DNA of 64,000 nt from Camelus dromedarius (GCF_036321535.1 NC_087436.1:29886001-29950000); one strand, 5' to 3'; positions 1 through 64,000 are shown, counted from the first letter of the stretch. Translations and numbers: made by a program. Notes: a model not told the origin generated them from the sequence alone.

Positions 1-409
1 CATTTTTGTGGCCTGTATAAACATACTATAACATTGTTCCAAAGACCTAAAAAAATAGATATTTTTTTCTCTTTGTAGAGGATACATTTTTTATATAGTG
101 TATTATTTTAATATTATAAATACGTGTGATATTTACACTTAAACATAGGAGAAGTCATACAGCCAATATATATCTGCCATGTAATTCACTCTAGTACATT
201 AATACATCTCCAGTAAAGAATATTTAGGTAATTTTCACCTAACTATTCCCTTAACACTAATATATCATGACGTGAATCTTTGTCATAAATGTTCCTCCAT
301 ATTGCATATGTTAGTCTGCATATATTCCTCACCTCATTTTTCTGTGGAGTAATATTATTTAATTATGAATATTTTGTGGTACTTTATACTGAAATTTCTA
401 GAGGCAAAG

Positions 410-590
410 TCCTTGGCTATACCATTTTCTAGCTCTTCAACTTGGGCAAGATTCTCAGCTTCTCTGTATCGCAGTTACTAATCAAAAAATAATTTGTTTT
501 TAATACCTACCACTGAGAAGTCATCTGAGGAGAAAATGATAATTCCAAAAAAGTTCTTAGAAGAGAGCCTTACAAGTACTCATGAAACAT
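410..590 (+). mobile_element. MIR SINE relic
   Basis: Core-like 'cttgggcaag...ctcagcttctctgtatcgcagtt...aatacctac...tgaggagaaaatgataat' resembles the MIR consensus. Confidence 0.6.
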
Positions 591-1481
591 TAACTCTAGA
601 ATTACCTTCCTTGCCTTACTTTCACAGAAGGCTGTCTTTTATGAATAAAAGATAATGTGATCTTTTTATACCCCAAGCTACTCTACCTAACACCCCAAGC
701 CATCCTCTTCCCCACTGCCATTGGCTTCCTTCGCAGTGAATTCAGCCTGGATGTTATCACAATTTCTGATTAAGTCAGGGAAACGCTTCCATAGGCGTGG
801 CAATAACTGCATTCTGCTGCTTAAACGCAACTGGTTCCCCAACAAAATCTATAACTAAGCCCTCTGCCCCTCAGGAAACTCTTGTCCTGAGATGTTAGGC
901 TCCAGAGGAAAGTCAGAGCCACTGGAGCTGGGGCTTCTGAGAGGCCAGGTGACCGCACTTTGTAATGTAAGTCTATCTTCTGAAACCCATATGACTATAA
1001 CTTTCATATTACTTGCCATTGAGTTTCTTTAAGAGTTTAATAGACTCTAAAAAGTTGGAGTTTTATCCAAGCAAAAGACAAAAAAGGTCCTTGAGCAAAG
1101 TATGTACATAAACTCTCAGTGATTGGCTACTTCGCCCTGAACTTTCTGATCTAGCAATGGTCTCCTCCAATTTCAAAATAAAGTCTTCTGAAGTCTCCAG
1201 GCTCCAATATTATTATGAAAACACTGAGAAGAGATTTTGTTATTTCAGAAATACAATGTTCAATATTGGACCCTTAAATCTATTTTCCTATGTTCCTTGA
1301 TTTGCTCTTTTCCTTACTCTTGTCTGTCTGCCTAAGACTTCAACAAATTTTTGAATACACTTTGAAACTTATGGAATATTCTAAAATTGATAATAACTCT
1401 GGGACTATGCATTTTTTCCACACAGTATTGCTCTAATGTTTTTACAAGATATCTTTCATTTTTCTTTTTCTTTTTTTTTTT

Positions 1482-1968
1482 GAGTAAAGGTAGATTTATT
1501 CAGAGAGACACATTGAAAGGCAAGAGAAAGGCCACAAGATGTGGGAGTTAGGTACTCAGATTAAAAGTAGGTACACACTCCATAGACAGAGTGTGGGCTG
1601 TCTCTGAAGAGGGAGCGAGAGAGGGCAGCGGCAAGGCACTTTTTATGGGCTTGGTGGCTCCATAGCTAATTAGTGGAAGCACCAGTCTAACCAGCCTGGG
1701 GAAGGGGCTGGGATTCCCAGGAAGTTGGCCATTTCCCACTCTTCAACCCTTTGTGGCTAGCCTTGGGGCTGCTGTGGCGCCTGTGGGCATGTTATTCACC
1801 ATGTTAGTATATTACAATAGGCATATAATGAAGCTCAAGGTCTACTAGAAGTTAAATCTCCCACCATCTTGAGCCTCAAGGCCTACTGGGGGTTGAATCT
1901 TTCACCATTTTGATGTTAATTGCTGTAGCATTCCTTGAATGGCTGTGCCCTGCCCCCTTCCTGTATCA
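1482..1968 (-). mobile_element. 3' LTR, U3-R only (U5 absent), MER41-like
   Basis: Starts TGATACAGG right after purine tract GAGAGGGGAA (1969-1978). TATA-like CATAAAAA at ~1640-1647, MER41-type 'cactctgtctatggagt', AATAAA at 1495-1500, no terminal U5/CA. Confidence 0.75.
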
Positions 1969-4019
1969 TTCCCCTCTCAGAGATTTTACTCCCATAGTAT
2001 TACGGGGTTGCAGAGGGGTGAAGGTCCAAGTCTTCTGAAACTACTTCCAGGCTGAGTAGGGGCGTTGATCCCATTTAACAGGGAGTAAAAATCTCTGAAT
2101 GCCTAATCTAGGGGCCCTAGGAGCAGGACAGCCTTTTGTTTTTGCTTCCAGAAGTTTAAGAGTATGGGCTAGAATCCTCGTTTAGCCATCATGTGATGTG
2201 GGGCTGCTGTAACCCACTGTTTCCATTGACTTCTGATGAATTTTCTTAAAGATGAAGCACCTTTGTAACAACAGTTTGACAGCCTGTAATAACAAAAAGA
2301 CTTAAAAGCCATGGCTAAACATTTGTAATTGATAATGAGGCTTGTTTGTAATTATTAGAATTATGACTGATTGTATTTAACATGTTAAATAATCCTAGTT
2401 AACTTAGTATCTAAGATGTCTCTCTCTTTTTTTTTTTTTGAGCATCTCAAAGTTAGCTGGTGCTACAAAGAGCTTTTAGAATTTGTTAAACATTTAAAAT
2501 CCTGATTATGCATGAATTTTTTTTTGTATTTTATGAAACTCTTTTACTGAAAACATACATACTTTCCCACTGCATATTAAAATACTTATTTTAGGAGCTT
2601 TAATTACATATTGTAATTTTAATCCTTAAAAACCTAAATTTCTGGCAAAAACCAAGAAGCAAGCAACTGTGAATTGGTTGTCATATCACCGTTTCCTGAC
2701 TGGAAACTTATGTTTTAGTTTTTTTTTTCCCCTAAGGCAAAGGTAGATGAATCTAGACCTTCCCAGCAATTAATGTTTTAATATTTTATAAATGACACAG
2801 ATAGTGAAAATTTTAACTTAGTTTCAAGTTTTAAGTACCGAAATTTGAGGAGACAATTTTAGATATTTCCAAAACAAACACCTATAGAGTTTACCCAAAA
2901 TCTCTTACTTTGTTACTTTTTTTAAAGTTTTTTTTAATTGAGTTATTTTTCTTATTGACAAATTTGTAACAGATGTAATAGTCTTACTTGACCTCTAGTA
3001 AGCCTAGGCAGAACAGAAGTATTATACTTAACACTGATGTCTCTAAAGACATGTTTATATTAATTAAACCAAAAAGCTTAAGCTAGCTTTAATACCAATA
3101 CCAGTACTGAATACTTTTTAGATAATGTGAATCTGAAATTTATTTTGGCCAGTTTTCTCTATGTTTGAGTATTTATATAAGTACTTAATTTTCTTAAGCC
3201 AATTAAAGAGCTTCTTTACCATTTAATTTTGCCAGTACCATACATCTATGACATACAAACCAGACACTTTATGGTTTTTATTTTAAAACTTTAGTCATGA
3301 ATCAGATATAACAAAGTAAAACCCATTAGCTACAAAAGAGGTTGGATTTAAACTGGCAGATAGAATTTAAGTTGCCCATCTAGATGGCTAAGCCTTTTTA
3401 CTAATATTTATGAAAAAGAGACAAAATTGTTCCTTGTTCTTAGCAAACTAAGTTCCAAATTATTTATTTCCCCCCCCCCTTTTTTTTTTTTGAGATTAGG
3501 ATTTTAAAAAGATAGTGAGATCAGGGTTCCTGGAGAAGACAGGGTAGAATATTTGTATATCAAAGGCATAGGAAGGCGAGTTTCTCCCAGAAAGACTTTG
3601 TTTCTTTAAGGCTAGGGAAAAAAAAAAAACAAACAACTTTTAGAAAAAAATACTTGTCTCTTAAGATAAATATGTAGGGGAGGTTTTGGGAGGTGAAGAA
3701 GGATTGGTGGGCTTTGTAACATTTTCGGAGCCACACCTCTAGACTTGTAAAGACTAGATTTGTGGAACAAAGAGTTTTGTTTTTCTTCATGTAGCTTAAG
3801 GGAGGCTTTCCCCAAAAATTCTTATCAGGCTTCGAATATCAGCTACGGTCAGCTTAGTCCAACTGATGGCCTCCCATTTGGCCATCTATTTACAAGCACT
3901 TTTGAGAAGCCTTTCTAGATTTGAGAAGTTTTTTACTTAAGGCTCTTGTTTCGGCCTTTGATCTGAAGAGACTTGCCTACAGCCTCACGTGGTCCCATTT
4001 CTAATGATAACCTGACAAT

Positions 4020-4232
4020 AGTAGCTCTGTCAGGGCCCTTAGTTTCCCAGATAGCAGGGTTTACTTGAGAAAAGATACGGGGTGGAAGGGAGACCTCTTC
4101 TGGTTTAGTATTGAGGTGGGTTCTCAAGGCCAAGAGCAGTCATTTTTCTTGGTGGGTGCCTTCTTCATGAGGATCTCCAAATTGTAGTACTGTCTGGAAT
4201 TTAGTGAGTAAAATCCCTTCCAAAAAAGGGGC
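4020..4232 (-). pseudogene. Gammaretroviral protease C-terminus / RT N-terminus remnant
   Basis: Translates PFFGRD/(frameshift)LLTKFQ...*...SQVNPAIWETKGPDRA, matching the ERV1 motifs PLLGRDLLTK and VNPxVW...PGRA. One frameshift and one stop. Confidence 0.75.
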
Positions 4233-5019
4233 CATTTTTCTGATTGTATCTGTGAGGTTGTATTCAACACAGATAAAGATATACACTACCCAAGTGTTCT
4301 CAAAAATCCTTTCTACATACCCTTACTTCAATTGAAGCAGGAATTCAAGGTCCCAAAGTTACTTATCTATGACTGATCTCAATTTAGATGAAACATTTAT
4401 TTCTTCTGGTGGGAATGAGCTCAGTATTGCTAAGTAAGAGTGAAAAACAAAACAAAACAAAATAAAACTCTCTTTTAAAATTCTGAATTTTTTTAACCAC
4501 TTAGTCACTCTAAAATAACTTCATGAATCTCTTGCTTCACCCTCTTAGAACTCTGGAGGTGATCTGATTTCCAGGGTTAGTGACAAAGTTTGGGATTATG
4601 GATCATACTTCTTCAGAGCTTGTGGGCTGCTTAATTCTTAACCATTCTTTGTCCATTCTGATATCCAGAGCTACCCAGTCACTTAGTGTGTTTCTAGTCA
4701 CTGTCTGTGTGCCTCCCTTGTTGAAACCCTTCATTACAGCATGGTCTTTGACCACCAGTTTCACAAGTTCTTTGACTTGTACCTTTCTCGAGAGGCTTTT
4801 GGATATAGTAGATTACACTCAGCCTATCTTTTGTGCTCTGAGTATGCTGTTCAGTATTTGAATGCTGCTTCTCACCACATTCCATTTTTCAGTGTTCTCC
4901 AAGATCACTCATAATCTCTTTGCCTTACATAGTTCTCTTCCAGTCTTTCTCTTCCGCACTGGTCACACACCGAATGTAGGGTTTTCCTGAAAGTAATGTG
5001 GTCTCCTAAGACGTCTAGG

Positions 5020-5210
5020 TTAGTAACTTCCAAGGTGGTGGGGAAGAAAACATGGGAGGAGGCAATATATGTTCCCAGGGGAGCATTTGGAAGTGTGTGG
5101 GCAGTGCTTTCTGGTTTTCACAATTACGGAGTCAATGTTTACAAGGGAACCACAAAACTAAAAATTATTCTCCACAAAATGTCGTTAACATCCATTTATG
5201 AAACACTCCC
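5020..5210. mobile_element. MER20-like hAT-Charlie MITE
   Basis: 'ccaggggagcatttggaagtgtgtgg...tggttttcacaa' and 'aattattctccacaaaatgtc...gaaacact' match MER20 consensus blocks. Confidence 0.6.
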
Positions 5211-5899
5211 AGAATAACAGAAAAATTTTCTCATAGCTCACAGATTAATTCTGCAGTAGCATCTACTGCCTGAATCTCTTCTTCTGCCCTGCACTTTGAA
5301 CCGGAAGAGGATTTGATTCAGGAATCAAATTACTTCAACTCCAAATCTCTTGCTCTACAAATTTTATATTTTGTTTAGGTTGAAAACTGGCTCATGGGTA
5401 ATTGTTTCAAGTTTGCTATTTGTGAATAAGCCATATGCTTTTTTTTAGGACTTTTAAAAAATTTGGGAATCTCATCCCCTTTAGTAAAACAATAACTTTT
5501 CTCTTTCAAATACATGACTTTTACTTTGGTTTATATTAAAAACCTTTACTCTCAAGGAGTTCACTTTTACTAAGGTTTAAAAAATTAACACATTTTAAAT
5601 GATACAATTGGCTTATTTGTTCCAATCAACTTTCCCTGTGAAATAGGAGGTGGAAGATCTCAATACAAGAAACAGTAAGAAAAGGAAAATCTGTTTACTG
5701 TTTCCAAATAAAATGTAAAAAATTGATTTATAATTCTATTTACATTATGTAATGATTTAATTTCATTGATATGATTGATGTACACAATAGTCTGTGACAT
5801 TTCATTATAGTGAGGTCTTTTTTTTTAAACTGTATTTGATAGAGATAAAAAGAAATAAGTGGATGAATGAATGAATATATTGATGCTATTTCCTTTTTG

Positions 5900-6633
5900 T
5901 TATTTAGGTGGTATGTTTTACATTTTGAAAATGCATAACACCCATGTAATCCACACCTCTATCAAGAAATGGATCATTTACGTTCCACCAGAAGTCTCTA
6001 CATGCTCCTTTCCAGTAAAACACCCTTTTCCCATGACTAATCATACACTGCTCTGATTTCTATTACCATAAATTAGTTTTGCCTCTTCTAGAATTTCATA
6101 TAAATGGAATTATACAGTATATACAGTTTATGTCTGGCTTTACCTACTCAATCATTTTCTCAGTGTAATGCTTTTGAGGTTCATGAATGTTCATACAAGT
6201 ATTACTAATTCATTCTTTTAAGCACCTTTTAAATACTGAGTAATATTCTATTGTATGAAGATTACAGTTTATTTTATTCTTGATGAGCATTTCATAAGTG
6301 TCTGGTTTCTTGCTATTTTGAACAAATCTGCTATGAAGATTCTTGTGCAAGACTTTCATGCAGATACATTTTCATTTCTCTTGGATAAATATCCAGGACA
6401 TAGCATTTGCTATGTCTCCAGGGTAGTTGTGTGTTTACCCATGTACAAAAATATCAGCAGTGTGTGAATATTCCAGTTTCTTCATCTTCTCATCAATATC
6501 TAGTGTGATCCCTTTACCATATTAGTTATTCTTTATGGTACATGGAATAATCGTACTATGGCTTTTATTGACATTTCATTGGAAAATAATATTGAGCAGT
6601 TACTCATGTTCCTGGAAATTTTTCAGTATGTAG

Positions 6634-6672
<39 letters not shown>

Positions 6673-8095
6673 TGTATTCATATTTTTCTTGCTGTGTGTT
6701 TATGTGTCAGAGAGAGGGAACTCAAGTAATTTGGATATTCTGTTTTCTGAAGAAACTATTTATATGTTCTGGATAGAAGTTCTTATCCAGTACATATTTA
6801 TTAAATATCCTCTTTATTCTCTGATGTGCATATTTATTTCTTCAGTAGTGTCTCTGGAATAAATGAAATATTTTAATTTTAATAAATTTCAGTTTTTCAT
6901 TTTTATCTATTGATTAATCCAGCTTTATAGACACTTTGAAATAGAAGAGTCCAATTTTTCCATTATGTTTATTTTACTATTATTTTGGTTATTTTAGATA
7001 TTTTGCATATTCATACATATTTTAGAATCTGTCAGTTTTTATAAAAAGTAAGTTGAACCTATGGATTGTTTGGGGAAGAATAAACATGCTAACCATATTG
7101 AATATTCCAGTAAATATACATTGAATAGCTTTTCATTTTTGTAAGTTTTTCCTTAAGTTCAGTAGTTTAGAGAACTTAGACATATTTTAAGTTTCTGAAG
7201 CATTTTATTGTATTGAATGCCATTGTAATGTCAGTCAATTTTATTTTTTAATATTTTTTTGGCTAGCATATAAAAATGTATTTTATTTTGTATAATTTCT
7301 TTACATTATTGATTTATTATTAGTTCTAATAGTTTGGGGTAGATTCTTATGATTTTTTATGTGTAAAATTATACCATCCATAATAGAGTTTCTTTTATCC
7401 TTCCAAATCATTAAACATTTGGATTATTCTTTCCTTTATCATGGTTAGGACATGCAATACCCATTAAATACAAGTAATGTGAAGAGGAAACTTCAGCTTA
7501 TTCTGATCTTACAGAAAAAGCATTAATATTTTGCCATTAAATATGATATTAGTTGTATGTTTTCCATACTTTTTTTTAAATCAGATTGGATATGCTTGCT
7601 TCTATTTGTCTTTGCTGTGGGGCTTTATCATAAATAGCTGTTGTAGTATGTCAAATGCTTTTTCTGCCTCTGTTGTTATTAAGTCTATTCATGTGGTGAA
7701 TCACATTGTCTGATTTCAAATGGTAACCCCGTCATTATTTCTAAGAATCAGACATCTTGGTTAGAATATATTACTTTATATATTTCTGTATTTAATTGCC
7801 AATACTATGTTAATGTTTTGGGGTGGGTTTTGGGGGGGACTTATTTTGTATATAGATTCCTGAAGGATAATAGTCTATTATTTTCTTTTCTTATAATATC
7901 CTAATCTGCTCTTGCTATAAGGGTTATTGTTGCCCATTAAAATTAACTGAAAGTTTTCCCTCTTTTATTGTTACAAAGATTTTATATATTATTTATATTA
8001 TTAATTTTTTAGATGTTTAATAGAATTTACCAGTGAAACCATCCAGGCCTGCAGTTTTATTTGTGTGAAAGTTTTTGATATAATTTTATGTTTTA
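5900..8095 (-). mobile_element. Ancient L1 (L1M-type) 3' UTR and ORF2 remnant
   Basis: Antisense L1 hallmarks: 'ttttgcctcttctagaatttcatataaatggaat', 'tcatttctcttggataaata', 'tcaaatgctttttctgc', 'tagaatttaccagtgaaaccatc'. Confidence 0.8.
6636..6668. repeat. (TG)n microsatellite
   Basis: Direct reading. Confidence 0.95.
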
Positions 8096-8114
8096 AAAAA
8101 CAAGTAAGTATCAG

Positions 8115-9130
8115 TGGATTCTAGGAAGCTGGCAGAGTAGAAAGCACTGGAAATCCATCTGTCCACTCAATTCCACTGGCAGAATCTGTCTGATGTGACT
8201 GTTTCGAAACTCTGGCATCTGCTGAATGTTTGCAACTTCCAGGAGAAGGCTTAGTTGGTGAACTGTGGTTAATTTTGGTCAATTTCAGTATCTTAACTCA
8301 GCAATGGCTGCTCATGCCCCATGCCTCAGCCCCATGCAGGCAGCAGAACAAGTTTTCCTGGAGCAGCTTGCATGCAGCTAGTGGGACCCAGGGTGGGCAC
8401 TTAGGACCTTGTACTTCAAATATCAGAGGTCTGTCTGTATTCAAATCATTGATTGTTGGGAGACCATTGTTTTGTTTTTGCCCCGTTGTTTGTTTCCATC
8501 TGGCTAAAGTGACTTCCAGGGAATTTAAAGGCTGAATTCTTTTTCCCTCTTCGATTTTTTCCCCACTTTTGAGAGCAAGACTTTACAGACTGGGACACTG
8601 AAAAGTAACTTCATATACAGGGCAAATTAAAAAGTTCCTGTGCATATCTAGGAAAAGATGAAGAATCAGAAAATTTCCCGAAGAACTTAGGTTTACACTA
8701 CAGGTTGATCTTTGTCACAAAGATAGTCTACAGCAATTAAAAATAACAGAAAACATTGAGAAGGGGAAAAATCTGCTATCTAGAGTAACCACAGTATTAG
8801 ATTCATATGTTCACTTTTCAACAAAAAAAAAATCACAAGACATACAAAGAAAGAGAAAAATATGTCTCATTCAAAGAAGAAAAAATAAAACAGAGAAATT
8901 TTTTCTAAGAAAGATATGTCAGATCTACCACACAGAGATTTTAAACAACTATCATAAAGATGTTCAAAGAACTAGAGGAAGACAGATGAAGTCAAGAAAA
9001 CAATATATGAACAAAATGGAAATATCAATAAAAAGAGAACTTAAAAAATTTTGGAGCTGAAAAGTAAAATAACTAAAATGAAAATTTCAGTAGCGGATTT
9101 CAAAAGTGGATTTGAGTAGGCAGAAGAAAG
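8115..9130 (+). mobile_element. Old L1 5' UTR plus start of ORF1
   Basis: 'ggaagctggcagagtagaaagcactggaaatc...cactggcagaatctgtctgatgt' L1M 5' end, then A-rich ORF1-like 'aaatcacaagacatacaaagaaa...tttgagtaggcagaagaaag'. Confidence 0.7.
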
Positions 9131-10174
9131 TTTTAACACCATTTAAAAAATAACAAATTAGCTAATTTGGTTTAGCCAGGTTGAGCAGAAATACTGGTAA
9201 AAATATCAAACTCTAAAATAGAAGCAACAAAATAAGAAAATTCAGATAGGAAAAACAAACAAACAAAAAATTAACACCAAAAGAAAAAGAATTCATTTGA
9301 CATTAAAACTCTCATGGAACAACACATATCAGAAGTCAGTGGAATAACGTAATGAATGATGAGATATAAACAATGGAGAACATATCCTAGTTCAGAGAAG
9401 TGGACTTTGGACATGAGAAATCATTTGAACTAAGTCAGAGGTGAGTGATTTGGATACACAGACAAATGGATGCTTGCTGGGTAGGTCACTAACCTGGTGA
9501 AGGAAAGTGAAAGCACCACTGATCTTTGAGGAGGTCTACAATGTGTGATGGAAAAAAACTTTTTTTCCTGATCAGCTGAAGTACAATAAAACCGTTTTGA
9601 AAAATGATGCTTATGAAAAGATATATTTCAAACTATCACAGTACTTTTTAGTATTAATAGTAACATATACTATTTTTACTTTACTTTTATTGTTTGGAAA
9701 GTAAATCTCTCAATGGATTAACTCTTCTTTGTTTTTATTCATACAGCAAAAATGGTTTGTGAAAATAGTTTTCTTTAAGGACACTAGTAGAGTCACAGAA
9801 AATTATGTATTTAAATAAAATTTAAAATCTAGGAATTATATATTTTAGAAAGGAAACTACTAAATTACAGTAAGTAACTATAGCATACCTGTGATAAGTA
9901 TTTGTATTTATAATGTATTATAAATTATTCAGCATTAATTAGATGGCCAATAACTTACCAAGAACAAAATTGAGAATCAGAGAAGTGTGTTAGCAGCTTT
10001 CAGTTTGCCTTTTTTTCTTTTCTTTCTTTTTTTTTTTTTTTGGTTTGGGTTTCCTTTCTTTGGACAAACTATCTCCTACCTTAGCCTGGTGCTAGTCGTA
10101 CCTGGTGATGTCTAAGATTTCTGAGGACCTTGGTTCCTAAAGTCTAGCCCTCATATTCTTGACAGTCCCTCTCT

Positions 10175-10492
10175 TAGGGGGATCTTTGGGGTTCCACCAA
10201 GTCAAAACTATTTTTATAATGATAGCAAGACATGTTTTGCCTTTTTTTGCCTTTTTTTGTTATATATATTGATGGTACAAAGCAATGAAGAGTAAAAGCG
10301 TTGGCATCTTAGGGTGAATCAGGACAGGCACAGTACGGTACCAAAGATTATTGTATTTTTCACCTCCACACATAGAAGAAAAAAAAAATTAACATCTACA
10401 ACAAAAATCACTAATTATTATATTATTGCCTTTTAAAAATGTCTTTTTAATATTTTGTGTGAAGCTATGTGAGAAGTATGCATAAAGCACTA
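10175..10492. mobile_element. Charlie1-like hAT DNA transposon relic
   Basis: 'gtcaaaactatttttataatgatagcaagacatgttttgccttttt' and 'tttttaatattttgtgtga...gaagtatgcataaagcact'. Confidence 0.6.
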
Positions 10493-11677
10493 TTTCCACT
10501 TGTCTCTTATTTCTAGCAACCAAAGCTTTAAGACTAGTATATTCTTTCTGATTGACACATACGAAGAGCTCAATAAATATTCCTATAATCGATATTTATC
10601 AGCGCTACTGAAGTGCTTGTGTATATAAAACACAGCATAATTCTAAAGTTACGCTGCCACAAAGTCACCTTCATCTATTTTGAACACTTACTTATTGCCG
10701 TCACCTCTGAATTCCATCAGTGGCAGTTGTTTGCAAGCAAGAGACACCTGGTGAGTGTAAGCTTGACCTTGAGTTTTTGGGGGACCCAACAGAGTCAGAT
10801 GGAACACAGCTCTAGTCGTAGCAGTTGAAAAACTGAATAGCAGAGAAACTAGTTCTAGAGAATACTCAGACTGGCTCATTGCTGGCTTGGTGGAACAGAG
10901 ACTGACTTAAAATACAAAAGCTATACCTGAGCAGCGAGCATAAATTTTGTCATGACTATCCAAAGGGAAAATAGCATTAAACGTAAGGTGGCCTTACAGG
11001 CTTACAGTGACAAGTTAAGCAAAACAGTAGAAAAGTTGTTGCTAACGGAATAAACTTCAGAAGAGACAGGTAACAAACTAAGTAATAGAAGGGGGAAAAG
11101 GAAGAGTAGCTAGAACAGGAGGACAGAGAGAAAGAGGAGGAAGAGAAGAAGGGGGCAGAATATGCAGCATTTCAATGACTTTTTTAGAACCAATATTTGT
11201 AGAATAAAAATGTACTTTTAAAATGTAATGTGTCCACATGCAGTTATTTCTGTGTAGATCTTACTATTATTACCCACATTGGTATTCTGAAAGATCAAGT
11301 AGAATAAATATTATAAAATATAAAGAAATTAAAATAATGATGAAAAGGATAAGAAAATTGAAGGACAATGCAAAAACCAAAAATTCAAGTGATGAACATT
11401 TAGAAACATAAAAAGATTCAGTGGAAGATAGGGGACTTTACAGAAATAGTAGAAGCAATTTTATATAATATACAGAGATTTTGACTCAAAAGATTAAAAG
11501 CTAATTTGGTTTTAGCAGGGTTAAGAAGAAATATTGGGTAAAATATTGAATTCTAAAACAGAAGCAAAAAAATAAAATTAAATAAGATAAAAACTTGCAG
11601 ACAGGTAAAACTAAAGTTAACATCAAAAACAAAAAAATTAGTTTTACATTATACTTCCCATGCAACGACACACATCA

Positions 11678-11734
11678 GAAGAAAGAAAGGAAGAAAGGAA
11701 GGAAGGAAGGAAGAAAGAAAAGAAAGAAAAGAAG
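11678..11734. repeat. (GAAA/GGAA)n purine simple repeat
   Basis: Direct reading. Confidence 0.9.
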
Positions 11735-14700
11735 GCACCAAGGAATTTTCTAATCAGGTGAGATATTATTCACAAATCAAGATGAAAATGTGAAAACACA
11801 TTTGCAAGATTTTAGAGCCGGTACCTACAGTGCATGTATCCCATATGTATTGTCACTGATGGAGTCTGCAGTAGAGAATGAATTTAAGTAATGCACAGGC
11901 CAATATTTCAGTCTCATCTTTCTACTTATAACCTTCTGTTTTCTAGTAACTTTTTTTTTAATATTCCTATTCCCTTTAGGAAAATTGTGGACAACCGAAA
12001 TTGTCATCCATCCAACTAAATTGCATAGTTGCTAATATCTTAAGAACTCGTTGTTAGAGAGAGGACTGATATTTGGAAATGTGTAAAGAAATAGATAAGT
12101 TAGTTTGAGTTAACACTGCTTTTTAGAAGTTAGAGATTTCTGAATGGTCAATGCAAATGGTATGACATTTAAATAGTTAGGTGTGGATCCCTGGAGAACG
12201 AAACATACAAAAAACAATGAATTCAAGACATTTCCAGTGAAAATTCTTTACTAATAGAAAGGCAATTAAGCTATTCAAATATTTTTGAGGAGCATAAAAA
12301 ACTATATAGCATATGACATTTTATAAGCTACACCCTGCCATGGAATACTCTCAGACTTTGTCTTGTAAAGTTCATGAAATGGTTTACGTTATCACTTCTC
12401 TGCACTTATGACCTCATAAACCAGTATTTAAAAAATATTCTTTAGTTAATGATTTCATACAGTCTGGGAGGAAAGAAAACAATTTATTGAACAAAACATT
12501 TTGTTCATTTACTCCTTCATATTGTACATGCAGATATATTTCATTATAACAACCATTTAGATTCATTTAAATTCTAAGTCTTTTTTATATTTGAATTAAC
12601 ATTTATTGGTTACTTCTTTAACTGTATTAATATCCATTTATACATCTGTATCTGTGTCTACCTATTTATCTATCTATAGGAGTAATAACCAATATAGAAC
12701 TCGAGATTATATTTGTAATGAGGGTATTAACTAAGCATTGTCATTATTTCATTTTGTATTTTTAAGGGAGGAGATAAAATAGTTTTTGAATTACAAGAAG
12801 TGATTATTGACAGGTAATTACTTATATTGTAGACATATTTGTTATTATTATTTTAGCATGTACTTTGTATTGTAAAATCAAATGATATTTATAATAAATG
12901 TCATCAAAATATGTAACTTTGAATTTATAGAAAATATGAAAACATTATATTTAGGAAATTTCATATTTATATAACCTTTGGAAATATGACACGTTAAACT
13001 CAGAATGCAAATGTATAGGTTCTGAGAATAAAAATAATACTAAATTTATCATGCCAATAAACTTCTCAGATTTGATTTTAAACTCACTGTGATGGCTGAA
13101 CAGCAGGGTAACAATTATAGCTCCTATGCAATGTATAAGGTATGCTAGATTTAAGAATAAAAATGCCTCGGAAGAAATATTTTAAAAAACAATAATTTCA
13201 AAACAAACTTAATTTTACAAAGTAACTGTTACAGTCCTTATGGTATCAGTAAGAATACACACACACACAGTCACATAACCAGCTTCACCTTTTTTGCCAT
13301 ATATTCAATTTAAGAAAATGTTAATATTTATGTTACATTTTGTTTAGGTGAATTCAATATTGTCAACTCAGTGTGGAGGATGATTATAACATTAAATAGA
13401 TTACCATGAACACTTGCCTAAAGTCCAAACTTCACACCAAGCTTCTTTGTCAATTATCTATGTATCTATCTATGTATTTATCTATCTATCTATCATGTAT
13501 TCACTTATATTTAATTATAAGGGTTCTCAATAACATTTTCTTCGTTTTTTCTAAGTAAAACACATTCCTCAATATATTTTACTCTCTCAATAACTAACTT
13601 TTTGAATATACCATACAAATTCTCAAAGGTAAAAAACAATCTTATTTCATTTCTTGTAGAGTTGAGTTAAAGTAAAAAATTAAAAGGAGAATTTATTATC
13701 CTGATTCATGTCCTCAAAGAAACATGGCTGGGAATTAATGTCATTGAGATCAGTCATTTCACCTGCCTGTCACTTCATCAGAACAAGTATGGATAGCATC
13801 AAAAAAATCTGGGCACTGTTGCCCAGGGTATAACTTCCAGGCTAATAAGTGATTCATGAACAACTATCTCACTTATAAATTTTGGCTAAGTCCTACAGAA
13901 AATTATGGGGCTTAATTAAACACAGGAAGTTAGAACTGAGGTTATATTCTGCCTAATGATCCAGAGCATTTTAAACTTAGACCAGTGATTCACCAATTTT
14001 AATTCTTAAAGTTTCCATAACCAAACACTCTATTAAAGTATTCAAATTTCAAAACTCTAAACATAAGTATACCAGATTTTTTTTATATTTAAGGCTTGAA
14101 AATAATGGATACATAAATCTTTATTTTCATTAGAATAAAGTGTTCTGATATTATATGTGTGTGTATGTGTGTATATTTTAAATCACTATCACATTTAAGC
14201 CAATGTGATATGTTAGGAGAAGGAGCAGTTCAGATTAATCTGAACAAAACAGAACTTTTAGAACATATATTGATTTTCTACCTTCCAAAATACTTCCATA
14301 AATCATGATCATTGTGTGCCATTCCTATGTGCCCTTGATTCTGCAAACTATAATCTAATCTTTTACCTCAAGCCTTGAGAAAAGAACATTTTTCTTAGCA
14401 TTTCTTCCTACTTATGCCTTTTACTTACTTACTCTGTCTTCCTTTTTTTATTTACCTACAATATTGCTAGCTGTACACATGGTGCTGACATCTCAAGGCC
14501 AACAAAATGAACTAATGAATAATAATACTTTTGTTCCCAGTGGGATTCTTACCAATGAATTTAATAAACTAAGAAAAAATAAATTCTCAAGCACATCAAG
14601 TGTTTGCAGTCTTCTAAATGTGATTTCTGTAATGCTTGAGAACAAAAGTCCTTATGACTACAAACACTTTAAATTGATGACCTAAACTTTATATAGACCA

Positions 14701-16461
14701 TCTTTATCCAGTATTTTCTATTCTCTATATACACAAGAACATCCTATATGATCCGACATTTGTATTCAGGATAAAACAAACTGGTAAATGTTTTGTAATT
14801 TTCATTTCATGTGAAATGAAGAGCATTATTCTGGTAATATTCAGGGAATGATTAGTCCTGTCTCATTTATATTTATTACTCTTTTCTATTTTGATAATTT
14901 TTCACATATTCTGATTATTCATTACCACTGCTCACACAATTGATTGGCTATAATGAATACTGTAAGCTCTACTCAACTGAAATAGCTCTTCTTCATAGGA
15001 TTCATTGGAAAATAATAAAGCTGTGACAGGTAAATATATTGGATAGGGTAGTGCAAGAAAATGGATTGGAACAGGACAATTGAAGAAAAAGAAAAATTAT
15101 AAAAGACTTTATTAGAAAAGGTAAATGTACAAAAATAGCACACGTTTGCAAGAAAGAGATTCTATGAATCAATTGTACCTTTGTACAGTGTTTCTTAATA
15201 CCTTCTCTCTTGAAACACGTTCTAAAGGATCTCCAAAATCAAAGAATCTTTAATGGAATGCACCTTCGCTGAAAGGTAGCAACTTGACACACTTCTTTCA
15301 GGAGAGTTTGAATTCTATAACGGAAATATCATGACATTAACCAAAGGTGTTCACTAACTGATCTGAATTAAATAGATACTAACCAAAGGAAAGGTACCCT
15401 TAGGAATTTGAGCGTAGAATAATAATGGCCTAATTTATTCAGAGTATAAAGTGAAACTTAAGTTCAGCAAAGCAATTATAATTTCTATCTTCCAGAAATG
15501 TTTTATTTTAAACAGTGCATCTGGTTATTTTTCTTTCATAATAATTTCTTGCTATCCACAATAAACAATATCTACTTACCTATCTATCTAGCCATCTCTG
15601 TATATTTTCATTCATGAATGCAAAACATGCTGTTACTTGAGGTTAAAAAATAAATCTATATTGCTGTTGACTTCAAAGACTCTAAAACAACAAACTAACC
15701 TTAGTAAACTCCTTTTTAAATGAAATATATGCAAAAATAGTATTTTTAAAATAGTGAATACAGGACAAGGTTAAGATTTATTATTAAATGTAAAAATAGC
15801 AAAAAGGAAGAATCTAGTTACTTACCTCTGACTGGTTTACAACTTTGGGATAATTTTCAATAGGACTAAAAATTCCTACAGAATCTTTTATCAGAATTCG
15901 TAAAAACAACTGCCTTTATTTTATTCCTACTTTTAATTGCTACTTCCTGAATAATATGAAACAAACAATTCATGTACATGATTCAATTTCTGAGAATAGT
16001 AATACAATTCTAAAAATGTGCTTTTTAAATAATATGCAATGCAATGATCTTTATAATTGTCAGAAATGCTTTATTTATTATTTTCCTCTATCTAGTGAAG
16101 TTACGTTTGCCTTCACTAGATTTTTAGAAATAATGAACAGCATAAAATTAACAAGTATTCTTAAATGCTTACAATCGAAAAGGATAATGTTGTATAGATT
16201 AACTCAAAGTTTTTGAATGTTCAATAATTATTTATTAAAATAGATTTTCAATGAAGTGAATTTTGAAGGTTATCAGCTTTAACAAAAGCTTGATTTTATT
16301 TTGTTCGCTAATTTAAGTAAACTACTCGTTATAAATACAATTTCAGGTTAGGAATGGAAGTAATTTTGATGATGCTTTCTGCCTTAGTATTGACTCACTT
16401 GTCAAATTGAAGACTTGCTTGTATGTTTAACTTATGTTGCATCATCAATTTAACTATATTT

Positions 16462-17097
16462 CGTCAAAGATAAATATAGCTAGACATTAGTTAAAGCGGT
16501 AAGAGCAGATTTTATTCTGTAACTAATGACAGTAGGGGAAAGAGTTGAGCTCCACTTCAATTTTTGCAGAGGTGACTAGTGCTTTAAAGGAGAAAAGGGA
16601 GTAGGGAGGAGGCAACAGGAAGCTCAGTATGGTCAGTCAGTGTTGATCAGTATAAATGCACTTAGGCCACCTTTGTCTGTTTCTGGCAGTTATTGAAGTT
16701 AGAAGTTTATCCTGCCAGAGAGTCTGGGAGACAGAGGCCCTATCCTTCCTGATAGATATTTCAAAGAAATAATTTTCAGTTCCTTGAGAAAGACAATCCT
16801 GTGCTGTAGGAGATGCATACATGCATTTCTCAAAGAAACAGTGGTAGAATATAAAATTGTATGCTCTTTTTTTTTTTTTAATACATAAATGCTCTAGGAA
16901 AGGGGTATGTTGGCAAGAACAAATGGCAAATTATTTTGGCAGCCAGGTGCTTTCTCTAGCAGGCATTTTAAAGGAGGTTGGGTTCCTCCTAATGACAGGA
17001 TCTTAAGCTTTTAGAAGACATGCTAGAGTTTGGTCAAGTCTCTTAATGCAGAAGTTTGGACAGAGTCCCATGTGCCGAGTGTTCCTTGCATTTCTCA
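16462..17097 (-). mobile_element. MER67-like ERV1 solo LTR
   Basis: Minus strand starts TGAGAAATGCAAGGAACACTCGGCACA...GTCCAAACTTCTGCATTAAGAGACTTGACCAAACTCTAGCATG, like the MER67 5' end. AATAAA near 16511-16516. Confidence 0.75.
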
Positions 17098-17293
17098 AGT
17101 TAAAGGAAGCTACACTGGTGAACTATAAAGAATTGAGACTGATGCAACGCCAACCCATGCCTCTGCTTGGAAGGGGCTAGGGAAGAGAAAAGCAAATAGA
17201 ATTAAACAAATGTATGAATCTGTTCAGCATAGCAGAAAATCAGAACAAGGGGATGTGTGAATATTAATATAATTATTGACAATGTTAAATAAT

Positions 17294-17656
17294 TGCTATA
17301 GATTGCATGTTTCCCCCAACATTCATATGTTGAAACCAATCCCAATGTGATGTTATTTGGAGGTGGTACCTTGGGGAGGAGATTAAGTCATAAGCATGGA
17401 GCACTTATGAATGGGATTAATGTCCTTATAAAAGAGACCTCAAAGAACTTCCTCACCCCTTCTGCCATATGAGGACATAGAAAGAAAATGGTTGTATATA
17501 AATCAGGAAGTGGGTTCTCACAAGACAGTGAATTGGCCACCGCCTTGATCTTTGACTTCTCAGTCTCCAAAAGTATGAGAAATAAATTTCTGTTCATTAT
17601 AAGCCACCCACCCAGGCTGTGGCATTTTGTGATTGCAACTCAATGGGACTAAGACA
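17294..17656 (+). mobile_element. MLT1A-type MaLR solo LTR
   Basis: TGCTATAG...ttcatatgttgaaa...aatgggattaatgtccttataaaagagac...aataaatttctgtt...GACTAAGACA. Confidence 0.9.
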
Positions 17657-17944
17657 AACATTAATCTCTCAAATTAGAATATCTTAAGAATTAGTTTCAT
17701 ATGAAGTTGTGAAAATTAGTTACAAATTCAACACACTTCACTTTTGATTAATAGCATAGGTAATAAAATGGGAGTAAAATATATTAAAGTATTATCAGTC
17801 AGCACTTTGTAGGCCATGACTTCCCATCAGTAATGCTAGATTCAGTACGTTAATTACAGTACCCTGCTTTTATACTAGGAAAATTCAATTGTGTTACTCA
17901 ACCCAAAAATACTTCCTCTTGTTGTCCATTTTTCTGACTGGAGA

Positions 17945-18727
17945 GTTTTTACTTGGATTTATTGAAATGAAATGTATGCATTTGATGAGTTTTGACAAAT
18001 GCATATTCCCACGTAACCAGCATTAAAATTATTTCTATCATGTGCAAAAGTTTCTCTATCACCTTTTGCTGTCGATCCCCAGACTGAGACAACCACTGAT
18101 GTTATATCTGTCACTATAAATTAGCTTTTCCTTTTTTGGGTTTTCATAGAAGTGGAATATCACATACACTTGTGTGTCCATATCCTTTTGAGCATCACAC
18201 TATTTTTGAGATAAATGTGTATGTTTGCCTGTAGCAGTAATTTATTATTTATTATTGCAGAGTGTAATCTAATCCTGGATGTACCACAATTTGTTTATCC
18301 ATTTACCTGTGAATGTAATTTTGAGTTATTTTTGGCTTGAGGTGATTATGAGTCGAGTTTTTGTGAATACTCAAGTATTAAATTTTGATGTGAATTTCTT
18401 TTTACTTTTTTAAAAACTTTAGCACTTTAAAGATATTGTTTCATTATTTTATGGCTTGCATATGTTTGCTGAAAAAATTACATTCAGTAGTAATTTTTAT
18501 AATTGTTTTCTCTTTTTATATGTCTTTTTGTTTCTCTTATCTGCCTTTAAGATTTTTCTCTTTATTACTGATTTTCAGCAATGTGATTAAAATAGTTCTT
18601 GGTGTGTTATCTTTGTTCTTATCCTGCTATAGTTCTTTATATCCTTCACGATCCATGACTACACATCTGATAGACTGGTCCCTATTTTACCACTTGTTGT
18701 GGAATCAGAATCTCTTTTTCCCTAGTG

Positions 18728-18767
<40 letters not shown>

Positions 18768-19600
18768 TTTCCATTTGGATAGTTTCTATTGCTTTGTCAT
18801 CAAGTTGACTTATCCTTATTTCTGTGGTAACTAATTGTTAATTCCAACCAGAATTTTTTAAAATTCCAAATATCACACTTTTTATTTCTTTTCAACAAGA
18901 AGTTCCATGTGGTTTTCAATTTTGATGTAAGACATTGAGTATTTAGTATTGTTGAAGCTTGAGTTTTACTGTCTTCCTTTAAAGAGTTTTGAAACATGAA
19001 CTTTAAAAATTTGAGGTTCGTTTTTAAGCTTTATTAAGACTGATCTAGAGTAGCGTTTAGTCCAAGAATACTTTAGTCCTGCTACTGAATTTTGAACCTA
19101 CTCAGATCTGTAATGAATATTCCAGATATTCCAGGAAGACTGTTACTGTGCCTGAGTGGAACTCAAATTATTGTCCAATTCTTTGTGGGTTCTGTTGATT
19201 TTTCAGTTTGTAACACCCTTGTAAATCGTTTGTACTGTGTATGCAAACCTCATCACTCAGCAAATGTATACAGGGGACCCCCCTTTGCAGATTTCTGCAG
19301 ACATTTTTCTGTGTAGATCCCTTCTCTTTGCTACTCTGCCTGCAAATTCTAGCCATTGTGTCCTCTTGGATCTTAAATATCTATCTCCTTAACTCAGTAA
19401 GCTCTAGTGTTCTGATCTGTACACCTCAGCATAGAAAGTACCTCTAAGCAGAAGCTAAAGAAATCTCCTGCCTCTCTTATTTTTATCCCTTTTCTCAGGG
19501 ATTATAGTCCTGTGCTCTTGTCAATGTCTAAAAACCACTGCGTCTCATTCAGTTTATATTTGTTTATGATGAGAAGACAAGTTTGATTCCAGTTACTCTT
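17945..19600 (-). mobile_element. Ancient L1 fragments (3' UTR, then ORF1/5' pieces)
   Basis: 'tgatgagttttgacaaatgcatatt', 'gtaccacaatttgtttatccatttacctgt', 'tttaagatttttctctttattactgattttcagca'. Contains (TG)n at 18732-18766. Confidence 0.7.
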
Positions 19601-19620
19601 CATTCTTACTTGGAACTGTG

Positions 19621-19621
<1 letters not shown>

Positions 19622-19669
<48 letters not shown>

Positions 19670-19800
19670 TGTGTGTATATAAAATATATATATTATATAT
19701 TATATATATATTTAAAGATGATATATAGATATAGATACAGATATAGATATAGATAAATAGATACAGGTGTATATATAGATATTGATAGCTGTATCTATAT
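19622..19800. repeat. Compound microsatellite (TG)n-(TA)n-(GATATA)n
   Basis: Direct reading. Confidence 0.9.
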
Positions 19801-22800
19801 ATCAGCTTTATTTTTGAGATAAAGAAAATTGATCATTAATACATTTAAATCTGTTTTATCTTTAGAAAACTGTTCCATTCTTACTTAACTTTTATCATAC
19901 ATATATAATATCTTATCTGAAACACATACATGTATACACATATATATTTTATCTAAAAATACAAAAATTAAAATCTCCTATCACATGTATCACAAAATTG
20001 ATGGCAACACTTTCTAAAAAGTTTAATGATTTTTTTTTCAATCATGTGAGTTTTCTTTTGAATGTAATACAATCAAGAACTGTTATGGACAATAACTAAG
20101 AATGATATTTGTTATGTGTGACAACATATTCTTTTTACACAGACTATATATATAATCTCCCTTTTAGTAAATGTCTGATATTTTAAAAGGCTGTTATAGT
20201 TGAAATATTTTGAGCAATAGATCACCAGTGCCTTTCATCAGGAATAAAAGCTTTGTCTCATAGAAAACATATCAGTTTGAGAAATGCATTACTGTTGGTT
20301 CAGTGATCTCATTTGTTCTGCTCATCTGCATGGAGATGTGCTTATGATACTTTTCTGGACACAGTTTTTGTAATGACTCCATTTTATCGTATTATGGAAC
20401 ACCTGTTTTTGTATTTGTTATCACATACCCTCCATACATCTCTAGCAGAGGGAAGATGAGCAGAAGCAAACATAGATAAATAGCTAGTAGGTATAATGCA
20501 CTTCATAACGTAAAATCTTGCTCTGTTTAACCCCATCCTGTTGCTATGATTCACTATAATACTTCTAAAACTCTGCTTTTTGCTGCTTTTTTTTTTCCTG
20601 CAGCTGCATAAGCAGGTGTAGGTTTGAATCAGTATAAGGGATGTAAGAGAGTTTATCTTGCAAATAACACTATCGTTTACCCCACCCCAACCCTGTAATT
20701 GACCTGATTGATCATAATGAAGATTCTCTCTCTGAATTCACTAGAAAATGCTGGGTAAATAAATAGCAAAGGGTACTTTATTGACACAGTTGTCCCTAAT
20801 AGCAGTCTATCTTTTAAAAATACATATTATTTTCCTAACAGAACCAACTGAGGTTTTCATTCTATAAGTGCATCTTTCCCCTTGCTTTGAAATGAGAAAT
20901 ACCGTATCATTTTGTTTTCTGCTTCACATTTGCCTCAGTCCTTAAAGGTTTCAAGCAAAGAAGAAGAAATCATCCAGACATGTAATATTCACAACCATGG
21001 CAGTTTAAGTAAGATTAGGACTAGTCCTTTTAATTCAAATTTCTGATTTTTTTCAAAGCCAGGTGTACAAAGGGCAAGAAAATCAATACACCTGTTTGAA
21101 TAAATTAGGTGGCTTGACTTCTGGAAACTTTTTTGAAGGTTCAGATGCAGGAAATTATGCCTTAATGTCCAGCTATCCTTTCTACCTAAGAAGATAACTA
21201 TATTCAAAAGAAAGGTTTATTTGACTATATCTCTTATAACAAGAAACGGAAACAAATAAAAAGGAAGTGGTTCTGACTAACATGAAACAAAAGGGAAGGA
21301 AGCTTTGTGATACGTTTATGTAAAAGTTCACAAGGTAAGGTAAAATAATCTCAAATAACTGACAGACTTTCCCAGGTGATAAGATAGTGTGTAAGTCCAG
21401 AAGAGAAAGCCATATATTTAGTATAGATCAGATTTAAAGAGACAAGTGCTAATAAAATCAGATCATCTGTGTAGATGGCATTTTGAGCTGATTAAAACCA
21501 TCTCATGTCAGAACTTAATATCAGTTTATATAATTCAAAATATAGCCAGATCCAAGGCTTCCTTTCAAGGTCCTAATACACAAGTACATGCACTTGATAT
21601 CTAATTTGTCTTAGATATTCTATGAGTCTAATGCTTCAGTTTGCTTATATTTGAAGCACAGAGTTATAGAGCAAAATTCAAAATGTTTTAAACATTTCAT
21701 TGAGGCCATTACTCTCTAGTGAGCAAGACTGAAAATTTTAATGACTCTTAAAATCAGTTTATCTCTCTTACAAAACTCCATTTGGCACACTTAAACCTGA
21801 GGAAGATCTTAGATTTTCTTTTAGAGGTGAGATAGAGTAAATGATATATCTGTTTTATATAGTGATATTTAAGGTGTCTAGCATTTCATGTTTTCTTGTG
21901 CCAAAATAAAAGAAAAATAAACTGATCCAGGATACTAGTATAATAGTGAAATAATCCTGCACTTTACCCACTCAGCTTCAAATCAGATACTATTCCATTT
22001 TGACATGCCATCATGCCTAAGACAATTGCAGCAAATAATGTCTTCCATGAATAAGGTTTGTTAAAGAGTTTCCAATATTAGGTTTTCCTGTATTTCAAGC
22101 TCATGTAAATAAGCAATTTGGATTTTAAAAATATTCTTGCTGGTCAATCCAGATGTTCTTTTTTCTTCATCTCCTCTTTCCTTTCTCTTCTATTTCACTT
22201 ATAGTCTCTAACTGAGATTATTTGATGCCCTCTGCACTGGTAAATAATAATAATAATAAAAAAATCAAGATGCATTTAGCCAAAGTACAGTGTTTAACTA
22301 AGCCACATGCTCTGAGTCATTTAATAAAAAGAGAGATAGAATATGTTTGAGTTAATTCCAATGAAAATTTATTTTGATGCAGTATCAGGCAAAATCCTTC
22401 TAAATGTTAACTCTATGTAAAAACTATGTGACATTGGTTAAATAGGCAGAATTCTTTCATAATTCTTGTAAAATATTTGGCATCAAACTTAAGTAAGATA
22501 CATGAACAATAAAAGATGAAGACATTTTATAATAATTCTGGTTGTAAGTTTTAAACATTATAGTAAAAAGCATTCTTATAATAAGAATTTTGTTAGTATA
22601 TTGGGATAAGGATCATGTGTATATTACAGAGAAGTTCATTACACAAAAGAAATATGGAAGGAAAAAAGAGCAAGAGGGAGAGCTAGAAAGAAGGAAAAAA
22701 AAGGAAGGAAGGAAGGAAGGAAAGGAAGAATCTGTTATAAACATCTATTTTCATTGGTGACTAAGTCTGAGAGCTGTTGTTTTTGTCTAGTAGAAAAAGA

Positions 22801-23039
22801 ACAAAAACAGAATTAATTGTTAAAATTTCAGTGATCTACATAACAGTTTTTAAGCATAAGATTTAACTGAAATTAAACTATAAAAATTTAATAAGTAAGT
22901 TAGATAAAACAACAGTAACAATTATTCAAGACATACACTGTTTTGCTATAATTTAGTATCATCTATCCTTGTGAGATTATTTGTATATATTTTATTTGTA
23001 CAGTGGAAATACTCTAGATTGATGTGCTACTGTATGTCT

Positions 23040-23530
23040 ATTTCTAACTCCCACATGCATTGATAACACCTTAATAGCTTGAAATAGGCCATGCTGGAGT
23101 AACTACACTGTGGAAATCAGAAAATGCTGCAGATCAGGATTTGAGTTATCGTTCTGTTGATTCTTTTAGCTCTATCCATTGTTTTGTGAATAGAAAAAAA
23201 AAGTGAAAAAGGGAAGAGTGAGAGAGACAATGTTATTGTCATATTAAAAAAATGATAATTCAATTTAACAAAGAAGCACTGATATCACTGATAAGTGAGG
23301 AAAATCCAGCAAATGCCTTAATTGTTTCCGTGTTATCTCACTTATTAACCTAAGCAAAAATATCAAAATATTTCTGTGAGTATCAATTAGCTATATGAGA
23401 TTTACAATAAAGCATATTGTAAGTATATTTTATTATTATTTGGAAATTATGTGCTAAATAATCTTTGTATCAGTAAAAGTTATAATATACATATTCAAGC
23501 TTCATTTATTTATTTGTTTATTGGTGTTAA
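23040..23530. mobile_element. MER63-like hAT-Blackjack relic
   Basis: 'aatagcttgaaataggccatgctggagtaactacactgtggaaatcagaaaatgctgcagatcagg' resembles the MER63 core. Confidence 0.6.
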
Positions 23531-23715
23531 GAGGGATATGCATATTTAACATTTGTTTCAGAGAAAAATTTGTAATGAGGTCCTGTAAAGAGATATATTA
23601 ATAAAAGGAGCACTTTGACTGAGTCCACACTTCTGGCCTGATGAGTGCAGCTGGGCAAAATGTAAATTAAACAAGAAAGTGTATCTTAGAATAGTTACAT
23701 CTAAATTTAGATGCA

Positions 23716-24265
23716 TATGGCAGTCAGAATTCTAAGATGGCCTCCATGTTTCTTGTCTCCTGGTGTCCATATCTTTGTGTAATAACCATTGCTTGATTGT
23801 GGGCAGGGCCTGTAACTTTGATCTAACCAATAGGAGAATATTGTAAATTGAAGAGATTTTTCCAGTCATAAATTATGGTCCCTATTCAGTTGACGTCATG
23901 CTAATAAAAAGGAACATTATTTAGGGTGGTCTGTCCTAATTAAGTGAGACTTATAAAAGAGGGTCAGAGGCAAGAGACCTCAAGCAGTTGACTCCCTCTA
24001 TTTCTCCATTAGTGGCTTCAGGTAAGCAAATTGATATGCATTCTGTAGCCACAAGGTAATTAATTCTGCAAAGAACCTAAAGGAGATGGAAAGTGGACAC
24101 TTTCTTAAACAAACCTGAAGATGAGAATGCAGCCTGTACAGTATTCTTGATTATAGCTTGGTGAGACGGTGAGCACAGAACCTAGTTAAACTGCACCTGG
24201 AGCAATGATCTATAGAAACTGTAAAATAAAAAGATTGTGTTCTTATAAGTCTCTAGTTTATGATT
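23716..24265 (+). mobile_element. MLT1E-type MaLR LTR
   Basis: 'cagaattctaagatggcctcca...cctggtgt', 'cagttgac...taataaaaagg...ttataaaagagg', 'gatgagaatgcagcc...ctatagaaactgtaa'. Confidence 0.8.
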
Positions 24266-24334
24266 ATATATATATAAAATCATAATACTATATATATATA
24301 TATATATCCATATATTACAACACAGTACAGTTAC

Positions 24335-24610
24335 AAAAAACACATAATGTATGAGTCTGTTTGTATGAAATATTCAGAATAGGAAAATTAATAGAGACTG
24401 AAAGTAGATTAGTGTTTGCCTAGGGCTTGAGAAGTTGGGGAATAGGGAATGACTGTTAATGGACATGGAGTTTCATTCTGGGGTGACAAAAATGTTCTAA
24501 AAGTAAACTAACATGATGGTTGTATAACTATGTGGATATAATGAAAATCATTTTTGTACACTTTAAAAGAGTAAGTGAATGGTATTGAATTATAACTTAA
24601 TAAAACGTTT
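24335..24610 (+). mobile_element. L1MB/MC-type 3' end
   Basis: 'atagagactgaaagtagattagtgtttgcctagggc...ctggggtgacaaaaatgttctaaaa...aataaaac'. Confidence 0.8.
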
Positions 24611-24614
24611 TGTG

Positions 24615-26990
24615 AAAAAGAAATGATGGCATTCTAGGACATATAAAAATTGAAGAAATTAATGTTTAGCAGATCTACTCTGCAAGGAATGTTAAATAAA
24701 GTTCTTTCTGTAGAAGAAAATTTATATATTCAGAGACTTGATTCTACACACAAAAAAATAAAGAACATCAGAAATGGAATAAATTTATAGTACCTTAACC
24801 ATTGTATTTTTATTCTTAGTTACTCTTTTACACTTAATTACTATTTAAAGCATGAATAAAGGTGAAATGAATGATAAAGAATATAAGGATGGGAGGGAGG
24901 AATACAGCATACACTACATATGAAACAGTTAAATATTTCTTGAAGGCAGGTATATTATTTAAAATGGACTTTGTAAAGTCTAGGAAAGCCACTATACAAT
25001 AAGCAATAGAGGAGATAAAATAGAATTATAAAAATGTACAATTGAATTCAGAGAAAGAAAAAAATGAAATAAAAAATAGAGGAAGCATAAAACAGCAAGG
25101 TAGGTGATAGATTTTAATACAAATATAGAAATAATCATTTTAAATGGAAATGATCTAAACTTACTATGTGAATGAAGACACAGACTGCCAAATTGGGTTA
25201 AAAAAAAAGAAAAGCAATCTAACCTAATGCTGACTGCAAGCATCTCCTTTTAAATGTAAGCATAGATAGATTAAAAGTAAAGGAATGGCGAAGTATGTAA
25301 CATACAAACACTAACTGTAAGGAAAATAGTTAAGAAAGAAATTAAATAGTAATATATGGTCAATTCTACAAGAAGTTATTATGATTGCAAATGTTCATTC
25401 CCCCAGCACCATAGTTTCAAAATACTCTAGGACAAGAAAGATAGGCACATTTGGAGAAAAGAAAAGAAAATTCCAGAACTGTAGTTGGAAATTTCAATAA
25501 TTTTCTCTCAGTAGTTGATAGGATAAGTAGGTAGAATATCACTGATGGTATAAATGAATTGAACAGCACTATCAGACAACTTGGTCCAATTAGTATATGT
25601 AAAACACTTCATCCAACAGCAGAATACATATTCTTCTCAAATCTACAAGGAACAATAACCATAGTAGATCATATCTTATACCATAAAATAACTCTTAACA
25701 AATAAAAAAATAAAATTATATGAAGTATGCCCTTGAATGATAGAAGAGTTATACTAGAGATCAAAACCAAAGAAATCTGGAAAACACTAGAAGATATCTC
25801 TAATTCTAAAAGATATATGCACCCCCTTGTTCATTGCAACTTTACTTACAATAGCCAAGATATGGAAACAACCTAAGTGTTCACTGATGGATGAATGGAT
25901 AAATGAAATGTGATGTGTGTATGTATGTGTGTGTGTGTGTATATATATATACACACGCAGTGGAATATTGTTCAGCCATAAAAAATAATAAAATCTTGCC
26001 ATTTACATCAACATAGATAAACCTCAAAGACATTATGCTAGGTGAAATAACTTAGAGAACGAAAAATACAATATGATCTCTCTTATATGTGGACTCTAGA
26101 AAAACAAAGCAAACCCAAGAAAACAAAAGCCAAGCTTATAGATACAGAGAACAAATTTGTGATTGCCAGAGGTGTGGGGAGGGCGAGGAATGGGAGAAAT
26201 GGGTGAAAGAAAGAAAGAAACAAACAAACAAACCCTACAAAATCTCCATATAATTTTTTAAAAAATTACACACTTGTATGTAACCTTTGTGTTAAAGTCC
26301 AAGATAAGTTAAACATGTTTTCAAATGAATGAAAGTGAAAATGAAATATATTAATATGTACTTGTAGCTAAAGCAGTGCTTAGATGGAAATTTATATCTT
26401 TAAGGGCTCGCATTAGAAAAGCAAGGTCTAAAATCAAGTCATGTAAATGTCCACCATAAGAAAATAGAGAAAGGAAAGCAAAGAAATACAAAACAAGTTG
26501 AAAAAGGAAATGATAATAAAAAATTAGAGTAAAATCAATAAAATTAGAAAAAAACAAAAAGCAAAAGACAGCGTTTTTGAAAATATCAGTATAATTGATA
26601 AATCTCTAGTGATGCTGACCAAGAAAGAAACAGAATAAAAAATTGTCAATATGGAGTGAAAGAACATCAATACTGTTAATAAGTTACTTATATATAAAGA
26701 AAAACCTATGGCAATATATTTGGCACCTAGATGAAATGTATCAATTCCTTGAAAGACCCAAACTACCAAACTTTCCAAAAAAGAAAACACGAGGGCCAGA
26801 AATTTTCACTAATAAATTCTAATACATTCTTAAGGAGAGAATATGAATCCTTCAAAATCTGTTTCAGAAAATAGACAAAAGTAGAACACATCCCAACACA
26901 TTCTATGATGCCAGCATTACACTAATACTAAAAACAGACACAAATATTTCAAGGACAAAACTGTAGACCAATATCTTTCATAAATAGACA
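24615..26990 (+). mobile_element. Old L1, ORF1 end through ORF2 endonuclease / RT start (decayed)
   Basis: 'cttcatccaacagcagaatacatattcttctcaa', 'agctaaagcagtgcttaga', 'ttctatgatgccagcattacactaatac', 'tagaccaatatctttcataaatag'. Confidence 0.8.
25795..26232 (+). mobile_element. Younger L1 3' end nested in the older L1
   Basis: ORF2 C-terminal 'tgttcattgcaactttacttacaatagccaagatatggaaacaacctaagtgt' and 3' UTR with A-rich (GAAA)(CAAA) end. The host ORF2 resumes afterwards. Confidence 0.85.
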
Positions 26991-27054
26991 CACACACACA
27001 CATGCTCAAGTATATAAATGCAGTCTCAAAAGGATCAAATGCAGACTGTAGCAG

Positions 27055-27152
27055 ATGAGTTTATCTATATGATAAAAAGATGATGGATGATGATAGATGG
27101 ATGAATAGATAGATGATTGATAGATGACAGATACAGATAGATTTATAGACAG
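27055..27152. repeat. Degenerate (GATA/GATG)n
   Basis: Direct reading. Confidence 0.85.
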
Positions 27153-29749
27153 AGAATTCAAGCTCTCCTAGAAAGATGACATAAAAGAGCTGACTTAAGT
27201 ACTTTAGCAAACAGTATTTTTTTTTTTAATTGGAAACTCTAATGTTAAAGAGAAAAGAATTGTATGTAAACATGGTAGTCTAGTTAGTAAATTTCTTACG
27301 GGCATACAGGTTATCAACTCTAAAGCGACTTTCAATTTATACAGTCTCTAAATTTAGTTTCAGAGTCAAAAGGAATTATCTTTCACCTTATTCACAGCTT
27401 TAATCAAGTGTAAGTTAATAATCACATTTTGAGAAAAATTAATTTTAAGAAATTTCTTAAAAATAGATTCTGAATTTGTGTAATAAAGGGGAGAAAGCAC
27501 ATGGTTTAAACTTAATATGTCAGGAATTCTTTAACCAATACTTAAGGAAGCGCCAGACATTGATACTCCAGGCGTATTAAACTGCCTGACAGCGATTTCT
27601 AGAAGCTGCTGAGAAGTCACTGGGTAATGAGCTATTTCTAAAGCATGGTCTCATATTAAAGTCACTTGGCTAGCTATCGAAAGAAAAATGTTTATGTGTG
27701 TATTTAATTTAAAACTGGGCCTCACTCTTAAGAAATATAGCCTATTACTAAAACAAAATTGACAAACAGGAAAACAATATATAAAATGCTAATATTTTCA
27801 ATTGCTTAAAACTAAAGCTATTTGGATTATGACACAAGATATATAGCAAGTAGTGTGAGTAATAGAACCAAATTGCACACATATAAAATAAAAGATTAGT
27901 TTTTTCCTTTATAATGGTATCACTAATCGTATTTATTATAAGCCTAGGGCAATCATTCTTAAAACACACTTCTAATTTGAGAATATGTGCTATATAGACT
28001 TTATGGTGCTATCAACATCTCTGTTTTATAAGCCTATTTCCTCATCCCAAGCCCAAATTGCTTTGACAAGGTTAAAAGAGAGATCAATAATTTCTAGGAA
28101 GAGCTAACTGATATTTAACTAAGAATATTTTTCCATATTAAATGTTGAAAATGTGTTTCACTGCAATAATAATGCTTCATATATATGGTGCAGTTTAACT
28201 GGAGAAAAATGAAACAATCAAGAAATTATGGAAAAGTATGATTTTCCCCTTCAACCATGAAGAAAATACCTCAAAGTCATATCTAAAAGAAAACCACATA
28301 TAAAATATGAATTATCAGAAGTTAAGTCTTAAAAAAGTTTAAATAAAATCATAATAAGCTATATCCTTCTTTAAAGCTGTGGATAACCTCATCAGTGTGA
28401 CCTTTATCTGTACATCTAAACATAGCCTTTATTAACATACGTGACCATTTCTAGACCCTGATTTCATCTCAGCTTTTTATTTAGTGATCACAGTGCATTA
28501 TGTGTGTATATGTGCTTGGTTACAAGTAAAAATTTGGCAAAAGAAAATTGCTAATACTTCAATGATGAATAAATGTCACTTTCACTAAGAAATACACAAA
28601 TAACGAAGAAAATGCATCATTAGTTCTCATGTGCAGACGTTAAGCAGAGGACTGGAAAGCATGTCATAAATACACGGTGTTGTAGAACACATTCTTACTA
28701 TTATCTAACATAAAATTATATTTTACTATCTTTTATATTGTTAAATGTGCAATAAGGAGAAAGTCAATATTCCTTTTAACACTTGGTCTACTTTTATGTT
28801 AGTTTTAATTTTATTGAGATATCCATCGGCAGCATTTTTAACACTCCAATAACTCACTTCTGTATGCAAGAAAAGATTATGGGTAGAGAGGAAGCTAAGA
28901 GATATTTGCATTTTGGGTTGTTTCAAAGTCATCACCCCCAAAACTAACACACAGAAAAACAAATAAATAGTTACCCAAACATTGTACTTCTTGATCAAAT
29001 AAATCAGGTTTCTCATATAAGTCAGGTGGAGAGGGGAAGCTAGATAATGGTACACTGAAACATCACTGCCACATGTGGGCAAAAGTGCCCTTCCTTTTAC
29101 TGCTTCTGACCTAGGATTGTCTATTTTTTTAAAAAAGAAGAAATATTGCCAGATGCATGAAAATATTCATTTAAATTTTATTGGGACTGCCTTGTTTCCA
29201 ACCCTTCAAATTAATGTAGAGCATGGAAATAAATAAGAAAACGGGAAAATGCAGAATTATGTCAAGTATATATGCACTAAATTTTCCTTCCTCAGAGAAA
29301 TACATCCAAATAACTGGAGTTTTAATGACTTTGCAGTGATGTCAATTCATATATAGAGGTGTAGCTGCTTCAGTTTTCTATTATCAGTGAAGACCATGAT
29401 GTATACATAGAAAGAAACTAATGGTTATAAGCTAACTTTTTGCTTTCTTTTGAGTGTGTAGACTTTATAAAAATAGAAATTCTATTTGTCTATGAGCTAC
29501 ATAGAGCAGAAAAAGTTATTTGAATATAGAAGGCTATGTTTTTTGGGTTTGGGGTTTTTCGTTTGAAGATGTGATGGCTTTACAATTCATGAGGGATAAA
29601 AGCTCCTCTTTCTGTTGCCCCATTCTTAGCACATTTCCTGAAGTTTCACTGGCTACTGTGTAAACTATCAAAAATATATCTTGGCTGAAACATGGTACAA
29701 ATAAATGTTTTGTTTATTAAAAGTACAATATAGGTTTCATAGAATAGTT

Positions 29750-30195
29750 TTCATTCAAGGGGTGACCTAGACACACAGGATCCTTCATTGTCTTGGAGCT
29801 GTCACCTCCAGCTTCAGACATAGAAGTGATGTGCTCACCTCTGCCCACATTACATTAGTTATAACTATGTCTGAATTCTAGTTAGAAAGGAAGAGGATAG
29901 GAGGAAGAGAAAAGGCATATGCCAGCTGAGTGACTCCCTTTATAAAATTCATAGCAGCTTCTCCTAGTAACTGTTTCAGATGTTTCTTGGACCAAATGTG
30001 TGTGTGTGTGTGTGTGTGTGCATGTGTGTGTGTGTGTGTTTACTTAGAATTACAAAGGAGGCTGAGAAATGTATTTTAGTTTGTTTGATTGCTTTGTTTT
30101 TGTTTGGGTACAGTGTCAACCTAAATGAAACTGGAATTGGTTTAATAAGGAAATGGGAAAAAAATGGATGTTCAGTAGGCAACTAACAGTTATAT
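29750..30195 (-). mobile_element. Old MLT1J/K-like MaLR LTR relic with internal (TG)n (29997-30039)
   Basis: 'ggagctgtcacctccagcttcagac', 'aaggaggctgagaaatgtatttt', 'aataaggaaatggg...aatggatgtt...ggcaacta'. Confidence 0.5.
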
Positions 30196-31169
30196 CCCAA
30201 AGCCATGTCGACAGGGCTAATTGTTCCAGAGATAACCACACACTATAAAGTAGACACCTTCCTCTCTATTACTATTGATGTCATCAGTACTTTATTGTTC
30301 CTCATATTCATGAGCAGTCAACCATTCTGATTTCCTAACATAGTTTAATTATTAGTAGTTTAACCTATCCATTTGTAATGACAGAAAAAGGACTATTGAT
30401 CTTCACATAGGAACATGAAGACATTTATTTCCCAAGAAATCTATTTTTAAGACCATAGCATTCTCCATTAATTTATACAAAATTAATATATCTGCTATTT
30501 GTGACTATCCATCCACCTTTATGATGAGTTTTGGGTAGGACAGAAGTACTTCAAAGTAGCCATGACACAGCAGAAAAATCTCACATAAGTCATAGACTCA
30601 TTATTGCCAAGTTAGACATTAAAAAAACAGGCACAAGACCAGGGAGTAACAACTTGTCCATATGAAGTTATATGAATAAGAAGTCCTCTCGAACTTCTCA
30701 TATCCCGTTCCTGAACAACACACCCTCTGCCCACATCTATCTGAAGGTACCTACTTGTTTCACAATGGCCATAGTTACAATGTCCACAGGCTCTGATTCG
30801 CCAGACAATTACAGTTTTCACTTGCTGTCATAGTCTCCTTTCAGGTGCTGAACAATTCTACTTTCACTTTTTCAAGAATCTCTGCTTGGCTAATAGTTAT
30901 ATTGACCACCCAGCCTTAGTTCACGCACGGTCATGTGATCATGCAGATTCCTTGTGGAATAAGCTCTACAGTTTGCAGATCCTATGTTCTCATGATCTCC
31001 ACTGCAGTATCATGCAGATGTAATCACAAAAAATCCCCCTAAATTCTTGATACTGGTAACATATAATATTAATTATAAACATAGACTAAATATATTTATA
31101 ACAATTCAACTAGATTTTGGTGTTTCATAATCTGTGGGACTATGAATGTCAATATTAGCCAAGCCTAAA

Positions 31170-31310
31170 GCGAGGCTTCCCAAACTAGAATGTGAAAGTG
31201 AATCACTCTGGAGATCTTTTAAAAATCCAGATTCCGATTCACTGTGCCTTGGATGGGAAATAAGATTCTTTGGGTGACCGAGGTGAGCTGATAAACAAAT
31301 CATACATTGG
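31170..31310. mobile_element. MER5-like hAT MITE
   Basis: 'ttcccaaact...gaatcactctggagatcttttaaaaatccagattcc...gaggtgagctgat'. Confidence 0.55.
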
Positions 31311-31467
31311 CCTGGTCTATTTCAAGATAATTTATTTTGGCTTGGAAAATGTAGTCAGTCATTTATCAAGAGTAAATACAACACTAGTGCTTTTTAAATT
31401 TGGATATTTTGTTTTGGTACATAAAGGATTAGAATTAAATTAAGCCGAGAAAAATTTTAAAGTAGTT

Positions 31468-31775
31468 TTGTTAGTTTGTTAGAGATACCATAACAAAGTA
31501 TGAAATAAAGATGGCTAAAACAACAAAAAAGTATCTTCTCACAGTTCTGGAGGCTTCTGTCCTTGGCTTGATGATGGCTGTCTTATCTCTGTGTCTTCAC
31601 ATGGTCTTACCTCTGTGCATATATCTGTGTCTTAATCTCCTCTTCCTATGGTGATACCAGTCATGTTGGATTAATGCCCACTCTAATAACCTCATTTAAT
31701 TTAATCACTTCTTAAAGAACCAGTCTCCAGATAAGTCACATCTGAGTTACTGGGGATTAGGACATCAATTTAAAA
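31468..31775 (-). mobile_element. MLT1B-type MaLR LTR (internally deleted)
   Basis: 'ctcacagttctggaggct', 'ctctgtgtcttcacatggtc', 'accagtcatgttggatta', 'tactggggattaggacatcaa'. Confidence 0.85.
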
Positions 31776-32059
31776 ATTTGAATTTATAAGCTTATACACA
31801 ATTTCTTCCATTTCTTTGGTAATATTATTCAACTTCCCTGAACATGCAAAGTTAAAAGCAGTTCTTTTTTTTTTTTTGTCGTCTTTTGAAGAATATGAAA
31901 ATATATATATTTTTCAAATTTAGTATGAACAATATTTTTATAATTGCCTTATAAAATGCATTTTCTTCAGGCTTTGACTATTTTTAATGCTAAATTACTA
32001 AACAAATCTGTCAATGAGATTACTCCTTGGGCTTAAATCTACATGAGATTGATGAGAGG

Positions 32060-32455
32060 ATCCATTGTGCTGTAGAGGAAAGAGTCAAATTTTCAGTCAA
32101 ACGGTCCTGCCATTTAATAAATGGTCCATGGTAGGGATGTAACTTTAACTTTATAAACATGCATTTAAAATTTGAAGCAGTTTCTACCTCAAAATATATA
32201 GGAGGAGTTATTAAGATAGCATGCAGAAAACAGTAAAATAACTATATTTTAGGATATTGGAAGAGTTGAAAGAAATAAAGAATGAAAAGAGAATGGTTTT
32301 GTCTTTAAACCTTATCTGTATGACTGTAAGTCATTTTACTCCTCTAAGCTATTGTTTCCCTTTCTATAAAATGTAGATCACAGTGCTTAACTTGCAAGGA
32401 TTTCATAAGTTTATGTAATTGTCCTTGTACATAATAGATGCTCAATAAATTACAC
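32060..32455 (+). mobile_element. MIR relics
   Basis: 'tgtttccctttctataaaatgtagat...acataatagatgctcaataaat'. Confidence 0.55.
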
Positions 32456-33714
32456 TTTTAAAGTCAAATCATAGCTTTTCTTGGTAAACACTTACCCTAA
32501 TTCCTCCCAATACAATTATTTTAGACATTCTTCAAATTATACTATATGTGTATGCTGCAAAACAAAAACTCACACATGATTATAATTATATAGACAAAAT
32601 AAACATAGTACAATTCTGAGATTTTAACCCAAATCCACACCTCTGCCATACACAAAAAATTAAAAATGATTATCTAAAGTTTTTGTCTTGTTCGTTCATC
32701 GTCAAGGATGTTTTCTGTTTCTTCTGCCAAGGGCAAGTGGGTGAAAGAGAAATCAAAGTGAAAGGAAAAAAGATTATTAATAAGATAAATTGATTGAATT
32801 TTGAAGTAAAAGAAAATTGGATTTAGGTAACTAACTTGATAGGAAAAGTTCTGTGTGAGATGTAAGAACTTGGGCTGTTCAGTTTCAAAAAATAGATCTT
32901 AAAGGTTTATTTTCTTATGAATAAGGAATACTATAAGTAAAGAACCAAATTACCCAAACTATAACAAGTTGTTTTCGAGGAGTGATTAGAAGCATTATTA
33001 GAAAAAGAGAGATATGTTTAGAAGCTTAGTCAGAACATAAATAAATGTTCTGATTCCCTCCATCCTGAGCTGAGTCCTGAGAGGAGAGAGTTGAATTTAG
33101 AAACTCCAGATCGGTTTGGAGGAACTGAAAATAAAACATGCTTCAGTATCTATATAAATACTGTGTACATGTTAAGTTTTGAGAGAGATTTTCCATGCTA
33201 GCATTGCACAGAAATGGTGGCAAAGGGGATGTAACCAAAGAGTTTTAAGGTCGTCTGCTTTCAAAACCTTTACCCCGTATACCATGAGGTTTCCTCTACT
33301 TCCAAATGGAGAATCCAAATTTTCCATAGGCCATCCTGTTTTAGAGCCACTGACATGTCAGAAAGCTAGTGAAAACTTAGAGGAGTAATAAAGGAAAATA
33401 TAGGATAATTTTTTTCCCATTGTTGGAGATAATATCTTCAGACCACAGGACTCTGACTTAATGTTATATTATAGACTGCTCCCACTCCAAAAATTCTGTG
33501 GCAGCTGTGGAAGAATTAAGACAAGCTAAGTGAACACATTAAGAACTTGAAACAACTGGCTCTACCTAAAATTGGCTAATTTATAATTTAAGATATGAAA
33601 ATGGAAGCATTTACTACAATAATGTAAATTACAGAGAAATAAAGATTATTACAGTCCTTTACAGCCGAGTTCGTGTAACTGTAAGACTTTTGTCTACTAG
33701 ATCTCGCAGTAAAC

Positions 33715-34710
33715 TTTTTCAAATATATACTTCTATTGAAGTATAGTCAGTTTACAATGTTTTGTCAATTTCTGGTGTACAGCATAATGCTTCAGTCATA
33801 CATGAACATACCTGTATTTGTTGTCATAGTCTTTTTCACCATAAGTTACTACAAAATATTTAATGTAGTTTCCTGTGCTATATAGTATAAACTTGTTGTT
33901 TATTTATTTTATATATATTAGCTGGTATCTGCAAATCTGAAACTCCCAATTTATCCCTTTCCAGGCCCTTCCCTGACTGGGTAATTATAAGTTTGTTTTC
34001 TGTGTCTGTGATTCTGTTTCTGATTTGTAAGTAGGTTTGTCTTTTTTTTTTTTTTCCCCAGATTCCATATATAGGGGATATCATATGATATTTTTCTTTC
34101 TCTTTCTGGCTTACTTCACTTAGAATGACAGTCTCCAGGTCCATCCATGTTGCTGCAAATGGCATTATTTTATTCTTTTTACGGCTAAGTAGTATTCCAT
34201 TGTATAAATATACCACAGCTTCTTTATCCATTCATCTGTCAATGGACATTTACGTTGTTTCCATTTCTTGACTACTGTAAATAGTGCTGCTATGAACATT
34301 GGGGTGCATGTATATTTTTGAATTAAGGTTCCCTCTGGATATATGCCCAGGAGTGGGATTGCTGGATCATATGGTAAATCTATTTTTAGTCTTTTGAGGA
34401 ATCTCCATACTGTTTTCCATAATGACTGCACCAAACCACATTCCCACCAACAGTGTAGGACGGTTCCCTTTTCTCCACACCCTTTCCCGAGTTATCATTT
34501 GTGGACTGACTGGTGTGAAATGATATCTCATCATAGTTTTAATTTGCATTTCTCTGATAATTAGTGATACTGAGCATTTTTTTGTGTGCTTATTGGCCAT
34601 TTGTATGTCTTCATTGGAGAATTGCTTATTTAGGTCTTCTGCCCATTTTTACTGGGATTTTTTTTTTGTTGTTGTTGTTCTTGTTACTAAGTTGTATAAG
34701 CTGTTTATAT
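33715..34710 (-). mobile_element. Relatively young L1 3' fragment (ORF2 C-terminus plus 3' UTR)
   Basis: Minus-strand ORFs read L1 ORF2 C-terminal motifs ([65 protein letters not shown]), broken by frameshifts. Confidence 0.95.
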
Positions 34711-34737
34711 AATTATTATCTTTAATAGTATATACTC

Positions 34738-35103
34738 TGTATTAGCCTCCTTGACCATAACAAAGTGCTACCTGCTGTATGGCTTAAACAACATAAATTT
34801 ATTTCTCAAAGTTCTGGAGGCTAAAAGTTCAAAATCCGGGTGATTTAGTCTGCCCTATAGATGGCTGCCTTCTTACTCTGTCCTCATGTGGCCTTTTCTC
34901 TGTGCATGCTTGGAGAGAAAGATATTTGGTATCTCTTCCTCTTCTTATAAAGACACCAATTGTATAGGGTTAAGACCCCACCCTATGACCTTATTTAACC
35001 TTAATTAGCTCCCTAAAGATCCAATCTCCAAATGCAGTACCACTGGGAGTTAGGGCTTCAACATACAAATTTGGGTGGAGAAGAGCACAATTCAGTCCAT
35101 AAA
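34738..35103 (-). mobile_element. MLT1A-type MaLR solo LTR
   Basis: TGTATTAG...atttatttctcaaagttctggaggct...cttcttataaagacacc...ttagggcttcaacata...acaattcagtccataa. Confidence 0.9.
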
Positions 35104-37464
35104 AATATTCCCAAAATTTTAAAAGCAGATGCTGCAAAATGTAAAGTTAAAAATGCCTAAAACTATTTCACTCAGAATCAATTGCTCTAAAGATTTGCTT
35201 ACATCCCATATTAAGATTTATGGTCCATTTAAACATCAATGAGTCAAGATAACTGACTGAAATATAACATTTCACTTGTAGACTTATTGTAATTAGTCAC
35301 ATAATAAAATGTAACAATTATTGCTTTCATGAGGATTTCAAACAAAGTTAAACTTACTTTCTTTACAGATATGATGACCATTGCTATAAAATATAAATGT
35401 TAGAATATATCCATAGTGTTTCATTAAAAATAATTAAGGTGTTATATTTAGGACATATAATGCTATTTCTTACCAGAACTTTACTTTGCCAGAAATACTT
35501 TGTATTTCTCCCAGTTTTGTTCCTTTTGAGTAGCTCTTGGAAACTATTATGTCACTCCTTTCTGACTTCTATTCACTAACTTGTGGACAATACTTAATGA
35601 CCATGTCTATTGAACAGATAGATAAAAAAGCCCAGCTAACCAATAAAGATCTGCACTTCAGAGAATTTCCTTCTTTGAATTCTGAGTGTCTTTGTCAGGT
35701 TCATAGTGCTTTTAAGAAATATTTAAGTTGTTACGTTTCTTCTGATATTTAAAATATACTCAGTGGCTATCAGTATATAGTAGTTTTCTATCTGTATATA
35801 GACAACTGAGTTGTTCTTTTTAGATTTTTATTTTTTGTTTAAAAACAAGCAATAATTACTATTACAATGCACAAAATATGCCACTTTTTGAGTTTCCAAA
35901 TACAGTGAAAGAGAAAGATCCTATAGGACTGATGGCTAAATTGGTATAAAGTCATAGCCAGAGGATAAGGTATAGAACCCAGTAGTCAAGTATAACACAA
36001 AAGAGGCGACACAGAGGTTATTTATTTAATAGCATCTCTGTAAGTGCCTACCTATGGGGCAAATTATAATAAAATAACTTTTTAAGTTGAAATTGGTACT
36101 CCACAATGCTTAGAGAATAAACTGTGACTACTGAATTTACAAATAGCAGGTTGTGTATAGTTATGTTGTTTGATCTTACTCAAGTCCAGAGGGAAAAGAA
36201 TAATTAATTATTTCAGTCTGACTGAATGGATGGAGAATAATTATATTGTTAGATTTGAAAATTTGCAACTAAACTTAACACTGAATTACTATGTGGTACA
36301 GAATTGTTCTGTATGTAGTGATATTCACATCATCTTAATGCCTGCGGAGGGAAAAACATGCCATCACATCTAATTTGGATCCAAGATTGTTCTATTTCTT
36401 ACTACAAAAATATCAGGAAATAAAATGATTTTTATTGTAAATATCACATATGGTAGAAAAGTATCTATAATACAACTTGCTGATTAAAATGGAATGAATG
36501 AAATGGCATTATGAATTTTGAGCACAAATTAAAGTGGTATAAATGAAGACAAGTGGAAGCCACAATATTGACAATAATATATCTTATCGATTAGTAACTC
36601 AGAAAGTCTATTCCAATCATGTGTTATATTTTTAAACAAGCAAGTATTTTAGCTAAGAGGGAAAGAGTGTTATAATATGAAAATTAAAATCATTGTATAG
36701 AAAAATGCACTTCCTGAAGTGGGATCTCTTTTAAAATTTGAATCAACAAGGACAACTCCAGTCAACCAGAAGAAAAAAGACTGAACAATTTCCCTCAGCT
36801 AAGATAATTTTCTAATTGACCACCAAAACTGATTTAGTGAATATTATATGCTTAATATCATTCATATGGCATGGGGATTGCAACATGCATATTAATCATG
36901 TTTCCTGAGTTTGCATATTGATTAAGAGAAAGCGGACTTAGAGACAGACTACCATATTGACTATGATATTTCAGACTTAACTGTCTTACCAGTTCATGGG
37001 GTATTAAAATAATATTTTTAGAAACTAAAAGAATAAAATAGTATTGATTTTAAAAGAACAGAAAGTAGATATCAAACTTCAAAAAATTGTGTACATTTAA
37101 ATTTCCTTGGCCATTTTTATGATACATTTGAAACTAAAAAAATGTGATACATATCTGGTCTGACTAAAGCTTGTAAGTATACCAGTATAGTTTTATTTTT
37201 TTTCTTAAAATTTAGATAGAGGATGAGTTTTGAAAATACATTCCAACATTAATCATTAGCAGAGTTAGGAAGACATGAATCTGTAATGCAAATGTCATTT
37301 TACTCTCACAGTTCATTCCAAAGTGAGAACACAGCAGTGATCATTCTAGTAGAGTGAGCAGGCTTTAAGTATTGCTTTATTTAACTATGTAACATCCTTC
37401 ACACCACAAGTCACTAGGAAATACACAAATAAGCTATGCCATGGATCAAATATCCTAACATAAT

Positions 37465-37933
37465 TGTGGTAGCTAAATAATGGTCCTCCAAAGTTGTCCA
37501 TGTCTTAATCCTCAGAACCTGTGAATATGTTACCTAATATGGCAAGAGGGACTTTGCAGATGTGATTAAGGATCTTGAAATGGGAAGATTATTCTCCTGA
37601 CAGGTCGTAAATGTAATCACAAGTGACCTTATAAAAGGAAGACGACAGGGTCAGTGTAAGAGAAAGCAATGTGCCAGCAGAAGCAAAGATTAGAGTGATG
37701 TGGCCAGGAGTCAAGGAAGGCAGCAGTCTCTAGAAGCTGTAAGAGGGAAAGAACAGATTTTTCTCCTGTAGCCTCCAGAAGGAACCAGCCTTTCCAACAT
37801 CTTGACTTTAGCCCCTTACGACTCATTTTGGACTTCTGACTTCCAGGACAATAATGTAATAAACTTGGTTTATTTTAAACCAGTAAGTTTGGAACGTAAT
37901 TTGGTACAGCAGCAATAGAAAACTACTATAACA
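37465..37933 (+). mobile_element. MLT1D-type MaLR solo LTR
   Basis: TGTGGTAG...aacctgtgaatatgttacct...gactttgcagatgtgattaagg...gagcctccagaaggaacc-like...cagcaatagaaaacta...ACA. Confidence 0.9.
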
Positions 37934-40229
37934 ATAGATATAATTTTATATCTATTTTGTAATTTGCTACTCAAACACATTTAATTTGTCTTCAAATGCA
38001 ACCATTTGTGAAATGTTTCTGACAACTGTGTATTATTAACTAATACTAAATAGTAGCAAAATTAATGGTTTTCCTGATACAATAGCAGGAGTTAAAATGT
38101 TTACTTCAGTGCGCAACTCCAGGTGCAAGATTGACAGGATATTCCATAAATGTGTTGCTCTGTAAAGCGGTGTAATGAAACGTCCTTACATAGACTCATC
38201 ATCCTACTTCCGCCTGCCAGCAGGTTTAATGTTTTAGTTCCCCAGTTCCTTGTACCAAATTTTGTATGTTATATTTGTATAGCAAATATAATTCACTCTG
38301 CATTAAGTAATAAGGATATTTTTTCTATCATAAATTGGAAGGCAGTAATCCAATGTGTGTCATCAAGAAACCTCATGTTTCTTCTCTTCTCTGCTGTCCA
38401 CGATGACAGCTATATGCTAAGGATGGGTCATCTTGTCATCATAATAAGATTACTGACAGTAAAATATACTTTATTTTTCTTTATTTCATGAACAGTATAT
38501 AAAAGAGAGTAGCCTCACATACTAATGCAATAGAAGTCTTTCCTTTGAGTCTGATTGAATCTGTTAGGTTACCTGCAAACTCTTAAAGACTATCTTTAAA
38601 AGAAATCATACATTGTGTTTGAATTAAACCTTTGTTCTCTAACCAAATATTATCAAAATGCCATTTACATGGTTATCATAGGCTTATCTGACTCTACCCC
38701 TGGGGCCGGGGTTGCCACCTCTGAGCCATATCGGTTGCTTGGAGGAAGAGTGATTATCTTTCCAACATTTTTATGTTATAAAGGCAAGGGGAAAGAAGAA
38801 TGGATGTTGAAAACAGAAGTATATGTTTCACTAAAATAATTTCAAACTGAGATTTCTTCAAAAAGCCTTTTCTTATGCCCATATCACTGCTCACCTACCT
38901 AGAACTGAAAATAATTTATTCCCCTTAAATTCTAATAAGTACCTCATTCCTGATCTTATGCATGCCTCTATTCCAGGTTCTTGTCCTGTGGTACGTGTCC
39001 CTTTGCATGTGCATAGATGTCAGACCTCTATCACATTGTCCTATGGAGAATTGGGTCATGGGGAGCAGGCACTAAGATGGCCAGTAAGCAAACAATTGAT
39101 TTGTCCTGTGATCCAGAAACCTTGTGTTTCCTGTCAGAATAGAGACTTTAATTAAGTGAGTAAGTAAGTAATTAACCATTTTGGAGACAAAGATGAGATA
39201 TAGTTGCACAAACATTACCTTCAAAAAAAAAAAAAAAAAGACGAGTGCCCCATGGGTCAATGTAAATTGATAGTTGATATGTTGAAAATTGTTTGATCAA
39301 TTGGGAAATGCATTTTTCTACACTCTGTTACCTATAAAGAAGAATTGGGAAGTGGTTGAAGATCAAATAACGGAAGATAAGGCTGAAACAAGAAGCTGGA
39401 GTAGTGCTTTTGTTTTTTGTTCTTTCCTCCAAGTAGCAGGAAACAAATTGAAGAGTCCTGAGAGCCAAATGGGGCTTTGGTGAACCAAACTCATTTTCAG
39501 GAGTGGAGGCATTTTCTGTGTCCCTTTATTCCTAGTTTTGCTTCTATCCTGATATCAGAAGCCTTAAGGATTAGGGGTGAGACCAAAGTCTGCACCCAAG
39601 TAAGACTTCATCCTGATAGACTGGAACTTCAGGGATAGGAGGAATTCAGAAGTTTATGGTGCTGTTAGAAACAGATAGCCAAGACACGTCAGTGGCTCTA
39701 AAACAGGATGGCCTATAGAAAATTTGGATGCTCCATTTGGAAGTAGAGGAAACCTCATGGTATTATGGGGTAAAGGTTTTGAAAGCAGATGAAGTGGATG
39801 ACGGCCATGGAATGTAGGGTGAAATCCTGATAGTGTAGAAATCATGCTGAGTGGTAGATAGAAAGAGCCCTTGGGCCCAGGCACCACCTAGGTACTGGAA
39901 AGTGAACAGGTGGGTAGGCAGAGGGAAAAAAAGTCTCTGAGGATGCTAAAGCTATCTCCACAATTTGTCTCCAACACCTCTCCCCCAAATACTAGTACTT
40001 TCCAGTCTCCATCTAGGAGATAAAAGGATCTCCTGGGAACTCTGAATGTAACTTTGGAAATGCTGAACTTAACCTATAGGATAGAGCAAAGCTTGCAATG
40101 AAAAAACATAAAAGAAGTTTAAATGACTTTGTATTGTTTTAGTGCTTCTACATATGGATGTATAATAAGAATTGATATTGGATGTTATATGCCCGTAATT
40201 TCCCATCTCATAAGTGACAAAGGGATCAT

Positions 40230-41120
40230 TCTGACAAGGGCAAAAGCTGGAGATAGATAAGTGAGTTAATGAACCAAACTCACCTGCCTTTTGCCACCAG
40301 TAGTTTTGTTAGGGTTTAGCATGAATTTTAATCAATTTGTTGGACCTTATGGGTGTTGAGATTAGAACAAATTTCTGTGGTGCTAATTTTTGCTGATTGG
40401 AAACTTTTGCAAAGGGAGGATTCATCCACAGGGATGAACCACTTATTGGCAGGTAAACTTGGGTACTTTGGACTTGGGGTTTTGAAAGAGCTACAAGATA
40501 CACCCTGTTACGACACACAGATTGCTAATGAGGTCTTATTAAACTCTATGCCTCAGCCATAGAAGTCTGGAGACTCAAACTTTGAGTCAAGTTGAAAACT
40601 ATGGCTGAGAACCGAAAAGGCCCCCAAAGCATGTGATCTAGTGACATTGTGGCTAACCTATCCCCATCAGCTTCTTGGCTTTATGTGAGAAAGTGACAAC
40701 AATCCCTTTGAAGGGAGACAGTAGCATGTCAGTGAGGAGGGATTTATCTCCTACTCTAGTGCCTGACATAAAGCCAGAGCTTCTGGCTCTTTTCAAATTC
40801 TTGCCTCACAGAGTTTCCACTTAGTGCCAGGGCCTGGATGACTGATGTTCAGCTAAGCTGAAACCCAGTGGCGTCTGCTATACTTATTGTAACCTCAGTA
40901 CCGCATATTCCAAACTGAAGCAGACGTGGCCATTCTGCCTAGGGGACAAAACTCAGACTCTGAACTTGGGCAGATCAAGGACGTTCTTTTGGGAGGACAT
41001 GGATGTGGAAATGAATCGTGAATGTGGGTTGTACCTGTCGACGTCAGTTTTGTAGATGCACTTGGCAAGGGTCTTTTCTTTGATAAGACCAACTGAAATT
41101 GTGCTACTTATAGGGTCACT
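40230..41120 (+). mobile_element. Highly decayed class III (ERVL-like) pol/RNase H remnant
   Basis: 'gcctggatgactgatgttcagct' (AWMTD, cf. AWFTDGSA) near 40832, 'tctgaacttgggcag' (cf. AELxA) near 40958, and 'gcaagggtctt' (cf. ANGL), in RNase H order. Confidence 0.4.
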
Positions 41121-41547
41121 TTGTTTTTGAGGGATGGACAATGACTTTAATTCAGACTAATGACTTCTGCCAAATATACCCCCTTTATCTCTAGATTTGG
41201 GAGGCCTTATTCCATGTATTACGTTGAGTGTGCCCCTAACCTCTCCTGGCACATTAACTAAAATTGTACACTCAGAATTAAGGAAGAAAGATGACATTGA
41301 TTCAAGTCCATATATCATCTTGTTTGATAAAGAATAAGTACTAACAAAGCCTCTTAAAGGTATAGTATCCTATTTAAATTTATCACCAGAAATAGCTACT
41401 TTGTATCAGTAATGTTGATCAAACATACTAAACTAAACATTTATATTAAAAAGTAGTCCTTTTCTTTTTCCCCCTTTTTTCTTTCTTCTTATTAACAGAT
41501 TGTCTATATCAGTAGACAATTGACCTGATATTGTTTTTATTCACCAC

Positions 41548-42413
41548 TGTTATGCATTGAATGTTTGGGCACCTCCCATTCGTATGTTGAAGCTTGTAGA
41601 CTGGAAAAAATGCACAATGTAAAAGCAATGAGTTTCAGTTTTATTCAAGGACCTTACTGAGGACTATAGCCTGGGAGGTAGCCTCTCAGATAGCTCTGAG
41701 GAACTGCTCTGAAGAGTTAGGGAAGAAGCCAGTATAAATATGAATTTCGGGGCTGGGAAATATATGTAATCAAGCATGCACCTTGATAAAAGATTACTGC
41801 TAATCATAAAAAACAGACATCTCAAGTTAATGATTTCAGTGTTTTTCTACATATGAGAAGACGCAAGAATCCAAAGTCATTGAAATTCTTCCTTAGATAT
41901 GTATCTTAACTACTTAGGGGCCATGTACCCCAAAACACAGAATGTTTCATCCCATGTTTCTATGTCCTGAATTCCCCTCAGGATGCATGGCCTGTGGGTG
42001 ACTGCAGTAGGTTGCTACTTAATCATTGGATAACTGGATGATGAATGAAACTCTTTGTTCTTTTTGATTACCAGACCTACCCTCAATGTGATGGTATTCA
42101 GAAGTGGGACATTGGGAACGTAATTAGGTTTAGATGAGATCATGAGGGTAGGGCCCCATGGTGGGATTAATGCTCTTATTAGAAGAGGAAGAGAGACCAG
42201 ATATCTCTCTCTCTTTCTCTGGCAGACACAAAGGAGATTTCATGTTAGCAGATACTGCATTGGTGACCACCTACTACACCAAGAGAAGAGGACTTTGAAT
42301 GAAACTTTCCTTGCTGGCACCTTGATTTTGGACTTCTCAGTCTCCAGAACTGTAAGAAAATTTTCTTTTCTATCATTGCTATGGTATTTAATCATTTCAA
42401 AGCCGACTCAGAC
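41548..42413 (+). mobile_element. MLT1A/MST-type MaLR LTR split by a nested ERV1 LTR
   Basis: 5' part 'tgttatgcattgaatgtt...gtatgttgaagct' (41548-41594) resumes at 42074 'cctcaatgtgatggtatt...gggattaatgctcttat...gactcagaca'. Confidence 0.85.
41595..42073 (-). mobile_element. ERV1-type solo LTR (laurasiatherian style)
   Basis: TG...CA termini, 'ttttatt' poly(A) signal on the minus strand near 41640, 'ttactgaggactatagcctggga...ctctcagatagctctgaggaactgctc'. Confidence 0.75.
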
Positions 42414-42602
42414 AATTATCTGTTGCCAGAATCTCATTTTCTGCTATCTTTTCCTTTCCACTGATAATATCTCTTCTAATTAAGAGCAGTATTGGTTCAC
42501 AATGATTGTACAAGGATTTTTAAATCAGTGATTATAAAATTAATGTAACCAGAAAATTGATTCGAGTTCTTGATAATTTTGTGGAAATGCGTTTATTTTC
42601 AC

Positions 42603-43337
42603 TGTTACTGAACTTAGTCCTGGCTGCTTTAAAGCCAATCCTGGAGTGACAAATGTTGATTGGAAATAAAAAGTTGCTTTATTCAGGAGGTTGGACTGTG
42701 GAGATGATGGACTCACGTCCAAAAGCCTATTCCCCACTGCCAATCAAGGGGCGAGAGCTGTTAAAGGGGAGAGTGTCAGGAGTGTATACGTGGAGGGAGG
42801 GGTTTATGTGCAGAACAGCACAGTCAACCCTGACAATCATCTTTAAATTGTTCATATGATGGTCTGATCGGCATCATCTTGATTGTTTCAAGTAGAGTTA
42901 ATCTTCAGTTCCAGGGTCATTTTTTCCCATTTCCTTGAGGCCAGTTCTTGGAATTGTGTAAGGTGGAGAAGCTTATGTCAGGACTTCAATCTGGTCATCA
43001 TGTAGTTAACTTCTTCCCCCTGGTAGGGGTTTCAGTATCTGCAAGACAACTCAAAAGTATGGCTGAAAATATTGTCTATAGCCCTTGAGGAGGAACTAAA
43101 TGTCCTTGGCTTTGTTTAATGACTAAACTATTATTAGTTGGTCATGTTTAATTACTTTCCTTTGCATCTGCATTTTGTCACTTCTCTGGTTAAGTTTATT
43201 CTTTGGCTAAAGTTTTTTGTTTGATTGTTTTGTTTTGTTTTGTTTTTGTTTTTTTAACCGACAAGAGGCAGTTGGACAACATGGTGGGGGATGGGTGGTC
43301 TGTCTCAGGAAGGCACGTAGGTTCCTGCTTGGTTTTA
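42603..43337 (-). mobile_element. ERV1-type solo LTR
   Basis: Starts TGTTACTGAAC, 'gttgctttattcaggagg' (AATAAA on minus), 'cagaacagcacagtca', 'atagcccttgaggaggaactaaa', ends 'ggttcctgcttggtttta'. Confidence 0.75.
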
Positions 43338-45279
43338 TCTCTATTCAGAAAATAATTTGTTTTAGAGCTCTAGCCTTATGCTTCCAAAGCGTAAAGTTCT
43401 AAAACTGTAATAAGCTCTTTTGAAATGGTTTGGAAAGTTTACTTTTTTGTTTGTAGGTGTGTTGTTAAAACAAACAAACAAAGCAATATATGTTCAGAAA
43501 AGCAAGAATGTTTTATTTTTGCACTCTTTTGCTTTCATGACTTTCCATTGCCTTTTTCATTTGGTTCTTTGTTTTGAAGACTGTCTTGTATTCTAATTAT
43601 TTTGGAAATGTTTAAATTATTCTTTGACTACCCTTGCATTGATGAAATGGGTGGCCAATTACGACTATTTTTGTGTCCTTCACGGGATCATTAACAGGCT
43701 TCTATCCCTTGGAGATGCTCACTGAATGACTGGGTTGAATAAAATCAAACTTGCCAAGATGAGTTTCTCAAATTATATTTGTCTCTTCATAAGTTTAGTG
43801 TGAAGAAGAGTCATGTGTGTCTATTGATTTTAAACCAAAGTACTTTATTGTAAGAAACAGAATTAACGTGATTTGCTGTGGTTATAATTATCTACCAAAA
43901 TAAAACTATTGGCAACTGGTCTGATTCAGAGAAGAACAAACAATTATGAAATAGTTTGACATATTATACAGCTACTTATAAAATGACCTACACTACATTC
44001 TTTGGTTTAACTACAAATTATTTTTCTTATACTTATAACACATCTGTTTCCTTTATTCTCATTCAGCAGACTCTGAAATGACTAAAATCTTAGTAACTTC
44101 CACAATAATTAATTTTGGAATAACATCATTCTCTTTTTTCATTTACCCATAGAAATTTCCCCAACTTGCGTTGATATTTAATTTTTGTCACTCTTTCAAA
44201 GTGCCATTAGATTATTCAATAATAGACAAATGGTGTTTTTGGATGCCAGTCAGTCATCCAATACTATGAATTCATTGCATGTGAAATGTGTGTCTCCCTT
44301 ATTTTCAAGGATATATGGATTTAGTTACATGTGTTTGCATTCATTAAAATGTTGTAGCGGAAGTAAATCATGACTGTAATTCAGTTTTTGACATCTTTAC
44401 CACACATAGCTGGAGAGATATAGATTTAAACACTTTTCAAAGTGTGGAAAGCTTGGGCTCACTGAGCCAAAGCCATTGGAGTGTTTTTATTCTATTTTGG
44501 AATAGTTACTTCGGTATTGACACTAAGGAAATAGTACAGTAGAGTAGCTGTAAATCTAATACAAGACTCATGCTGGTTTTCTACCTTGAGATTCTGTCTT
44601 TCTATTGAAGCCAAAGAGACCAAAACAATTATAAATAAATGTAAATTAAATTTTACTAATACATACCAATTGACTCTACAGTCATTGTAACCTTGCCACC
44701 AACTACAGACCCCTAAAAGGGGAGGAATGTGGCCATTTAGGAAACAGAGAGAGATAGATCTAAGAATAAAGAAATTGAGATAATTTCTCATTGTCTCTGA
44801 ACTGTGGATAAATGCAGAAAACTGTGTAGGATGTAAGATTTCAAAAGGAATATGGTAATAAGACATAACAAATCTCAAAAATATCCAGCAAATGCTTCTT
44901 ACCAGAGTTTCACCCTCATGAGAAAATATAGCTACAGACATTAAATTGTCTACATAGGAGCACAGAAAATAATAGAAAAGTGTCAGATAGCTAACAAGGA
45001 GGGGCTCAAATGACTTAGATTCCATCTGGAAGCTATCAAATGTTCTTGATCAGAACTTGAGGAACAGTAGTTATATACTGAGGCCATATTTTGAGTCTTT
45101 TCTGGTAAACAGATTGAAGAGAGTCTTCATGCCGTAAAGCCAGAAGCTGTGATAGCACATACTCTACTCTAAGAGTAACCATTAACGGGTCTGAAAAAGT
45201 CCTCCATATTTATCCATGGGGAGCAGAAAATACAACCAACACCATTTCAAATTAATATTTTATAAAGGTAAAAATAAAC

Positions 45280-46983
45280 CAAATAACATTTTGACAGAGA
45301 ATGAGAATATATATCAGACAATGAACATGCAAAAAGTAGAAGCAATAGCTTAAAATTTCAAAATAATCTGTAAAGAAAGCAATTAACATGAATCGTAAGT
45401 ACTATAACTGGTATAGCTAGCCAAAATTCATACACCTGTCGTATCCAGTGATCCAGCTGATCAAGCGGACAAAACTTAGTAAGATTACAAAAGACCTTAA
45501 AAGACTTAAATAGTAACTATATACGAAACCCTAAAACTACAATAATGAAAATATACTTTCTTTTCAAGTTCTTTGGGGCATTTAGTAAATTTAGTCATAT
45601 ATTAAGTCACAAATAAAACCTTAATATGTTAAAATGTGTTTTCTGAATACAGTAGAATAAAAATAGACATTAATGACAATTACTATAAAAGATCCCTTGG
45701 TCAAAGTGAAAATGCAAAATAAAATTATGTAATTTCTATAAGACCGTGTTAAAGATGAAGCCTATCAGCATCTATGTGATGCAGTTGAAGTGGTGCTGTT
45801 GATACTGACTACATCTATTCCTCAACTTCTTTTTCATTAACAATGTTGGTCTTAATTATGGGCATATCCACAGTGTGTAGAAAAGCCCTTGGCACATAAT
45901 AGGCATTTGATGACCATCGCTGAGTTCTCAGTTATTTATCTAATGGAGAGTAGAAGCAGAAATACTGGGAAGAATATTTAAAAATAAAGACAACAAGGAA
46001 AGGACATAGCTACCAGAGGATAAACCTGCCATAAAATCACTTTAATCACAATATTATGATATTTACAATAATGAACAGATTTGTTTGAAAAATACATGTG
46101 TGATAAAGATGACATGTTGATATATTTTGAAATGAAGTGGGAAAAATAGAGGTAGTTTCCCACATTGATCCACATTTAAATACTACTTTGAGAGGATTAT
46201 TAATTAAAATCAAATAATTAAACCAAAAATATAAAATTAAATGAGTATATTTTTTCTAAATTTAGGGTGAGAAAACTTTTCTTAAGTAAGACATGAATCC
46301 CAAAAGTCAAAAATGAAAATGTAGATATGTTTCATTACATGAAAACCAAAATTGGAAAGAACAAACAACAAATACACGTGCAAAGGAAAAACAAACAGAA
46401 GCCTTATCAGCAGGTGGAGGTTTACAGAATGGCTGATGAAACATCGAAAACTCTTAATAAGCACCGAGCTTACACAATTTAATATGGAAAAAGAAAACCA
46501 GTACAAATAGTGGCCAAAAGTTAACAGTTCACAAAAGGGGAATTTCCAGTGACAAGTATGCATTTAAGGAGGGTTTCAAAGTCGCAGGGAGTCAACAAAT
46601 AAATAAATAAATTCCTCATTTTAAGATTGTGTTCACAGCAGTGCTATGAATATAAAAGTCTTTTATTTTCATTGTTGGGGAAGGAGAATATGCATTTTAC
46701 CTCTCAATAGAGTAATCAGAAAAAAGGCCATTAAAATTAATTAATTCCTTATCCCATATGTTTCACTATTTATCTACTTTTTGGTAAGAGAGGCGAGTAT
46801 AGGGAAATATGCATGAGGGAATTTGTTGCAACAGTGTTTTTAGTTGCAAAAACAAATTGTGTTTTATCCATAAAAGAAAAGAATAATTAGCCATTAAAGA
46901 GAATTAGATCTATAGCTAGAAATACAAAGAGGTGTTCATTATTTATTAAGTGATAATGTATGATAATATTCTTGTAAAAGCAA

Positions 46984-47021
<38 letters not shown>

Positions 47022-47110
47022 GCTGTTATATGGTGAAAGTTTATTCCTCAGACTTGTTATTGTGGATTGTACCAAAGTGCGGAATCTTGTTGAGACCAGA
47101 AAGCAGAAAA
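45280..47110 (+). mobile_element. Very old L1 (L1ME-like) fragments with an L2 tail at ~45860-45920
   Basis: 'gaaaatatactttcttttcaagt', 'agggtgagaaaacttttcttaag', 'aacagttcacaaaagggg', 'ttgttgcaacagtgtttttagttgcaaaaac'. (TAA)n at 46988-47020. Confidence 0.55.
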
Positions 47111-49799
47111 TCACAGTGTATCTTAAACTTCTAATATTGACACATTCAAGTCAAAATCCATATATTACATTCTCTAATTTTATTACAAAAAAGGTGATTT
47201 GTAACAATGCATAATAATATGAAATAGGAGAGAAGGAATAAACCGAGGCCATGCTCTAAATATAGCTGCCTTCTTTTTATCAATTTCTTATCTATATCTT
47301 CATAATATAAAAATTTGGGGGAAATGTTGTATTAAAGTTAAAATTGGTTGCTTAAAACCATGATTTAATAAAATAAAGTATCTTTATTTTTATTTTTTTC
47401 TGATTTTCAAATTCAGAAATGTGTAGATATTTAATAATAATTTTCTGATTTGAGAAGTACTGGTTAAAATCTCAATATTAAAATTATGCAAGATTTTTGT
47501 AATAACAGTACCAATGATAATAATTATGGCAACAAATAGCACTTATGAATACTTATGATGGGCTAAGTGAGGATCTGATAAATCTTTAAGGAAGGGGCAC
47601 AGTGAGGAGGAGGTGATTTTCACACATTTGTACACGGAAATGACTTCTCCAGAATCCCTTGTCTGTGACATGACTAAAGAAATTTAGAATGAACTCATTG
47701 AAAGTAAACTTTTCACCTGATCATTGGCCTACAGTAATACTGATCTCACATATGCTTCACAGAGAAAGCTTAAGCTGTAACTACTTTACTGTCCTCTAAC
47801 ATCTTCCAGCTGAAATCATTGCCTAAAGATCAGCATCGGAACTGAGGCGCCATCTATATGGACTAAATCAGAGTCTGCTGAGATCCACAGGTGGTTTGTA
47901 TGGACGTTAAAATGTCTTAAGGACTAATCTACAGTCCTCTAAAGATGTGTCTTTTGTAATCTGAAAGCATAAAATATTTCATGCAGTGTTATCAGATGTT
48001 TTTTGAATATCAAAGCAAAATAAACATAAAGGCTAATGAAAGTTTTACAGCTAAACAATTTTAGCAATGTGTGTAAATAGTATTTTTCATTTCCTTTTGG
48101 GTTTTTAAAAGGATATTCAAATACATCATAAGTGATGTTGAAGTGGATAAATGTTTTAAAAAATCAAAGTAAATGGAATTATTGCAGTATTTGGACTAAA
48201 ATACTTAGTAGTGTAGACTTAAAATAAAAAGAGGAAAGATTGTTACACACAATACATTAGATGTTATTGCAGTCAAAAAGCTATATTTTTAACTAAATTC
48301 AGAACTTTGAGTTTTCCTTTAAAATATGTAATACAAATAATAAATTTAATTATAGTAACATTTCCTTCCAGTTGTTTGGAGCCTAAGTTACTTATCAGGA
48401 ACACTGAATGATGTAGGAAATTCTGTTTATGTCTCTTAATAGTGCCCAGCACCCTTCAGCTTTCATTATAGTTTTTTTGTTTGTTTTTCCAATTTCAGAG
48501 GTACCAAAGCTTTTGTTTATACTTTAATTTCTACTGTGCATAGAATATAATTTCTCTAATTCATATTAGTAATACAAAAATACACATTTTCCTTCTAATA
48601 CTTGTTATAGTGACCAAGGCATAATGACAACATTAAATTTAATAACCAGCTACATTATTATTTATATTTTTATAATAGTAGAGGGTTACAAATCCACATA
48701 ATATTTATTCAGCTTTATTTTTTTCCCCGTGATTCCAGAATAATACACACGACTTATAAATCACACTGACACTGTGCTGCTCTCCTTTGTATGTCAGCTC
48801 CCAAGGAGGTCAGAGTTGCATCATCTGTGGTCTTTATGGGAAAACACTCCCTGGAGTTTTGCGAGGCATGGTCTTTGTGTACAAATGTCGGGCTCTGTGA
48901 GCTGCTATGTTTTCTCGAGAGATTACAACTGCCTACGTTCGGAGAAAGCACTCAACGCTCTGCAAGTGCATTGCTATGTATTATCCGTGCCCAGCAATTC
49001 CGAAATGGCAGCACCCCTAAATATCCTTCCATGCCATCTGTTTCTTATTAAGACAATAGGGGTATAAATATCAATAATGCTTCATCTGGACCATGAAGAA
49101 CCGTACAGCACAGTGGCTTTTATCTGCAGTAGTCTTCATTCAGCAACCTTTTCTCTCTCATACCACTACCAACCATATCTTTCCAGCTGCTCAACCTCAA
49201 GATGACCTAGCAATTAAGTGCCCACAGCTTCTGTTAAGTTCCTCGTTCCCATATAGGCAGCCAGAGCCCTGTCTTGACCGAACCTTCCCTAGAAGGTTCT
49301 CCATACTCAACACACAGTGTAACCTTCAATCTCATACCCGCCAAGTTCCATTTTGAGTTGTCAGCCCACCTCAAGCACTTATGGCCAGGCTCTCTGGTAT
49401 GTTTTCAATAATTTCCTGAGAAAGAAAGCTAAAGAATAGGAAAAAAATAATATCTAAAAGAAGATATTTTCGCCCTTTTAAAGAAAATGTTGCCAGTGAT
49501 CTTTTGGGGTGCATTATTTCTGCATTTGCTTTGCAAACAAAAGCTATAAATCTCATGGAAAAAAATGTCAGACTCAGGAAGAGAGGCTGGAAATCAAGTC
49601 TGAATATGGATGTGAACTAATCTTTAAGCAAAAGTTATCTCATAAGACACAGCATGTAGGTGTTTTACTTCATTTCTACTTAAGTTATTTGCTTATCCAT
49701 GTGAAGAAAATGGTCTTTGAAAGACATATTTGCTATGTATAGAGCTTTCATTGACTGCCCTGCTTTCCAGGTCTTCCTCTGCTATTAAAAGCTCTTTTG

Positions 49800-50200
49800 T
49801 TTTAGAAATTTCCTGTGACTTTATTGGGCCTTAATTTTTCCCATCTGTAAACAACAGGGATCAGTTAATTGATTGAAAAGATCCTTCTAGCTCTATCACT
49901 CTATAATTTTATCACTGTTATAAGAAAGATGTTGACATGTGTGTAAGTGAGATGATTCAGGCAATAAGTAGTGTAGGCCTGGATATAAAAGCTGTAGCTA
50001 CAGTGACAAAAAGGACTTTTAAATTACAACAGAGCTGGCTTTGAAGAACATGCCTAGTACTATATGTATCCCCTTGTGCAAGTTCTTTAAACTTCCTGAA
50101 ATTCATTTTCTTCATCTTAATGTGGCTAACATGAGATAAAAGTTCTAAGAAGAAAATAACTTAAATGTATGCAAAACAACCCAATACTTTGGGCCACAGT
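49800..50200 (+). mobile_element. MIR relics
   Basis: 'gggccttaatttttcccatctgtaaa...ccttctagctcta' and 'gcaagttctttaaacttcctgaaattcattttcttcatct'. Confidence 0.55.
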
Positions 50201-53200
50201 AACTATTATGTCCCTTTCAAGCTCTAAATGATTGTGCCTCTTCAGATTCCAAATACCTCTAGAATTTCTGACCTATTATATTGTATTGCAATTAGATTGT
50301 AGTGACACTTGCGACAGATTTGTGTTTAACCTCTCAGATGTGAGTTTTTTATTAGACTGTAGTATACTTCATCCTTAGATAAAAATACATGTAGATGTAA
50401 CAGGTCATATGGTGGGACATTTGGTAAAATGCAAATATAAATACACATGTGTTTATTCATATTTTACACACACCGACACACACACACACACACACACGTA
50501 TTATTTGTCCTTTGTTATCAGTACTTGTTCCGAGATTTTGGCTATGGTTTTACTTCATGTGTTAAACTTCATGGATTATATAATGTTCACTATAGAAATA
50601 GTCTTTCTTTTATGTAAAAGTAATTAAGATGCTCAGAAGGTTACCTTGTTCAATCTCTCGGTTTCACCTTCCTGAAATTGGAAACAGAATTTGTTTATAT
50701 AGGTCCTTCGCTCTTAAAATTGCATTCTTGCATTTATGTTGGCCTTAAGGGAAAATGAAAGCACATTGATTTAACTTGGTAGAAGAGGACAATACATTTT
50801 TAAATGCAATTTTTGTGTTAATGTAAATGCACCCAGAGGACCAAGAGCTGATCCACACTTTAAATAAATTTGAATGGGCAAGATTCACATTCTAAATACC
50901 TCTTTGACTACCCATGGGGAAAAAGGCTTATTTAGTATAAGTTTTAAAATTTGCATCTTAAACATTTTAAACAATAACTGTGTTAAAAACAAAGCATATT
51001 CAAAAAAAAGTCATTATTTTGGTAATCTATTTGGTATAATCCAACTCCCCAGTTTTAAATAAATGTGACATTGGCTTATCTGAAAAAAAATATGAATAAA
51101 TTATTAAATAAGACTAGCAAGATTAACCCTGCAATAGCTACTCTGAAATATTTAAATTGGCAATGTTTTAAAAGCAATTCAGTGTAATGAGGACAAAATG
51201 AAAAGCTTGGGTTTAGAAAACTATCTTTAATTCTTGGATTGATTCAGTAAAAATCCTCTGCCTCAAAAATAAATGGAGCAAGCAGAAAGTTAGTAAAATA
51301 TGAATTGTTTAACAAAGAAAGATATGCAAAAACACTTACTTATATCTGTTTCTTTGTACTATATTCTTTCCAGTCTATTTTGACCTAAACATTTGGGTTT
51401 TTTATAGCCATTCATCAAAAAGACTTTTAGATACTTTGGTTTGTAGTTAGGATATCAAGAGATTTCCTGGGTCTGAATAACTTTTAAACTTTAAATGTAT
51501 CCTTAGTTGTGGTCTTCTTTGTCTTCATCTCCATCATCAAGACTGATTTTAACATGACTTGATATATGTTGTTGCATACGGAATAATACTAGGTTGACAG
51601 AATAAAACCATTAACAATTCATAGTCCTGTGCAGCACTGATACATACACAGCTTTGTAGGACATAGAAAGCTGTCAGTAGTTTTTACAATCTATATAACA
51701 TGTAATGGACAAGGGTCTGTATAGATTTAAACGAGATATCTGAGCTTGATCTCCCAGTGCTATGTAAAGAGAAAAATCAATATATGATAGTCAGCTGCAG
51801 AGGGATTTGTGATGTCTTGCATTTATCATTATTTGTATTTTCTTTGGATTCATTGCCATTGTAGTCTTTTTTTCACAAGTAATTCACAAGGAAGCTGGTA
51901 GTATGCATGTGAGCAATCCCAAAATTTTAAAAAAAAAAGTCATGTTTAAGAGTTCCTCCATAATCTGTAATATACTTTTTATAATATGAAGTAAAACTGG
52001 TATATAAATCTTGAAAATGACATCGGAAAAGAACCCAGATAGGCTGATGAAAAACAAATGGCATCTAATGTATTTTTCACGTTGACTGTGGCAGTGATTT
52101 ATTATGTTGTCTAAGATGCTAAATATACATCATAAATCCCTCCAACAGAAGTCTTATTGTATTCATTCATCTCTTTTCCATGAGCCAACATTTTCTCTTT
52201 TCATAAACTTTATTGTATGAAAAGAATCATTATTTTTTTAAATGGCATTTAAATCCAGTGATTTTACATTGGATGTAAAAACCCAATGAGAGTTTTTTTT
52301 TTTTTTTAACTTTAGTAGAGAAGATACCCAACTGGAAATAAACGTTCCATTCAAGATTTCCTCTCTGTGAGGAAAGAAAACACAAAGTAAAATGTATACA
52401 GCTTATTGTCCTTGTGTCATTTTCACCCTTGATAACACATGCACCTAAAAGAAAGTCAAAAGAGAAAGAAAAATGAGTGTAAGATAACATGTAATATCTG
52501 TATATTATAGTATTGAAGTCCAGCAGTATGATATTTAAGTATATATTCTGATATAATAAATTTTATTAACAATTTTATGAGTGACCATACTGCTAATATT
52601 TCAACTCACTTTTCAATGTTTCAAAAAAGAATACTATAAAATAACATGAAAAATGAAAACATTAATAAACACAGAACACAGAGCTTAGGGCCATGAATTT
52701 ATTACTGTATATCCACTTGTCTACTAATGAAAGAAAATAACTCTATCAGAGGAAAATGTAAAATATGTTTTTTGAGCTTGACTTGACAGTCATGCATCCC
52801 AGGGACTTATGTGATCTCCCTTTTTTCCAGGGGATAACATTCTGCAAGACAAGGGAAACTAATTATCACTGAGTAACTGGATTCAAGGATGTCCAAAGTA
52901 GTATCTGAACTTGTATTTGAATCTTTTATCAAAGAACATTGCCATCAAAAGTTTGCATCATTTATGCAGTGTTGAGTCAAGTTTTCTGCCAAAGAAGTGT
53001 GCTCAGCTTGTTGCGTGACATTTAATGTAATTTATATTATGCACAGTGAAAATGTTTATGCAACTTAAAAGCACTGCTTGTCTTAGATCTGCAGACATTG
53101 TATATTATAATGACAGGTTTTTTTTTTTAATTTGGGAGTGGTCTTGGTAACATGAGATACATGAAAGAAAATGGGTGTGGAGAAGAAAGAAATATAAGTT

Positions 53201-56200
53201 AAAATAAGATGGATGGTTACAGCAAGAGTAGTGCAAAAAAAGTCTTATGAAAGAGTTTGGAAAGGTAATATATTTGAGTTTGAATCCTGAATTCTAAATG
53301 TTGTATTAATATATGTTATATTCCAGACTTTAGCATTCTTAACAGATAACAGATATGAAAAATCTAATTCTGAAATTAAACAAAATCAAAAATAGACTGC
53401 TGTTTTTGGATTGAGTCTCGAATTGAATAGAAATTCAAGAAGATTCTAGAACTGAAATAGAGTGCTCAGCTTTTACATGAAACTTGGCAGCAAAAGACTA
53501 CACAGAGCAAATCAATCATGAGTGAAAGTACACTTTATAGGAATATTTGAAATATTAATAAAAACATTTGTATCACTTCAACCTTGAGGATTCATCTTGG
53601 AATATGTTTTTAAAAATTTTACTACTCTCTTAGAACATTTGTGAGTCAAATTTAGCATGTTGATATTGCTTATCTAAATTGTGCTGGCATTCATTGTGTT
53701 CTGTGGATTAGGAAACAGGATAATTTATATGACATAGCCGCTGATGTCAAGATGCTCACAATTGAAAAGAGAATAAATAAGATACATGATACAGTATAAA
53801 TACATAACTACATTACTTACTGTCTGTTTTATAATGAGAGATGGCATGTGATTACAAAGCAAGAATTAGAACTATAATCACAATTGCGTAAATCTATAGA
53901 TAGAGAATACACAGATCAATGTGATAGAATATTAACATGCAATGGATATTTCGTGAAAAAATTTCTCAAATGCACAATTGGTTGGCAGTGAAGAATATTC
54001 ATTGATTCCTGAGAGAAGTGTCCAAAGACGTATTTTTAAAATAGAGTGAGAAAATGTTATGAAGAGAGATTTAGGACTCCTATTGTAGTGACAAATATTA
54101 CGTGGCCTTAGACTGTGGGAATCAATAGAAAGTAGAGTAATTAGTGTATCTTTCAAACTTAGGCAAATGAGTACACTAGAAAGACCTCAAAGCCTTCTTA
54201 TCTAAAAAACTTTTCATAGTTTCTTTACTCAGATCCCGTAAGAGCTGGTAAGAGTGCCATTCAAGACTGACACTGAAACACGGAGTCTCAGATACACTAC
54301 CTGGATAAATTAGGGTCAAATGCAGAAAGAAAGCTTATGCCGCAATGCTACTAGCTGAAAAGCACATAGCAGTGTTTATTTACTGTCAGTGAAAGTACAA
54401 ATTAATCATTGGAGGCTGCTAGAAAATTTCTCTATGTCAGGGCTAATTTCTCTTTTCTCTAGACACTCAAGGTTTTAAAATGCCTTTTAGTACTCTCAAC
54501 CAATGAGTCAGACAAAACAGTCATGAATATAACAATAGATGTAATATTAATTATAGGGCAGGTGTTTATACGCACTGTGCTTTTGTGTTTTGTCGGCTCT
54601 CTGGGCATTACAAACTTCTGCCTTAAAATTACACCCTTTAGAAAATGTTGCAAAGCATTTTGACAATCTGAATCTCAACCTAAAGTGGTTGGCTGATCTA
54701 TCTACAGTTATGGTCAGCCTGAGTTCATTGTCAGAAATTAATGGACATCTGTTCCCCCTGAGCAATGTATAAATGTATCATACTAAAGCTGGAATTCTAA
54801 AACTTCCTATTTCCCATTTGCAAACTTCTTAATCCATTTCTGTTACTTTCAAAAACCTGGAACTCTTCATTTAATCTGAGAATGTAAGGTAAACTATCAA
54901 AAATAAATCATTTCCAATTCCATGAGATGGAAGACTTAGATGGCAAAATCTAGTTATATAATATTACTTCTTGCTCAGAAATGAATTCCTAGGCAACTGT
55001 GTATCAGACATTTATCATCTTACTGCTCAGTAAAAAGTTAGGTTTCATTTTTCCCTTAACCAGGTCCTGGGTCATGCTTCCCTTCCCCACCGATCTCCAT
55101 TGCATTCCATACCAAAAATACCATTTCTCTGACATGGGCCAGAACATTGGTTTTTTTTTTTTTTTTTTTTTTTTTGGTTGTTCACAATGTAGACACTTTA
55201 CTTATGACATTTTATTTACTTTGGTAAATAAAACAGATTGTTCTCCCAAAGATTTACATTGCAACACTAATTTTATTTATAGCTTGGTTAAGTAGTTTAC
55301 AAGGGCAATGGTAGTAATTGATATTTTTTCCTCTGGTAGTTTTTAAATATTCATGATTCTTGTGCTCTGGCCTACCTTTTTATATTCAAGCAGTATTTTA
55401 CACACAATGAAAATTAAACATAAGTAAAAGCAAATTCCTTATTAGGCTGCATATTTTTATTTGAGCTACTTACCTTCTGTTCACTGAGGGTTGACCTACC
55501 CTGGTGCCTACCGTTTGAATTATATATTCATGGCAGCAATGTCCTACAAAAGATCAATATAGACAACTAACTTCTAATTTCTTTCTAGCCCATGCATACT
55601 AGGGAACAAAAACGTTATGCTAAATCAGTAATTTATGATTTCTTTGAAGTCATCCTAAGTAGAATGTTGGGGAAGAGAGAAACAGACTGCCTCAGTAATG
55701 GTCTAAAAAGACAACAATGTGATTTCAATTAGACAAGAGAATCATAGAGTACTGCTCCACTATTGTCACCAAGAGCCAGAATGTTCCACTGCAGAATTAT
55801 GTTTGGAAAAAGGTGAAGAAATATATGTATATACTTCACATTGTGTGTGTGTGTGTATGCACACACACAAATATATATACACATATATATGTGGACATAT
55901 ATAGAAATGGATGAATAGACATTAAGGTTCCAAGGTAATGTGTACTCCTGATTATGTGCTATAAACAATTTGATGTTCTAAGCAATGGTATAACCAGGAT
56001 TAGTATCCCATTTGGATGTTTTATGCTAGTCTATGTGCATAATTCAGAATATAAAAAAATAATAAATTTTGCCAGGGTTCATTCTTTAAATATAGAAATA
56101 CAGATCAATAGAGCAAAGAAAGATATTTTCAAAGAAAATATTTTCAGTAAGAAGTTCAAGAGAGATGTCTAGAGGCAGAACTCTTGTACATACACTGCTA

Positions 56201-56227
56201 CTTATGTATGTGTCTGTATAAGAATGG

Positions 56228-56293
56228 TAGATTAGATGATAGATAGATAATAATGATAGATAGATAGATAGACAGATAGACAGACAGATAGAC
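56228..56293. repeat. (GATA)n-(GACA)n microsatellite
   Basis: Direct reading. Confidence 0.95.
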
Positions 56294-56923
56294 ACAAGTG
56301 TTTTCCTTCAAAATGAGCCAGAAAAGAGAAGCACAGAATAGGCCATCTCATTTTCCCTGGCTTTTCTCACAAGACTGGGCTGAAGGATGCTAACAGTTTG
56401 GATCTCATTAACTTGGATCTTAGCCACCAGAAATGAAATGTCTCATTCTTTGAGCTACTGTTCAAGAAAATTATGATCAGTCAGGTTTGGATCACAGGTC
56501 TTACCTTCAACCAATTACTATCACTAGGAGGCAGTCAACAGCATGGCTCCATTTTGGTATGAAATATTGGATCAGTAAGCAATTTGAACACTAAAAAAAA
56601 ATTAGGGAGTGGTGCTACTACTTTTTATTTTCCAGAAGAATAAAATGATGTAGAGCATAAAAAAATAGGTCATTCATATTAGAGGTATGTAAACCTAACA
56701 GGAAATCCATGCTTTATAAAACCAAAACTCGTAATTAATGTTTAACCATCAAAGACTACCCACTTACAGTAAAATTCTCTTCATTGATACTGAATTTGAC
56801 TTTCCAGTGTTGTCTGTATTTGTGTGCTACTCTGTTTCCACCCTCTCTTTCCCGCCTTCCTAATAGTCAACAGCTATTTCTAATACGGCATTTGTGGTAA
56901 ATTTTATGACAGGTATACAGCAT

Positions 56924-57357
56924 TGTGGTGGGCTGACTAATGGCATGTCCTAATCCCTGTGACCTGTGAATAATGCTTGTTACCCTTTATGGCAAAAGGA
57001 ACCTTGCAAATGTGATTTAAGTTAAGAATCTTGAGATGAGGAGATTATCCAGATGGGCCCAATGTAATCACAAGGGTCTTTATCAGAGGGGGACAGAAGG
57101 GTCAGTCAACAGTAAGAGATGCCACAACAGAATAAAGAGGCTGGGATGATGCCAGAAAGGGGCCACGAGCCAGGAATGCAGACTGCCCCTGGGAGCTGGA
57201 AAAGGCAAGGAAACACCCTTGGAATCTTCCAGAAGGAACCCAGGTCCTTAATTTTAGACTTTTGATCTTTTGTACAGTGAGAGGAAAAAAAATGTGTTCA
57301 GTTTCAAGCCTCAGAATTGGTGATTATTTGTTACAGCAGGGATAGAAAATGAATACA
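56924..57357 (+). mobile_element. MLT1D-type MaLR solo LTR
   Basis: TGTGGTGGGCTGA...tggcaaaagg...gatcttgagatg-like...aatgtaatcacaagggtc...gagctggaaaaggcaaggaaac...gttacagcag...AATACA. Confidence 0.9.
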
Positions 57358-57439
57358 AGTGTTGCCAAAGGAGATTCAGGGAGGCAGGAATCCCTTTCTG
57401 CCTCAATGGTTGGAGAATGCACTAGAAAGAAACTATTTC

Positions 57440-57513
57440 TTTTCTAATTCTTATTTTTTATTGAAGTGCGGTCGATTTACAATGTTAGTTTCAAGTGCAT
57501 AACAAAACAATTC

Positions 57514-57578
<65 letters not shown>

Positions 57579-57938
57579 CAGGTTTTTTTCCATTATGGCT
57601 TATTATAAGAAATTGAATAAAGTTCCCTGTGTTATATAGTAGGTCCTTGTTGTTTATCTAGTTTATATATAGTGATATGTATCTGTTAAATCCAAACTCC
57701 TAATTTATCCCTGCCCCTGCCATCTTCTCCCTGGTAACCACAATTTGTTTTCTATGTCCATGAAATCTATTTCCAGTTTGTAAATATAATTTGTATTTTT
57801 TTTTAAATTCCGCATGTAAGCGACATCATATAATATTTGTCTTTCTCTATCTGACTTACTTCACTTAATATGATAATCTCTAGGTCCTTCCATGTTGCTA
57901 CAAATGGCATTATTTCATTCTTTTTTATGACTGAGTAA
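57440..57938 (-). mobile_element. Short L1 3' end, same style as 33715-34710, with (TA)n at 57516-57572
   Basis: 'ttattgaagt...tttacaatgttag', 'tctgacttacttcacttaatatgataatctctaggtcc..ccatgttgctacaaatggcattatttcattctttttta'. Confidence 0.9.
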
Positions 57939-58529
57939 TGGAATGGAAAGACAGTTCTAACTGAATAATACTTTGAGTGGTTTACAGGATTTCATTTGAT
58001 GTGTATTGATGGGGTTGTGTTCCTCAGTCCCTAAGACCTTAATAATCATAAACTTCTAAGTGTGATACTAGTTTTGAAAGATGAGTGATATAATTGACTA
58101 TTGGAAGGAGTTTAGTATTTTACCTGAGTGAATCGGTGCCTTAATGGATAAACACATAGGAGTCTTGTCATGAAATAGTGAAAGTATTTTGGAAATGGCA
58201 GTCATTTGTGTAGGTCTTTGAATATTAGACTACAGACAGAGAATGTTGCAAAGCACGAAAAACTTTGAAGAAACTGAGAGTAGGAGACTAGATATCAAGG
58301 CCATTTAATTATCAAAATTCTATGTCTAGGTCTTAGTTTTCTGATCTGTAAACTGAGAAGATAGAACTCGTTTTGTATGGTATTATGTCACATAAAGTAG
58401 AAAGACAATGAAAGCCTCTTGGGCATGGAACTAATTAAAAGGTTTTATTTATCTAATATTAGTGAAAGAATGTGATAGAGAATATTTCTCAGTCTTTAAT
58501 GGATGTGTGGTTTATACTGATAGCTTGTT

Positions 58530-58745
58530 AATATGCAGGTTTTGAGTTAGTAAGTGCAGAGTGTGGCTCTGAGAGTCTGCATTTCTATCAAACTCCTAGG
58601 TTCTGCTGAGAATTATGTTTAAAATACAGATTACCAGGGTTTTGTCATTTAAGGTCTACTTAATTGTCTATTGCGAATGCATTGAGCCTGCATTTTTTGT
58701 GTTTCAGAAAATTCTTACAGTCTCAAGAAGTTTGGGAATCATAGC
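58530..58745. mobile_element. MER5-like relics
   Basis: 'ctgagagtctgcatttcta..aaactcctaggttctgctga' and 'agtttgggaatca'. Confidence 0.5.
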
Positions 58746-59084
58746 ACCAAAGCATTTAATACATATTTTTGACCTACTAATTACTGATCAGGCAAAATTG
58801 CCTTAAAAACATTGAGACGTTTATTATCAGTAGAGACACACTAGGCAGTAACTGATCAAATTGTATACACTCTGAGAAAATTTACTGAGACTGCAATTTT
58901 TGTGTTTTCTTTCAGGTCTAAGGAGAAAACTTGATTAAAGCTAGGAAAAAATGTAAAATAAAACTGTCAGGAAAAGCAAAAGAATAACACAACTGAAGCA
59001 AATAGAAGTTGCCACAGACTTTTGAATGACTTTTGATCAAATACTACACTTTTGATTAAATATTTACGTTTGTATGTGTATATG

Positions 59085-59115
<31 letters not shown>

Positions 59116-60699
59116 ACAAAAAACTTCATTCCCAGTGACTATTCTCAAACATTTTAAATTAGAGACAAAAGCAAAACTATGTAACTAATAGTGCTTTATT
59201 TTTCTTGTATTTAGTGCTTATAAAATATATACTTACTTATAAATGTAATATAAGAAAAAAATTACTTTCAACAGAAAATAATTAGAATTCCAAAGTGTTC
59301 TTTGATTTAGTCTGCTAACAACAGTACCCGTTTTTCTTCATCTTGGTTATGGAAAGAATGTGCAATTGCCTATGGTTAACACAAATCTTAAGGAAAAATG
59401 AATATTGTTTTTTATCTCCAGGCTTATAACAGTGGAGGGAATGCTGAGTGAGTGACTCATCCTTGGTTTAAAATGGCCTTTTCCTCTTCCTGGAGATGAT
59501 GATATGTGTTGCAAGCTTGAGAGGATAAGTACTTAAAAGCACAGTTTTATTTGTGTCCATTATTTTAAAAGTCTCTCTTCTTTTCTATCACCGGTTAAAA
59601 ATGGAAACCTAAAGTGTAGTTTTGTTTGGTTTAGGATTTTTAATCCAGAAGTGGTATTTTATAGATTAATCTATACTTTAAAAATATTTTAGGACCATGT
59701 CAGTGTCTCTTGAGTGCTTTACTTATATTAAAAAAAAATAGCATAAAACATCATCCATAAGAATAGGCAATTTCCTTTACTCACAGTTTGGTCTCCTTCC
59801 AGATGCTTTAATGTCTTATATTATCAGTCCTGCTGTCCAAGTCATATCAGAATCTCAAATGGGCACATAGAGATAAATCATTTAAAGTAACTGCACCTAA
59901 GAGCTCCTCTCCCTAGCACTAAAATACCAGTGATGCCAAATATTACATTACTGTGTTGACTTTCAAATAAGAAAACCACATTTTTAATTTAATTACTCTC
60001 CGTGTTATTGCTAGCAACTTGGTAAGGAACAGGTGTTATTAGAGCTGCATTTAAACTGGAGAATCCATGTCAAAAAGATTAAGTTTATCAGCATCTTTAG
60101 CAGAAACAGGTACAATAGCATCTAAAACACCAGATAGTGCAGTGAACCTAATCATTCTGCTTTACAAAAATAAACCAAGGAAATAATTTTTTTTAGAGAC
60201 ATTAAAACATACTATAAAGTGTCTTTGGAAGAACAGTTTTATTTTTGAGTAGTAAAAATCACAAGACATTTTTTTATTATACATTATCCTGAGTGATAGA
60301 TGGATCCTTGTAAACATAACCACCTTTCTGTGGCAATGAATTATTTCAGGGTCTTTAGCAACTTGAGGATTATGATGACAGAGCATCTAAGGCTAATGAA
60401 GCATGGTTATAGCCACAATTGAAAATGTAGCAACTGTCATTCATATTAACCAACATACAGGAGCACATGGTTAGAGTGTTCATGATTTCATCTGTGTTCA
60501 GCATTAATTATTAAACAATCTATTTCACTTGATCTTCATGGCCACAGACTGGCCTTGTCTGACATCAGTGTTCTGTGAAAATGTTTATCTTAAACAGAAC
60601 ACAAAAGCCTAGCTGTGTCTACCAGGCCAGCTTCTACCACCGAGGCCCAACCAATAGTGTCAGGATAGCTTCTAGTTTCTGTTTTCATTACATAGTTTA

Positions 60700-61620
60700 G
60701 TAATTTGTTTGTTTGTCTTTGTTTTTCTAGATAAGCCTTGCTGTGAGTATAGAGATTTTATTTTGTTAATAGTTTTAAAAGAATTGGCTCTGCTGATTTT
60801 CTCTGTTTTAGTCTTTCCTCATCTCTTGTCTCTATTATTTTTTTCATTCTCATTACTTTGAGTTTGATTTACTATTTTCTCTACTTTATCAAATAGAAGA
60901 GTAGATAATTTATTTTTAGCTTTTCTTTTTACTAGTATTTCAATTTAATGCCACACATTTCTTTGTAACCTCTGCCTTAGCTAGAAAGATACTGAAATTT
61001 TAAATCTACTTGTGCCAAATAATTTTAATTTTCCAGTGTATTTAACCTTATACTGTTGTGAACTATATATAATCACCTAGTGCTTTGTGTCTCATGGGTT
61101 ACTTTGTCTTGTATTGGAAATATCAACTTTCTTTTAATTACTATTTTATGCTATGTTTTTATAGACTTTTATTTGGGCCTGTGTATTTAAGATGTGTCTG
61201 TTGTAAATAATATTCAGTTAATATTTTTATTTTGTATTTATTCTTTTTTAAGTTTTATAGTGTTTGCCATTTAATTAAAAATTTAAATTTATTAGTATTT
61301 CATTTAATTATTATATATTCAACTTTATTTATACCACATTACTGCTTTATTTTTTCTATTAAACTTACTTATTTTTTGTTCCATATGCTCTATTTTTTGT
61401 ACTTTTTGATTATTTTTGTTTTTATTTTAACTTATTCCCTCTATGTTCTTCTAAATTCTTTCTCTATGCTTTAGTAATCCTAGAGATGACAACATGTATC
61501 CTTGACTCATTCAATTTTAGTTCAAATTGATATAACCTCTTCCTCAATGATGTTAAAATATTAGATGAAATAATACATCCAGTATATTTATCTCCCATCT
61601 ATTTTCCATCTTCTGCTTTT
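60700..61620 (-). mobile_element. Ancient L1 antisense remnant (host of the 61746-63311 insertion)
   Basis: T-rich L1 antisense: 'tctgccttagct', 'tatttaagatgtgtctgttgtaaata', 'gtttgccatttaatt...ttagtatttcattt'. Confidence 0.6.
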
Positions 61621-61745
61621 TTTTGTCTTGCATATTACATATACATATATATACACACATATGTATATGTGTGTATATATATAACATACATACATATGTA
61701 TATTTATATAAATCCTTAAAAGACAATACTAGTATCAATATAGAA

Positions 61746-63311
61746 AACTGGACAGCTACATGCAAAATAATTAAACTGGACTACTTTCTCATACCATACA
61801 CAAAAATAATTTTGAAATAGATTAGAGACTTGAATGTAAGACCTGAAACTGTAAAACTTCAAGAAGAAAACATAGGCAGTATGTTCTTTAACGTTGGTCT
61901 TAGTGCTATTTTTTTAGGTATGTCTCCTTAGGCAAGAGGAACAAAGGAAAAAATAAACAAATAGGACTATATCAAACTAAAAAGCTTTTGTACCATGAAG
62001 GAAATTCAACAAAACAAAAAGGCTGCCTACTGAATGGGAGAAGAACCTTGCAAATGATGTATCCAATAAGGGGTTAATATCCAAAGTATATAAAGAACTC
62101 GTAAAAAATCAACATTAAAAAATATTAAAAAATGGACAGATTGAAAAAAAAATGAATAGAGGATCTGGATGGACATTTTCCCCAGGAAGCCAAAAGGCAC
62201 ATGAAAAGATGCTCAACATTACTAATCATCAGGGAAATGCAATTCACAACCACGATGAGACAGAACTTCACATCTATCAGAATGGCTATTATCAAAAAGA
62301 CAACAAATAACAAGTGTTTGCTAGGATGTGGATAAAAGGGAACCCCCCTACATTGCTGATGGAAATGTAAATTGGTACAGCAACTATGGAAAACAGTACA
62401 GAAATTCCTCAAAAATTTAAAAATAGAACTACCGTATGATTCAGCAATTCCACTCCTGGATATTTATCTGAAAGAAAAGAAAAACACTAATTAGAAAAGA
62501 TATGTGCACCCCTTGTTCATTGCAGTATTATATTTATAACAGCCAATTTATAATATGGAAGCAACTTAAGTGCCCATCAATAGATGGATAAAGAAAACAT
62601 TTTATATATATTTATACATACATATCTATAACTCAGCCCTGAAAAAATAATGACATCTTGCCATTTGAAGCAACAGGTATGGACCTAGAGGGTATTACAT
62701 TAAGTGAAGTAAATCAAAGACAAACACTGTATAATTTTGCTTATGTGTAGAATCTGAAAAGCAAAATCAATGAGCAAACATAACAAAACAGAAACACAGT
62801 CACAGATACAGAGAACAAACAGGTGATTGCCAGAGGGGAGGCTGTAGGGAGAGAAAAGATACAGGTGAGAGAGATTAAGAGGTACAAAATTCCAGTTGCA
62901 ACTACAACTCTATGTTATGTAGGTAATACAGGTGGATAAATTATACTCCAAAAGCAAAGAAACAAACTCACAGAAAAAGATAATTACCAGAAGCAGGGGT
63001 TGGGGGAGGGGGAATTGGATGCAGGTAGTCAAAAGGTATATCATTCCAATTTTAAGATAAATATGTACTAGGGATGTAATGTACAACATGGTAAATATAA
63101 CTAACACTGCTGTGTGTTATATATGGAAGTTAAGAGAGTAAATCACAAGAGTTTTTATCACAAAGAATATTTTTTCTGTTTCTTTAATTTTGTATCTATA
63201 TGAGATAATTCGTGTTCACTGAAATCATTTCATAACATATGTTAAGTCAAATCATTATGTTGTACACCTTAAACTTATACAGTGTTATATGTCAGTAAAA
63301 CTGGATGAAAG
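61746..63311 (+). mobile_element. 5'-truncated L1 (ORF2 3' part plus two tandem 3' UTR segments) bounded by a long TSD
   Basis: ORF2 'aaactggacagctacatgcaaa...ccatacacaaaaataa...taatcatcagggaaatgcaa...cagcaattccactcctgg'. Direct repeats at 61721-61745 and 63312-63336. Confidence 0.9.
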
Positions 63312-63339
63312 AGACAGTACTAGTATTAATACAGAATTT

Positions 63340-64000
63340 TATAACTGTTCATTTGTATCTATCAAGATAGTTACTCTTTCCATTGCTCTTTGTTTAAATG
63401 AAATTGTGTGTTTTCTGAAATAATTATTTTTCTTCTACATGAAGAAATCCTTTTAGTAAATTTTAATGAAAATGTTTAATTATTTGTCTTATTTGAAAGT
63501 TTTTAAATTTTCTCTTCAATTTAGCTCTTTTAAACAATTTATAAATTTAAACTTCTTTTCTTTTGTTTAAAAATAAGACCTCAGTCTATTTGGGAGTCCT
63601 TTTAAGTCAGCATATCTTCATTTCTCCTCTGCTCTCCCTCACTCTGTCCTCCAATTTAGTTTAAAAACTTTGTCTTTGTTAATTTTTTTTAACAAATCAA
63701 AGGCATATTAAGGAACACCTCATGTTTTTTACCTTTATACTTTTTCTTTGGCTTTCACAGAACTTACTGGGTCTGTGAATGGATTTCTAATAAATTTTGG
63801 AAATTTCTTAGCCATCATTTGTTTATTACTTTTGCAACATTCTCTCACTTTTTTCTTTCCAGGCCACCAAATACACTTATCTTAGGCCTTTTTCCATTAG
63901 TGTCTACCATTTTTTAATTTTTACAATTCTGTTCTCTTTGTGCATTTCAATTTGGTAATTTTCTGTCAACATACTTTCTCATTCACCAGTACTGTCTTGT
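63340..64000 (-). mobile_element. Ancient L1 antisense remnant (continuation of host)
   Basis: 'aaattttggaaatttcttagccat', 'ttctctttgtgcatttcaatttggtaattttctgt'. Confidence 0.6.

Follow-up and report, generated by a model that had tools for sequence, protein, structure and literature searches.

An ERV fragment lies on the minus strand of a 64,000-nt stretch of Camelus dromedarius DNA (the window), flanked on both sides by the same 9-mer, CATTTTTCT, found at 1457–1465 and again at 4233–4241. The element consists of one LTR and 2.26 kb of internal sequence, and its features are collected in Table 1. Read from its 5′ side, the apparent order is protease, start of reverse transcriptase (RT), non-coding sequence, env-tail-like sequence, polypurine tract and LTR, the coding labels being putative assignments from short motifs. 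The original prediction described an LTR that starts after a purine tract, ends 13 nt past AATAAA and then runs into an A-tract, as well as a 9-mer repeated on the two sides of the insert; both descriptions agree with the sequence, and the repeat copies are identical. The predicted break inside the motif PFFGRD is likewise borne out, as the translation begins just inside 4232.

Table 1. Features of the ERV insert and its junctions, in window coordinates
Feature	Position	Strand	Basis or remark
ERV fragment, 2,751 nt	4232 to 1482	-	5′-truncated, single LTR
Target-site duplication, element 3′ side, 9 nt	1457..1465	.	Identical to 4233–4241
A-tract read as poly(A) tail	1466..1481	-	11 A, G, 4 A (16 nt)
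3′ LTR read as U3-R without U5, 487 nt	1482..1968	-	Multi-copy depth; U5 presumably lost
Polyadenylation signal AATAAA	1495..1500	-	13 nt before tail
Polypurine tract, abutting the TG (1968) of the LTR	1969..1978	-	Sequence
Possible env 3′ end remnant, multi-copy	1979..2320	-	Resemblance of short translated motifs
AT-rich non-coding internal region, non-autonomous ERV derivative	2321..3935	-	Depth, paralog pieces, frames
Broken protease end and RT start remnant, holding the insert's 5′ break	3936..4232	-	Translations; putative motifs
11-nt internal match to left junction	4140..4150	.	ERV sequence, rejected as duplication
Target-site duplication, element 5′ side	4233..4241	.	Depth at flank level from bin 4224
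Nick context TTCT/GA	4238–4243	+	At the 5′-side duplication copy

Only a stub remains of the pol gene, and the insert has no primer site. Self-BLAST of the 64-kb window returned no second LTR and no other copy of the element, in line with the predicted lack of a 5′ LTR. Having neither a 5′ LTR nor a primer site, the insert is no longer able to transpose by retroviral means.

In the protease/RT stub the reading frame shifts near 4210 and meets a stop at 4142–4140; from class I-like motifs we take the stub to comprise a putative protease end and RT start. One of four representative protein matches (P0004) is a relative, 55% identical to the stub over 49 aa and carrying a stretch that matches the internal 11-mer; the other three are repetitive proteins. 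P0004 aligns across the transition from RT-like sequence to non-coding DNA, and the pol deletion is therefore a feature of the family, which makes the element a non-autonomous derivative. Only one stop-free frame of at least 90 aa is present in the non-coding region (2321–3935), and the translated motifs of the adjoining segment (1979–2320) presumably resemble class I env tails. Pfam returned no relevant family for four proteins and then for eight (one irrelevant, weak LAGLIDADG match), and searches of PDB, of Atlas and for longer homologues with the stub proteins gave no matches.

Among the 32 pieces listed, 14 are internal paralogs, which differ from the element by 6–16% (median 11.7%). At assumed substitution rates of 2.2–3.5 × 10⁻⁹ per site per year, half of this divergence corresponds to 17–27 Myr, and half of that of the closest piece to 9–14 Myr. 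On such rates the insert would be roughly 10–27 Myr old.

We take the element to be MER41-like, and its LTR layout, as we judge it, resembles that of MER41. The assignment, made by resemblance, is offered as a lead only. The cetartiodactyl MER41 families are similar to the present one in having thousands of LTR copies: MER41_Vpa, MER41B_Vpa and MER41_BT reach such numbers in camelids and their relatives (PMC9435751, Table S13), and the accessible part of that paper contains no discussion of L1-made copies. A search of 11 of its 16 supplementary files, and of full texts, found no occurrence of a motif from the LTR of our element. MER41 itself is placed under HERVW9 in PMC4724089, yet the same source, in the part available, places PRIMA41/MER41 under HERVFRD-like.

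Rfam and ARAGORN reported nothing within the 64-kb window. The window also holds an L1 3′ end, which we assume to be of cetartiodactyl type. No young SINE was seen in the 64 kb, and this absence fits the SINE complement of camelids, which is almost entirely MIR (PMC8605555).

Twenty of 24 public sequencing runs contained the stretch or part of it. Contigs of four public runs, from four studies, were aligned to positions 1000–4700 at 80% likeness, skipping 1449–1487, and depth was used solely to tell single from many, as it does not equal copy number. The flank at 1000–1371 is single-copy in both DNA runs, and so is the sequence from bin 4224 on, where depth is again at flank level; ERV homology ends near 4223 and does not pass 4241, in agreement with the original prediction. 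Between these limits, depth reaches 11–153 times that of the flank in all 18 internal bins of both DNA runs, and 2,700–7,600 times that of the flank in the LTR (two DNA runs). The high LTR-to-internal ratio, taken together with the purine tract and the TG start, identifies an LTR retroelement whose solo LTRs are numerous.

Within the LTR, depth is uneven. A segment at about 1610–1695 is common to only a minority of LTR copies, and local depth in run X1 was only 1,025 at 1660 and 5,693 at 1671. At 1488–1495 the implied depth is about 1,300–2,400-fold, and family LTRs therefore still align there. Loose contig ends behind 1961–1962 mark the start of other LTR copies.

At the opposite end of the insert, paralog contigs reach 4178, 4186 and 4208, passing through the internal 11-mer, and locus-specific contigs cross the 5′ junction in all four runs. 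Because both the paralogs and P0004 run through the repeat at 4140, the 5′ break lies between 4208 and ~4232, adjoining the right-hand 9-mer. The 11-nt repeat at 4140 had also been considered as the 5′ end or as a duplication copy, and was rejected on the same evidence, the paralog contigs and P0004 continuing through it. Contigs from RNA runs cover the 5′ junction and not 1000–1371; since contigs cannot demonstrate transcription, we treat this coverage as a lead.

The position of the LTR end, 13 nt after AATAAA, suggests that U5 has been lost. One detail of the original prediction, a missing terminal CA, is not shown by the sequence: the last C of the LTR and the first A of the tract together form CA. 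Since CA is the usual dinucleotide of poly(A) cleavage, this end could represent a cleavage site, and it could also be read as the end of an LTR. Other LTR copies and U5 were sought elsewhere. Scans with LTR motifs across viral, metagenome and genome contigs gave 15 loci matching over at most ~30 nt, which we treated as chance; a protein-based locus scan recovered no other LTR copy among 13 candidates, and stop-free LTR frames used as protein queries for U5 in stray gene calls had no matches.

The combination of signal and tail is rare in its surroundings. Of 242 AATAAA motifs in the window, only the element's own has an A-run of 10 nt or longer that begins 8–30 nt downstream. The nick context TTCT/GA is two transitions away from TTTT/AA; its general pattern, YYYY/RR, occurs at 2% of window positions, and the context is only partly independent of the 9-nt repeat. 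The L1 endonuclease tolerates variant nick sites. Its consensus is TTTT/AA (PMC8565326).

The insert was very probably made by L1, whatever the kind of RNA involved. The features counted for such an insertion are the tail, the 9-nt repeat at the mapped boundary, the nick context and the single LTR. That the ERV's own RNA was copied in trans by L1 is a likely form of this event. The boundaries, the tail, the repeat and the multi-copy family are direct observations. From them we infer the loss of U5, the acting enzyme, L1, and the promoter of the RNA, as well as the approximate age.

Under this preferred reading, a class I ERV that lacks env and has a deleted pol would have given an RNA in the germ line, and this RNA would have been cleaved and polyadenylated at the signal of its 3′ LTR and captured by L1 ORF2p. 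The L1 endonuclease would then have cut the + strand at TTCT/GA; reverse transcription would have begun from the poly(A) tail and come to a halt after ~2.75 kb, within the protease remnant. Cleavage of the second strand 9 nt away would have given rise to the duplication. As the insert starts in the protease, its source would have been an unspliced, genomic-type RNA.

The original prediction of an L1 retrocopy stands in so far as an L1-type insertion is the best reading of the tail, the repeat and the truncation. Its further claim, germ-line copying of the ERV in trans, is not established from one copy, because the same structure can arise by orphan L1 3′ transduction or from host read-through RNA. 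In such a case, the RNA would have been polyadenylated at the 3′ LTR signal of a provirus and copied with a 5′ truncation that took away every part of L1 or host origin; no LTR-driven germ-line transcription of the ERV is needed, and with an L1 source the copying would have been in cis. We consider this rather improbable, although it predicts an identical tail, duplication and truncation and the L1 fragments within the window attest to L1 activity in the lineage. It would require a provirus beside an active L1 or within a germ-line transcript. Moreover, self-BLAST against the L1 pieces of the window found neither L1 nor non-family sequence between the repeats, and 18 of 18 internal bins are multi-copy, although an orphan event is itself expected to leave no L1 in the insert. 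The mouse Lama2 dy-Pas insertion is a precedent for transduction and resembles our insert in being L1-made and polyadenylated inside an ERV (IAP) LTR, but it carries a nearly full-length L1 (PMC6466679), whereas the camel insert carries none.

It is quite unlikely that the locus is an ordinary provirus remnant, with an LTR that ends at CA before an A-tract of the host, a deleted 5′ half and a 9-mer repeated by chance. Such a remnant would account for the CA at the LTR end and for the 4-nt inverted match between the element's end, CTCA, and the start of most other LTR copies, as read from the loose contig ends. The 9-mer is also frequent: A/T-rich and overlapping the tail, it occurs 12 times in the window (both strands), including inside the element at 4141. 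Yet an LTR ending here would have no U5 after its signal, which lies 13 nt from the end, and would thereby differ from other LTR-like elements of the window. Two of these have ~44 and ~74 nt from AATAAA to CA and no A-tract, and a third has a less clean end; they belong to other families and their duplications are not clean, so they serve as a soft control.

A remnant would, in addition, demand a coincidence at the 5′ break together with an A-run beside the LTR end. Across about 122,000 alternative positions of the window, the share at which a match of at least 9 nt to the tail junction ends inside a zone of 11, 21 or 41 nt is 0.4%, 0.7% or 1.4%, respectively, and deletion does not produce a flanking repeat. 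A direct integrase product would be expected to carry an LTR at each end, or to consist of a solo LTR alone, and neither fits. It should also show a 4–6-bp duplication beside TG...CA; the repeat here measures 9 nt, the A-tract lies between it and the LTR, and its other copy abuts the protease.

Sequence captured at double-strand breaks usually shows neither a clean duplication nor a nick site of L1 type. The 9-nt repeat and the L1-like nick context seen here make endonuclease-independent capture of ERV RNA or cDNA at such a break highly improbable, even though capture of retrotransposon and mRNA sequence at breaks is reported for mouse zygotes (PMC4516963).

Trans copying of the ERV's own RNA by L1 would place the insert beside the processed pseudogenes of HERV-W. 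These are defined by a U3-R end, poly(A), a TT/AAAA-type site and a 5–15-bp duplication, and they make up 135 of 213 HERV-W loci (PMC5016936). The camel element shares with HERV-W and Platyrrhini ERV-W pseudogenes a 3′ LTR ending in U3-R (here putative, judged from the position of the end), a poly(A) tail and a short duplication. Its 9 nt fall within the range of the HERV-W definition, and two further features of that type, a tail after the putative R end and 5′ truncation, are both present. It differs from HERV-W in being one copy, from a deleted, non-autonomous source, in a non-primate, with no 5′ R-U5 left. A review (PMC5537654) regards HERV-W as alone among HERV groups in being mobilised specifically by L1, and describes the determinants as unknown.

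Sporadic L1 retrocopies are on record for other groups, including a HERV-K(HML-2) rec-like mRNA at 2q32.1 and HERV-H (PMC3590776). Like the camel insert, these are single copies with a shortened 3′ LTR, a short A-tract and an L1-type duplication. The template of the HML-2 copy was a class II ERV mRNA that had been spliced, whereas the camel element would derive from unspliced genomic-type RNA. In the Hippotraginae, an artiodactyl group, L1 copied the ERV-derived RNA of ARTenvV and left a duplication of 14 bp (PMC9604959); there the template was the spliced mRNA of a co-opted env, in contrast to the camel element, a non-coding fragment of a multi-copy family that ends in an LTR. Among the four standard ERV modifications depicted in a nomenclature paper (PMC6114882) is L1 processing, drawn with larger 5′ truncations.

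The earlier view that L1-mobilised ERVs are described mainly for primate HERV-W was thus too narrow: in the sources available, HML-2, HERV-H and ARTenvV are described as well, and the process is drawn as a standard one. Dog ERV-Fc and lemur pSIV are reportedly also precedents. The accessible parts of PMC4798954, PMC13756887 and PMC2651035 contain neither of these, and those of PMC9927554 and PMC11359688 contain no further precedents. No report of an L1-made ERV copy in a camelid was found in the full-text literature, a scope to which subscription journals and Repbase notes do not belong.

A broader possibility, which we regard as unlikely, is that tailed, 5′-truncated copies made by L1 account for most of the spread of the camelid MER41-like, non-autonomous ERV. 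Depth over the internal part declines from the LTR towards the 5′ end (Spearman −0.60, p = 0.009, and −0.70, p = 0.001, over 18 bins, of which neighbours are not independent). This gradient is a weak hint of mobilisation across the family, and the 3′ internal sequence may instead be common among subfamilies. Left-flank contigs of both DNA runs end exactly 46 letters past 1448, and their last 30 letters start at the A-tract. If contigs break at shared 30-mers, the shared ends hint weakly at another locus with the same tract and LTR end; they would equally arise from a longer allele of the tract or from a variant close by.

The locus thus holds a real structure that was probably made by L1, a single copy produced through a known mechanism in an apparently unreported lineage, to which it extends that process. 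Counts based on LTR pairs or on RepeatMasker-style annotation can misfile inserts of this kind as truncated proviruses. The insert also implies that the germ line contained RNA that either came from this ERV family or read through it. Its importance would rise only if tailed copies are common. Were family-wide mobilisation true, it would represent a second, independent HERV-W-like case, outside primates, and the RNA features that make an ERV a substrate for L1 would become a testable, comparative question.

The LTR of the ERV fragment (1482-1968, minus strand) is a member of a minor subfamily, because its segment at about 1610-1695 is common to few copies: in sequencing run X1, depth was 1,025 at position 1660 vs about 200,000 elsewhere. 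In run X15, a single contig joins LTR sequence (1597) to internal sequence (4128), with a short side of 30 letters, which may come from a paralog with a deletion or from a joint formed by chance. At the sequence level, the U3 region carries candidate STAT-type TTC-N3/N4-GAA motifs at 1939-1931 and 1723-1714 on the minus strand, and GAS motifs are present in LTRs of the cetartiodactyl MER41_BT family, according to PMC9435751.

On the A-tract side, contigs from the left flank stop exactly 46 letters beyond position 1448 (window 1449-1494) in both DNA runs. This extension is at least 16 letters shorter than would be expected from merging with untailed LTRs only.

Other repeats identified in the window comprise three LTR-like elements and an L1 fragment (see table). 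The second LTR-like element appears to be inserted within an older LTR that resembles the MaLR type. The L1 fragment has a candidate duplication of 8 nt, and its tail is almost absent. Separately, two inverted copies of 97 nt each (33263-33359 and 39683-39779) are 90% alike and lie 6.3 kb apart; they are not a simple repeat.

Other repeats in the window, with positions and strand
Feature	Position	Strand
LTR-like element 1	about 16450-17110	minus
LTR-like element 2	41596-42070	minus
LTR-like element 3	42603-43335	minus
L1 3' fragment, 5'-truncated	33714 to about 34730	minus

Around the 5' junction of the ERV fragment (window 4006-4641), locus-specific contigs were recovered from one RNA run and one run guessed to be RNA, belonging to two studies, and one of these contigs crosses the junction at a depth of 41 with zero differences. 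The left flank (1000-1371) had zero depth in the same two runs and was covered in both DNA runs. The poly(A) signal of the fragment's LTR might be an end point of a host transcript; contigs as such are no demonstration of one.
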